Of a stretch of DNA of 64,000 nucleotides, positions 1 to 64,000 are shown one piece after another (positions within the stretch are counted from its first letter, which is position 1; every line of letters starts with the position of its first letter). The stretch is from assembly GCA_964188305.1 (NCBI GenBank), contig OZ076903.1; one strand, given 5' to 3'. The translations under genes and the position numbers were made by a program. The notes under the pieces were generated by a model. It was given only the letters and a program-made list of their open reading frames with translations, made no database searches and was not told the origin of the DNA. This DNA is from Podarcis bocagei (lineage: Eukaryota).

Positions 1-4
1 TGAA
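1..4 (-). CDS. CCDC171: Possible first 4 nt of the next CCDC171 exon (continues beyond the window)
   Basis: The minus strand reads TTTACTCACATCATCAG|TTCA. Joining to the phase-1 end of exon 1961-2135 gives GTT CAn (V-Q/H), where human reads A-Q. Only 4 nt are visible. Confidence 0.35.
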
Positions 5-74
5 CTGATGATGTGAGTAAACTTATTTTATATACTTTACACAAGACTGTGGGGTGTTTATTATTTTAAGAGGG

Positions 75-302
75 AGTTTGAAAGCACGTCAAACCGCAAG
101 TTGATAAATAGGTACCGTTCCAACGGGAAGGTAAACGGTGTTTTCGTGCGCTGCTCTGGTTTGCCAGAAGCAGCTTAGTCATGCTGGCCACATGACCCGG
201 AAGCTGTACGCCGGCTCCCTCGGCCAATAAAGCGAGATGAGCGCCACAACCCCAGAGTCGTCCGCGACTGGACTTAACGGTCAGGGGTCCTTTACCTTTA
301 CC
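75..302 (+). mobile_element. Sauria SINE, 5'-truncated
   Basis: Matches the other copies; ACCTTT-type tail. Confidence 0.9.
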
Positions 303-558
303 AGGAACCTAATATTGAGAGGCTTAAACGAGCCTGCAACCAGCTACCTGCTGTGTGTGAAAACGGAGAATATAAAACTCTGCTAAGTTATAGAACCTGC
401 TAGCACAAGTTAGGAAGGATATTAATAAACAATATATACTCTCCTGCCTCCCTGAACATTCCCACAGTATCCTCCAGAAGTCACTGAACTACAATTCCAA
501 TAATTCCTGGCCATGCCAGCTGGCACTGATGGGAGCCGGTGTCTAACAACATCTAGAT

Positions 559-696
559 CAGCAGTTCTCAACCTGTGAGTCCCCAGATGTTGTTAGACTA
601 CAACTCCCATCATCCCTAGATAGCAAGGCCAGAGCTCAGGGATGATGGGAGTTGTAGTCCAACAACATCTGGGGACTCACAGGTTGAGAACTGCTG
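559..696. mobile_element. Palindromic hAT-type MITE nested in an older related copy
   Basis: 8-bp TSD ATCTAGAT; ACTACAACTCCCATCATCCC core. Confidence 0.85.
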
Positions 697-1211
697 ATCT
701 AGATGATCCCAGGCTAGAGAAAGCTACATCAGTTGAAACTCAGACAGATTCTTGGTGTCTCAGACTTTGAAGACCAGATGGGAAATAAACAAATCCTTTA
801 ATCTGAAGACAAAGCAGGAGCTGGCAATAAAAAAGGTGACGTTTTGTCCAAGGTAGTAAATTTTCAAGCGACTGTGATCCGCTGAAAGCTGTAATTATGA
901 TTCCTTTTGGGCACACAGATTCTACTGTCGCCATGGGGTACTGCACTTGCAAGCGTGTGGATGAACACAATTTCGGACCACGAGGACTTGAACGACAGTT
1001 TCAGTCATTTAAAAATAGGCAATGAAAGGGAGCATTTTGCGGGGAGGGAAACAAGGTGTAAATCGAGAGGGAAAACACTAAATCAAATGTTACAACCCAA
1101 AACACCTGTCTGAGAAAAACAAAGAAAAAAAGAAGTCCACATGCGAACCTTTCGGACAGCATGTCTGAACATATTACAGAGCAGAAATTATAGCACCAAC
1201 CCAAAGCAATC

Positions 1212-1212
1212 A

Positions 1213-1254
<42 letters not shown>
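1212..1254. repeat. (AAAG)n microsatellite
   Basis: Seen directly. Confidence 0.95.
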
Positions 1255-1255
<1 letters not shown>

Positions 1256-1931
1256 GGAGAAATCTCTAAGCAACCGGAGAGAAAAGGCATTAATTAAACC
1301 ACTACCCAGGAGAAAACGAAGAAGCCAGATAGTCTGGATTCAGTACCAATGGCTTCTAATTCAGAAACTAAATGATAATTTAGGCTTATTCAATAGCCAG
1401 TGGAAAAGAAAGGTGCAGAAAGCCAAAAGCCTTTCACATGTGTATTTCCCCAAGAAAGTTTTTGCTCAAAATATGACAAGGTGACTCAAAAGGAAAGTCA
1501 TTTTAAAAAGAAAATCCATTCTAAAAGACATGCTTTTTAGAATGCAGTGATAGGTGTGATTTGGTGTATGTATACAAAGCAAAGCAAAGCACATGCCAGA
1601 TTTGAATCTAAAGCATTTATTGGTGGCATTTTCGCAGCTTCTGAACTATGAATGTGAACAGAATTTTAATCCCATAATTAAAGATGCAGGATAGATGAAT
1701 TTCATTAACACGTTTTGGGGAAAGGGGGCTACAACTTTTTTTTAAAGACTAGGATAGCAAAGAATCTAAACTGATCACATAGGAACAGAAAAATGGTGAG
1801 CAGTGAAAGAAAGAAATTGAGAATGTTCATTTTATTTACGTTGGGTTTGCAGAAGGTAAAGAAAGGTGCAGTCAGTGGAATCAAGGCAGCGTATCAGTTT
1901 AGACGACAAAGGCTGTGTTTTAGGACGGTTA

Positions 1932-2450
<519 letters not shown>

Positions 2451-2800
2451 TATTTGGAAACTATTTTACAATAGCTTCTAGGCAGCTGATGCCCGATGTG
2501 AGAAAGAAGTGGAAAACGTAGAAGGAAGAACTTTAATATTAAGATCGGATGGAATCTAATTGGAATGAATTCACTGAACTGGACTGGAAATGGATAATTC
2601 TGGTCTTAATAATGAGATTTTTGTTGTTGGTTTTTTACTTTTGAAAGTCCTCTATTTTGATGAGGGCATACACAGGGAGATGGGTGATGAAGGACTCTGT
2701 GTGGGAGATAAGGAAGAAAGGATCTCCCAGGGTGGGAGGGCTTGGGGAAGAAACAGGAGCTCCCAGGTGAGAGCTGGGAGGGTCTACTTTTCTGTACAGT

Positions 2801-3063
2801 GGTTAAGTTGTGGGTGAACATATCAGACGACACAGCGATTCTTCAAACAGCTCTGGTTTATTCACAGGCCAGAACAGAACTGAACTGAAGGGTTCAGTCA
2901 GCCTGCTTATACAGAGCTCCACTAGAACGCAACGGTAACCATTTTCTGTAACTATCCAATCACTGTACGTGACTTTCAATCCCTTATTTGCATATGTGGA
3001 CCTGAGTGAAAACTATCTACAGTATCTCCCTGCTGGCCCAGGATGAGAACTTCAGTACATAAC
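2801..3063 (-). mobile_element. Short solo LTR, apparently inserted in the terminus of a TA-MITE
   Basis: Near TGTTA...TAACA termini with one altered base at each end; octamer ATTTGCAT, CCAAT, TATAAG and AATAAA in LTR order on the - strand; MITE TIR split (TACAGTG left, CGTGGTACC right). Confidence 0.6.
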
Positions 3064-3288
3064 CGTGGTACCCCGGGTTAAGAACTTAATTCATTCTGGA
3101 GGTCTGTTCTTAACCTGAAACTGTTCTTAACCTGAAGCACCACTTTAGGTAATGGATCCTCCTGCTGCCGCCGCACCACCAGAGCACGATTTCTGTTCTC
3201 ATTCTGAAGCAAAGTTCTTAACCCGAGGTACTATTTCTGGGTTAGCGGAGTCTGTAACCTGAAGCGTTTGTAACCCGAGGTACCACTG
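3063..3288. mobile_element. MITE family A
   Basis: Same body and TIR. Confidence 0.85.
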
Positions 3289-3933
3289 TATATGGAGAAA
3301 GGATGAGATATAATTGTGATAGTGGGCTTTTATATCTATTTTCTTCTCCTTTTTTCTCCCTTGTCTTTTTTTTTCCTTTTTATTTCTTCTTATTTGGTCC
3401 TTCTTAATTTTTTAGACCAATTTGGCTTTTGTTCATAAGGGCAGAACATCGTCCCTCAGCTGGGACAGAATACACACAGGGAAACTGTGTGGTATTTGAG
3501 CAATCAAATCAGATAAAAATAGTATTTTCTTCCTTTGCAGAATGCACCTAAGAAAGGAGAAATAGACATATGTGACTTTTCCTTATTAAGAAAGAAGCTC
3601 AGTTAGCGGGAAAGGAGAAAGGCAAAGAAAATTTTGAGTGACAAAATAATCTCCCTCCTTTCACATCACTCTCCAGTGAACACCAGGTGTCATACTGTAC
3701 AAAGTGCAAATTACTGAGCTACTTCTCCACTAGAACTGGACTTTCATGTTATAAAGTCAATACTTTCATTTGTTTCATCATAAAACAAAGCAACAATTGA
3801 ATTCCCGTATCTTAAGAAGCACTTCTAAATGTTGACGTAAGACAGGTAGAGCCTAGGACTACACCAACATATGCCAGGCCACAAGACAAGCCATTGTATA
3901 CACAAAGATTTTGCATGATCATGAAATACTTAC

Positions 3934-4060
3934 TTCTGCATTATGTTTAGCAGTTATATCCAGTTTCTCTTTCTTGGCTTGATGGAGTTTTCTTCTCAGG
4001 TCCTCCTTCGTTTCCATCTCTGGCTCGCTACGATTGCATGGAAATGTCTTTCCAGCTTGC
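3934..4060 (-). CDS. CCDC171: CCDC171 coding exon (127 bp)
   Basis: Encodes ...METKEDLRRKLHQAKKEKLDITAKHNAE, against human [30 protein letters not shown] donor; CAG acceptor chosen for phase-2 compatibility, so the 5' boundary is less certain. Confidence 0.85.
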
Positions 4061-4201
4061 CTGCTCCGAAATGCAGAGATTTTAATTGACGGTGATCTTG
4101 CACTCGGATCTGCTTTGAACTTTAAATGATCAAGGCTTCAATTCTAAACACATCTGGCTCATTGAAATATGCCAGAGACCTGGTTATTTGTGAAACTGTA
4201 T

Positions 4202-4638
4202 TGTAATAGGTATGAGTTACTCGTGAGTAAACTGGTGCCTTTCTCGGTTAATTTACCTTGCTAAACCTTTCTGACTGCACAGCCCCTTCTCATCGTGGCT
4301 GCCTCAGTCACTGGCAGAATCCGTCAGTGGCCGTTTCTTGAATCTCTTCCAACATAAAAGTTGTTTGACACCCAGTCTCCTCCTCCTCTCACTGCGCGGG
4401 AGTCTTCTGCGCAGGGAAGGCGTGGGTAGCGGAGGACCTGGGCTTTCCTCCCTGATGTCCAGTGAAGAGTCCTGGAGCCCTCTCTCCAATTCCCCCCGTC
4501 TGCCCCCCTTTATCCCCGGTGTTGCACTGATTGGCTTCCCCCTCTACTGAGCTGTTTCTCCCCCTGCTGCTGGGTCCTTCGCCAGCATCATCTGGGAGCC
4601 TCCCCTTCGCCTCTCCCTCCGATGTCAGTTCCCTGACA
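4202..4638 (-). mobile_element. Solo LTR (probably Gypsy-type) with peptide-coding U3
   Basis: TGT...ACA termini; 5-bp TSD TGTAT/TGTAC; GC-rich island in an AT-rich intron. Confidence 0.7.
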
Positions 4639-5987
4639 TGTACCAAAACCCAATCACAAATAACATTCTATCATGTTTATTTCAAGCTTCAAAAACCGTC
4701 CAGGATATCTGCACTGCTATTTGTTGCTGTCACAGTTTGTCTCCTAGTATGAAAACAAAAGTTTTCATATCGTGGCCAGAAAAACACAAAGTCTTTCTCA
4801 GTTGTGTGGGAACGTTAAAAATGTCTCTGCTTCTACAATTCTGATTCAAAGTCCAGAGTTTTGTTAAAATAACGGTCTGCATTTGGTAAATATACTTTGT
4901 ATGGGAATGCTGACAATTTGTAATAAATTTGTAATAAATTTTGTTCATGCCCAATAGGAAGGAATTCAATGTCGTGGTAAGGCAATTGTTCTCTTACGGC
5001 AAGCATTTTGGCTTGTTATAATAATAAATAATAAATAATAATAAATAATAATATTTTATTTATATCCCGCCCTCCCCAGCTGAAGCCAGGCTCAGAGCGG
5101 CTAACAGCAATAAAAGTTAACACAACATTCTAAAATCAATTCATTTTAAAATCAATTCAAATCAAATTAATGATTATATGGAAGAGTCCCCCCCCCTCCC
5201 GGCTGTTATAATGTTCTACTGGAGCCCTCCCCCAAAAAAATGCCAAGGGGGGGGAGGGAAACCCAGGGCAAAGAGAAGTAGGAAGAACCACTGTGCCAGC
5301 AGAATTATTATTATTATTATTTATTCAATTTATACACCGCCCTATACCCAGAGGTCTCAGGCTGGTTCACAAACAAGACCACAACATATAAAATCAAACT
5401 GATTCCTTGTGGAGGGGATCTTCCAGGGTGGGTCTCATCAGCTGAATCCCACCCAGAGTTCATCTCTGTTTAGCTAGAGAAAGGTGAAAGCCGACAATCA
5501 CTTTTAGCTATATCAACACTGACTGGTGCATTTCTGAAGTATTTGGTGATTAGACAGCAATTCAACGATGTTTCAAAGAAACATGGAAACCCAATTTTTC
5601 TTTGCCTTACGAATAGCACTGAGCCGTTTTTGTTTAACCAGATCATGGTTAAAATTTGACAGAGCCACTAAGGGGCAGATAACTGGCTTTGGGTGTTGGC
5701 TTTTCCCCACAGGCGGAAACAGGCCATCCCTGATTTAAAGCACAGCATAAGCTGTGGTCACTGGGAGGCTTTAGCAATGAACTGAGCTTAGCATGGCTAC
5801 CCTTTAGCAACTGCGGAGGAATTGAGAGGGAGCTCATAGCTGGAACCTCCAGACAACAGAAAATTCATACAGAAATGCAACTGTAGGGATCTTTTAAGTT
5901 ATGCCCGCATTGTGTTCGAAATTCGCCAGGTGCCAGGAGCATTTCACTTGCGACCAAGTGAAAATGCCTGGGCATCAAGATGGCGGC

Positions 5988-6205
5988 TGATAGGTACCAC
6001 GGCGGCGGGAAGGTAAACAGTGTTTCCATGTTCTCTGGCACTCATCACGGTGTTCCATTGCACCAGAAGCGGTGTAGTCCTGCTGGCTACATGACCCAGA
6101 AAAGCTGTGGGCAAACGCCGGTTCCCTCGGCCTGAAGCGAGACGAGCGCCGCAACCCCATAGCCGCCTTGGACTGGACTTAACTGTCCAGGGTTTTTTTA
6201 CCTTT
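5988..6205 (+). mobile_element. Sauria SINE fragment (variant subfamily)
   Basis: TAGGTACC..GGGAAGGTAAAC..CATGACCC core and tail. Confidence 0.8.
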
Positions 6206-6973
6206 TTTATCTATTCAGAGGCATACTGGCATTCTGTGAATGTATTGTTGTTAATTATGTATCATTGCACTGCCCTACACATTGCATAATTTCTTTCTAA
6301 ATACTAATTTAACTGTGTTTCTGCTCCCCTTGCTTTGAGCGTTGCTCCCATATAAAACACCAGTAAGATCAGGGTGCAGTTATATTATTTTTCTAAACCC
6401 CCTGCTTTTACACGAGATGCTAAATGCATGTCTGTGAGGTAAGAGTCATACCTGGCTTATAACAAGTTGTGTTTTCCATGCCCGAAATAGAACATTAAAT
6501 TAATGGCGTGCATTTGTATTGCAGCAACACTAATATTGCCATAATTAAACCGCCAGCTGTGTTCATCTGGTGCAAACCTGTTTCCTCTTGACACAGTTCA
6601 AACCAATCAGCTTCCCTTTCTGCTTCTCATTAATTGGAAATATGGCTTGAATCATATATTGCCAGCTGTGGCTGCTCACACACCATTCCCACTAAGGTTT
6701 GATACAAAGCATGCCGTTTTGAAGGACCCAGCAACCTGGTTGCTTGCCACTGTAGATTCACTCATACTATTGCTTTTAATGTATGAACCTCCCCTGCAGT
6801 GCTAGAAACTCAGATATATAAGCTAGGCAGCAAATAGCCCCTTAAACCAGGGTTGCAGCCACCAAAACGGAATGCCTAGTTGCCATTTTTGGGCCAGATG
6901 GCTCAAAGGTTGTATTTTTAATACGACTTTTGGGTTCCTGAAATTCATTCTGATTGTGTAGATGAAATATAAC

Positions 6974-7261
6974 CAGGGCTGGATTTAGGTTTGATGAGGC
7001 CCTAAGCTACTGAAGGTAATGGGGCCTTTTATATGTGATATTTTAGAGAGCAGGCTAGCAGGCCGTTACTTACATCATAGGAGCCTACACAACACAAAAC
7101 ACTGTTGCTGTATGAAGGTTTTATTTTATTTGTATTTTATCTTATATTTTGGAAATGTACATCAAGGGTTTTTTTTTCCTTTAATTTTTTTGAGCCCCCC
7201 CCCCCAAGAGAGTGGGGCTCTAAGCTATAGTTTGTTTAGCTTGTATGTAAATCTGCCACTG
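6974..7261. mobile_element. hAT-type non-autonomous element
   Basis: CAGGGCTGGATTTA...TAAATCTGCCACTG termini; TSD AATATAAC/TATATAAC. Confidence 0.7.
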
Positions 7262-7280
7262 TATATAACAGATTTTTACA

Positions 7281-8220
7281 AGGTAAAGGTAAAGGACCCC
7301 TAGACGGTTAAGTCCAGAAAAAGGCGACTATGGGGTTGTGGCTGTGATGGCCTGGGAATCCGATTCAGAGGCTGAACCGGAGGAATCCCAGCCTGCACAG
7401 GAGTCCCCGCCTCCAGGGCCGGCTGAACTGGGGCAGGGCCTTGATTCTGAGGCGCCTGCACCTGTGCCGGATCCTCAGGAGCAGGCACCAGGTGAATCCA
7501 CTCTGGCTCCGGAGGTGGTTGAGGACTCAGTGCCTACAGGTGAGTCTCCCCCTGGGTCCAGTAACCCTTCAGCCTCTCCTGAACTGCAGAGGCTCAGGGC
7601 AGAGAGGCGAAGGGAACTGGTTTCTCCCAGGAGGAGTGCTCACCTTAAGGCCAGGAGAGGCGGGTCTCCTGGGGGCCGAGACCGCCCCTGGCCTCAGAGA
7701 AGATAAAGGCCAGCCAGCCCGGTCCCAGGTTGCAGGAGCAACGTCGTTGATGAGCTGTTTCAGCCAGCATCCAGTCCTGTTCCCCCAGAGTTCCTGTCCT
7801 TGCCCGGCTTCTGCTTTGCCCAAGGAGGACTGTCTGGCGACCCTCAACTCAGGTCCTGGACCTCGCCCCACGGTAACCTCCCCCCTGGACCAGCACAGTG
7901 GCACACATCTTGCTTTCAGGCCGAGGGAGCCGGCGTTTGTCCACAGACAGCTTTCCGGGTCATGTGGCCAGCACGACTAAACTGCTTCTGGTGAAACGGG
8001 ACACCGTGACGAGTGCCAGAGCACATGGAAATGCTGTTTACCTTCCCGTCGCTGTCATACCTATTTATCTACTTGCGCTGGTGTGCTTTCGAACTGCTAG
8101 GTTCGCAGGAGCTGGGACAGAGCAACAGGAGCTCACTCTGTCATGGGGATTCGAACTGTCAACCTTCCCATTGGCAAGCCCAAGAGGCTCAGTGGTTTAG
8201 ACCACAGCGCCACCCACGTC
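7281..8220 (-). mobile_element. Sauria SINE interrupted by the solo LTR
   Basis: Tail AAGGTAAAGG at left, tRNA-like head at right. Confidence 0.9.
7343..7897 (+). mobile_element. Solo LTR (555 bp) inserted in a Sauria SINE, with a 119-codon ORF in U3
   Basis: TGTGATGG...CCAGCACA termini; perfect TSD GTGGC (7338-7342 and 7898-7902) splitting a colinear SINE. Confidence 0.85.
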
Positions 8221-8599
8221 TCATCATGCCTCTGAATACCAATTGCTGGGAACAGCAGGTGCACTTCTGTCTGACTTGCAGGCTGCCCACAGTCATCTGG
8301 TTGGCCACTGGGAGAACAGGATGCTGAACTCGATGGCCCATTGGCCTGATCCAACAGGTCCTTCTTGGGTTCTTATAACTGGAGCTTTGCCACGGCTGCC
8401 TCTGCCAGCAGAATGGCAGCTCTGACCCATGTGGGCTCAATCCAGGTAGGAAGGCAAGGGAAACACATCACAGAAAACATAAAAAGCAGCTTAGACACTA
8501 TACACAACCCCATCACCTCTGGAAACACAGGAGCAGTAGTTGTTAACAACAACTGTTTCTGTTTGAGAATTCCAGGTTGATGCTTCTTGGGAGGAGTTA

Positions 8600-9290
8600 C
8601 AGAAAAAGGATACGAAATTTACTGCATGTTATATGTTAAAGAGAAAACCATCCTAAAATGATGTCCTGGTGGTATTTGACACCAAATAAACTGGGCCAAG
8701 AATGAGTCAAGTAAATGGAAAAGTAAGCAGGTAGATGGGTCATTCGTCCATACAGAGTGGACACGTACGAAAAGCTAAAGGCTTTTGGGAAATGATAGAT
8801 AATGAAATGAAGAAAATGTTTAAATGGGCTATTCCCAAAAGACCAGAAGCTTTTCTTATAGGCATAATAGGGACAAAGGTTCCAAAGAAAACGACTAAAC
8901 TATTTCTGAATGTGACAACAGCAGCTAGAATATTATATGCACAGAAATGGAAAGAAGGGAAAGTTCCAATGAAGGAAGAGTAGATTTTGAAAGTAATGGA
9001 CTAGGCAGAAATGGCAAAGCTGTTAACAAAATTAAGAGATCAGAATGATGAACTTTTTATAGAAGAAGGCCTTTCGTAGACTATTAAAAAATTATACAAT
9101 AGTCAAATGCAATCAAGGGCAGGATTCGTGATAAAAGCAGCGGAAGAAAAATGATAAAATATTAGAGAAACTTTTCATAACAGATAAAGATACACAGATA
9201 CACAGTGGAGGGGAGGGGAGGAAGTCAATTTATAGAACAATGTGTTTGATTGGAAGGTTATTGTGAAAACGTTTGAAAGCTAAACAACAG
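8600..9290 (+). mobile_element. Degenerate L1-clade LINE 3' fragment
   Basis: Peptide FWEMIDNEMKKMFK..PEAFL..TTAARILYAQKWKE is typical of the L1/Tx1 ORF2 C-terminus. Confidence 0.75.
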
Positions 9291-9449
9291 AAAGCTGTGC
9301 TGAAGATACAGTTCCTCTGGTCAAAATTGTTACAAAAAACTGCACAGGGGTTTGTTTTCTGAATTTTCAAGTAGTAGAAATTGCCATCCACTCACACAAT
9401 GGAAACTTGCATCATTGGACTGTGTTTTAATTAAAGGAATGAAACTCAC

Positions 9450-9499
9450 CATTTCTTTTCGGGAACCAGAGAATTGATCTGAGGATTCATGGCTTCCAT
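9450..9499 (-). CDS. CCDC171: CCDC171 first coding part (exon 9450-9617, ATG at 9499): MEAMNPQINSLVPEKK
   Basis: TTTAG acceptor at 9618-9619 and GTGAGT donor at 9444-9449. The phase-2 end fits the next exon. Confidence 0.65.
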
Positions 9500-10660
9500 T
9501 TTCCAGCCACTTATTCTACATATTGTGGACAATTAATGTAAACTTCATCGTTTATATTCTTTGTTGCAACAGAAAAACTTTGGGCAATGCTTTGCTCCCA
9601 CACATCTTGAAGAAACCCTAAATGATAAAGACATTTAAAGGGATATTTTAACGGCATGCGCTTCTCAATGAGTGTTCTGCTTGAAATGTGGCACCCAAAA
9701 CTAGGAGCGCTACTCTAGATATGGCTCAACCAACACAGAACAGAGCAGAATGAATCCTTCTCATGATCTGAGATGCTTTTAATACAGTCTAAGATAACAT
9801 TAGCTTTTTTAGTAATCACATTGCACTCCTAGCTTAGATTCAACTAGGGCACCTAGATCCTTTTCACAGGTATTGCTGCCAAGTGGCAGGCCTCACCTAT
9901 ATAATAGTTGGTGCCTTGGGCACAGGTTGCACCTAAATGCAGCAACTGTAAACAAGTGGATTTGGGTAGATGCGGCTTGCCATGCAGGGATAAGAAAAAA
10001 ATGCAACTTCTGCACAACTACAGAAGATCAAGGAAATATCGTCCTCCTTTTGCTTGCTTTGTTTATTTGAAATCAGAGGTGCTCACTTCATAGACAGAGG
10101 GGTTACAAGTTTCTGTCAAGCATGCAAGTATGTGTGTGGTTAAAAAATAAACAAATCCCTATTTACAATCACAGCAATCTAATCTCCTGCTAAAAGAAGC
10201 TAAATCAGTGCAAGACAAAACTGCAGAAAGGACCATCTGAAATCCTTGTTAGTTCACATTAAGGTGTTGCACTAACCACATATTTGCAATAACGGAAGTG
10301 TTGTGTTTCCTAGGCAGCAGGGAAATGTACCTTTTGAAATAAGTTTCCCAAATGCTTGTGAGACAGGCGACAGTACACCTTGAGATAAGCTTGGCTCACA
10401 CTTATTAACTAGCATTGTAAGACAAAATCCCTTTTTTCGCTTATAGCAGCTGCAAGGCAGAGAGATGTTCAGCGAGCGTCTCTTTCCCCATCGCCACATC
10501 TCAATGCTAGGAAAAACTGCACCTGGAAAACCTCCACCTGCAGCAGAACTTGTGCCAGGACAAGCCAGCAGTCCTAATAGCTACTCAGTACAGTATCTCT
10601 CGCCTTGTACAATCATTGCTCCTTGGAGCAGGAGAACAACTTCGCTCTTACCTTTTAGCC

Positions 10661-10819
10661 CCAAGGTTTTCCAAACTTGGGTCTCTGGCAGTTTTTTTGG
10701 GGGGGGACTACAACTCCCACCATCCCCAGCTGGCAGGACCAGTGGTCATGGATGATGGGAATTGTAGTCCTAAAAACACAAACCAACAAGAGCTAGAGAC
10801 CCAAGTTTGGGAAACCCTG
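10661..10819. mobile_element. Palindromic hAT-type MITE
   Basis: Inverted termini; TTTAGCC flanks. Confidence 0.75.
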
Positions 10820-11049
10820 GTTTAGCCAAATCACCAGCAAGGTGGGGATTCCTGAGTTTTTATCATGCATTTCGTGATTCCGTATTGTGATTTATTTTTA
10901 ATGTTGGGAACCGCCCTGAGACCTGCGGGTAACAGGGCGGTACACTAATCATACTATTAATATTATTAATAATAAACACACACACCCTCCTTCCTCCCTT
11001 GCAAAACCAAACTGTTTGGGACCAACTCCCTCTCCTCCCATCTATTTCC

Positions 11050-11480
11050 CCTGCCAAGCTCCTCCAGCACAGGCAGCTCGCTGCCCCCACCGCGATTCCC
11101 ACGACCCCCTTCATACGTACCCCGTGTAGCTGCCAGTTACGAGCAACCCAGNNNNNNNNNNNNNNNNNNNNNNNNNNNNNNNNNNNNNNNNNNNNNNNNN
11201 NNNNNNNNNNNNNNNNNNNNNNNNNNNNNNNNNNNNNNNNNNNNNNNNNNNNNNNNNNNNNNNNNNNNNNNNNNNNNNNNNNNNNNNNNNNNNNNNNNNN
11301 NNNNNNNNNNNNNNNNNNNNNNNNNNNNNNNNNNNNNNNNNNNNNNNNNNNCGCGGGGGGGGGGGACGCCAGGCAAGGTTTTTCCCCATTTTATTTCCCG
11401 CCGTTTTTCGCGCTCTGCAGAAATGCAGGAACCGTTAAAGGGCTGGGGCTCTTGCCAAGGTGCACACGGCTATTTCTGCA
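11050..11480 (-). promoter_or_regulatory. CCDC171: Probable CCDC171 CpG-rich promoter and non-coding first exon (donor GTACGT after 11121), interrupted by a gap
   Basis: CpG-rich flanks on both sides of the N-run; minus-strand GGG|GTACGT donor; X-box-like GTTACGAGCAAC. Confidence 0.5.
11152..11351. other. Assembly gap (200 N)
   Basis: Run of N. Confidence 1.
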
Positions 11481-12998
11481 TACATTTCAAATAATAATTA
11501 TATAGAATATATTAGTTTGCTGGCAGTTGTGCAGAGCATTTTGCGCGAATAAATGGCATTCCGTACTGGTTATTGGAGCTGCGTTTGAGAAAGCAGCTAT
11601 GAAATTGTTTTTAGAAGATTTAAGCAAAGATCTGAGAGTTTCCTTTCTCGCTTTGGAATTTCGCTGAGCTTTTTAGATGTGTAATTTCCTAAATGCTTGC
11701 ATTGTTTTATGTTGCTTTCATTCTCTCAAATGACTTGGCAATTGTTATATTTTGTGTTGGAATTAAGCATTCTATGAGGTTGTTCCAACAACATTACCGT
11801 TAATGCATGTCTGAGGTTGGCGAATTGGGACCATGGGGGTTTAAAAAACGTTTGAGAATAATTACTGGCAACAGTACTAGATTTTTACCTAGGGACATTC
11901 AGGTTCTATTTATATTGAGGGTACTTTCCATCCAAATCGGTCTTTCATTTGATTGGTAACATACCTCCACAGATAAAATAGAAAACGTATTGTTTAGCAA
12001 ATCATTGTGACTACAATTTGCAAGTTGCATCACAGTGTTCAGGCCTGAATGAGGAATGAGAATCTATATATTATTAAGAGCATTGGACTTGGACTAGCGA
12101 GTAGTGGGTTTAATGTCCATTCAGTCATGAATCTCACAGGCTCTTGGTTTAACCTACCTTTCAGGTAGTAAACTTTCGTTCTTTTACAAAGTGTATGTGC
12201 AAGGTTTTGTGTCAGCGTCATGTGTTGAGTATTGTGCTTTTAGATTATTATATTTTGCCGGAACAGCAGGATATAAAGTATTATTATAATAATGCCCTCC
12301 TTAGTTGGGGGAGAAGGCAAGCTTCTGTGTGAAAAAGGAGACAGAATTGCAATGAACAGTCAAGGTGTGTATATTTTTAAGGAAGAGCAAATATTAGAGA
12401 ATTACAATAAGCTTACAGGTGACCTTCCAAAAGAAGCCAAATCCTGCCCCTTAGAATAGTGACGTGTGTCAAATGTAAGACTTTCTTCTGTTTACTGGGG
12501 CCAAAATCCTGTGTTTTTCCTTGTTTTACAGCGATCTAGGCAAGACAGGTACAGGAGCCCTGAGAGAACAAACGTTGGCAACGCAAGTAGACAGAAGGGA
12601 GTCAGCCCATATTCAACTTCTGCATATCCAGCTGGCCCTGCCTACCTACCCCAATTTCCCCTGAACCATCTACTGGGGTTTCTCACTTCTTCCAGCCACC
12701 TCCCACTAGTAACTACCTCTTGCCCTCAGCCACCCTGTCCATTTGTGACATCACAGGAAGTTTGTAGTCCGTGGCAACTGCTTAGGGATGCATCTGCACA
12801 GCTTCCCATCCTGGTATTGGAAAGAGGAATGTCATGAACGCTACTTAGATGTATTTAGAAATACCTTGATTTAGAAATAGAAGATGGCTTGCTTAATAAT
12901 AATAATAATAATAATTTATTATTTGTACCCCGCCCATCTGGCTGGGTTTCCCCAGCCACTCTGGGCGGCTTCCACAGAAACCAAAAAACACTAAAATA

Positions 12999-15900
12999 TC
13001 ATACATTAAAAGCTTCCCTGAATAGGGCCGCCTTAAGATGTTTTCTGAATGTCAGGTAGTTGTCCATCACCTTGACATCCGATGGGAGGGCATTCCACAG
13101 GGCGGGCGCCACCACCGAAAAGGCCCTCTGCCTGGTTCCCTGTAGCTTCGCTTCTCGCAATGAGGGAACCGCCAGAAGGCCCTCGGCGCTGGACCTCAGT
13201 GTCCGGGCAGAACAATGGGGGTGGAGACGCTCCTTCAGGTATACTGGGCCGAAGCCGTTTAGGGCTTTAAAGGTCAACACCAACACTTTGAATTGTGCTC
13301 GGAAACGTACTGGGAGCCAATGTAGGTCTTTCAAGACCGGTGTTATGTGGTCTCGGCGGCCGCCCCCAGTCACCAGTCTAGCTGCCGCATTCTGGATTAG
13401 TTGTAGTTTCCGAGTCACCTTCAAAGGTAGCCCCACGTAGAGCGCATTGCAGTAGTCCAAGCGGGAGATAACTAGAGCATGCACCACTCTGGCCAGACAG
13501 TCAGCGGGCAGGTAGGGTCTCAGCCTGCGTACCAGGTGGAGTTGGTAGACAGCTGCCTTGGATACAGAATTGACCTGCGCCTCCATGGACAGCTGTGAGT
13601 CCAAAATGACTCCCAGGCTACGCACCTGGTCCTTCAGGGGCACAGTTACCCCATTCAGGACCAGGGAGTTCTCCACACCAGCCCGCCCCCTGTCCCCCAA
13701 AAACAGTACTTCTGTCTTGTCAGGATTCAACTTCAATCCATTAGCCGCCATCCATCCTCCAACCGCCTCCAGGCACTCACACAGGACCTTCACCGCCTTC
13801 ACTGGTTCTGATTTGAAAGAAAGGTAGAGCTGGGTATCATCTGCATATTGATGGACACCCAGTCCAAACCCCCTGATGATCTCTCCCAGCGGCTTCATAT
13901 AGATGTTAAAAAGCATGGGGGAGAGGACGGAACCCTGAGGCACCCCACAAGTGAGGGCCCAAGGGTCTGAACACTCATCCCCCACCACCACTTTCTGAAC
14001 ACGGCCCAGGAGAAAGGAGCGAAACCACTGTATAACAGTGCCCCCAGCTCCCAACCCCTCTAGACGGTCCAGAAGGATGTTATGGTCGATTGTATCAAAG
14101 GCCGCTGAGAGATCCAGCAGAACTAGGAAACAACTCTCACCTTTGTCCCTAGCTCGCCGGAGATCATCAACCAGTGCGACCAAGGCAGTTTCAGTCCCAT
14201 GATGAGGCCTGAACCCTGATTGGAAGGGATCCAAATGGTCCGCATCCTCCAGGCGTGCCTGGAGTTGTTCAGCAACCACACGCTCAATCACCTTGCCCAA
14301 GAATGGAAGATTTGAAACTGGGCGATAGTTGGCCATACTGGCCGGGTCTAAAGATGGTTTTTTAAGAAGCGGTTTAATGACCGCCTCTTTCAGCGGATCT
14401 GGGAATGTTCCCTCACAGAGGGAAGCATTCACCACCCCGCAGAGCCCATCGCCCAGCCCTTCCCGGCTAGCTTTTATAAGCCAGGATGGGCAAGGATCAA
14501 GGAGACAGGTGGTTGGTTTCACTCGTCCAAGCAGCCTGTCCACATCCTCGGGGGTAACGGATTGAAATTGATTCCATGCAACTTGACCAGACAGGGCTCT
14601 AGCACTCTCCCGCCCCAGCCCTGCTCCCACGGTGGTGTCTAGCTCCTTCCGAATATGAGTGATTTTATCTGCAAAAAACTTTGCAAAATCGTTGCAGGAG
14701 ATCTTGGGGTCTTTACAAGGCCCCGATGGTAAAGGTGGTTCCGTTAAATTGCGGACCACCTGAAAGAGTCTCCTGCTACTATTTTCTGCAGATGCAATAG
14801 AGGCGGCGAAGAAAGTCTTCTTTGCCGTCGCTATCGCCACTTGGTAGGCTCGACGTTGAGCTCTAACCTGTGTCCGGTCAGATTCGGAGTGAGTTTTCTG
14901 CCACCGACGCTCTAGCCGTCTCAGCGATTGTTTCATCGCCCTCAGCTCCGAAGAAAACCATGGGGCTGTCCGGGCTCCATGCAATCGGAGAGGGCGCTTC
15001 GGAGCCAGACAGTCGATAGCCCTGGTTAACTCCGCATTCCAGCGGGCCACCAGGGAATCAGCTGAAAGGCCATCAACACGGGATAAAGCATCCCCTACCA
15101 CTCTCTGGAAACCATTTGGATCCATTAAGTGGCGGGGGCGGACCATCCGAATTGGTCCCACCTCCCTGCAGAGGGGAAGGGTCGCGGAGAAGTCCAGTTG
15201 CACCAGGAAGTGATCTGACCATGGCACTTCTTTGGTTTCATTTTTACTTAGTGTCAGATCACCCACGTCGCTAGAGGTGAATACCAGGTCTAAGGCATGT
15301 CCATGACTATGAGTTGGGCCCAACTTATTCAGGGACAGCCCCATGGAGGCCATGCTTTCCACGAAGTCCCGAGCGGCCCCTTGTAAGGTCGTGTCGGCGT
15401 GGATGTTAAAATCCCCTAGGACAACCAAACTAGGTGTCTCCAGGAGAACATCCGCCACGACCTGAAGCAGCTCGGACAGGGAATCCTTGGTGCAGCGGGG
15501 AGGTCGGTACACCAAAAGGAATCCTGTACTGCCCCTATTGCCCAACTTCCAGAACATGCACTCAGAAAACTGGGTCTTCCCAGTAGGACGCCTGGTGCAG
15601 ACTAATGACTTCCTAAAAATCACTGCAACCCCCCCTCCCCGCCCACATGACCTGGGTTGCTGTGCGTAAGAGAAACCTGGTGGGCAAGCGGCAGCAAGGA
15701 CGGGCCCATCTGTCTCATTCAACCAGGTCTCTGTCACACAAGCCAGGTCAAATCCTCCATCCACAATCAGGTCGTGGATGGCAGTGGTTTTATTCACTAT
15801 TGACCTGGCATTACACAGCAACACCTTCAGGTTATGTGGGTTTCCCCTGTTGATTCCAGTATCCATCTGGTCAAGGCCAGACCCGGAGGCAGGGATAGTC

Positions 15901-16031
15901 TTCAAACAACGACTAAACCTGCCTCCTCGGTAATGACATGGTCTGGTCTTAGCGTAACTCCGCCTCCTGCCCATGATCACCGAGATCGGATGTCCCAGTG
16001 CTTCCCCCCCTGTGGAACTTGTCCCAGCCAT
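12999..16031 (-). CDS. LINE (L2/CR1 superclade) APE endonuclease-reverse transcriptase, ~1010 aa from the first ATG
   Basis: EN motifs NARS, VTETW, GDFN, LDLVF, SDH; RT motifs LDLSAAFDT, GVPQGSVLSP, YADDTQLY; L2-type C-terminus LDYCN..HITPVLKDLHWLP; no stop codons. Confidence 0.95.
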   Translation of the reverse strand: MAGTSSTGGEALGHPISVIMGRRRSYAKTRPCHYRGGRFSRCLKTIPASGSGLDQMDTGINRGNPHNLKVLLCNARSIVNKTTAIHDLIVDGGFDLACVTETWLNETDGPVLAAACPPGFSYAQQPRSCGRGGGVAVIFRKSLVCTRRPTGKTQFSECMFWKLGNRGSTGFLLVYRPPRCTKDSLSELLQVVADVLLETPSLVVLGDFNIHADTTLQGAARDFVESMASMGLSLNKLGPTHSHGHALDLVFTSSDVGDLTLSKNETKEVPWSDHFLVQLDFSATLPLCREVGPIRMVRPRHLMDPNGFQRVVGDALSRVDGLSADSLVARWNAELTRAIDCLAPKRPLRLHGARTAPWFSSELRAMKQSLRRLERRWQKTHSESDRTQVRAQRRAYQVAIATAKKTFFAASIASAENSSRRLFQVVRNLTEPPLPSGPCKDPKISCNDFAKFFADKITHIRKELDTTVGAGLGRESARALSGQVAWNQFQSVTPEDVDRLLGRVKPTTCLLDPCPSWLIKASREGLGDGLCGVVNASLCEGTFPDPLKEAVIKPLLKKPSLDPASMANYRPVSNLPFLGKVIERVVAEQLQARLEDADHLDPFQSGFRPHHGTETALVALVDDLRRARDKGESCFLVLLDLSAAFDTIDHNILLDRLEGLGAGGTVIQWFRSFLLGRVQKVVVGDECSDPWALTCGVPQGSVLSPMLFNIYMKPLGEIIRGFGLGVHQYADDTQLYLSFKSEPVKAVKVLCECLEAVGGWMAANGLKLNPDKTEVLFLGDRGRAGVENSLVLNGVTVPLKDQVRSLGVILDSQLSMEAQVNSVSKAAVYQLHLVRRLRPYLPADCLARVVHALVISRLDYCNALYVGLPLKVTRKLQLIQNAAARLVTGGGRRDHITPVLKDLHWLPVRFRAQFKVLVLTFKALNGFGPVYLKERLHPHCSARTLRSSAEGLLAVPSLREAKLQGTRQRAFSVVAPALWNALPSDVKVMDNYLTFRKHLKAALFREAFNV

Positions 16032-16321
16032 CGTGTTGGCTGGGGCCTCACTCCCAGGCAGCCCTGATCCCACCCCTTAAAAACAAAACACAAACTATAC
16101 AGAACCAATAAAAGAACAGAAAACAAAAACAGAACAATTACACTAAAATTAATCCCCAACCAAATATCCATTACACCCACCCACCCCCAGCAAGAGAAAA
16201 AAGGAAAAAAAGAAATACAAATTTAAATTGCCACCGACTGCTTGAGGACATTTTAAAACACATTGGAACAGGGAAGCAATTGCAGAACACTTCCCAGCTT
16301 CCCCAAAAGTTTGTTCCAAAT

Positions 16322-16904
16322 AAGGGCCTGGGCCATGCCCCCTGGGCCAGTTGGAGAAGGCCCTGGAAGGGAGCAGGCCCTGCAGTCCTCACCCAGCCGA
16401 TGGTCCGAGGCTTCCCTGCAGCAGGAGTCCCTTTATAGCCGGGAGAAAGGGCCTGGGCCACGCCCCCTGGGCCAGTTGGAGAAGGCCCTGGAAGGGAGCA
16501 GGCCCTGCAGTCCTCACCCAGCCGATGGTCCGAGGCTTCCCTGCAGCAGGAGTCCCTTTATAGCCGGGAGAAAGGGCCTGGGCCACGCCCCCTGGGCCAG
16601 TTGGAGAAGGCCCTGGAAGGGAGCAGGCCCTGCAGTCCTCACCCAGCCGATGGTCCGAGGCTTCCCTGCAGCAGGAGTCCCTTTATAGCCGGGAGAAAGG
16701 GCCTGGGCCACGCCCCCTGGGCCAGTTGGAGAAGGCCCTGGAAGGGAGCAGGCCCTGCAGTCCTCACCCAGCCGATGGTCCGAGGCTTCCCTGCAGCAGG
16801 AGTCCCTTTATAGCCGGGAGAAAGGGCCTGGGCCACGCCCCCTGGGCCAGTTGGAGAAGGCCCTGGAAGGGAGCAGGCCCTGCAGTCCTCACCCAGCCGA
16901 TGGT
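16322..16904 (-). repeat. Tandem array of ~4.7 x 125-bp near-identical units, each full unit with a GC box and TATAAA
   Basis: Units start at 16322, 16447, 16572, 16697 and 16822; TTTATA on the + strand at 16432, 16557, 16682 and 16807. Confidence 0.97.
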
Positions 16905-17779
16905 TAAGCTCTGCTGTCCCCTTCATTGCTGCTTTCGGGGAAAGCCTCGTTGGCTTGTGACATCCATGAAAGACAAACACAGATATGGTGAGGGGAATGA
17001 CCCTTGTTCAACAGTTATCATCCAAACACCTCCGTTGGCCAGCCTGCCAACCTCTGCTGGCTTCCACCCATGAATATCTACTGGTTCATTCGTCCAGAGC
17101 CTGGAGGGCAGCCTACACTGCTATCTGAACATGCAATTCCCAGGCATACTGTGTCTGGTGGATGACCTATGTCCACACTCTCCATTCATACTTACCCCAG
17201 CATCAGATGACAAATATCCACACAGCTTTTGTCAATGACCTTCTGAAGGTGAATTTCAACCAGCTTACGTGCACAAACTTCAGCCCTGCAGCATCCCGGG
17301 CTTCCACATGCTAATCACAGCTTCTGCCAGCTCCATCGCCAGCTTCCAACCATGGATATCTGCCGCTTTGAAGCCGCGGTCCTGCTCAGCAGGTACACTT
17401 GCCTTCTCATTCCTCCACAGCATCTCATTGACGGATGATGGCCTCCTTCCATTTGCCACTTCGCCTCCATGCGGAAGGAGATCACCAAGTACTGAATAAC
17501 ACAACTGTTGTCCACAGTGTCCTTTTCAAGCTTTGCCTTGGGCTTTCCCCTTGGGCCGCTTTTGTATATCCACTGAGCTGCCATGTGCTTATGTGACATC
17601 ACTGGGCGTCCACAGCCAATAACACCAGCTGGAGAGGCATCATGATCATCACCTCCTCAGGCTTCACAATGGTGGGTGCAGCTCAGCAGCCATTTGCCAT
17701 TTGCTTGTTTGCTATGTACAGCTCACTCCTTATTTATAATGACATCAGAAAAAGGCATGCCATAAATCCACCTTCCCAT

Positions 17780-18172
17780 TTTGATTCTCTCACAAGACTG
17801 AATGTATTCCCTCAGCTGTACTTGAGGGACGATTGCAACAGATTCCACACGAAAAACGTTTATGTCCCTGTGGAGATGGCAGCACTGAATTGGTGGTGCA
17901 TGCACTTTTGACTTGCACTCTTTATAAAGACTTGAGGAATGAGATTATCACCCCTCTTTTATTGTCCATTCCGGGTCACCCAACCACTGCCACAGTGTCC
18001 TTTCTCTTGGCAGATCAAGATGAGCAGGTGGAGGGTTTTTAGCTGGGGCAATCAGAATAAGATCCACTATTTGACTGTGTTTTATAGAATCAGCTTTTTA
18101 TTTCTGTTCTGTGTATATTGCAATGTTCTTTTGTTGCTATGGCTGACGCAAATAAAGTTTCACTCATTCAAT
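17780..18172 (+). mobile_element. RTE-X-like LINE 3' fragment
   Basis: RLNVFP..LEGRLQQIPHEKRLCPCG...HALLTC zinc knuckle; AATAAA and an ATTC-like tail. Confidence 0.6.
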
Positions 18173-21100
18173 CCATAGTGGGGGGTCATTTTTCATCCTG
18201 ATGGCTGCATTCCCTTGGGTCAGATTTTCCATGTATGGGAACCAACTCTTAAGGGCCAAGGTCCCTTCACCTCCCCCCAAAAAATTTTGATTAGTTGCAT
18301 CAGGTGTGCTTGAGACAACACTTTTTTGTGCAGTTGTGTGGGATTCTATTCAGGGGGTTGAATAATAGACTGGAGAAGCCAGTATAAGTTGCAATTTCAG
18401 CTGAAATAGGGGGAACCCCTTGAAGCATCTGCTGTATTGAGCTATTTAAGTTGCTTTTGTTTGATTTGCTCATTGCAAACAGCTAAAAGTCTGTTAATTT
18501 TGATAATAAGCCTAATTTACAATGGAGGTTGAATAATTTTGATTGCAACTGTATGGTTGTCAGTATGATTTGCACTTTTATCTATGAATATAAGTAATAC
18601 AGGTATCATTTTTTTATTCTCATGTAACAATTTCCCAGGGAGTAGTCATGTTAAACAGTTGAAGCAAAAAGAGAATTTTGGCATCTTAAAAATTAGCAAA
18701 TTTAAAATGGCATAAGATTATTTGATAACAATCCACAGACTCTTTAAGTTTTTTTATTCTCTACATTCAACCTGACAAGAGTTCTATATGACACAAAAGC
18801 TTCCATTCTTATCAGTAATATGTCAAAGTACATAATTTTGTTTCTTGTTCTATAAAAACAACATGATCACTCAGACACTGATCAGTTCAATTTTGCTTTC
18901 AACATCCTTTTCCTCTCAACTATTCCCATGTTGGTGACAGTGCAGTAGAAGCAGATGGAGGAAGCATTCAAGACTCAGGGTAGATGTAAATAAGAATAGA
19001 AAAATGCAAGGAGGATCTTGTTTAATCAAAGCGGCTATACAACCCTACTTTTGTTGGCACAATATTTTAGAATACAATACATTCCAAACCTTGCTGCATC
19101 AGTAGTATTTTTTTTTAACAACAACATCATCTACTGACTTTTCCCAAAACTATTTGTTCAAATTAACAAGGTTTTGCCTCCAGGCAAGAGCATCAGTAAA
19201 ACTGAAAAGCAGTTAAGTGAGTACTATTATATCTGTTCTCTTTTTAATCTACATTTGAATTCACTCAGGAGAAAGACAATTTGCTTTATTATTCAAAGCT
19301 GAATATAGTACAGTACTTTGTTTCTAAGCATTGTTCTTCAGCAGAAACTATTGATTGTTGTCTTTTTTTCCTTAAAAGTCAGAGGAGCACAAAGGGTTTC
19401 AACTGGTTAATGAAATGAGGCAGGCAATTTCCTCATGTCTTAAGTATCTATAAACTATTGGGGGGCATGTGGTTTGGAAAGACATGTTTCTACATAGGTT
19501 TGAGTCCTGATAGCAATACCTCCCTTTTTAGAAATGTATTTAATTCATTTATTATATGTTTATCCCTCCCATTCTTCAAGGAGCTCGGAGCACCATACAA
19601 AGTTCTTCCCTTCTCCGCTCCTTTTATATTTGCAACAACACACTGAGGTACATTATGCTGGTAGATGGGGACTGCCCTGGGGTTACCTCATGTCTTCCCA
19701 ACCCTAGTCCAACACTCTTTTTAACTACTTAAATCACACTAGTTAAGAAATTAGCTACTTGTTGCTCCATCCTGCAAGACCTGTGAGTTTTGGGGACAGG
19801 GCCACCATTAAATTCAGTGCCAACTCATGCCAATGTTCAGCTGCACATGGCTATGTGTAGGTTTTTTAAACATGCCAGCACAAACCTATGGCTTTGCAAT
19901 TTGTAATGTGTTCAAAATAGCATTTAAAATTTAATCTGGCACATAATGGCAGCTGCACCCAGCAGACTCACTCATGAGATTTCATGCAGAAAGTTGAAGC
20001 AGTTCCCACATATGCTCAGTGGCAACACTGGATACTATTACTTTTGAGGGAATAATTTGCTCATTCCATTTTATTTCACCCTTCTATCAATGAACCCAGA
20101 ACAGCGTTTTGGCTTCACAACAAGCCCGCGAAGCTAGCTAAAACTGAGAATGAGCTTCCTCTTTGAGCAGGGATTTGACTCCAGGTCGACTTGAACACAA
20201 GATTTATACAGGGTTCTCAAATTGTTTCATTTAGGTGGTATGTAGTGTGTCTGGATTTGTGGAGATGGCACATTCATTGCGTTAAATATTCCTATTGATT
20301 TTTAATTCCTGAAATTGTAATACAATAACATAATATATAAGAACTAAATGAAGCAATTTAAATGCAATTTAAAATTGCTCAGCACCTAGCACTGTGCGTT
20401 GCCACAATTGCCACAACAGGCCAAAAGAAAAAGAAGTGTTCAACGAAGGCCCCTCACTGATCTTCAAGTGGTCCAGAAGGAAAAATTCTGGGGGAACCAC
20501 TGATCTATAATAATTATCTTCATAGATGACACCAAAGTCCAGCTAATCAAGAATTCTGTTTCCAAAAGCAATCAAACAGCAGCCCAACAAAGCAGAATGT
20601 GAAAATGATATGCCGTTCCTCATTTTTTCTCTCAGCCTCTGGTATTCCAAGATATACTTCTTCTGTACATTTAAGTTCAGTTTTAGCCATCATGGCGAAT
20701 AGCTGTTCTCCTTCCAATCAGCCGGAGAAGGAACAGTTCCAGGGCACTTTCTTCCCTTTCCCTGCCAGAAAGAATATTCAAGACAGCAGAACTAAAGAGA
20801 ACCCTATTATGGCTCCATCCATCAGCCAGAGAACTAAGGGCTGCAGGGATGTGTGAGTTTGGGTAGTGCATTATTGCTGCCTACTGTAAGAATTTGCTTG
20901 AAAGGCGAGGCATAAATATTAAAAATTAATAAAATTGTATAAAAGAAAAAGGGACAGATCCTTGCTTACCTGAATGTAGGATCTGAACCCACAACCCCAT
21001 AGTAACTAAACGAAAGTACATTGGCTAATACTCTGCCACAGCAGAGTCAGAGGTACCAGATGCAAAGGGCGGCAGGATCCTGGTACCTTTCATATATTAC

Positions 21101-21655
21101 ATCTCTGAATACATTCCAGTCCTGGCGATTGTTTTCCTTACAACAACTCTGTCAGCAGTGTGGAAATCACAAAAATGTGGGCGCAACTTTTTCCATTGCT
21201 GACACCTGCCACATTTCCACCTCCTTCACAGTTGTTGATATACTTCTTCTGTACAACTAAGCCATCCCTCCAACTTGCATATATTTTCCATCAGCACTTC
21301 TTCACAATGGCATCTCTAGCCATGCTCCCAAATGCACAGTTCAAAACCCCAGTCGATGGAGGCTAAACCAAGATTATAAGCACGGATTTCCTAAGTCAGA
21401 ACGACTTCTGTATTCGAACAGACAGCAGCTATCAGGCCGGAGGTCTTGCCTTTGACTTCCTTCGCCTGAGGGAGTGGGTTTGAGCTGGGGGTGCTAGTGG
21501 AAAAGAACAAGGTTGTAGCCGGGATTCTGCCCCCCTCCCTTACAACTGTAATCCTACTTACCCTTCCTTTAGACAGAATGCATAAGGTGTAGAGGACCAA
21601 GCCATAAGCAAGCATTTTGCTTTAATAAGTATGGCTCGTATACGTATAGCTTGAT

Positions 21656-22094
21656 CCTGCATACACCCTACACACTGTGATAATTATTGTAATAATTACT
21701 GTGATTATAAATTATTTTATTATTATTAATTGTAACAAAATTCTATGCACCCTATGCACTGTGATAATTATTGCAATAATTACTGTGATTATTTTATTAA
21801 TTCATGACCATTAATTGTAACAATAATATCCTATGCACCCTAAGCACTGTGATAATTATTGTAATAATTACTGTGATTATTTATTATTGCTTTTTGCTTA
21901 TTCTATTATTAATTGTAACAATATCCTATGCACCCCACGCTCTGTGATAACTATTGCAAAAATTACTGTGATTATTAAGTATTCTATTAATTTATGACCA
22001 TTAATTGCAACAATAATATCCCATGCACCCCACGCACTGTAATAATTAAATATTTTATTAATTATTTCATTGCTAATTAAAACAATTACTAATT
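21656..22094. repeat. AT-rich minisatellite, ~5 x 85-95 bp, directly upstream of the PSIP1 CpG island
   Basis: Recurring CTATGCACCC..CACTGTGATAATTATTG(T/C)AATAATTACTGTGATTAT. Confidence 0.9.
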
Positions 22095-23460
22095 GTTTTG
22101 TCTCGTGCTCCCCCCCCAGCACATGGGACCGGGGGGGGGAGCAGCTACTCTGACGTCCCTCGGAGCACCTTCGAAGCAGAGGCGCCCTCCCCAACTTCCA
22201 ATGTCTATGACATCACTCCGCTTCGCCAGCGAGAGCTCCGCCCCAGGCAGGAGGAGCCGGAGCGAACCATTGTCCCCAAAAGAAGCGGGGGTGGAGGGAA
22301 AGAAGGGAAATCCCTTCTCACGGCTCGCCATGCCTCGTTAGCGCCGAACCTTCCCGCTCACCCACACGGACCGCTGAAGCGACACTTGCCCCGGGAGACC
22401 CCAGTGTGTAGGCGCCTTTTCTACATTTGTGCGTGTCTCCGCTATCTCTCTCTCCCCCCCCCATACGGATGGACGCCGCCGAGCTCAGGCGCGAAAGAGA
22501 GAGACAGAGACAGAGAGCGAGCGCGCTTTCAGGCAGCTGGCGCGAGGGGGGCGGCTGCGCCTGCGCGAACCGCGCTGCCGAGCCCTGCGCTGTTTCCCTT
22601 CCCTCTTACGAAAGGGCGGGAGGGGAGGGGGAGCGCCGCGGAGGGGGGCGCGCGGGTCTCTCTCGCGCGCGTGCGCGGGGCAGGTAAGCGGCTGTTTGGC
22701 GGCCGTTGGGGCTCCGTGAGGCGAGGGAGGTTGGGGGGAGGAGGTGGGTCCGGTGAGGGAAAAGAGAGGCGGCGGCTTCTCCTCCTCCTCCTCTCCCGCC
22801 CTCACACGGAGAGCGATGGAGAGAGCCCTTCCCGCCAAAACGGGGCAAGAGGCGGCTGCGCTGGCCTGGCGGCCTCGGGAAGCGCCGGGGAGGCGGATCC
22901 TGAGGGGGAAACCTTGACTATTATACCGATATAGTATACCGATATATGTGCGTGTGTGTTTGCGGTTACCTCAGACGCTGTGCTTCCTCCACAACCCTTG
23001 TGTCCTCCCTCAAGTGTGTCGTGAGGACGGTGTTTTCGCGTGTCGGCGGCGGCGGCAGCAGCACCAGCAACAACATGAGCCGCGATTTCAAACCCGGGGA
23101 CCTGATCTTCGCCAAGATGAAAGGCTACCCGCATTGGCCAGCCCGGGTCAGTAAGGCGCCGCCTCCTCCTTCCCTCATCCATCCCTCCTTCACCTGCGTT
23201 CCCACGAGCGCGCTTTTCACACGCGCGGGGCGGGGGAAACGTTCGTGGGGAACCCGCCCCCTTCCCCTCCACTCGCTTTTTTCCCACGGGGTTGTTCGGG
23301 GTTCACCCGTCCGGACCTCTTGCCCCCCTCCCCTTGCTTCGTCCTCCCCCCGCCGGCCTCTCTCTTGGGAAGGGAGGGGGCGTGTTCGTGGCGTCCCTGG
23401 AAGTGACTTCTCCATCACATTGCAAGGTGCCCACATGCTGCGGTTCGGCGCAGGGTGTGT
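22095..23460 (+). promoter_or_regulatory. PSIP1: PSIP1 CpG island and promoter; non-coding exon 1 ends at 22683; exon 2 starts at 22975
   Basis: Very high GC and CpG content. E2F-type GGCGCGAAA (22488-22496) and TTCCCGCCAAA (22829-22839), GC box (~22546-22554), NRF1-type TGCGCCTGCGC (22556-22566). CAG|GTAAGC donor and CTCAG acceptor. Confidence 0.85.
23075..23146 (+). CDS. PSIP1: PSIP1/LEDGF first coding exon, PWWP start ([24 protein letters not shown])
   Basis: Near-identical to the LEDGF N-terminus; GTCAGT donor. Confidence 0.97.
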
Positions 23461-23789
23461 GTTTTTCAGCTAGGTGGTCTTAATGACCTGCAAAAAAAGG
23501 GTTATATTCCTCCCCCCAAAAACTTGGTGGGCAAATGGATTGGGCCAAATCAGGTGAATGGCTGAGAGCGCTACCTGCTCATGGCGTAGCTTTGGGTAAT
23601 TTACATGGGTTTAGCAATGAGTCCAGAAGTGACTGTGGAGGCCAATTCTGGATCCACACATCCTTCCACAGTGGGGACATACCATAGGTTTCTGGGCGGG
23701 ATTGGATCCTGGTGAGGGTTTGCCAACCGATCCTTCCTCTTAGCACGGTTCTTCCTTGTGTCCTGAGTTCAAATGTCTTCAAAGCCCAT

Positions 23790-23887
23790 GATATCTGAAA
23801 TGTACACACACACGAAAGCACATACCAATAACAAACTTAGTTGGTCTCTAAGGTGCTACTGGAAGGATTTTTTTTTATTTTGTTTCA
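23790..23887 (+). mobile_element. Second, degenerate copy of the Penelope-like repeat
   Basis: CACACGAAAGCACATACC..AACAAACTTAGTTGGTCTCTAAGGTGCTACTGG. Confidence 0.65.
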
Positions 23888-26299
23888 AAGCCCGTGACAC
23901 CTTTGGTAAAGGCTGTTCTCCAACTGGAGCGCTTGCAGGCCAGTGTTTCCCACTTGTCACTGTTTATACTACATTTTTAAAGATTTGCCTTAAGAGAGTC
24001 TTTAAACCTCTTTTGTTGACCACCAGCATTACGCTTTCCATTCATAAGTTGGGAATAGAGTAATTGCTTTGGAAGAGCATTCACACAACATGACCAGTCC
24101 AACAAAGTTGATGTTGAAGAATCATTGCTTCAACACTGGTGATCTTTGCTTTTTCCAGTACACTGGTATTAGTTTGTGTAATTTAGTAGGGACACATTGG
24201 GTTGCGTGTGTCTGTAATAAAAAATATACCTATCCATCTACCTAAAGATGTCTGGGTTAGAAAAGTATGTGTGTTGTCTCTTATTTTCAGGTCGTAGTCT
24301 AGAGTCTTTTCTACTGACCAGTTAACATTCAATGTGAGACATTGATGTTGTATACAGTGTAAAGTGGGAGGAGGGCAGGGGGGTGGTCATTGCCAAGGGA
24401 AAATAACAGATAGAACCTACCAAAGTAACGCTGGCATATTGGGTTGTTGTTGTTTTAAAGAATAAACTATGTAAAAGGATGAAAGTTTACTATCCCCTCC
24501 CTTCTCTCTCCCCTGCTCTCTTCTTCCCCAGATTTATACTTTCTATAACATTAGTGTCTCACATCAAAATATTTAAAAAAACCAGAAGCTGTGTGTAGGT
24601 TTGTAACCAAGGGAAATCTTTAATAACATTTTTTTTAAAAAAATGAAAATTGAATTTGAAATGGCTAAAGAGAACTAACTGGGTGGGGCCTGTTGAGGAA
24701 AAGGTCAGAGCAAGATGCTCCTTACCAGTACCGAAAGACTTGCTTGGAAGCCGGTCAATATTTATCCAAAGACAAAAAAATAAAAATAGATTTGGGGCAA
24801 TTCTGCATGACACAGAATCACAGATCAGCATTCAAAGGTGCACAAACTAGATCACAGCACAGATCCTAATGATTTTTCATACTGCCCACCCTGTAATCTT
24901 ATCTGACATTTTTTCCATAGCACTATATTGCCAAAATAAATAAAAATAGTTCAGCGTGGATCTTTTGGGTTTCTTTTCTCCACATTCACCTAACCACATG
25001 CCACATTATGCTGGCTACGTTATAAAAAATTAAGACATCTGAGGAGCAGTTCATCAAAGTCTTGTAACCTGAAGATTTAACAAGTTTAGCATAAGCTTTT
25101 ATGGAATCATGCATCAGTTAGCAAGTGTGGCAGTCTGTGATTAAATCTGCATTTAAAAGAAGACAAATTAAGAATGGTGACTGTTCACCATAGCAATTAT
25201 TGGGATAATACAATCATTAGATTTACTGTTGTCCCTATTCAGACCAAAATGGATAGATTCCAACTTCATTATTATTATTACTATTACTTGGTCACCTTAC
25301 ATATAGAAAAGAATTTACACAGAGCAGAAAAGAAAATAGAGTGACTTACACATACAACACAAAAACTAAAACCAATCAATAAAAACCTTTAAATAAAAGA
25401 CTTATCTATGCAAATAAAATACAGTTCTAGCAGATCCTGCCCTTCCAAAAACGGCCATAAATACTAAAAAAAAAAAACCCTTCAAACTAAGGGCCAAAAG
25501 CCCAGGTAAAGAGAACAGTTTGCCTAGAGCCTAAAACTAGATAAAGATGGTGCCAGGTGAGCCTTCCTTGGGAGAGCATTCCTCAAGTCAGGAGTCACCA
25601 CTGAAAAGGCCTGTTCTTGTGTTGCTCCCCTCCAGACCTCCCATGAAGAGCCTCAGATGATAATTGCAGGATCCAGGTCAGTTCTTCATAAGTTCTAATT
25701 AAACTGTTTCACACTGTAGTGTCCCTTTAAAGTACCTTTTTTGAAGAATAAATTAAGTGAAGAATAAATAAATTCCACCTTGCAGTGCTTTGCCCTATGA
25801 AACTGTCTGTCACAGCTAATTTGATGCTCTTTTGTAACTGTAAGGATGGTGCTTGTTACCTAAACAAAGTGGTCCCTTTGGATAACACCACACTAATTAA
25901 AAGAAGTGCCTCCATGCTGGGCAGTTATAACTGGGAGGCAAACTGATACCTTCTTCCAGCAGCCAACAAAATCAATGTCAGAATTAGCAGGGAGTCATTC
26001 CCTCATTATTGGCATGATCCTATACATGTTTGCTTTCAATAAGTCTTGCTCTGCTCGGTGAGGTTTACTCCCAATTAAATGCACATAGGATTGCAGTTTA
26101 AGAGAAAATTGTTTTGAATCTGTTGTCTTTGGTGGTCAATGACTAACATCTTATATAGATGGGATCTTCTGTTTTCAACCTACTTCACAAGTGTTCTGAA
26201 CATTATAACCACCAGTGATTTCTTTACCCCTTTTAGTAGTTTCCTACTAAATCAAAGTGTTTCGTTTAGAGTAAATGTTGCTTTCCCCCTTTTTCTTAG

Positions 26300-26376
26300 G
26301 TGGATGAAGTTCCTGATGGAGCAGTCAAGCCACCTACAAATAAAATGCCTATATTCTTTTTTGGCACACATGAAAC
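26300..26376 (+). CDS. PSIP1: PSIP1 exon, PWWP (VDEVPDGAVKPPTNKMPIFFFGTHET)
   Basis: Homology; AG/GTAAGT; 77 bp. Confidence 0.97.
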
Positions 26377-26789
26377 GTAAGTCCTAAAGTTACAAAGCTA
26401 TACTGGTTGGAGTTACTTGGCTGTTGAACTATGGATTGTACATATTTTAGAGCACAGAGGCATGACAATATCATTTTTACATTGGGTTAATTTAGTGAAA
26501 ATGATCTTTTCCCAGGCTTAGTCTAAAGAGTATTTGTTTTCTAAACACAGAACCCTGTTTGTTATCCTGTATTATATTACACTTGTAGTTATTTAATTTT
26601 GCCACAATCAACAGTGTATGTCAGTACATGACCAGGACTTCTTGTCATGCTATAGCTGATAGGAGGTGTGAGTTCTTTGTTGTAGTTCTGACCTTTGAAG
26701 GCCCTGGAAGTTGAAACCCACAGAAACAAAGAACAACCGTTACTGCTCTTATTGGCTGGTGTGTGGGTCAATGCACCTCAAAAAGAATA

Positions 26790-27130
26790 ATCTAGAGCTG
26801 AAAAACGTGTAGCATAGGGCAACCAAAATGATGAAGGGACTTCACCAAGTTCTCTGTGAGGAAAGATTACAACATGTAGGGCTTTTTAGTCCAGAAAAAG
26901 GGCAAATGAGGAGGGACATGATATAGATGTGTCATGTTTACAGACAAAAGGATTTATCCCCCTCATAATACTAGAATCCAATGAAGCTGAATATTGGTAG
27001 ATTCAAGATAGACAAAAAATACCTGTTCACAGGGTACATAGTAAAAATCACTACCAGAATATTTAGTAATTGCTACTACCTTGGATAGTATTTAAATTAC
27101 ATTAGACAAATTCATGGAGGATAAGCCTAT
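26790..27130 (+). mobile_element. Degenerate CR1 LINE 3' fragment
   Basis: RATKMMKGL..YEERL..LGLFS..RGDMI-like sequence. Confidence 0.65.
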
Positions 27131-28465
27131 CGAGGATACTATCATGATGGCTGTGTACTGTCTCCATGATCAGAGGCAATATCCCCTTGCCTGGTGCCTT
27201 CATTATACACCTTTAGGCGTCAGGTGAAAATGTTCCTCTTCAACCAGGCCTTGGTCTGACAAACATCCTACATACTTTTAAATGTGTTTGCACCAGGGAG
27301 GGGATTATTGGTTTGTTTTGGTTTTGTTCTTGTTTTTATTGCGTATTTTGTGTTTTTATCCTGTATATGCTGTGAACTTTCCTGAGATGTGCAGATGAAG
27401 GGAACTCAAAGAATATAAATTTAATTATTAATAAGCTTTCTATGAGTTATTCCCCTCATCACAAAACTGTCCAAAAAGTACACCCTGCATTCATGGGAGC
27501 TGAGGGGAAGTGTTTTGAGAATTGTGGGTAGTTATTTGGCATAGCATAGAACTAGTGTGAAGTGGCCTCTCCTGCAGGTCTTTGCACCCTGGAGCAGTTT
27601 TCCAGTCCAGCTCTTCGAAGAGACTGTGGAGCAGGAATGAGTGGGGAAAGTAGCAGACAGTGTGTCGGACATTGTAGAGAGAGACTGGAAAGAAAATGGG
27701 AAAGGAATATGTGCATTATACTTTGTTAGACCCAGCATCTGTTTACACCATGACCCACAGTTCTTTGAGAGTTAGGCCTTCCAAACATTTTGTGCAGTCT
27801 TATTGTAGCAAATGCCAAAGTGGAGGCTTAGCATCAAAGCATAAAATCAATGTTTTATGACCCTGGATCATATACTATAAAAAATTGCAGTTTCTCCCTC
27901 CTAATTTAGTTACTTTGTACCTTGCCCAATGCTACAGTGTTATTTTTTCAGTTGGAATTATTAGATCTAGGCACAGTATTCCAGTGTGACATGTAGTAGT
28001 ATTATATTTACTGTCAAATTTCAATCCTTTCCCTGATAACTTCAAAACTGATATAGCACTTTTCACTACAATAGCACTGTTGAATGTGCAAAATGCCACT
28101 TAAGATTAGTGGTGATGGGGAGAGTCGGAGATAGGAAAATGGATTGAATATTTTATGAATTCATTTTGGGGGATGACTTCACTTCCACATTACAATCCCA
28201 AAATAATGCATGTGTGTGGTTACAGCCTACTGAGACCTATGTATATGAAGTCAGAATATTCTGTTTTTGTTCCTGCATATATTGTTGTTTGGGGGCATTT
28301 GAGTGCTAAATATCTACAATATTGGTTACCTTGTTTCTTCCTGATAATTTTAGAATAAATAGCACTGAATACATTAGGTTCTCAGTTACCAGCGTATGAG
28401 AAAACGTCTACTATTTACCTGTGACTGCTCGTGAGGAATTTGTCCAAGTCTTTTAGAAATTATAG

Positions 28466-28786
<321 letters not shown>

Positions 28787-29086
28787 TAACAATTTAGTCA
28801 GTTATTTCTAGTACCTTATTGACCTGACAGTGTCTGTTCTGTGTCCTGAGCCTATTATGCCAATATGATGTTATCAGGAACCACAGGTATCAGAACGCTG
28901 CTGTTGTAGTTTAATAGATCAGGTTCCCCATTACTGAATTGGACATTTCATGCCATTGCCCCTACCTGTCTTCTCACATGACTACTATTCCTTTTTAGAG
29001 TACCTGCTCATAGTTAAGCAAATGGTCAATCCCAGGCTTTTTTGAGAAGCTATCTTCCACAGGGAAGGGCAGCCCCTGCCAGAGTA

Positions 29087-30043
29087 CAGTGGTGCCTCGC
29101 AAGACAAAAAGAATCCGTTCTGTGATTCTCTTCGTCTAGCGGTTTTTTCGTCTTGCGAAGGAAGCCCATTGACGGATTAGCGCTATTAGCGGCTTTTAGC
29201 GGCTTATCTGCTGATCGGAACACCTGCCCCCACCGCCCCGCTTCGGAACGCTGCTCCGAAGCGGGGCGGGGGGGCGGGAACACCTGCCCCCACCGCCCGG
29301 CTTCGGAACGCTGCTCCGAAGCGGGGCGGGGGGGCGGGAACACCTGCCCCAGCCGCCCCGCTTCGGAACGCTGCTCCGAAGCGGGGCGGGGGGCGGGAAC
29401 ACCTGCCCCAGCCGCCCCGCTTCGGAACGCTGCTCCGAAGCGGGGCGGGGACACCTGCCCCAGCCGCCCCGCTTCGGAACGCTGCTCCGAAGCGGGGCAG
29501 GGGGCGGGGACACCTGCCCCAGCCGCCCCGCTTCGGAACGCTGCTCCGAAGCGGGGCGGGGGGCGGGGACACCTGCCCCAGCCGCCCCGCTTCGGAACGC
29601 TGCTCCGAAGCGGGGCGGGGGGGCGGGAACACCTTCTGAAGGCAGGCGGGGGGCGAAAGTCTTTGTCCCCCCTGCCTGCCTTCCCAGGGGCTTTTAAATC
29701 GCCCCGGACAGCGGAGAAGTCCTCCGCTGTCCCGGGGCGATTTTAAAATGCCGCCCGCCAGCATTTTAAGATCGCCCGGACAGCGGAGAAGTCCTCCGCT
29801 GTCCCGGGGTTTTTTAAAATGCTGGGGGTGGGAAGAAAAGCCCTTGTCCCCCCCCCCCCCCCAGCCTTCAGAAGAGGTCCGGGGACAGACTGTCCCCGGA
29901 CCTGGTCTGAAGGCGGTTTCCCTAGGAACGCATTAATTGATTTTCAATGCATTCCTATGGGAAACCGTGCATCACAAGACGAAAAACTCGCAAGACGAAG
30001 AGACTTGCGGAACGAATTAATTTCGTCTTGCGAGGCACCACTG
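29087..30043. mobile_element. TA-MITE family B (TIR CAGTGGTGCCTCGCAAGAC), long form carrying a GC-rich hairpin minisatellite
   Basis: Long TIRs and TA TSD. Confidence 0.88.
29216..29635. repeat. ~7 x 52-60-bp GC-rich minisatellite, each unit a hairpin
   Basis: Unit core CCGCCCCGCTTCGGA-ACGCTGC-TCCGAAGCGGGGCGG. Confidence 0.95.
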
Positions 30044-30210
30044 TATTTGCTTTATGCAGCATGCAACCCTGAAATTTGATATGATGAAGTGTTGTATAAA
30101 AACGTTGCATATATTTAATTGTTTTTTAATCACCCAATTTTGAAATTGCTGCTCTTGTGTCTTTGTTTCCTGCTGATTTACGTATATGTTGGCAATATTT
30201 TTGTCCATAG

Positions 30211-30330
30211 CCCCATCCAGCTATTAGCCCTACAGTTGTGAAAGAAACTGCTGAAGAAACTAGTTTAGATACTACGGAGGAAAATGAACAAAAAATGGTG
30301 CCCAAAAGAAAAAAGCTGACTGCTCTTAAA
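30211..30330 (+). CDS. PSIP1: PSIP1 additional 120-bp phase-0 exon (PHPAISPTVVKETAEETSLDTTEENEQKMVPKRKKLTALK)
   Basis: TTTTTGTCCATAG acceptor, GTAAGT donor, open and frame-preserving; resembles the insert recalled in chicken LEDGF. Confidence 0.8.
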
Positions 30331-30835
30331 GTAAGTGATCAAGATCTCATCCAGTACTACAATTCTATGATTTAAGTTAGTCATGAGTGGCTAAGAATTT
30401 ATTTCATTGGGTCTACTCTGAGTATAACTTGGTATACCATCACCTTGTAATGTTAAAGATAAGGCAAAGGTGAGGGTATAAAGTGCAGTATGGACAGGAA
30501 AAGGCGGTGGTAAATCAGTTTCCTTCATTGGATATAATAGAAAATTGGTTTAGGAAACCAGAACATCTTCATTAAGGTTATGAGGACAGACGCAAGAAGG
30601 GTGTTGTTTGCAAATGGATGGTGGGGACATGAAAACTGGACCATTTTCCTCCTTTGAATTCTGTTTAGGCTTTTGGAGGTAATCACCTCTCCACCTGATT
30701 TGAAGTCTTTGCTAGCTCTGTTCTTATTCCTGTTGCTTATTTTCTGTTGAGGTGAGGTCAGATTACTGGAACACTAGAGCATTTCTTATGTGACCCCCTT
30801 AGCTTCTTCCCAGCCTGCCAAAAGCAATTTACATA

Positions 30836-31042
30836 CAGTGGTACCTCTGGTTACTTACTCAATTCGTTCCAGAGGTCCGTTCTTAACCTGAAACACCACT
30901 TTAGCTAATGGGGTCTCGTGCTGCCACCGCACCGTCATTGTGTGATTTCTGTTCTCATCCTGAAGCAAAGTTCTTAACCCGAGGTATTATTTCTGGGTTA
31001 GCGGAGTCTAACCTGAAGCGTATGTAACCCGAGGTACCACTG
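30836..31042. mobile_element. MITE family A
   Basis: TIR and TA. Confidence 0.88.
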
Positions 31043-31365
31043 TATTTCCCCTTGCAAAAATATGCTGCCGTTTCATGAACCCTAACAAAAGGACTGTTAA
31101 AGGGAGTTACAGTCAAATTACTTGATTAATGGTGAATTGGGATTATCATAGAACAGCACTAGTGTCAAGTTTGTTTTCCATACCTTTGGTATTTGCTTAC
31201 GTGATCAAAGAGTTTTGTTTATTTCTGCTAACAACTCTGAATGCTAAAATAATTATATATGCACTTAATTAAATCTAGTTAAGTGTTGAATATATCACTA
31301 GTTGTGCTGATTGCTTTATTGCTTTCTGAGAGCCTTAATGCCCATTACATCATAGATGTTATAGG

Positions 31366-31541
31366 CACTGGCGGAGGAAGAGGGGGGCGGTGGGAGCGCG
31401 CCGCCCCTGGCAGTGCGATCCTGGTGGGGTTCCATTGTGGCTGCCCCCCGCCTGCGCTGGATGCCCCACCCCCGCAGGCAGCATGCCCCACCCCCACCTG
31501 CTCTCTGTCCCTTGGTGCCAGAGCATGAAGCTCCGCCACTC
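31366..31541. mobile_element. hAT-type non-autonomous element (GC-rich)
   Basis: TSD GTTATAGG; TGGCGGAG/CTCCGCCA inverted termini. Confidence 0.75.
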
Positions 31542-31915
31542 GTTATAGGAACAATTAATTGGGAATCAGGATCTCAAGAAGATGAGGCAGGAAGCCATGT
31601 GGTGATTTTGACTTGAGAGCACTTCATTATCTGTGGACTGAACAAGACTGGTGTCCTGAACACAGGAGGAGCAGAATGTTCAGCACTTGTGATTCAGAAA
31701 GAAGCTCCACACTTCCAGTAGCCAAGGCACAGCTTCCATAAAGCAATTCTACACAATTCTACACAAAGCAATTTTGATGTTCATTTATATTTAACAAGAT
31801 TTATATACTGGCTAATTCAAAAAAACTCAAAGCTGTTTCGATAGCTTTGACTAAACAAAAAAGTTTTTAGCCAGCCTCAAAAAGAATACAATTAACGCAC
31901 CTGATTAATATTCAT

Positions 31916-32092
31916 ACAGTTAAGTCCAGTCAAAGGCAACTATGGAGTACGACACTCATCTTGCTTTTCAGGCCGAGGGAGCCAGCGTTTGCCTACAGAC
32001 AGCTTTCTGAGTCATGTGGCCAGCAAGACTAAACCGCTTCTGGCACAACGGGATACCGTGACGAGTGCCAGAGCTTATGGAAACACCATTTC
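31916..32092 (-). mobile_element. Sauria SINE fragment
   Basis: Similarity to the other copies. Confidence 0.8.
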
Positions 32093-32820
32093 CGTATTCA
32101 TATACCGTAGTTACATCTGTATACAGAACATAAAGCCTTGTTAACCTTCTAAACTGATGCTCATCCTGTGATGTTTTTCTGCAATGTGTATTATTGAAAA
32201 AGTTTTGAATCCTAAAGAAATAGATGGCACACAACCATGCTCAAGTGCCTGTTCAGCTCTGAGTTAAGAGAGCTGATGGCTTTCTCTTGCGTGAGAGTGT
32301 TCTGGGGCACAGAATATTTCTGGACATTATGGTCAATGTATGATGATAACAGAGGAACTTCAGATACCTGCTACTTATGTTAGAGTTTGGGGTTCAAATG
32401 CAACCTGAGACACTTGTGCCAGTATGCCTAGTAACCTTACAATGACACGTCCCTTACAGGCCACTAGTAAAAGAAAAGGTTGATTAAAAAGGTACAAGTT
32501 ATGTATACCCTGTCTCTGCATAGAGAGAGCATTTCTGACAGCTTGGATGAGGATTTTTAGGGCTGAACCTATATCTCATTGGGATCCTCTTATCACATAT
32601 TTTATATGTGTCTGCCAGTCCCAGATTAGGAAATCTATATTAGTATAAGTTTTTGGAAAATGAAAAAAAATCATATGGATACAGTTAACAATGTTTTCTT
32701 TGCCTTTCAAAAACAAATTCTGATGTAGCTTCATGAGGACTGCACTTTCATCATTAGGCACCTATACCGACCTTACATAGATGTAAATTTTTAAAAATGT
32801 TATTTGTATCTCATTCCCAG

Positions 32821-32919
32821 GGTTCAGTTAAGCAGGATAATATAACCTCTGAAGTTGAAATAGAAGAAAAAGAGATGGAAATCTCGAAAGATGATGATTC
32901 TTCAGAAAAACCTAATGAA
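32821..32919 (+). CDS. PSIP1: PSIP1 exon (GSVKQDNITSEVEIEEKEMEISKDDDSSEKPNE)
   Basis: Similar to human AATKQSNASSDVEVEEKETSVSKED; CAG/GTATGT. Confidence 0.9.
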
Positions 32920-34719
32920 GTATGTGACTTTGAGAAATTTGGATTGTTGTTCTTTTTTATTGTTCCCAGTTTACATTTAATTTTGGAAAATGAGGGTCAC
33001 ACACAGCTTCCCATTTTGAGCAGCACCTAGGCTCTGCATAAATACTTTTTTCTTTCTGTACACAATACAACAAAGGTTTTCCTCTCCTTTTAGTGACACA
33101 GGTTTTTCTGAACCCCTTGTCCTCTCTGTAACTTTTTCTCTCTGACCATTGCTACCACTGTTATACTGCACTCTTTTGTGCTACCATTTCTCCATTAGTG
33201 CACATTGCTGCGGGTCTGTCTCCAACTCCCAGGACTGACCCCCTCTTCTTTAAAGTTTGGTAACAGCTCACAAGACTAATTGCATAGTGAGGATGTGTCC
33301 GATGCAGATGGGCTATGCAGATTGCTTACTGAACAAGTTAGAAGAAGTAGTGCCAAGTCCACTTTGCACCTCTGAATCCAGGAATGGAAGGAAGGAAGTA
33401 GACATGAGAGGTGTTTGTATTTAATGCCAAACCATGATTTAGTGCTCTGTGCATATGCAGAAAGGAACCTCTGCATTCTCTGAGGCTTGATTGCCCCCCC
33501 CCCCCCCATGCAAGGCCTAGTTTAATTTCAACTTTCAACAAATTTTGGCTTGCTAGATTTTTGTTTAAAATAAACTGATCAGTTTCCAAGTAAGTAAACT
33601 TAAAAATGTGGGTTATAAAGCTGGCTCATTAAACAAACTAGAGTGTATGGTTTATATGAAATGACACATTTTATAAAAAGTGAAATGAAACAGCTGAAGC
33701 TGTCCTCCCAGCAGTACAGAAGGAAAGGTTCACAACACCTCCTTGCTGCTTATAGAACTATTATTGAAGCATTACATGTGAACCAGGCCATAGCTACACA
33801 AGGATTACCTCATCCTCTGGCTGGGTGCTCACCCCACTTGTTACACTGGCATTTGGGGAGCTGCAGCAATGTGAGCCTGACTTGGTTAGCACAGCCTCAG
33901 TTCATTAAAACCAGTACTAACGGGTCTTTCCCAATATCTGCCATCTGATGCTCTTATTGAAGAAGGCAGAGACTCATACTTAAGTCTTCTTGCATTCAAA
34001 GCATATGTACTACTACTAAGCTATTGCCTCACCCCTTGAACATTCCTACACTGGCAGGATAACATGACTCCTTGTGGGAGGAGTCGATGCTATTGTTGCT
34101 GACCATCCTAGCTAGTAACTGAGGCAGTGCTGGTGTGTATAAGAGGCCCAAACTTCATAGGCCCAAACTTTTATACATGACCCCAGGGGCGCAGGTAGGA
34201 ACTGCAGTTTATCAGCTTTCACCTAACCAGTGTAACATACAAACAATGGCTTACAGATGAGAGAAGGCTACAAACAATGGTGAGCTGGAATTGCTTCAGG
34301 GGGCTGTAGTTAGTTTGCACAGACCTCGTTTAAATATCCATGTAACTGGAGTATAGCTAGCTAAATAGATTTGAGCTGTGTAATTTGATGAAGTTATTAT
34401 TGTGCCTCAGACCTAAACACATCTAAAAACAAATCTCATTTAATTAGAGTGCACTTCCAAGTGTATAAATGAGTATTTTTTCCTTGAATAGCAAGTCCCT
34501 TGTGCTATATGAAGTGCTGTCAAAATTCTTCTCCCTTTCAAAGGTAGTTTGCCATGCAACATGTGGGCTGCTGCTTGAGAAAAAGAAATCCCTTAAACTC
34601 ACGTTCGTTGGGACATGTAGAATTCCATGGGGTGGGTGGGGGCGTTAGCATAAACTTAATAATTTCAAAATTACACAAACAATTTTTACAGTTAATTTTA
34701 GTACTATTTCTGCCCTTAG

Positions 34720-34782
34720 GATATTGAGAAATCAGATGATGCACCTATCCCTAAGGTGGCTAGGAGGGGGAGAAAAAGAAAG
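34720..34782 (+). CDS. PSIP1: PSIP1 NLS exon (DIEKSDDAPIPKVARRGRKRK)
   Basis: Contains the LEDGF NLS RRGRKRK; 63 bp; TAG/GTAATA. Confidence 0.93.
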
Positions 34783-35406
34783 GTAATATTTAAAACTTTT
34801 ATAGTTTTGTAAATACAGATTGGATTATCAATTGTTTTTCAAAACCATTGGTTGCCTATGAAAAGACACACAAAAATAACCTTAACAATTACTACAAAAA
34901 AATTCATTACTTCAGAATATGTTCCTATTATGTATGAAATCAGTCCTTTTTCTGGACTCTTACTATCAGTCACACTTTTTTCCTGCCCTTCGCCTACTCT
35001 GTCTTCCATGACAGTGGGTGGGATACAAATAAGTGAACATAATGATATTTGGTCAAGTGGAGCTCCTGTTAATGGGGGGGAGCCCCTTTTAAAGTCTATT
35101 TTCTTTACCCCCTGAAGCAGATTTTCAGGTGGAAAAGGAAACATTGGGGGAAATTGTGTCTTCTTTAATCAGCAAGCAGTGGGAGCTCCCTTTCCCTGAG
35201 CAGCACACACAGGATCTTAGGATCCAACCTGGTGACAGACTCAAAGTGTCCCAGTGAAGAGGGACTTCAGCTTGCATCTTTCCAGTCTGAACCAGACATG
35301 CTATGCTGCATAGTATATATAATCCATTTTTCATAAGCTCTTCCAACATTTGGAACAGTTGTGTAGTTTGTTCAAATTAAATGAAGAAAATTTGTTTTCA
35401 ATACAG

Positions 35407-35503
35407 GCTGAAAAACAAGCAGAAGTTGAAGAGGCAGCAGTGGCAGCAACAGCTGCAGTGCCTACAGCTCCAAAAGCAAGTCCTAAAAGAGGAAGGCCAG
35501 CTG
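35407..35503 (+). CDS. PSIP1: PSIP1 exon with AT-hook 1 (SPKRGRP)
   Basis: Homology; CAG/GTAAGT; 97 bp. Confidence 0.95.
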
Positions 35504-36332
35504 GTAAGTTACAGAGCCTGTAACTTGTTCCTAATGTATGCAGTCAGTTGAAATATGTTTTCTCCTCCCTCCCCTCCATCCCAGCAGGAACCCCCCCCCC
35601 AAAAAAAACCCCTCATACTGCTCATGATAAACTAGCATGTTGTATATGGAGAAATCTTCCTGGATTGATTTTCTGTGTGCTTATATTGGGTAGAGAGATC
35701 TCTACTGCTTGATTCTGCTTATACTGTACACTGGCCAAAATGATGATTTAAACTTGAAATGGTTAAAGATCTTTCTACAGGTAATGTCATCATACAAAAT
35801 TATTATAGAACATTGTTTTAGATATGAAGCTGTGCTATTTGGTACTAATGTGAATGTATTTGATTGCATTGTTTCATTTGTACAATACCCTTTTGAAAAT
35901 GGGTTGTAAACTTTCTGTATATTTCTGTACTCCTGCAATAATGCAGTGATCAGCGAGATCTGCCCATCTGCAGTATTTTAATAAATATATTTGGGATAGC
36001 TGCAGTTTACAAAGACACCTATCCTCTTCCCCCTGAAATTTATTCTTATGCTATGAGTCTAGGGTACCTCCTAAAATGGGAATATTTAGGTAAAACTTCA
36101 TGGGGACAGGAAGATAGCACTGTGCATACAAACACATAATGGATTGTAGTGTGCATGGTTAATTTGCTTCTGTCATCCCATAGGCATACATCTAATAATA
36201 TATGTCATTGGTATCTGCAAACTTGGGAGCTATGCTAATAATTATCTATGGAGTTGGGAGCAATGTTGTTGTAAACCTCCAGTTTTAGAGTTACAAAAGT
36301 ATACAGAACATGTTAATAAAAGTGCATTATTT

Positions 36333-36337
<5 letters not shown>

Positions 36338-36367
<30 letters not shown>
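36338..36367. repeat. (TG)n microsatellite
   Basis: Seen directly. Confidence 0.95.
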
Positions 36368-36370
<3 letters not shown>

Positions 36371-36690
36371 GTACATTTTCTAGTATAGAATAAAGTAGCA
36401 TGCTTATTAAGGACTGCAACTGTTTGCCTCTATGGAAAAACAAAGAAGCCAGTATATTAGGCCTTTCATAACACTTTAAATATTAGTATATTTTGTTTGG
36501 TTAAGACATCCTGGGCTGCAGCATCTAGGATTAATTAAATTAGTCATCTTGTAGGGGTGATTCTCTCCAAGACAGTCAATTAAAATTGGGTTGAAGGGAA
36601 AGCTTCACTACTGGCTTTTTAATTTCATCTTTTAATGATCAGCTAAAGTGAAATAGGCTGTATTTAATTTAAACTTTTTTTATGAATCAG

Positions 36691-36766
36691 CTTCTGAAGT
36701 AAAGATTCCAAAACCCAGAGGAAGACCAAAATTGATTAAACCAGTCTGCCCTCCTGAGAGTGATGT
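36691..36766 (+). CDS. PSIP1: PSIP1 exon with AT-hook 2 (PKPRGRPK)
   Basis: Homology; CAG/GTAAGT; 76 bp. Confidence 0.95.
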
Positions 36767-37560
36767 GTAAGTTTGTTTTTAAGCATTGGCATTTGATATG
36801 GAGTGTTAGGAATGCAGTGGGTTAAAATAGAAATTACATCAAATATGCAAGTATGTATGAATGACTTGACAGATGAGTGCTTGAAGGGGCATATTGCTAT
36901 TATGGGTTGACCTCTGTTTCACCCCAGATTTGCCATGCCCTATACCCTCAGGCAGGTTCCTGTGAAGATATAGCCAAGTCTTGTCTTAGGTCAGAAGAGA
37001 CTTTTTGATTCCTAACTCAGCTTCTCCCTATTGCAATGGATTCCCTGCAGCCACATAGGATAGAAGGAGGTGGGCAACTTGCTGCAGGGCCCATGTGTGA
37101 AACATCACCTAGTCTCTTGATCTATATCGTTCATGGATTATTACAGCTACTAGATGGAGATTTACTGGTTGGATCCATGAAGTGATTAACACTTCATTAT
37201 GAAAGGGAGCACACAAGGCTGCTGCTTCAGAAAACATCATTGGACTCATGGTGAGTCACAAGCTGTTAAGTAGCTTCACATGCTCCTGTAAGTAATTTTG
37301 TGTTGGCTGTCAGGAGTATGGACCATTCCTTAGTTCACATTAAACAGGGGCAAAACTAGGCTTTATTTCACCCAGGTCAAAGACCCAGTTTGGCACCCTT
37401 GTTCATTCGCGCGCACACAGAGACAGACAGACAGACACTAGGAGACTCAATGATGCCCCTCTGGAGGCTTCACCCCCTGGTAGCTACGGTTCCGCATGCA
37501 AATAATTCCTTTTCATAGGGAAAAGGAGATTGAGCTGGCTACAGGGTAAAAGAAAATGTA

Positions 37561-37784
37561 CAGTGGTACCTCAGGTTACATACGCTTCAGGTTACAGACT
37601 CCGCTAACCCAGAAATAGTGCTTCAGGTTAAGAACTTTGCTTCAGGATGAGAACAAATCGTGCTCCCGCGGCACGGCAGCAGCGGGATGCCCCATTAGCT
37701 AAAGTGGTGCTTCAGGTTAAGAACAGTTTCAGGTTAAGTACGGACCTCCGGAACAAATTAAGTACTTAACCTGAGGTACCACTA
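37561..37784. mobile_element. MITE family A (reverse orientation) abutting a PSIP1 3' splice site
   Basis: TIR and TA. Confidence 0.88.
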
Positions 37785-37813
37785 TATTCTTTTTTTGTTT
37801 GGATTGCTTTTAG

Positions 37814-38042
37814 TGTTCACGAGGAAGATAAGAGTAAAAGAAAGGGACCTGAAGAAAAACCACCCAAAAAACTGCAAAAAAGGGATGAAGAAAGTCAAAG
37901 AGAAGAAGACAATGTAAGAAAAGACCCAGATAAGAAAGAAGGCAAAAAAGAAGCCGAGCCAAAAAAGAAAACTACTTCCAAAGTGGGATCAGCATCAGCC
38001 TCAGATTCTGAAGAAGACGGAGAAGAGCAGGAAGGGAATAAA
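37814..38042 (+). CDS. PSIP1: PSIP1 charged-region exon (...SASASDSEEDGEEQEGNK)
   Basis: Homology; TAG/GTATGT; 229 bp; phases fit. Confidence 0.95.
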
Positions 38043-38534
38043 GTATGTGTTTGTCCAGTCTTTCAGTTAGGGAAACCTTTTGGTGCATGCCAAGCTATAT
38101 TCTGTAGCTAGTTTCTGGTGCTCCATGTGAAATGTATTTTTCTTGTTTTATAAGGTAAACTGTTAGGACCTGATTTTAATGTAAAGCCGTGGCCAACTTC
38201 AATGGCTTGGTGCCACATGGCAAAAATACTTGGACATGATATGCTCTGTGCATCATGTGGTATTGATGATCTCACGGAAATTATGGGGCTATTTTGGAGT
38301 TATTTTGTTTAAAAGAATTTCTGTACTGCGTAATATTAAAAATCTAAGCAGTGCACAAGAATCCAACATAAAGACAATATTGGAAAAGCATATAAACAGA
38401 AATTCCGTAATAACAAGACCGACTTTTATGAGTCAGGGAAAGCTCAAATATATTTTTACAAGATGTCTGAAGCAACTGATGGCTTCAGCTACTAAAATCA
38501 GTTTTCCTTTCTATTCAAAATTAAAATGGTACAG

Positions 38535-38650
38535 AAGAAAAAAGGAAGAAATATCCAAGGGCCTCACAGAAGGAATATTTTAAAAGCCCAACATGATCGT
38601 GAAGTAGCAGAGAGAAAACGTAAGCAGGAAGAGCAAATGGAAGTAGAACT
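38535..38650 (+). CDS. PSIP1: PSIP1 exon (KKKGRNIQGPHRRNILKAQHDREVAERKRKQEEQMEVE)
   Basis: Homology; CAG(AAG) acceptor, GTGAGT donor. Confidence 0.93.
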
Positions 38651-39232
38651 GTGAGTATATTCTGCTTTTGTAAAAATTGAGCAGTTATGTGACTAGGGCA
38701 TTAAAAGAAAAGAAAGATTCTCTACCATTCTTTGTCTAGTAGTGTCTTTGTAAATACTATTTAAGCTGAAATCCTACAGCTCACATTTGGCTAACCAAAA
38801 GACAGTAGAAAGTGGCTTAAGTGCCTTTTAGCTGGTGGAAAGACCTGCTCTCATAACAGTGTGTACACTCACAAGTTACACTACCAGAGGCCCCCAGTAC
38901 ACCTCCAGAGAGCTCCATGGGCGGAGGGAGGGAAATGGGTATGTTGAGAGTGGCTGCAGATCCACAGGATCCTAAGCCCCCTAACACAGACTACGAAACA
39001 GCACCAGCCTACTCTGTAGCTGAAATAGTTAACTCCACTCCCACCACTGCCATTGTAGTCAATGAGAAGAAAAAGAAGAAGACATGGAAACTGACACTAT
39101 GACTTTAGTTGTGGAAGTAGCTCTGTCAAAGATTCTACCACCACCAGGATTGATCTGTAAGTCTCTAAAGTATATTCATTTGCTTCCAAAAGTTGAGAAT
39201 TATTTACTTTAAATTGTTGGATAATTTTATAG

Positions 39233-39288
39233 GCAAAACAAAGAAGAAGGCAAAAAACCGGAAGCTAAGAAGATGGAGAAAAAACGAG
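39233..39288 (+). CDS. PSIP1: PSIP1 exon (QNKEEGKKPEAKKMEKKR)
   Basis: Homology; 56 bp; phases fit. Confidence 0.93.
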
Positions 39289-39861
39289 GTTTGTAGTGAA
39301 AGGTTTTTTATGTTTAGTAAATTTTGTATTACAGAGGTATACCCAAAAGAAAGCATACACAGGTGTGTGTTTTTCTGCAGTTCCCTTTTCTCCCACATGT
39401 GTAAATGTCATTTCAACTTTTAAATATCTGCTTGGAACTGACAGCATACAGGAATTTAATTTGCTTTATGACATGAAAGCTCGATGGCTTGTCAAGACTT
39501 TGTTTCTATTCATAGTGTCATTGCAGAATCCATGATACCGTTAAGGTGCTAGGTACTCTTCATACATTAAAATGTGTCCGTAGGAATGTGCCAAGAAGAC
39601 TAAGCTGCTGCTTTATATGAACATAAGTCTTACTAAAATGTTCTGGGTTTGCTATGAAAAAGCAAATTGCATTGTCTGCGTTTCAGCTTAAATTTGTATG
39701 CCAATATTGTTTTGAGTACAGTCAGAATAGTGCAGTTTTATTACTAGCTTCCAGTTTTGCTTTATCAGTTTTGGTGTATTTTACTCAAAGCTGCTCAAAG
39801 GCATTTTCCCCATATGGATTTTATATTCACTATCATTTAAGATATGTTTCTTAATATTTAG

Positions 39862-39932
39862 AAACATCAATGGATTCACGACTTCAAAAGATACATGCAG
39901 AAATTAAAAACTCACTCAAAATCGACCACCTT
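39862..39932 (+). CDS. PSIP1: PSIP1 integrase-binding domain exon 1 ([24 protein letters not shown])
   Basis: IBD homology; TAG/GTGAGT. Confidence 0.97.
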
Positions 39933-40372
39933 GTGAGTATATTGTGCTAATACCATTTGTTTCTGCAAGCTGACAAAAGTGTGTGTTTGTGTGTGTGAAT
40001 TAAAGTGCATTAAAAATGTATATTCTTACGAAACAACTTTTTGGGTTGGCCTAGTGGTGTCTTTTTCTGACTTAGTGATATACTTAATTTGAGTTGCCTT
40101 GGATTAAATAAGAGAGATGGTGTTAACTGTATGAAGTTTAGTGTGAGGATGCAAAATGTCAGAGTATAATAGTTTGCTATACACACAGTGCCCCAAGAGA
40201 ATGGTCCATTTTCTGTGAGTTAAGCCCATTCAGTTAAAATATTCCTGCTGTAAAATCACACTGAAGTCTTCTGTGTTTTTAATTTTACAACGTTTTGTCC
40301 AAAATTGTGTGTAATAGTGATGTTCCCTCCACCATCACCTTGAGATTTAACATTTGGGTTTTCATATATTAG

Positions 40373-40474
40373 GATGTAAACAGGTGCATTGAGGCGTTGG
40401 ATGAACTTGCTTCACTTCAAGTAACAATGCAGCAAGCTCAGAAGCATGCGGAGATGATTTCAACCCTTAAGAAA
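40373..40474 (+). CDS. PSIP1: PSIP1 IBD exon 2 ([34 protein letters not shown])
   Basis: IBD homology; TAG/GTAAGA. Confidence 0.97.
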
Positions 40475-41332
40475 GTAAGATTGGTGGCTTTTCTCATAAA
40501 GGAATTATGAAGATTGTTTAGCCTGTTCATGAATCCTTTAATGTAAAACTTCTTTGTTTAAAAATAGTAGAATGCCGGGCAAGGATTGCAAAACTTAATT
40601 AGCAATAAAATAGACATGGGGGGATTTCAAGAAAATGTTGATCCATGGGGTACTTTTCTTCAGGGTTTATCCTCTCTATTCCCCCTTCTGTTTTCCATTC
40701 CTGTCCATCTGTCAGCCAGCATTCTTTAGTTCTCAATGAACTGTTATAGGTGTAGGCAAGCTGGAACACTGGTATGCATTTACAGCTTCATCAAAGTATT
40801 GGCTTCCTTCATTTGTTTTTGTGGGCAGCTCCAACTTCCATCTCTGTGGACATAGAAAAATAGGTTCTTGATATGAACCAGGAAGTAACCCATCCAAGCA
40901 ATGAGATCATTATTTCTGCCCTTTTTAGATTTGTGTCTCTTCCTCCATCCTCCTTTTCCAACCACTCCATTCCCTCTCCCAGCCCAGTTTTCAGTACCCA
41001 CCCCACCCCACAAAACCCCAGTCAGTCAATATTCAGTTGTCAATGAGCAAATGCAGTTCTCGTGAAGCTTTTTGGGTGACTTCTCAACTTCTGCAAACTT
41101 CAGGGTTCTCACAAGACTGCTAATACTTTGTGCAGGAGAAAGAGAGTAGGGTTTGATTATGGATACATAAGCACAATTTCTTAGTCTTGATATCAGATGG
41201 TATATAGATGGTGACTGTTTCAGTAAATACTAGGTGGCTTTGAGAAACTTGATTATATTCTCATATATTAACTGACCTATCTCCTTCCTCCCCCCAAATA
41301 TCTATCTATCTGTCTATCTATATCTGTCACAG

Positions 41333-41552
41333 ATACGGAAATTCAAGGTTAGCCAAGTTATCATGGAAAAATCATCTATGCTCTACAACAAATTCAAAAC
41401 AATGTTTCTCGTTGGAGAAGGGGATTCTGTTCTTTCGCAAGTATTGAATAAGTCACTAGCTGAACAGAAGCAGCACGAAGAAGCCAACAAAACCAAAGAA
41501 CAATGGAAGAAAGGACCAAACAAGAAAGCTGAAAAGGACAAAGATCAAACAG
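41333..41552 (+). CDS. PSIP1: PSIP1 IBD exon 3 ([32 protein letters not shown]...)
   Basis: IBD homology; CAG/GTGTGT; 220 bp. Confidence 0.97.
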
Positions 41553-42271
41553 GTGTGTGCAGTTCATCAAGAATATTTATTTCGTAGCACAATTAACTGG
41601 TGCATCATTTCCTGTATATATTCCAGTTTCGGATAAGCTCTGGAATTCCGAATTTAATACAAAGCACTCCTTTGCCAGTGCTTAGTCACAGCACACTTTA
41701 GCTGTATTGGTAGCAACAGACTAGGTTTCATGGTAAAGTTTTCATGTTGTGGTTTACCATTGAACACACAGAACTCCTGCTTTGCTCCTCCCCTAGCAGG
41801 AACAATAAACCACAATTCCTACCTCAGGGTTGTGCCCAGACCTGTGATGGTTGCTTGTTTCACTCTAAGCTACAATTGGTAAGTTTTGGCTTTCCATTTG
41901 GTTCATAGCAAAACAGACCACGATCCCCAGTTTGGACATAATGCTAGACCAGGGATTATTCCTCATGGCTTAACCATGATATGCAAACAGTGAATGAATG
42001 AATTTGAGAAGATGTTACATCTGTGTTTAAGAACCCACAAATTTGGAAGCTATGACTCTAATAATAGTACTTGCATGCTTTTTAAGTATGTGAAGATAAC
42101 AAAAACAAAATCTTGTTTTGAGTACAATACCATTTTGGTAGTTACAGGTTTCTGCACAGTGCAGTTTCCCCCCCCGTGTTATAACAGTGCCACTGGCACA
42201 GCTGTTGCAGCATTAGCAGTTTGTTGCTGTTTGCCTATTTTAAAACAAGACTGAGACAGAGCAACATTTCT

Positions 42272-42471
42272 NNNNNNNNNNNNNNNNNNNNNNNNNNNNN
42301 NNNNNNNNNNNNNNNNNNNNNNNNNNNNNNNNNNNNNNNNNNNNNNNNNNNNNNNNNNNNNNNNNNNNNNNNNNNNNNNNNNNNNNNNNNNNNNNNNNNN
42401 NNNNNNNNNNNNNNNNNNNNNNNNNNNNNNNNNNNNNNNNNNNNNNNNNNNNNNNNNNNNNNNNNNNNNNN
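42272..42471. other. Assembly gap (200 N) hiding most of a PSIP1 exon
   Basis: Run of N. Confidence 1.
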
Positions 42472-42486
42472 TGGCAATAAGAAAAA
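42472..42486 (+). CDS. PSIP1: 3' end of the penultimate PSIP1 exon (..GNKK), remainder in the gap
   Basis: GGC AAT AAG AAA AA|GTAAGG; phase 2 fits the last exon; the human equivalent ends STKKK. Confidence 0.7.
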
Positions 42487-43098
42487 GTAAGGGGTAGTTT
42501 TCCAATCTTAAAAGAAGTAATAACCTGAGGTAGAGGACAACAGAAGGTAGTCTGGGATCTACAGATGGGTCTCTGGGTAGCTTGCAATAGGTTTTCAGAG
42601 ATTTCCGATTTCCAGTTGTTTAACAGTAGCAGAAACACTCCTCCCACTGCATCCCAAAAATTAAGTTGCTGAAATAGAGAAAGCTTTGGGAATGCCAAAC
42701 CAGGAATGGATTTTGTGTGAAAGGGCTGTGAACTCAGTTCTGGTACTGAAAACAAATTCTGGACTGGGATGCACAAGTGTGGTGCACCGAGTGTTCCTTA
42801 ACTGTAAGATTATGCCAGTGCTGCTTTCTAAGCAACTATTTTGCATTAGCCTCCAGCTGATAGCCCTTTGGGTTCTAGGAAAAAACAAAGTAGATCCCAT
42901 GGAAGTCCATTCTCCTCTTCCCTAAGGAGTATTTCAGCGTTTATATACATGGTGATTCCTCAGTTTTCCATGCAGTTTTAAAGAGAACAAAAGGTACATT
43001 GGTATACTTGTTTCCATCACTTATGCTTCTCAGTTATTTGTTAAACAAATGTCTCTTATTTTTAAAAATATTCTTATTATCACAACTATTATTTACAT

Positions 43099-43235
43099 CA
43101 GGCATAGGCAAACTCAGCCCTCCAGATGTTTTAGGACTACAACTCCCATCATCCCTGACCACTGGTCCTGTTAGCTGGGGATGATGGGAGTTGTAGTCCC
43201 AAATACATCTGGAGGGCCGAGTTTGCCTATGCCTG
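43099..43235. mobile_element. Palindromic hAT-type MITE
   Basis: TSD ATTTACAT. Confidence 0.88.
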
Positions 43236-43985
43236 ATTTACATTGTGGCCTACAGTGTTGCAATATAGTCATAAAAACTAGCATTGGTGATTGGCTGTAA
43301 TTAAAGGATAACTATTTCCTTGTACTTTCAGCTTTAACGTTATAGGGAAGTTAGCACCCCACTTCTAACCATTGTAAATGGAACTTGCCCCCTTTTTGCT
43401 CTGGGAACGTTCCTGGGATTGCAGGATTGGGGGTGGTCCTAAGACAGCAATTCCCCAATAGAACAGCTCATGCAAAAACTGATTGAACTCACAGGAGTGC
43501 TCAGCCACCCAAAGGAGAGAGAGTGCATGGTGCCTTTTCAGGACTCACTACGCTTGACGGTCTTTCTTAGCAAATGATAAATTCTGCCACATCACCTTGG
43601 ATGTAATTTGCATCATTCGCTTATGCCTGATATATAGATGCAGCAGATTTATCTGCCACGCTAAGTTCCCAGAATAATGATTTGTGCACAAGCACAGAGG
43701 GTGGCTTTTTTAAAAGCATTTCATTCTCACTCCGACTAAAAGTATGCTTCACATACAACGTTTTGGAAACACTGGGATGTTGACAATACTAGCTTCCTGG
43801 AAAAGTGGGATGGTTGCATTTTAATTTTCTGTCTCACCTTACACTATATGTGCAGGCTGTCTCTGACTCCACCCAACCCCCCGGACTTCATACAAAAGCA
43901 GTTGTAAGATTATTGCATGTCCATACAATAAAAATATGGCTGAAACATGTTAGAAGTATACATTGGTACTGTGCTTTTTCACTAG

Positions 43986-44046
43986 GACGTCAAGTGATGG
44001 AAGAGAACAGGAGAAGACAAAGACCGCCGCCTCTGAAAATGAGTGA
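43986..44046 (+). CDS. PSIP1: PSIP1 last coding exon (TSSDGREQEKTKTAASENE*)
   Basis: TTTTTCACTAG acceptor; resembles the LEDGF C-terminus; TGA stop; AT-rich 3'UTR follows. Confidence 0.85.
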
Positions 44047-44733
44047 ATGCAGCCTAATTTTTGTAAAGTACATATTAAAGAGGATTATAAGGGTTTGCAT
44101 TTGAAAACTAGATCGCGGAAAGTTTAAAATAATTTTATAAGCATAGTATTTTAATGTGTACAATTTTTGTGGAGTTGTGAAGAGAATCTCTTTAACGTTT
44201 GTCTTTAAATATTTAAAATCCTGATAGCATTTGGCCCAGTATTAACAGGCAATACTCACTTCATATATAAAGACCAAGTTGATTTAGAGACTGAACAGTG
44301 ATTGTATGTTTTGGATTAGTACCGTAGCATATGTTTACCTGACTACTGTATGTTCACTTTTTAGTTAATGACAGAAAAATAACATTCTTTTAGAATTGCC
44401 AAATTGCTCCACTTGTATAAATCTATTTTCTTCCAGTTGTCTGTGCATAGTTTTCAGAGTTGTTGTTTGCCAAAGTGTCTGTTCGCTGTGTTTTGTAAGA
44501 AGCCAAGAGCATTTTGTAGCAGCTAAAATGTTACGTACGAGTATATTCAGTCAGTCCTTTATAAAGAAGTTGGTTTTGTTCTTGAAAGCTAATTGTGCCA
44601 ATTTAATATGCTCTGACTTTCTGTGGTATGCTTTTGGTATTGTAGATATCTTACTAAGGAAACTCAAGTTTCCATTGGAATTATTGATGCACATTTGTCG
44701 CAAACACTGTCTTGAAGCATTTTGTTTAAAAAA

Positions 44734-44739
44734 AATAAA
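44734..44739 (+). terminator. PSIP1: Candidate PSIP1 polyadenylation signal AATAAA
   Basis: AATAAA ~690 nt after the stop, at the end of an AT-rich UTR-like stretch. Confidence 0.5.
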
Positions 44740-45281
44740 GTTTATGCAGAAAAGGCAGCTCTGTATATTTTAATGAGAAATCTTCCCTTTAGTACAGAGT
44801 CAGAGAGACTGCTCACTCAGTGAAAGAGGCTAATTTACCTATTTAACTGGTTCCTCATCTTTCATAGACTGCTATTCAAAAGGAGCCCTCAGAGGCACAC
44901 ATTCCTTTGCTTCGTAGCTGAGGTAAAGATTTTAACACAGTCTTTCTGGGCGCTGTGAGACATTCTAAGTACTATAACACTTTAGCTCTCATTTGGCATT
45001 TTTCACAAAACTTAATATTACTGAAATAGTTCTGTATATCAGACAGTTAGAAGAACTTGATAGGAAAAAAATTCATGATGCAAGCATGTAAATTTACAAA
45101 TCAAAATTCAAGCTAGAATGGAGGTTGCTAACCTTTTTGGGCAAGAGAGCATTGGGAATTTTGAGGAAGTGGGTGCTAGTAACAAGATGGCTACTGTAGG
45201 GTGTAGCAGAACACAAAACAAGTGTTGTGGCCATAGAATGGTGCAAGCATTGCCCTGGTCAGTGGAAAAAAGAGCCTACAA

Positions 45282-45307
45282 GCTGCTGCTGCTGCTGCTG
45301 CTGCTGC
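45282..45307. repeat. (CTG)n microsatellite
   Basis: Seen directly. Confidence 0.95.
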
Positions 45308-46342
45308 ACTCGCTGGCAAAGAGAAGCTCTTTGCACATCTCATTGCTTCAGAACAGAAGAGAGGGTTGGTGCCCAACCAGTGAACTCTGGGCATTGCACA
45401 ATCATTAAAAAAAATGTTTAAGGGGGGTTGTTCAGGGTTGAAGAGGCCGAGGCAGCACAAAAGAGGAAATAAATACTGAGAGCTTTTGTGAGTGCCATAG
45501 GAGGTACCAGTGGGCGTAAGGTGCCTGAAGGTCCTATAAAAATAAAAGGTAAAGGACCTGTGCTGGTGGCCCCAGCTTACAGAGCCATCTATCGGAATCC
45601 CAAGCTGAACACTTAGGTCTGGATTCAAATAAGTTGTTGCACTAGCAGAAGCCTGCACAACAAGTGCTGTTAGCACAATGAGACGTTTTCTTCCTCTTCT
45701 GCAAAACATCCTCATCATCTCTGGAGAATCCCAGAAGAGCACATTGGTGATTCTGTCCGTCAAGCAGAAATGCTTGTGCTGATGGAATGATCTTACCATG
45801 ACCCCAAATCATTTCCAAGGCTTGAGTAAACAGCTGTGATTTAGGCAGACAATCAAATGAAGAGTGTCAGGTTCAGTTCAGAGTGGAGGGGATTCCACAA
45901 GCACTGCAACCTCCTCTGCCCTTCCTGGTGACCTGATCCAGTGGCTTCATTTAGCTCAAGTGTGGGGAACCTCAAATGAAGCTCTCGCCCAGCACTGACT
46001 GGACTCAAACTTTCCTAGCTTCATCATGGTTACTGTTTCATTTAATTTCAGGCCATCTCCTACAATCAATGTCTGATAAACTGTTTCAGGAAACATCCTA
46101 AAACGGGGTAACCAATATGGTGCTCCCCAGATATTGTTTGGACTCCCAACTGTTATCTTTGTTGATGTCGGCTGGGACTTTGGGGAATCTAAAAAAAGTT
46201 CTAACAACTTTTGGAGATCCACAGGTTCCCCAGCCCTGATACAGATGTTAAATACTATGTGCATATTGATCACAGGTATCCCTTCAATATACGTTGCCTT
46301 CAGCCTGTAACATGTTGGGGCACGTTACACATAGTTCTACAT

Positions 46343-46475
46343 CAGTGATGGCCAAACTTGGTCCTCCAGCTGTTTTGGGACTACAACTCCCACCCCTAGC
46401 TAACAGGACCAGTGGTCAGGGATGGTGGGAATTGTAGTCCCAAAACAGCTGGAGGGCCACGTTTGGCCATCACTG
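46343..46475. mobile_element. Palindromic hAT-type MITE
   Basis: TSD TTCTACAT/GTCTACAT. Confidence 0.85.
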
Positions 46476-46736
46476 GTCTACATGCTGTGAAAAGAAAACC
46501 GCAGCTAAAAGAGATTAAAACAAAGTGACATTCACTTGGGATAACACAATGCTCATCTTACAGTTAAAATCCAGTATTCTGTTTTTATTTGAATTATTGT
46601 GATGTAGAAGTTGAAACACTGCGAGAAGGAAATCAAAGCTTTAGGGTTTAACAAATATCAAAACTTTGTGATGCCTGAAACCTTGGATATATTTCATCAA
46701 TGCATTCTGAACAGGATTATATTCTGTAATGATATA

Positions 46737-46951
46737 TAGTTGTACCTTGGATCTCGAATGCCTTGGCTCCTGAACGATCGAAACCAGGAAGTGATTGTTC
46801 TGGTTTGCAAACGTTCTTTTGGAACCCAAATGTCTGATGGGGCTTCTGCAGCTTCCTGCAGCCAATCAGAAGCTGCACTTTGGTTTTTGGACATTTTGGA
46901 AGTCAAACAGACTTCTGGAATGGATTCTGTTCGACTTCCAAGGTACAGCTG
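46737..46951. mobile_element. TA-MITE (TIR ~CAGYTGTACCTTGGA)
   Basis: Imperfect inverted termini and TA flanks. Confidence 0.65.
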
Positions 46952-48063
46952 TATTCTAATATTGCTTCTGAGACAGCAGGTGGCACCATTACATTATAAG
47001 AAGTCTGTGCTTCAAAATACACACCCAGTGCCTTGAAATAGCAGCCATTTAAAGTAATTAAAATTTCCAACAAAGCTTGATTGCAGGTCAGGTTTTGTCT
47101 TCTCTAGTCAATTGCAGATGGTTTACTTGTCTCAGTACTCCATGGGTCTTGATGGATTCTAGGTTAGCTTCCATTTGTATAGACCCCAGCCTGTAATTGC
47201 ATTGCTTATGGAACCATGGAGCCTGGATTTTATGCGTAATAGACTAGTGAAGAATATCCAGTGGCACTTTCTAACCTAGTTTTTCCAAGGATGATGGTTC
47301 CAGCCCTGTTATCTCTGTCTAAATTCCTCACACCTTTCTTCCATTCACTACATACTATGCTGCCATGGCCACCCAACTTCTATGTATGGAAGAGCAACAA
47401 TGCTCCTAGAAAAGGTCTGTTAGTGTCACAATTTCTCCTCCAGCCACACTCCAAAACTAAGCAAGGCTGGCTGTTTCAAAAACCATGCAGGTGAATGCTT
47501 AAGGGATAAAATCAACAGGTGCAGGAGGGACTAAGCACCCCTTACTGCCCACTGAATCTCTCTGCAAATGCCTGCCCTTATAGTGACTAAAATTTGCACG
47601 TCCTACAATCTCAGAACGACCAAATTTTTCATCAAACCCCTTTTATCTTTCAGTGTTACCTGCTAAAACTGAATTTACCTGTTACTTTCAGCAACAAATT
47701 CTGCTTAATCTGCATTTTTTGTGATTCCGCACCTCTGCAAAAAGCAACTATGTAGTAGAATGCTACAGGAGGAAGAATAAACATTACCGCTTAACATTTC
47801 CAGGGATGCTTATCTGCAGCTAGGTGTAAAAGTGCATAGACGATTACTGCCTAAAGCTGGGGACTGAATGAGTACTTCCATTGGCCTGGAAGAGAGGCTT
47901 GTTATCTATTTCCATGGCCAGCATACGCAGAATAAATGGTGAAAACTATAGAATCATAGAACACTGGAGTTCAAAGGGACCCCAAGTGTCATTAGTCCCC
48001 CCGAAAAGCAGGAATCTCAACATACCGTCCCCCATCCAATTTGACACCATGCATGTCTTCACA

Positions 48064-48422
48064 AGGGGCGCGGGTGGCACTGTGGGTTAAACCACAGAGC
48101 CTAGGACTTGCCAATCAGAAGGTCGGCGGTTCAAATCCCCATGACGGGGTGAGCTCCCGTTCCTCGGTCCCAGCTCCTGCCAACCTAGCAGTTCGAAAGC
48201 ACCTCAAAGTGCAAGTAGATAAATAGGTACTGCTCCAGCAGGAAGGTAAACGGCGTTTCCGTGCAGTGCTCTGGTTCGTCAGAAGCGGCTTAGTCATGCT
48301 GGCCACATGACCCGGAAGCTGTATGCCGGCTCACTCGGCCAATAAAGCAAGATGAGCGCCGCAACCCCAGAGTCGGTCATGACTGGACCTAATGGTCAGG
48401 GGTCCCTTTACCCTTTACCTTT
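48064..48422 (+). mobile_element. Full-length Sauria SINE
   Basis: tRNA-like A/B boxes, tail, TSD ATGTCTTCACA. Confidence 0.93.
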
Positions 48423-49324
48423 ATGTCTTCACAGAGCTCCGAGATTATATAGCTCTTTGTGTATAGACTGATTTGCAGTGAGAGGACACTCAGCCATGAT
48501 TATGAACAGCCATAGTTGTCAGGTGGACAGAGAAAACTCAACTGACAGTTCTTGATGAACCCAGAATATATTTATTTTTTAAAGGTGCTATTTTCCCACT
48601 ATACGGGCTTTGACTTTGTGACCACTTAAATGGTCATTAAACAAGTAGCCAAACACTAGTACCCAGCTGGTGTGAGAGAAATTTAATTAGAACCTGGCAG
48701 CTGGGTCCAATACCAGGTTTGACTCGGTGGACTCGTTCAAAAGAAAATACTAAATGAAAAACAGACCCATCTGTCCTGCAGAAGCTCCAGAGATTCATGG
48801 AATTAAGGGAGCAATGTTTTTCCCCTGTAATTTATCATTCATTGTGTAAACTCAATATAGCACTGAAGGTCACAGTATCTGGGGTGCAACAGGCGCAGCA
48901 ATAAAATATGATTTCAGTAACATACCCCTTTCGCCTTTAGGTGATGAACGGTCCGATACAAGTGATTTTCGCTCAGCATTCTAATGCCACGATTTACAAA
49001 ACGTAAAGCGAGCTTCCCTGCAGAAACGTATTTTTCCCTTTTCCAGGTTTCTGATTTGAGAGGCAACTTGACTGGACTCGAGATGAAGAAACTCAAAATG
49101 TAACTTGAAAAAAGACACACTGCACATACTTTTGTAAACCAATAAATCTTTAATAAAAAATATGTTTAAAAAAGAAGATGTAGATTCTTCCAGCTCGTGT
49201 AGCAATTCTAATGAAATTCTAGCTGAAAAGAACAACAACAGTTTTAAGTACAGCACTTGGGCTGTTCCAGCAGCTACAGAAGCACATCACGACGATGCCT
49301 GTTATCTTCCTTCTTGACAAAGCC

Positions 49325-49472
49325 TTAGTTAAAAATCCCTGGATCAACATAGGGATAAGCAAGGAAATCCCCTAATTTTTTGCCCTCGGCATCATAGTGC
49401 AGCATTCGGAAGCAGACGTCACAGAAGAAAGAGGGGTCTTCTGGAGCGAGGCTGTCATCGTTAGTCACCCAT
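49325..49472 (-). CDS. SNAPC3: SNAPC3 last coding exon ([48 protein letters not shown])
   Basis: Matches the recalled SNAP50 C-terminal zinc finger; CAG acceptor; TAA stop. Confidence 0.96.
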
Positions 49473-49638
49473 CTGTAGGTTCCAAGACAAAAAAGGGGTT
49501 AACAGGCAATCTGTAACACAAGCACAAAACCCAGGTTATTGCCACTCCCTGAAATTAAATTATGCCCCCAAAATTAATAAAGAGCTCCTGAACAGCTAAC
49601 AGCTGAATTAAGGACAAGAAATGAAGGTAGTACCTTCT

Positions 49639-49969
49639 AGACGCGGGTGGCGCTGTGGGTTAAACCACAGAGCCTAGGACTTGCCAATCAGAAGGTCGGC
49701 GGTTCAAATCCCCACGGCGGGGTGAGCTCCCGTTGCTCAGTCCCTGCTCCTGCCAACCTAGCAGTTCGAAAGCACGTCAAAGTGCTTCCTCTTGCGGGAA
49801 GGTAAACGGCATTTCCATGCACTGCCCTGGCTCGACAGAAGTGGCTTAGTTATGCTGGCCACATGACCCAGAAGTTGTACACCGGCTCCCTCGGCCAATA
49901 AAGCGAGATGGGCGCCGCAACCCCAGAGTCAGTCACGACTGGACCTAATGGTCAGGGGTCCATTTACCT
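49639..49969 (+). mobile_element. Sauria SINE with internal deletion
   Basis: Similarity to the other copies. Confidence 0.9.
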
Positions 49970-50572
49970 GGTACAATTGCAAAAATAATAAAAACTGAAC
50001 CTGTTAAGCTTTTGCGCTAGTTATTCATGGCACTTGTAACTTAACTAGAAAACAGAGCTTTAGCTGATGCAGATTTCTCCTGCCTGCTCAAGGAAGGTGG
50101 TGATTATAATGAGAGCTCTTAAATATCTAACTCAATAAACAAAAGTTTTAATTCCTTGATTGCCTGCAAATTTTGAAGCAAGGGTCCCAAAGGACTGAAA
50201 TGCCAGCCTCACTGACTTTGCCCACATCTCGTACCCCTTCCCCCTAAGGTGCAGAATTTTTAGCCATTGAATGTGGTAAATACGTAGCACTTTTTGTAAC
50301 CTGCAGCTAGCTAGAGAGCGAGGCCGCAGCTCCACGTGTATAAAACGAAAAATTGGCGTATGTATCCTATATTAGAGGAGCTAGTGCAAATAGTTTATTT
50401 ACTAGCCATAGTAAATAACTGCAAAAAAGATAATGGTTTGTTTTATTTGTTCTGGCACTATCAGAAGTCTGTAGCAGTTGTCAGTGGTATTAAATGAAAT
50501 GAGCAAAACCTTTAAAGAGCGCCGTGATCGAAACTTTATGCCTGAAGGTGAAATGTACTTCTGACCACTTAC

Positions 50573-50680
50573 CTTGCTGTGTACATCTTGCACACAAAGC
50601 ATTTCTTGGTCCAAAGCCAGTGTTTCTTGGTTAACAAGGGATAGAGGCTTCTATCTAGGCAGTCATCCCGGTGAATAAGC
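50573..50680 (-). CDS. SNAPC3: SNAPC3 exon ([35 protein letters not shown])
   Basis: Homology; 108 bp; GTAAGT donor. Confidence 0.95.
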
Positions 50681-50799
50681 CTTGTACAGAGAAACACTGT
50701 GTTAAGGGCCGACTTAGAACACAAACACTTCATTGGTAACTATGTCTCCTCCCCATCGTCTACCTTAACATTTCTATGTTAAGAGAGTGGAGTGCTGAC

Positions 50800-51050
50800 T
50801 GATTCCAGCAACAAAAGCTGAGGCTGTTGAACAGATTTTTGGGCTGGAGTATTGTTCACGGGAGGTCGACCCAGAGGCTACAGCTCTCTCACTGGTTTCC
50901 AAACAATCTAAAATCCTTCCTTGGAGGTTTGTACGCAGAGGCTGTGTGGCCATCTGTCCAGGATGCTTTAGCTGAGATTCCTGCATTGCAGGGTGCTGGA
51001 TTAGATGACCCTCGGAGTCCCTTCCAACTCTCCAATTCTATGATTCGATG
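50800..51050 (+). mobile_element. CR1 3' end
   Basis: TAGATGACCCT..GTCCCTTCCAACTC..ATTCTATGATTC terminus. Confidence 0.7.
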
Positions 51051-51126
51051 AGGATATGCTGCAATATTTTGTTGCAGGTTCCATTACGTCTGTTCTGATG
51101 GCCCATGATGGATTAATAGTCCAATC

Positions 51127-51252
51127 CAGGCATAGGCAAACTCCGGCCCTCCACGTGTTTGGGACTACAATTCCCATCATCCCTGACCACTGGTCCTGTT
51201 GATGGGAATTGTAGTCCCAAAGATCTGGAGGGTCAGAGTTTGCCTATGCCTG
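51127..51252. mobile_element. Palindromic hAT-type MITE
   Basis: TSD GTCCAATC/GCCCAATC. Confidence 0.85.
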
Positions 51253-51738
51253 GCCCAATCTATGGATCGCCACTGGCACGCAACAGCAGCCTATACACCA
51301 GAATCTCTGCAACGCCAACAAACTGGAATACCTGTGTATGGGATAATTATTGCGGAAGATTATTGTGATTTCGAGGAGATAATGATCTGACACGGTCAAC
51401 TCCTCCTGTCCATCTCTTCCTGGTTCTGTTTATCTATGCGTATTACATCCCTATCCTATCCTTTGTGAATGTCTTTGATAGATGCCTTCGATGTGTGGTC
51501 TGGTGGCAAATGGCTAAAAACAGGCACTGACCAGTATGTGTGTTTGATGATGGGCAGGGTGGCTCATAGCTGAGCCAGCATCTATAAAATACCTAGTTTT
51601 GAATATTTTAGTTGGGAGTCCGCGCGCAGGCTGGTGGCCACAGAGCTGTGCAAAAAAGAAGGCTGTCTGGGGAGGTCACTTCACCACATCTTCAGGACTT
51701 CCCTGTGACAGACTGATGTGCTTGCTTAGTAATGTATA

Positions 51739-51980
51739 CAGCGGTATCTCGGGTTAAGTACTTAATTCATTCCGGAGTTCCGTTCTTAACCTGAAACTGT
51801 TCTTAACCTGAAGCACCATTTTAGCTAATGCGGCCTCCTGCTGCTGCCACGCCGCCGGAGAACAATTTCTCTTCTCATCCTGAAGCAAAGTTCTTAACCC
51901 GAGGTACTATTTCTGGGTTAGCGGAGTCTGTAACCTGAAGCATCTGTAACCTGAAGCGTATGTAATCCGAGGTACCACTG
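51739..51980. mobile_element. MITE family A
   Basis: TIR and TA. Confidence 0.88.
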
Positions 51981-52186
51981 TATACTGTATACTGTTTGCT
52001 GTTTGGAATAAAATCTGTAATCTTCTCACCGCTTGCGTTTGTGTTTCTTCTGAATCTAATTTTAAAAAGAACCACCTTGCATTTGGCAAGACATCATGGG
52101 ACGGAGAAAGCAAGCTAAGGTATTATTACGAAAGGAGTTCCTAGCTGAAAGTGTTTCAGAGGCCCTGGAAATGAACGGTGATTTAC

Positions 52187-52351
52187 CTGATATCTGTGAT
52201 GATGACAATGTGCTCACAGTCTCCTTGGTGACAGTAAAGGTACGGGAAACCTATTTTGATGTTCAAGTCATTAAATGTGAAGTCTTCCATTTTAGCGGCC
52301 TGAAGATTCTCATAGCCTCTTTCACGAGATTCTGCCCACTCAATGATGGTC
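52187..52351 (-). CDS. SNAPC3: SNAPC3 exon ([54 protein letters not shown])
   Basis: Homology including [11 protein letters not shown]; 165 bp. Confidence 0.96.
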
Positions 52352-53075
52352 CTGGAAATCACGGTAAGCCAGTATTACTTCTGTTACATCAATGATACGA
52401 TGCTGTCGGTGACAGAAACCATTTCTCTCAAGATACAAGGCAGGGCAAGCTCCCAGAATCCTTTTGCATTCTAAATAAGCCCAAGACCATGAAAACTATG
52501 CACCGGTTAGGCAGAGGGGTATGTGCACACATTTATTAATAATGGCAGTTTTGTTGTCTTAGGGGCAGGCTCTGTATGACAAACCGAAGGCCCTTTGGGT
52601 CCCATCTCACTCCAAGAGTCTATTAAATTTTCTCCACTGCAATATATTCTTGTGCTTTCAGAAACTGCTTGGGATGAATTCAGAGAGGCACTTGCTGATG
52701 TGCCTGGGTCATTTTATAAATAATATCAGAGCAGGCACTGGGGAAGGGGACAAGATTTTCAGGGGAGATTGGCGGACAGAAGAAGGCTGCTGTTTAATCC
52801 TTCTGTCTGCTGACTGCTCCCTATAGATGTCCTCTTCTGGGGTTAGGAAAGGCAAGCTCAAAGTAGGATGGGGCAGACAGGATCCTACCAGGCAAGCGCC
52901 CCCATTGCTCCCTTTCCCAGGTCTGTTGCATCGTTGGTCAGGATGACATCTAGTTCTGGCTTAGCTTGGAAGCGTTCCAACTCCTGGCATCTCCTCAAGT
53001 CAACAAGTCAGTCCTACAAAGGCATTCTGGGCCCTTGAGAATGGGATCTAACATATGAAAATGTAAAGGCTCTAC

Positions 53076-53158
53076 CTGCTTAAGTCCCTGCACTCGGGGT
53101 ACCTTCTGTCGTCGTAAAAAACACCTTCAAAATAAAAGAAGGCAGACTTGTAAAGGTC
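53076..53158 (-). CDS. SNAPC3: SNAPC3 exon ([27 protein letters not shown])
   Basis: Homology; 83 bp. Confidence 0.95.
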
Positions 53159-53520
53159 CTGGGGGAAAGGGAGAAATACAAAGAGAGAAGAGGGGAAAGT
53201 ATTAGCTCGGCAACCAGCTTACCTCAAATACCACATCCTTCCTAATGTCTCATCTATATTCTCAAATACCAGTTAAGCGCATCATCTTAGCTGGGGGTGA
53301 GAAACCTGTGTTTCTCCTCAGGTTGTTGGACTCCAAGTCCTATCAGCCTCATCCAGCATCGCCCGTGGTCAGCAGGGATAGGAGCTGGGAGTCCAACCAT
53401 AATTGGAGAACCGCAGGCTCCTCATCACAGCAACACCTTCTGCAGCTCAAGTTGCAACCGCACAACTTTTCAAATATTTTTCTGTGTTGTTTTATTAGGC
53501 CCTTTCTAACTGTTCATTAA

Positions 53521-53873
53521 AGGGACGCGGGTGGCGCTGTGGGTTAAACCACAGAGCCTAGGGCTTGCCGATCAGAAGGTCAGCGGTTCGAATCTCCGCG
53601 ACGGGGTGAGCTCCCGTTGCTCGGTCCCTGCTCCTGCCAACCTAGCAGTTCGAAAGCACGTCAAAGTGCAAGTAAATAAATATGTACCGCTCCGGCGGGA
53701 AGGTAAATGGCGTTTCCGTGCGCTGCTCTGGTTCGCCAGAAGCGGCTTAGTCATGCTGGCCACATGACCCGGAAGCTGTATGCCGGCTCCCTTGACCAAT
53801 AAAGCGAGATGAGCACCGCAACCCCAGAGTCGGTCACAAGAGTACCTAATGGTCAAGGGTCCCTTTACCTTTA
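53521..53873 (+). mobile_element. Full-length Sauria SINE flanked by a ~105-bp direct duplication
   Basis: Head GGGACGCGGGTGGCGCTG and tail CCCTTTACCTTTA. Confidence 0.93.
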
Positions 53874-54403
53874 AGCTTCTCATCACAGCAATACCTTCTA
53901 CAGCTCAAGTTGCAACCGCACAACTTTTTAAATATCTTTTCTGTGTTATTTTATTAGGCCCTTTCTAACCGTTCATTAAGATTATGCTGGCCCTGTTGGT
54001 GACTGCCCCACAATTATCTGCCTCCCCTTCTTCAGGAAAGCCACCAGAGGGCAAGGCTGAGAATCCCTGGCAACAAAGGATCCTGGAACACTGTGTTCAA
54101 AATTAGCCAGGCCCCAGGCACATTTTGACCACTTGCGACCACGTGAAGATGCCCAGGTGCCAGGATGGAGCCTGACATCTCCAGCATCTGGAGCTGCATG
54201 CCTGGGCAATCCTTGGATCCTGACCAAAATGCTTTTTTTCCCTGTGCAGCCTGAGAAGGAACGGTGAGCAACGTTATATTTCATTGTTGTCGCTTGTCTT
54301 CACTTGCCTCGTCCAGCTGCAATGCTCACATTTGTGAAGAATATTCTTACGTTATGAATGATATGTGTCACCATTAAGAAAAAGAGGCCGGAGTTGGCCA
54401 ATA

Positions 54404-54772
54404 CAGTGGTGCCTCACAAGACAAAATTAATCCGTTCTGCGAGTCTCTTCGTCTAGCGGTTTTTTCGTCTTGCGAAGCAACCCTATTAGCGGCTTAGCGG
54501 CTTAGCGCTATTAGCGGTTTAGTGGCTATTAAAGGCTTAGTGGCTATTAAAGGCTTAGCGGATTAGCAGCTAAAAGGCTATTAGCGGCTTAGAGGCTTAG
54601 ACAAAGGGGGGGGGGGGAAGCCAAAAAAAAATCGGAACACTCGCAAGACGTTTTCGTCTTGCAAAGCAAGCCCATAGGGAAAATCGTCTTGCGAAGCAGC
54701 TCAAAAACGGAAAACTCTTTTGTCTAGCGGGTTTTCCGTCTTGCGAGGCATTCGTCTTGCGGGGCACCACTG
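54404..54772. mobile_element. TA-MITE family B with internal TTAGCGGC repeats
   Basis: TIR and TA. Confidence 0.87.
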
Positions 54773-54774
54773 TA

Positions 54775-55043
54775 CTGTATTGGCCTGAATATGAGCCTCA
54801 TTTCCCCCCCTCAAATTCCGACCGTGAAAAGTTAAACTGGCTAAGTTAAACTGCGGCTGAAATCCCCAACCTTACAAAAAATTGCTTTTACGATATCGCT
54901 GCTGAAACAGTCATACGGTAAAACATAACAGGTGTGCCTGCGAAATTTTAAGGGAGCGGCTTATATTCAGGTATTGTCTTCCCCCCTTGAATTTTAAAGG
55001 TGCCGCTTATATTCGGGTGCGGATTATATTCGGGCCAATACGG
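54775..55043. mobile_element. TA-MITE family C (TIR CCGTATTGGCCCGAATAT)
   Basis: Inverted termini and TA flanks; shares a TA with the preceding MITE. Confidence 0.75.
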
Positions 55044-55471
55044 TATATATGCAGACTGTCCCCGGATCAAGAGACTTTTCTTCTTTAAGTTCTCAAAGTT
55101 CCTAACCTAGCTCAAGGTAGTCCTTTGAACCTAGCCAGGTGTTTAACTGAGACTTAATCACAGTCAGTCTATCGTTTGAAAAATAAAGCTTTACAGCTGT
55201 CTTGCCCCAAAATGGCAACTAGACCATCTGTTTGGCAACTGCAACCTTGGTTTAAGGAGCCACTTGGCAGCTGCAGTTCTGTAAGCCCTGTACAAATATT
55301 TCACAATGTGGGTTACTAATAAGTAACTGTTATGTAAAGAGAACTGTACAAACAAGTGTTTCAGAGAGGCATTGTCCTTGCTACATCTGCAGCACTGAAC
55401 TATCTTAGCTAACCCTTTTTTATACAACAGTAAAGGAGTTCAATAAACTCTAAACATCATTTTCTGTTGTA

Positions 55472-55712
55472 CAGTGGTACCTCAGGTTAAGTACATAATT
55501 CGTTCCGGAGGTCCGTACTTAACCTGAAGCTGTTCTTAACCTGAAGCACCACTTTAGCTAATGGGGCCTCCTGCTCTTCCGCGCCGCCGGAGCACGATTT
55601 CTGTTCTTATCCTGAATCAAAGTTCTTAACCTGAAGGACTATTTCTGGGTTAGCGGATTCTGTAACCTGAAGCGTATGTAACCTGAAGCGTATGTAACCC
55701 GAGGTACCACTG
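55472..55712. mobile_element. MITE family A
   Basis: TIR and TA. Confidence 0.88.
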
Positions 55713-55734
55713 TATTACTATTAATTTTTAATCT

Positions 55735-56995
55735 AATGACACCTTAGGTATTGAAGCTAATAAAAGTTCCAGTTCTTTATTCCAGTCCTCTTATAGTCTG
55801 CATATTGAACTTGAGTATTGCTAATAGATATCTATAAAAAGGAATTGCTGGATTTTTGTTTTTGAATGAGTTGCCCAATTACTCCAATATCTCAGGTATC
55901 TCAGAAGCTGAAAGGGCTGACAGCCCAAACACACTTGTTAGGAGATGTTGTAATTGAAGATATCGCCACTGGGCTGCATTTGATAGATGATATTTTTTGA
56001 CTTAAAATAGCAGAAGTATAACATTCATCTTCCCCATCTACCAGTTGGTCCAGTGTCAATACACCTGCTTCCATCCAATTTTTCCATATCACCCTCTTTT
56101 TTGCAATTCTTAGTACGGGGTTTCCCCACAGAGTAAATTTAGCATGTGAAAATGGATCAAATTAGTTTTTAGTAGCCAATATATTCCATATTCTTCTAAG
56201 TGATTAAATTGTTTCCAGAGTCACCTGAAATTTCAAATATTTCGATCCTAGTATTGTCCCACCAACCAAAGGTGCCATGTATATATTCTAGGGTTGCTCA
56301 CATCGGGAAATTAGGGCCAACTGTAGGATTCCAATATTTAGTACTTGACAGTAAGGTAAAGGTAAAGGGACCCCTGACCATTAGGTCCAGTCGTGACCGA
56401 CTCTGGGGTTGCGGCGCTCATCTCACTTTATTGGCCGAGGGAGCCGGCGTACAGCTTCCAGGCCATGTGGCCAGTATGACTAAGCCGCTTCTGGCGAACC
56501 AGAGCAGAACATGAAAACGCCATTTACCTTCCCGCCAGAGCGGTACCTATTTATCTACTTGCACTTTTTGGTGTGCTTTTGAACTGCTAGGTTGGCAAGA
56601 GCAGGGACCGAGCAACAGGAGCTCACCCCGTCGCAGGGATTCGAACCGCCAACCTTCTGATCGGCAAGTCCTAGGCTCTGTGGTTTAACCCACAGCGCCA
56701 CCCGTGTTACCTACTTGACAGTAGGTAAGCATAATGATATAATTCCAAATTGGGGATTCCGAAACCAACTTCTTTAATTTGTAGCTGCTTTCTCTGCAAG
56801 GATATTCTTGGTGTTGCTGAGCCCCAAAGGCATTTCCTAAACCGTTCATGTGCTGTTCTTAGAATCATATCTTTGGTTTCAGTGCAGAGATTTCCGCCAA
56901 TTAAGGCCAAGAAGTACTGTGGCCGTGAAGAGGCCTGCCATTTCCCACCCCTGCCTTCCTGTTAAGCAAATTTTAACCTTTCTATCTGTTTACTA
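55735..56995 (-). mobile_element. Degenerate L1-clade ORF2 fragment with nested SINE
   Basis: FLW..PRI....LQ.KEVGFGIPNLELYHYAY-like and WKNWMEAGV motifs. Confidence 0.7.
56354..56711 (-). mobile_element. Full-length Sauria SINE inserted in an L1 fragment
   Basis: TSD TACTTGACAGTA. Confidence 0.93.
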
Positions 56996-57630
56996 ACTAC
57001 TCATGAAGATTCTCTTGGTCTTTAGTCATGGTCGCAACACATAACACGCATGCTTTTTACATACGTCAGCACTGAAATACATACAGCACTTAGTGGTTCC
57101 ACGGAGTTTCTTTGTGGTTCCAGCTATTCATAAAAAAGTAGGCCTTTGTATAATTAAAACTAGCTTCATTGTCAAATTATTTTGGAATCAACACAGAAAC
57201 CACACTGTTTCCAAAGCAATCAGTTTTCCATTCGCCATAACTATCAGCCTCCAAAGCCTGCGAAATCTTGCGGTGGCTAGAGAAACACTCAAACTAACCA
57301 TTGAACATTCACGGTTGATACTGAAAATCAACACTCTAGAGCAAAGTTGTTCCCATTTTTCTCCCTCACATACAAAGGAGCTAGGATGAAGAAATCTGAC
57401 GAGAGGAAGCCACAAATCATTGAAAACATTGTGCCCTTTCCACCGTGGCTGGCAGCAAATGAACACTCAGAAGGAAAGCTTCAGTTCATCAGTCCTGACG
57501 CAAAGGATTGCCCACATATATGCTTGTTAAGATGGGGCTAAAATATTAGCAACTGCTAAAGGATTTCAGCTGATGTTTAGCCTTGCCAAATGTCATAGAA
57601 CTGTAGAAGTAGTACATAGTAGAAGTAGTA

Positions 57631-57872
57631 CAGTGGTACCTCGGGTTAAGTACTTAATTCGTTCCGGAGGTCCGTTCTTAACCTGAAACTGTTCTTAAGC
57701 TGAAGCACCACTTTAGCTAATGGGGCCTCCCACTGCTGCTGCGCTGCCGCCGTGCGATTTCTGTTCTCATCCTGAAGCAAAGTTCTTAACCTGAAGCACT
57801 ATTTCTGGGTTAGCGGAGTCTGTAACCTGAAGCGTATGTAAGCTGAAGCATATGTAACCTGAGGTACCGCTG
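57631..57872. mobile_element. MITE family A, ending 27 nt from a SNAPC3 donor site
   Basis: TIR and TA. Confidence 0.88.
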
Positions 57873-57899
57873 TACATAAGAAAATGGAAATTTTCCTAC

Positions 57900-58049
57900 C
57901 TTACTGATATTTTCTGGGGCCTGATCAGGATGACTGCTGAACTCCCCGCCAATCTGAAAGTCACTGACGCAGGAAATGGAGTCTCTCAGCTCTGTAAGTT
58001 TCTGGCTGCCTAGAACCAACATGGTCTGATAGGGCTTGCGCAGCTTATG
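57900..58049 (-). CDS. SNAPC3: SNAPC3 exon ([50 protein letters not shown])
   Basis: Homology; 150 bp. Confidence 0.95.
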
Positions 58050-58220
58050 CTGTATAGGACATAAAGAACGAAGATCAGCTAAAAATTGAGCATTTGTGGA
58101 GCTGTTGTTGCTACTGAATACCTAAGCGTGCAGCGGGCGTTAATGTTCCAGCCTAAGTAAAAATAAATAAATGGTGATCTCTAAAACTCGTGCAGCAAGG
58201 CACTTAGCCAAACCTTAGGC

Positions 58221-58356
58221 CAGGCATCCCCAATCTTTGGCCCTGCAGATGTTTTGGACTACAATTCCCATCATCCCTGACCACTGGTCCTGTTAGCTAG
58301 GGATCATGGGAGTTGTAGGCCAAAACATCTGGAGGGCCACAGATTGGGGATGCCTG
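58221..58356. mobile_element. Palindromic hAT-type MITE
   Basis: TSD CCTTAGGC. Confidence 0.88.
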
Positions 58357-58586
58357 CCTTAGGCTTTAGACTGGGCTTTTACTGGCTAAGTACGTCCAGC
58401 TTATCTCTTCAAAACTAACTTATTTGACATATACTTTTACTTTAAGGAAACCAGGTAAACTTTTCCTTCTAACCAAAGCAACTCCACTTTCTTACAAGAT
58501 GTGCTCCAAGAGGAGTTTGACTTCACTAGTGAATGATGTCAAGCCACCCAACAAAGACATGAAAATAAGTAAAAGAAGCCACCAAC

Positions 58587-58691
58587 CTTCTGTAATATAA
58601 CAGGGTAGAAAATATTCAGGGTTAAAAGAAGCTGTCCCTCCTTGACTAAGTTTTCTGGATCCTTTGGCCTCTTTCCAATTGCTTGGGACTC
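58587..58691 (-). CDS. SNAPC3: SNAPC3 exon (ESQAIGKRPKDPENLVKEGQLLLTLNIFYPVILQK)
   Basis: Homology; 105 bp. Confidence 0.92.
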
Positions 58692-59269
58692 CTGGCAAGG
58701 CAAGTTGTTAGAATATAATTCTAAAGCTTGCTGGATGCTTGCAAAGCAACTGAAGTTCAATATACACACATACAAGTTTATAATCACTGGGCACAATGCT
58801 AGTCATGTTTGGCATAGGCTCATTGAAGTCAACAGGCATAACTATCTTTGCTTCACTGCTTTGAGTAGGTCTGTTCTGAATATAACCTAGTTGGGATACA
58901 ACCCCGTTTACCTCGCTAGCTTTAGAACTGGCCCATCTTGTTTTGGCAGAGTCCCTCTGAATTTTACTTACAACTATCTACAAAGAGAGGTGGAGTCAAA
59001 GCATCGGGATTAGGAGACGTTCAGACTAGAAAGGGATTACCAGAAGGATGTTCCTAAGCCATGGCCAATGAATGAACACCCCTGTTGGAGCAAACTGAGG
59101 GATTATCTGGTCCAGTACCCCATGCCCCATCGTGGCCAACCAGATGTCTATGGGAAGCCCACAAGCAAGACACAAAGGCAATAGTTATTCCACAGCAACG
59201 GCCTCCGACCCTGGAAGTATAAACAGCCATCATGGCTGGTAGTGAATTACAGCCTTATCCTCCTAGATT

Positions 59270-59712
59270 CAGGTAGGTAGCTGTGTTGGTCTGACACAGT
59301 CAAAATAAATAAAAATATTAAAAAATTGTCCAGTAGCACCTTAGAGACCAACTAAGTTTGTTCTGGGTATAAGCTTTTGTGTGGTATCTGAAGAAGTGTG
59401 CATGCACACAAAAGCTTATACAGTGGTACCTCGGGTTACATACGCTTCAGGTTAGACTCCGCTAACCCAGAAATAGTACCTTGGGTTAAGAACTTTGCTT
59501 CAGGATGAGAACAGAAATCGTGCTCTGGCAGCCTGGCAGCAGCAGGAGACCCCATTAGCTAAAGTGGTGCCTCAGGTTAAAAACAGTTTCAGGTTAAGAA
59601 CAGACCTCCGGAACGAATTAAGTACTTAACCAGAGGTACCACTGCACCCAAAACAAACTTAGTTGGTCTCTAAGGTGCTACTGGACTATTTTTTTATTTT
59701 TTTATTTATTTC
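59270..59712. mobile_element. Penelope-like inverted terminal-repeat remnant with a minimal hammerhead ribozyme motif (interrupted by a MITE)
   Basis: Inverted arms CCAGTAGCACCTTAGAGACCAACTAAGTTTGTT; GGTAT-CTGAAGA-AGTGTGCATGCACAC-(A)AAAGCTT-ATA. Confidence 0.7.
59421..59644. mobile_element. MITE family A nested in a Penelope-type repeat
   Basis: TIRs; the host repeat resumes after it. Confidence 0.88.
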
Positions 59713-59910
59713 GAGCATTATCCTCCGTGAATTTATGAAAGCGCCTTTGAAATCTGTCTCAGTTGGTGACCACTGCCACACTCTGTGGCAGCCAAGACAA
59801 GGTTCAGATGTGCTATGTGAAGAAACTGTTCCTTAAATCATGCAAAGGATTGCATCATTAGTGGCGTTAGCCAAAAGTGCACTCAATAATGGAGAGAGGG
59901 AGAACACATA

Positions 59911-60275
59911 AAGGTAAAAAAAAGGTAAAGGACCCCTGGACGTTTAAGTCCAGTCAAAGGCGACTCTCGGGTTGCAGCGCTCATCTCGCTTTCAGGCCGA
60001 GGGAGCCAGCGTTTGTCCACAGACAGCTTTCCAGGTCATGTGGCCAGCAGGACTAAACTGCTTCTGACGCAACCGGACACCGTGACGGAAACCAGAGCAC
60101 ACAGAAACGCCGTTTACCTGCCCACCACAGTGATACCTACTTGCACTGGCATGCTTTCGAACTGCTAGGTTGACAGGAGCTGGGATAGAGCAACGGGAGC
60201 TCACCCCGTCACAGGGATTCAAACCGCCAACCTTCCCATCAGCAAGCCCAAGAGGCTCAGTGGTTTAGGCCACAT
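59911..60275 (-). mobile_element. Sauria SINE (variant subfamily)
   Basis: Similarity to the copy at 7281-8220. Confidence 0.88.
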
Positions 60276-60439
60276 AGTGAATTTATCAGCAAGGAAATGA
60301 ACACATGAGCAATGTGCAAACAATGTCAGAATAGCAGACATACTACTGAGGCGCCGACGCTGCGCTTGATAAGATGATTTAAATGCAAGGCGAAGGGGCT
60401 CAGTCGTTTAGACCACAGTGTCCCTAGAGAGAACAAGTA

Positions 60440-60681
60440 CAGTGGTACCTCGGGTTAAGTACTTAATTCGTTCCAGAGGTCCGTTCTTAACCTGAAACTG
60501 TTCTTAACCTGAAGCACCACTTTAGCTAATAGGGCCTCCTGCTGCTGCCGCGCTGCCGGAGCATGATTTCTGTTCTCATCCTGAAGCAAAGTTCTTAACC
60601 TGAAGCACTATTTCTGGGTTAGCGGAGTCTGTAACCTGAAGCGTATGTAACCTGAAGCATATGTAACCTGAGGTACCACTG
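60440..60681. mobile_element. MITE family A
   Basis: TIR and TA. Confidence 0.88.
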
Positions 60682-61236
60682 TACTCTAGGATGAGAGGGT
60701 GAGAAAAACCTCCCTCTTTCCATTGTGACTTGTTGAGTGCCCTGATTGCCAACAACACTAATGGCAGTACAACCGTATGCAGGTCTAATCAAAAGCAAGC
60801 CCCACTGGCTTAAATGGGTCTTTCTCCAAGGCAAGTGTGTTGAAGACTGCAGCCATCGTGTCTACTAAGCTCCATCGGGGCGCAGGGCAGGCATGCAATA
60901 TCTCTACTAAGCTTGACTAACCTGAACACTAACAGGCACACATGCCAGTGAAATAATTCTGACGCAAAGAGTTGTGGATCGCAGTACACAATAAAAGGCA
61001 TAAATATAAATGCCTTTTTGGTGAGTTTTGCAGGTTTTAAACATTGTAAGCATTTTTCCATTTTAAAGGCATTATTTGCAAAAACAGCATTCGGCGGGAT
61101 TTTTCCACTAAGGCTGTTGAACCTGTTAAGTTGATAGTCTAGACCACACGAAGTCCAAAGCACTCCAGTTTATTGCATTTGCCAGTTTGCCACATTATAT
61201 TAACTGTTTTATTTTAGTATTAGTATATGGAATTAG

Positions 61237-61570
61237 GGACGCGGGTGGCGCTGTGGGTTAAACCACAGAACCTAGGACTTGCTGATCAGAAAGTTGGCGG
61301 TTCGAATCCCCGCAACGGGGCGAGCTCCTGTTGCTGGGTCCCTGCTCCTGCCAACCTAGCAGTTCGAAAGCACGTCAAAGTGCAAGTAGATAAATAGGTA
61401 CCGCTCTGGCAGGAAGGTAAACGGCGTTTCCGTGCGCTGCTCTGGTTCGCCAGAAGCGGCTTAGTCATGCTGGCCACATGACCCGGAAGCTGTACGCTGG
61501 CTCCCTTGGCCAATAAAGCGAGGTGAGTCGGTCACGACGGGACTTAATGGTCAGGGTTCCCTTTACCTTT
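61237..61570 (+). mobile_element. Sauria SINE
   Basis: TSD TATATGGAATTAG. Confidence 0.93.
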
Positions 61571-62205
61571 TATATGGAATTAGAAATTCTTTTTCTATAA
61601 ATGATCAAACTCTGGCTCTGCTTTTTTATTTTTTAAAAAAGCACTTGCAATGGTTTCTTTGCTAGTAACCAGAACAATGCTATCAACTCCCTTCTTTCCA
61701 AACGGTATATATTGAAAACCAAACCCATTACTTCACCCACAAATCTGCACAAATTATTACAACACCATCGCCCTAAACAAGGCAGAATGAAGCAATATCA
61801 AGAGGAGTACATTCCCATCATCTTCAAATTGCAGAAGGCTCAGCCCATGAAAGAATGGAGAAATTTGCTAACAGGAGAGGCAGAACTCAAGCGATACTGG
61901 GAATATCTCTAATCTGATGTGGCAATCAACCCGGATAGATAAGGCATAGGGAGTGGCGATCCATGCTTTCCATCATTATCCAAAGTGCTGTCCTGGCCAT
62001 TACATAGCAGAAATTTCATTCTTGGCTAAGTCAAATTTAAAAAATGCAAAAAAATAATGGAGGACAGGCTTTGTTTTTTGTGTCAGTTCTACCAAAGACA
62101 TGGTAAGAGAAAAGAAAAAACCTGGTTAGCCACCCCGTATAGGATGAATGACCTCTGTTAGGACCAAACTCTGCAACCACTGGCCTTGAGGTCCATTTTC
62201 AGCGC

Positions 62206-62240
<35 letters not shown>

Positions 62241-62295
62241 GTTGTTGTTGTTGTTGTTATTTATACCCTGCCCACCACTCTGGGCAGCCTCCAAC
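62206..62295 (-). repeat. (AAT)n(GTT)n microsatellite derived from an L2 3' tail
   Basis: Followed by TTTATACCCTGCCCACCACTCTGGGCAGC, a deleted version of the L2 3' end at 12920-12970. Confidence 0.75.
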
Positions 62296-62299
62296 TGAA

Positions 62300-62627
62300 T
62301 ACCTCTGGTTACGTACTTAATTTGTTCTGGAGGTCCGTTCTTAACCTGAAACTGTTCTTAACCTGAAGCACCACTTTAGCTAATGGGGCCTCCCGCTGCT
62401 GCCGCGCCGTCGTCATGCGATTTCTGTTCTCAACCTGAAGCAAAGTTCTTAACCCGAGGTACTATTTCTGGGTTAGCGGAGTCTGTAACCTGAAGCGTAT
62501 GTAACCCGAGGTACCACTGTATTAAAAACACGATACAGTGGTACTTCAGGTTGCATATGCTTCAGGTTACAGGCGCTTCAGTACTTACACTTAAGTACTC
62601 CTGGGTACTTAACCCGAGGTACCACTG
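62300..62627. mobile_element. Two adjacent family A MITEs (62300-62519 and internally deleted 62536-62627) inside an L2 tail fragment
   Basis: TIRs and body similarity. Confidence 0.8.
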
Positions 62628-62824
62628 TACAGCACCAAACATTAAAAAACTTCCCTAAACAGCCCCACAATCCATGCAGCCCCACAGGTGTAGCAAGTGT
62701 TTCCCACATCCACACAGCCTGAAAAGAGACCTTCGCTTATGATATGTCGCCATTATTCTACATGAGTTTGTCCAGTCGGCTTGAGTGTGTTGGCTGGGTG
62801 ACGGCGAGGTGAGAGAAGCCTTAC

Positions 62825-62909
62825 CATCTCGTAAATAAACGTTTCCTGTCTGCATGCCCGATCGACAGTGATCGTCTCTTTTCGCCTGGTCAGAGCCTTC
62901 TGTCTAATC
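62825..62909 (-). CDS. SNAPC3: SNAPC3 exon (IRQKALTRRKETITVDRACRQETFIYEM); upstream exons lie beyond the window
   Basis: Homology to ETITIDRACRQETFVYEM; 85 bp. Confidence 0.93.
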
Positions 62910-63060
62910 CTATGGAATAAGGGAAGAAAAGGGAGACAGGGAATGACGTATTGGAGTTGTATCTTCCTGGCAGCAGACGACAGAAACTTCAGGCACCTAC
63001 TGAATACCTTTTTATATATTCCAGCAGGCATTTTTAATTGAAATCTGAGTTTAACGTGTA

Positions 63061-63332
63061 CAGTGGTGCCTCGCAAGACGAAATTAATCCGTTCCGCGAG
63101 TCTCTTCGTCTTGCGGTTTTTTTCGTCTTGCGAAGCACGGCTATTAGCGGCTATTAACGGCTTAGCGGCTTTAAGAAAAAGGAAACAAACTCGCAAGAAC
63201 TCGCAAGACGTTTCGTCTTGCGAAGCAAGCCCATAGGGAAATTCGTCTTGCGGAACGACTCAAAAAACGGAAAACTCTTTCGTCTAGCGAGTTTTTCGTC
63301 TTGCGAGGCATTCGTCTTGCGGGGCACCACTG
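63061..63332. mobile_element. TA-MITE family B
   Basis: TIR and TA. Confidence 0.87.
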
Positions 63333-63639
63333 TATTTTTTTTGCCTTTTTCTGTATTGCCTTTCTTGTACGCCACGTATGGGACAACTGTAGTTAATCCC
63401 ACCCGGCAGAAGAAGCCGCCATTTGGTCATTAAATAAAGTTGAGTGTTTCTCAACAGTTAGGAACTGAGACAAACCACTCAGCACCCCCAAGCAAGGCTT
63501 TGACATCCTCTGTCCCAAACAGGAGCCTGCAAATTGCTGGCTGGCGTTTCAAAGCGTTCTCCAAAAGCGACTGTCGTCAGGGAATTAGAATAAAAACCAA
63601 ATAACCAGAAAGTCTTCTATAAGCACCCACAACTCCTTG

Positions 63640-64000
63640 AGCACAGCTAACTAGGCGCCGCAGATCCCTGCCCAGATATGTCATTAAACTGGTTCAGAGT
63701 GGATGGCCAGCATATCTAAGTTATCTGTTGTTGTGTACTTCCTTAGCAAAGTTAATGAAGCATTCTAAACAGGAACAGGAACTCCCGAGAATATGAAAGC
63801 TCTGTGCGCCTGGTTACTTGGCGCAACATCAGCCCGGACTAGAGGATTTAGGGGGGCAAGGAGATGTCGCTGCAATTCATAGAAGTCTGTTCTCTCTCAC
63901 TAGACAACCTCTCTTCTTCACTATCTGAGCAAAGTTGTCTCCCGTGAGATGTTGAAGGAACTCAGGTCCTGGGTGACTTTGAGATCCACGCTGAGGACAT
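63640..64000 (+). mobile_element. Degenerate L2-type endonuclease fragment
   Basis: QP(R)..GG.GDVAAIHR-like and VLGDFEIHAED motifs, parallel to the intact L2 ORF. Confidence 0.55.

Follow-up and report, generated by a model that had tools for sequence, protein, structure and literature searches.

The closest precedent for the element described here is found in plants. In the CRM chromoviruses of group A, the LTR encodes a targeting peptide at the integrase's C-terminus: the CR motif of the 3' LTR. CRM LTRs begin with TGATG (PMC3059260). These elements belong to another chromovirus clade, and their LTR-coded CR motif replaces the chromodomain, whereas the Podarcis element has kept a canonical chromodomain and added an LTR-encoded tail to it; the HMGN-type motif of this tail is absent from CRM, and the LTR peptides of the two elements show no sequence likeness.

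In its general layout the Podarcis element resembles the Tf1/sushi group (Tf1 of S. pombe and sushi-ichi of fugu), with which it shares a single gag-pol frame, an integrase C-terminus made up of a Tf2-1-type SH3 domain and then a chromodomain, and target duplications of 5 bp. It probably also shares self-priming, since in a full-length copy (L001, see below) a decamer at the place of the primer-binding site can pair with the presumed start of the transcript. Self-priming is a known property of this group, and we know of no description, for Tf1/sushi elements, of read-through of a whole U3 or of an HMGN-like motif. A U3 region that doubles as protein-coding sequence also exists in retroviruses, where HIV nef and MMTV sag overlap the U3 of the 3' LTR; these are, however, separate accessory genes with mRNAs of their own, whereas the Podarcis frame directly continues pol.

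A second body of work bears on the encoded peptide. HMGN proteins (RRSARLSA), Dsup (RRSSRLTS) and Dot5 (RRSARIAT) bind the acidic patch of the nucleosome through three essential arginines (PMC12487698, PMC13347269). The Podarcis family resembles them in having RRSARLKA or RRSARLQA, with the three arginines, in a basic segment that is probably disordered. It differs from HMGN in lacking homology outside the motif and any match to the Pfam family HMG14_17; moreover, the carrier is here the integrase of a transposon and the binding is putative. A literature search revealed no paper uniting the acidic patch, a retrotransposon, an integrase and HMGN, and no report from a vertebrate of a pol frame that extends into the 3' LTR.

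Results

A solo LTR splits a SINE

Within the window, by which we mean the whole 64-kb stretch of Podarcis bocagei DNA that was analysed, positions 7343-7897 (plus strand) form a 555-bp solo LTR that begins with TGTG and ends with CACA. Its termini, its target-site duplication and the related LTRs of two other loci (L001 and L002) place it in a Podarcis Tf1/sushi-type chromovirus family (Ty3/Gypsy). The LTR is flanked by two copies of the pentamer GTGGC (7338-7342 and 7898-7902) and splits a minus-strand tRNA-type SINE, the 3' part of which lies at 7281-7342 and the 5' part, containing the tRNA-like head, at 7898-8222. In an alignment with five other SINE copies of the window, the left flank ends and the right flank resumes at one and the same point. 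GTGGC is a true duplication, since an uninterrupted paralogue of the SINE (59880-60300) has the position of the pentamer only once. The preliminary description of this DNA had called a solo LTR, and the continuity of the SINE paralogue across the insertion point, together with the GTGGC duplication, bears this out; its statements on the LTR sequence (the ends, ATG, TAA, peptide, GTGGC and lack of AATAAA) were likewise all found again to be correct. The LTR is considered solo because neither a second copy of it nor any gag or pol sequence occurs within the 64-kb window. AATAAA and ATTAAA are absent from both of its strands. With no pol upstream, and with the anchor arginine of its motif changed to histidine (see below), this particular copy is dead.

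The interrupted SINE belongs to a type that is very abundant on both strands of the window (for example 48050-48430, 53510-53890, 56340-56720, 59880-60300 and 61220-61600) and that dominates the mapped reads, the RNA reads reaching hundreds in each bin. Elsewhere, the window contains a tandem array of 125-bp units (16197-16946), about four adjacent units of which are identical, as judged from a two-unit reference stretch that is unchanged at the next two unit offsets. Two further tandem arrays lie at 29211-29679 (period of about 59 nt) and 21637-22071 (about 88-95 nt), and two runs of 200 Ns at 11152-11351 and 42272-42471. The region 4202-4638 shows an 85-codon minus-strand frame (4389-4646) from its TGTCAGGG end and no long frame from its plus-strand end.

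An open frame fills most of the presumed U3

The fifth base of the LTR is the first of an ATG (7347) that opens a frame of 119 codons, closed by the TAA at 7704-7706. This stop codon sits in a TATA-like GATAAAG (7702-7708), a box kept as GATAAAAG in both L001 and L002. The stop is the TAA of the TATA box in the window and in L002a, or a TAG nine bases earlier in L001 and L002b. On the basis of the comparison with P. muralis proteins and the selection tests described below, we read the stretch 7344-7706 (plus strand, GTG ATG ... TAA) as the relic of the 3' end of a Gag-Pol (integrase) frame; in full-length copies, the polypurine tract supplies the two bases that complete its first codon. With the U3 boundary placed at 7343-7731 from the TATA-like box and the presumed start of R, codons would occupy 363 of the 389 U3 bases (about 93%). 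The presumed first bases of R (7732-7741) read GCAGGAGCAA in the window and GCGGGAGCAA in the family, position 7734 being G in nearly all reads, and start 28-30 nt downstream of the window's TATA-like box. The remainder, R-U5 (7732-7897, limits again derived from this boundary), is non-coding, varies in length between copies in an alignment of five LTRs and has no canonical poly(A) signal. The RNA reads that cover the LTR are few, come from both strands and are swamped by the SINE; they include no transcript start, poly(A) site or read across the junction of tract and U3. The frame also contains, at Gly-Glu codons, a strong splice-donor-like site (CAG|GTGAGT, 7538-7546) that is not conserved in the divergent family, and the Ensembl model of a P. 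muralis protein (P0001) splices exactly there.

Taken alone, an open frame of 119 codons is within chance expectation. In Markov shuffles of the LTR, which has 63% G+C, 120 or more consecutive codons are free of stops in some frame in 64% of cases. The LTR itself has two other long open runs, one of 183 codons in a second forward frame and one of 108 in a reverse frame, and the frame that starts at the second base of the LTR is open equally far in about 6% of shuffles (P ~0.06). The significance of the frame comes from the comparison with other copies.

The Gag-Pol frame runs through the polypurine tract into the LTR

A word search with the 119-aa ORF gave one protein, P0001 of Podarcis muralis, in which a chromodomain leads into ..PDPRLRGGPGRGDGV and this in turn into MAWESDSE.., the latter part having 91% identity to codons 1-64 of the ORF. 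An exhaustive profile search gave eight matches, six of which were looked up and are, like P0001, all from Podarcis; among the eight is P0005, with twelve short matched stretches in a protein of 1,908 aa. A region search with a longer carrier led to P0012, the 90% cluster of which has 15 members. All these read-through proteins are translations from genome annotation, not sequenced proteins. Seven of them, all from P. muralis and spanning three subfamilies, join chromodomain, tract and LTR frame with no stop in between (P0001, P0008, P0012, P0019, P0024, P0025 and P0026). Five (P0012, P0019, P0024, P0025 and P0026) are unbroken from protease or gag via RT, RNase H, integrase, Tf2-1-type SH3, chromodomain and linker to the LTR frame, and finish with ..RDRPWP or ..RDRPRP, at the stop that belongs to the LTR itself; two of the seven are complete Gag-Pol polyproteins of 1,551-1,559 aa. 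In P0024 (1,559 aa), Pfam recognises RVP_2, RVT_1, RT_RNaseH, Integrase_H2C2, rve, SH3_Tf2-1 and Chromo, i.e. the chromovirus domain order with a C-terminal integrase chromodomain, and the tail makes up residues 1444-1559. The linker coded by the tract is in frame and conserved among the copies compared.

The preliminary description had proposed that U3 codes for a long C-terminal tail of the integrase or for a stand-alone peptide, and had named a Pol that stops before the LTR among the signs against this; the seven P. muralis proteins show the opposite, reading through the tract in a ..GDGV|MAW.. frame, with five of them reaching the natural end. Its broader premise, that many Ty3/Gypsy pol ORFs run into the 3' LTR, holds for the plant CRM elements, the sole documented case that we met.

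It could be argued that U3 instead carries a stand-alone accessory gene, in the manner of nef or sag, translated from the ATG at LTR bases 5-7 on a subgenomic or read-through RNA. The ATG is indeed invariant in all copies, annotation models often begin there (P0002, P0003, P0004, P0010 and P0011), and the selection tests presented below fit a fused and a separate product alike. However, the ATG forms part of the terminal TGTGATGG, whose role as the end of the LTR imposes a constraint in any case, and the LTRs of plant CRM elements likewise start with TGATG (PMC3059260). There is, moreover, no stop between the frame and pol in the seven proteins, the tract linker is in frame and conserved, and we saw neither a splice acceptor nor a promoter inside the element's frame. 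We consider a separate gene, which no observation requires, very unlikely.

A spliced N-terminal extension of Gag, made from the frame in the 5' LTR, has an even smaller chance of being correct. Four P. muralis models (P0002, P0003, P0009 and P0011) join the LTR frame to gag, and GT dinucleotides in good donor context occur within the frame, the site at 7538-7546 being an example. The junctions of the four models nevertheless all differ (after codons 79, 85, ~92 and ~114), as is typical of ab initio stitching, the donor-like site is not conserved in the divergent family, and gag has a start of its own, MADQAA. The U3 of the 5' LTR is, moreover, situated upstream of both the TATA box and the point where transcription presumably starts, and thus outside the element's own RNA. 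Because of this position, and since the junctions differ, we regard the four LTR-gag models as stitching artefacts.

The reading that we prefer, and hold to be very probably correct, is that the solo LTR at 7343-7897 belongs to a young Podarcis family of Tf1/sushi-type, presumably self-priming Ty3/Gypsy elements, in which the Gag-Pol frame runs past the chromodomain through the tract and nearly all of U3.

A full-length copy and a probable self-priming layout

DNA loci were obtained for two of the proteins: L001 of P. lilfordi from P0004 and L002 of P. muralis from P0010. The window LTR is 83-87% identical to LTRs of these loci, and its bases 1-415 are 87% identical to the LTRs of L001. In L001, two LTRs that are 99.2% identical (9997-10636 and 14998-15638), flanked by a CATAG duplication, enclose gag, RT, RNase H, the integrase zinc domain, SH3 and chromodomain, so that LTRs of this kind have been found in a pair around gag-pol, as the preliminary description had proposed to check. 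The L001 element (9997-15638) is young and has many internal frameshifts, and the G-run of its polypurine tract is one base short, which breaks the frame at the junction in this one full-length DNA copy; these defects may represent real decay or homopolymer errors of long-read sequencing. L002 contains a solo LTR with a TTCTG duplication and also L002a, an LTR that has diverged much further (51% identity of the peptide).

The sequence TTGCTCCCGC, located 3-12 nt past the 5' LTR of L001, is complementary to LTR bases 391-400 (an equally long match occurs in 2.4% of shuffles). The paired LTR bases are found 31 nt past the TATA box and belong to the block that is best conserved across all the copies. 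This complementarity, at that distance from the box, is what leads us to infer a start of R near window base 7732 and a self-priming layout as in the Tf1/sushi group.

The U3 frame bears the marks of purifying selection

To compare codon evolution among copies we aligned five LTRs and calculated dN/dS by the Nei-Gojobori method for six non-independent pairs of four copies from three lineages, leaving out the 5' LTR of L001. The values were 0.26-0.60 in this frame versus 1.17-3.09 in the two shifted frames. Counted by codon position, the window and L002a differ at 32/28/58 sites (binomial p = 2.7e-4), and the synonymous excess was significant in a Fisher test (p = 5.5e-9). All U3 indels between families (18, 18, 48 and 3 nt) are multiples of three, the lone exception in U3 being a 1-nt deletion private to the 5' LTR of L001, while downstream of the TATA box the five-LTR alignment shows indels of any length. 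The conservation of frame and codons for which the preliminary description had called is thus seen both in dN/dS, below 1 in frame and above 1 in the shifted frames, and in the between-family indels. We conclude from these sequence comparisons that the LTR frame has evolved as coding sequence under purifying selection.

These results also bear on the idea that the frame is non-coding and is open as a result of a GC-rich composition and of cis-regulatory constraints acting on U3. The frequency of long stop-free runs in the shuffles and the 183 open codons of the second frame are what one would expect under it. On the other side, the third-position excess, a dN/dS below 1 in this frame only, the 3n indels of U3 and the continuity with pol leave this explanation with next to no likelihood, and we retain a coding U3.

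The tail has an acidic part and a basic end

The first 78 codons of the tail (7347-7580, plus strand) include 17 acidic residues but not a single basic one (pI 4.05) and are rich in Pro, Ser and Ala; this part varies between families and has undergone in-frame indels. The last 41 residues, in contrast, include 14 Arg/Lys in the window copy and 12 in P0024, with a pI of 12. When the divergent family L002a is compared, the tail proves conserved at both ends and variable in the middle. The conserved PELQRLRAERRRELV segment (7578-7622, plus strand), kept in L002a, is the sole predicted helix of the tail, according to the prediction for the equivalent residues of P0026. AlphaFold2 gave the chromodomain a pLDDT of 85-92 and the tail values below 50, except for one weak helix (block mean ~59) over PDLQRLRAERRRELV, and the tail is thus probably disordered. 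Neither the ORF nor the two other open frames of the LTR matched any Pfam family, nor did four versions of the tail match any, including HMG14_17, at E up to 10; a PDB sequence search with the basic end of the tail also gave no match. We picture the tail as a disordered, acidic and Pro-rich linker leading to a basic end, which would consist of a short helix (LQRLRAERRREL) and the motif PRRSARLKA.

The family has an HMGN-like motif that is degenerate in the window

Codons 95-100 of the window copy (7629-7646, plus strand) read RRSAHL, which read counts, the comparison of copies and the literature on HMGN (PMC12487698, PMC13347269) identify as the degenerate form of an HMGN-like motif. The histidine codon is CAC (7641-7643) in the window and CGC (Arg) in most family copies, and every examined copy except that of the window, including the 51%-identical family, has RRSARL followed by KA or QA. 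We settled the Arg/His question by counting letters at the single position 7642, which is G in 88% and 95% of the contig depth of two organisms and in 71 of 76 RNA reads. The histidine had been suspected in the preliminary description to derive from arginine by a CpG-type G>A transition, and this is what the counts and the other copies indicate: in having CAC the window shows the minority letter, the product of a G>A change at a CpG, and the window copy has lost the arginine anchor.

The core RRS[AS]R[LI], with its three essential arginines, is accordingly present in all other copies and in most reads, and absent from the RRSAHL of the window. It arises in 1.7e-4 to 5.5e-4 of tail shuffles, a frequency to be read with the post hoc choice of the motif in mind. 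The family motif matches the HMGN core RRSARLSA at 7 of 8 positions and is nearer to HMGN than are the motifs of Dsup or yeast Dot5. As neither Pfam nor the PDB sequence search extends the likeness beyond the motif, the resemblance to HMGN is that of a short linear motif, probably convergent, not one of homology. HMGN2 on nucleosomes is reported to be modelled incorrectly by AlphaFold 3 (PMC12487698).

The most likely function of the tail, judging from the identity of the motif with those of HMGN, Dsup and Dot5 and from its conservation, would be an arginine-anchor contact with the H2A-H2B acidic patch alongside the chromodomain, a proposal to which we give a little less than even chances. The tail might instead be a coding one whose basic end serves only as a nuclear localisation signal or nucleic-acid-binding patch, with no contact to the acidic patch. 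Arg-rich clusters commonly act as import signals, and the number of Arg/Lys residues and the pI of the last 41 residues, given above, would suit such a role. On the other hand, RRSARL is kept exactly between families whose peptides are 51% identical, while the neighbouring basic residues vary (KARRGG, KARGGG, KAKRGG, QAKQGG). An exclusive role of this kind seems unlikely, though it is the most serious competitor of an acidic-patch contact, and nuclear import would be either the main alternative function of the tail or an additional one.

LTR pieces in Podarcis gene models

The RefSeq model of P. muralis LOC114604991 (L002 10001-11116; two isoforms, P0007/P0010) has as its first coding exon the whole ORF of a divergent solo LTR, and splices out at GGAG|GTGAGT, right after RRSARLQAKQGG; this first exon is either an exaptation or an annotation artefact. 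A V2R-like receptor model of P. lilfordi (P0004, L001 10001-34873) begins in the 5' LTR ORF of the L001 element, and a centrosomal, CEP63/Deup1-like model of P. muralis (P0006) contains a 45-residue stretch that is 61% identical to the middle of the tail. Pieces derived from the LTR are thus entering gene models.

Discussion

Our analysis leads to the following picture. An intact element has one Gag-Pol frame of about 1,550 codons with no stop after the integrase chromodomain; the frame passes through the polypurine tract, coding there for ..PDPRLRGGPGRGDGV, and through nearly all of the U3 of the 3' LTR, and ends at or just before the TATA box. In a genomic RNA of the presumed form R-U5-gag-pol-PPT-U3-R, U3 follows pol only at the 3' end, and it is for this reason that only the 3' LTR copy would yield protein, in the form of an integrase tail of about 135 aa. 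The arginine anchor of this tail on the H2A-H2B acidic patch, together with the chromodomain, would then hold the intasome on nucleosomes. The integrase of a vertebrate chromovirus would in that case have two nucleosome readers in series, a chromodomain and a U3-encoded anchor of the HMGN type, as a convergent means to tether or aim integration. This last proposal is tentative, and we think it somewhat more doubtful than the acidic-patch contact itself.

The family provides a case, in an animal genome, of a retrotransposon U3 that is coding almost in its entirety, a situation that we otherwise found documented only for plant centromeric elements. A single stretch of U3 has to serve at once as integrase attachment end, as the upstream region of the promoter and as codons. 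The tail is also a candidate for a contact between a vertebrate chromovirus integrase and chromatin beyond the chromodomain, and recent work suggests that a wider set of HMGN-like acidic-patch binders is still to be found. Finally, the family's solo LTRs look like first coding exons, and Podarcis gene models have already arisen from them, which matters both for annotation and for the birth of new genes. If the proposed function is true, the family would also spread across the genome, with each of its solo LTRs, an open frame that begins with ATG, codes for a nucleosome-binding peptide and could be captured as an exon.

Follow-up and report, generated by a model that had tools for sequence, protein, structure and literature searches.

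The L2-type LINE that occupies about 12893–16904 on the minus strand of the analysed stretch of DNA (64,000 nucleotides, hereafter the window) is intact, has one ORF for an endonuclease and a reverse transcriptase, and begins with a tandem array of 125-bp units (16322–16904). The anatomy of the element is clear, its outer boundary could be fixed, its monomers are homologous to the 111-bp monomers of a sister subfamily, and L2 monomers of other squamates have a TATA box as well. Promoter activity, the position of the start, the loss of units and their regrowth are inferences from these observations: we incline to the view that each 125-bp monomer is an RNA polymerase II promoter composed of a GC box and a TATA box, units being lost in retrotransposition and the array growing again by duplication.

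Structure of the L2 element

The features of the element are given below in the coordinates of the window; those of the TATA boxes, GC boxes and ACCATC motifs were checked by script.

12893–12998, minus strand: 3′ UTR, with the conserved L2 3′ end at 12926–12969 and an (ATT)7 tail at 12895–12915
12999–16031, minus strand: intact ORF of 1010 aa encoding a reverse transcriptase (with YADD) and an apurinic-type endonuclease; start codon ATG at 16031, stop codon at 12999–13001
16032–16321, minus strand: unique, T-rich tether of 290 nt from the array to the ORF; no ORF1
16322–16404, minus strand: innermost partial monomer of 83 nt, adjoining the tether; GC box mutated to GGGGCATGGC, no TATA
16405–16904, minus strand: four identical full 125-bp monomers, framed from ACCATC, each with a GC box, TATAAA and a GTGAGG 5′-splice-site-like motif
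16807–16812 (outermost), 16682–16687, 16557–16562 and 16432–16437, minus strand: TATAAA
16832–16841 (outermost), 16707–16716, 16582–16591 and 16457–16466, minus strand: Sp/KLF-type GC box GGGGCGTGGC
16404, 16529, 16654, 16779 and 16904, minus strand: first base of ACCATC
16779, 16654, 16529 and 16404, minus strand: putative start sites (A of ACCATC), 33 nt downstream of the first T of each TATAAA, placed by the element's own 5′ end
16904–16907, minus strand: TTAA of the 5′ junction, repeated at the 3′ junction (12893–12896); 4-nt target-site duplication or microhomology with the tail

The protein encoded by the ORF contains the Pfam domains Exo_endo_phos, Exo_endo_phos_2 and RVT_1 and shares 92% identity with RT proteins of Podarcis muralis; the exact protein is not on record in public assemblies. 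As in the L2 clade, a single long ORF has an N-terminal apurinic-type endonuclease followed by the reverse transcriptase. The 3′ end is also L2-like, with a microsatellite tail, (ATT)7, and not poly-A; four further Podarcis copies (L001–L004) have this tail and the 3′ block in common with it. The nearest non-squamate relatives named by source are teleost proteins (36–40% identity over 70–93% of the query). Teleost ‘CR1’ elements have been assigned to L2, and L2 elements without ORF1 have been described in lepidosaurs (PMC13343379). Indirect support for the putative placement of the element in L2, rather than in CR1 or Rex1, comes from the missing ORF1 and the teleost relatives.

Further copies of the monomer blocks or of the L2 3′ end were not found elsewhere in the 64-kb window. 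Another, GC-rich tandem array is located at 29217–29634 (59-bp units, 7.2 copies), each unit having an internal palindrome (CCCCGCTTCGG...CCGAAGCGGGG); it is enclosed in a hairpin-rich repeat and bears no relation to the monomers of the L2. The ORFs at 22098–22934 (plus strand, 278 aa) and 45191–45799 (minus strand, 202 aa) have no Pfam match.

The 125-bp monomers

Tandem Repeats Finder reports a period of 125, 4.7 copies and 99% matches for 16322–16904, a unit count that is as assembled, short-read contigs collapsing the array. Together with the 1010-aa ORF, this result agrees with the preliminary description, in which an intact LINE began with 4.7 near-identical 125-bp units. On the minus strand, each full unit reads GGGGCGTGGC, 19 nt, TATAAA, 27 nt and ACCATCGGCTGG, the block that contains ACCATC. 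The 27 nt between TATA and ACCATC had been given correctly before, and the distance from the GC box to TATA, previously put at ~21 nt, is corrected here to 19 nt by script. The 83-nt inner unit differs from the full units at one base, a G>A change within the GC box. In a pattern search of the window, the 40-nt block from the GC box to TATA gave four matches and the ACCATCGGCTGG block gave five, with a chance expectation of 0 for either in shuffled sequence. The 125-bp monomer is CpG-poor (observed/expected 0.28) and so is not a CpG-island promoter.

Each monomer also includes a 5′-splice-site-like motif, CTGG|GTGAGG, ~12 nt past the putative start (16887–16892, 16762–16767, 16637–16642, 16512–16517 and 16387–16392, minus strand). 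At the aligned position, the 111-bp sister monomer has TGT|GTGAGT, and CAG|GTGTG is the counterpart in the Hemicordylus and Varanus monomers described below. This motif may serve elongation as a U1 site, or may give rise to chimeric splicing into host genes.

The 5′ boundary and the insertion site

Two contigs of DNA run X14, which comes from a related lizard, align from position 16904 outward and lack the insertion. In these contigs the 14 letters just before 16904 match, in exact reverse complement, the 14 nt beyond the 3′ tail of the L2, and the unoccupied site rebuilt from them is AGC-TTAA-GCAAGCC. Since TTAA is present at both ends, the first base of the L2 is A16904 or C16903. This 5′ end lies 33–34 nt past the first T of the TATA box that the missing upstream unit would have had. 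The outer boundary had been proposed at 16903–16904, at ACCATC and ~33 nt past such a would-be TATA, and the unoccupied-site contigs fix it there.

The flank of the insertion (16905–17300 and 12500–12892) has a summed word depth of 60–120 in a DNA run of ~1.3 billion letters and occurs in several contig variants, which shows that the flank is itself a repeat. The X14 contigs may be paralogous copies of this repeat rather than an empty allele. Whichever of the two they are, the array and the L2 were inserted together, as one piece. The contigs accordingly rule against the alternative, also considered, that the array occurs independently of the L2.

The 111-bp sister subfamily and other Podarcis copies

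Loci for comparison were taken from a few NCBI-annotated fragments in the cluster of the best protein match. Three of these Podarcis copies (L002, L003 and L004) are 5′-truncated and have no arrays. A further locus, L006, is a short internal contig. The sister subfamily is represented by L001, a full-length P. muralis copy whose ORF is ~88–92% identical. Its array (6897–7988) consists of 9.8 units of 111 bp, against 4.7 units in the window copy, so that unit number differs between the two. TATG is duplicated on either side of L001 (4 nt), and when the target is rebuilt with a single TATG, an L1 ORF1-like frame continues through the joint; on these grounds the boundaries of L001 are secure.

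Alignment of the 111-bp and 125-bp monomers gives 46 invariant columns, including the GTGAG motif and the GC box (GGGCGGGGCC), which is the best conserved block of the two. The 111-bp monomer has no TATA: CTCACA stands at that place, and CATAAGG in one unit. By eye, ACCATC is placed elsewhere in the 111-bp unit and is therefore not the conserved feature. A YY1-type initiator at ACCATC was considered and rejected, as only its CCAT core fits by eye.

The first base of L001 is at most 4 aligned columns from the first base of the window copy, at a C/A step, so the two bounded Podarcis copies (n = 2) have 5′ ends within 4 aligned columns of each other. The chance of L001 landing so close is about 9 in 111 (about 8%), and L001 is the only independent test of phase, because the window copy prompted the hypothesis. 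Since the 111-bp monomer shares the 5′ phase and has no TATA, the TATA box may not set the start; GC-box or initiator elements may do so instead.

Units within an array are 99–100% identical, and the ORFs of different copies differ by 3–9%. Units 6 and 9 of L001, three units apart, have a common G>A variant, which hints at block duplication, an event of the type that regrowth of the array would need. Monomer words are very deep in the DNA runs of several organisms, deeper than tether words. Judged by DNA read depth, full-length copies of the L2 family are probably numerous.

In both Podarcis subfamilies, the CpG of the GC box has become CpA in the innermost monomer (16332–16341; L001 7960–7969), the GC boxes of the outer units being intact. 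This would fit an inner unit that is never renewed and outer units that turn over.

Monomers in other squamate L2 elements

Arrays of other lengths are present in L2 elements of two other squamate families. In the element of Hemicordylus capensis (59% protein identity) the unit is 163 bp long, occurs 4.4 times and contains CTATATAGGG each time. In that of Varanus komodoensis (56% identity) it is 253 bp long, occurs 2.6 times and has the layout in common with Podarcis, namely GGGGCGT, about 20 nt and CGGCTATAAAG, TACAAA variants being present as well. No array is present in a second Hemicordylus copy (L005) or in two copies from Ahaetulla (L009 and L010), all apparently truncated. In JGI metagenome contigs, the TATA block gave 0 matches.

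Sense-strand TATAWA is found in three of the four squamate L2 monomer types: Podarcis 125, Hemicordylus 163 and Varanus 253. The composition-based chance of its occurrence per monomer is 0.0033, 0.0145 and 0.0014, respectively. At a chance of 0.1–1.5%, its presence in three of four types is not accidental, whether it was inherited or arose by convergence.

The 5′ ends of these two elements are out of TATA phase (one copy of each). The Hemicordylus copy begins 121 nt after a TATA, and its 5′ joint lies within an ATCT microhomology with the (TATC)n target. In the Varanus copy, the first base precedes a TATA by 15 nt. A stretch of 14 extra nt (tctgatttctgtgg; L007 24327–24340) separates the first monomer of this copy from the BovB-like target; it may represent filler DNA or else a short 5′ transduction.

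The tethers of the window copy (about 16240–16265), of L001 (8040–8070) and of the Varanus element (L007 25305–25345) contain an AT-rich motif resembling TTTTAAAATGTTTTAAAATT. It is common to Podarcis and Varanus L2 elements, which share only 56% protein identity.

Transcription and RNA structure

Reads of two stranded RNA runs (X23 and X24) of a related organism and of two DNA runs were mapped. About 180 reads per RNA run were placed, the majority on the ORF and in both directions, as is expected of a dispersed repeat. Array depth was 0–5 reads, and start pile-ups were not seen at this depth of ordinary RNA-seq. In X24, about 11 reads of the array were in the sense of the element (assuming a dUTP library) versus about 2 in the opposite sense, the ORF being balanced, and 5 reads spanned the junction between tether and array; in X23, strand bias over the array was absent. 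RNA containing the array exists at a low level, and nothing firm on start sites follows from it. Both RNA runs show transcription of the insertion flank in one direction only, antisense to the L2.

The element has no match to an Rfam family. The RNA of two units folds no better than shuffled sequence (z = −1.2), which leaves a structured-RNA role without support.

Proposed mechanism and alternative explanations

In a TATA-box core promoter, TATAWA precedes the start by about 28–34 nt and activator sites lie upstream; 33 or 34 nt is the long edge of the usual spacing. The array would be the 5′ UTR of a young, intact, ORF1-less lacertid L2 LINE and resembles the monomer arrays of rodent L1 in its build. 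Each monomer would fire near the next ACCATC, its Sp/KLF GC box lying ~60 nt and its TATA ~33 nt upstream of the start. Copying would be limited to the RNA downstream of the start used, so a new insertion would begin at a monomer start and lack the promoter of its parent. If a monomer is the promoter, at least one unit is lost per cycle. Offspring of the window copy are predicted to have 3.7, 2.7, 1.7 or 0.7 units, the last being promoter-dead. The lineage could survive only via re-expansion of the array, by duplication of units or blocks through unequal exchange, slippage or template switching.

The idea of a consumed promoter, already put forward in the preliminary description, is partly upheld. 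It gains from the array belonging to the L2, the boundary at 33–34 nt, the phase of L001 and the recurrence of TATA, and it loses from the Hemicordylus and Varanus copies, which are out of phase, and from the 111-bp monomer, which is in phase without a TATA. A bolder version, to which we give little credence, is that the TATA and GC-box monomer is an old, selectively kept promoter module of squamate L2 elements (Lacertidae, Varanidae, perhaps Cordylidae) that would serve as a generation counter: each retrotransposition would remove the promoter used, and survival would depend on re-expansion alone, possibly by RT template switching at the RNA 5′ end.

The monomers could also be promoters in which the TATA box is auxiliary or a recent addition, the start being set by the GC box and an initiator-like pyrimidine–purine step and the 33-nt spacing being partly coincidence. 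The 111-bp monomer is in favour of this explanation, as it retains the GC box, has CTCACA in place of TATA and has a homologous 5′ start at a C/A step; a spacing of −33/−34 is moreover long for a TATA-directed start. We nevertheless regard it as unlikely in view of the sense TATAWA in three monomer types, far over composition-based chance, and of CATAAGG, which occupies the place of TATA in one 111-bp unit. Doubtful, too, is a transcribed 5′ UTR repeat without a promoter role, a by-product of RT template switching or a binding platform, with transcription from elsewhere and a 5′ end that is a truncation or microhomology joint. Such a repeat would agree with the RNA reads, which give no direct evidence of start sites, with the out-of-phase ends in Hemicordylus, where the joint has microhomology, and in Varanus, and with the extra nucleotides at the Varanus joint. 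However, a dispersed LINE requires a promoter that travels with it, and the 290-nt tether has no promoter-like feature. The GC-box and TATA content of the array is non-random, the two bounded Podarcis copies have a common phase, and a signal of RNA structure is absent.

Expansion of the array during assembly, or a satellite without relation to the L2 that happens to adjoin it, is very improbable. Collapse of the array in short-read contigs means that the unit count at this locus rests on the assembly, but the X14 contigs show insertion of array and L2 as one piece, the depth of monomer words in the DNA runs of several organisms exceeds that of tether words, and L001 has a homologous array at the same place. 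On the preferred reading, in which the monomers are promoters of the GC-box and TATA type, stacked and self-consuming promoters would have arisen independently in L2 and in rodent L1, here on the basis of TATA. If true, this would offer a handle on why some squamate L2 lineages stay active.

Comparison with known systems

To our knowledge, little has been established about the transcription of LINEs outside the L1 clade. LINEs had been held to avoid the classical TATA box. No account of TATA-box monomers in L2 turned up in the literature searches. The preliminary description held the arrangement to be undescribed for L2, and this stands for the promoter, which PMC13343379 does not analyse; the repeats themselves had been noted there. 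According to that paper (2026), some ORF1-less elements of the CR1 group have 1–5 species-specific repeating subunits of 100–500 bp near the 5′ UTR. They resemble the present element in these repeats, the single ORF and the missing ORF1. The account is a structural note that covers neither motifs, boundary phase, promoter or turnover model nor arrays of ~10 units such as that of L001.

Human L1 likewise has a polymerase II promoter inside the 5′ UTR of a LINE. It differs in that transcription starts at the first base via downstream elements (YY1), with no loss on copying, no repeats and no TATA. Drosophila HeT-A and TART share with the L2 a promoter upstream of the start, which would be lost on copying, and a tandem arrangement as the solution. 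In HeT-A, however, the promoter at the 3′ end of one element drives the next in a head-to-tail telomeric array, whereas the L2 repeats lie inside one dispersed element. The HeT-A model was rejected because the L2 copies are dispersed and not arranged head to tail.

The closest parallel in plan is L1 of mouse and rat (L1Md A, Tf and Gf), with tandem monomers at the 5′ end, a unique tether, an ORF and a variable number of monomers (PMC6454616, PMC5381506). In lizard L1 elements, the 5′ UTRs have no tandem duplication (PMC5381506). For mouse L1, the 5′ truncation site within the first monomer has been taken as the start site of the parent, duplication of monomers is said to maintain promoters despite truncation-prone retrotransposition, and expansion by second-strand priming and unequal crossing-over have been proposed as models of regrowth (PMC6454616). 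The logic of unit consumption has thereby been published for mouse L1 and is not a new principle. Rodent L1 also has a preferred site for the 5′-most end and a cycle of monomer loss and regrowth, for which the L2 counterparts are putative. It belongs to another clade, the present element being of the L2/CR1 group and without ORF1, and its units are about 200 bp long as opposed to 125 bp. Rodent L1 monomers are YY1-linked, CpG-rich and TATA-less, whereas the L2 monomer, a putative promoter, is CpG-poor and has a canonical TATA box and a GC box. What appears to be new is the occurrence of the monomeric LINE promoter plan in another clade and with a TATA-box architecture.
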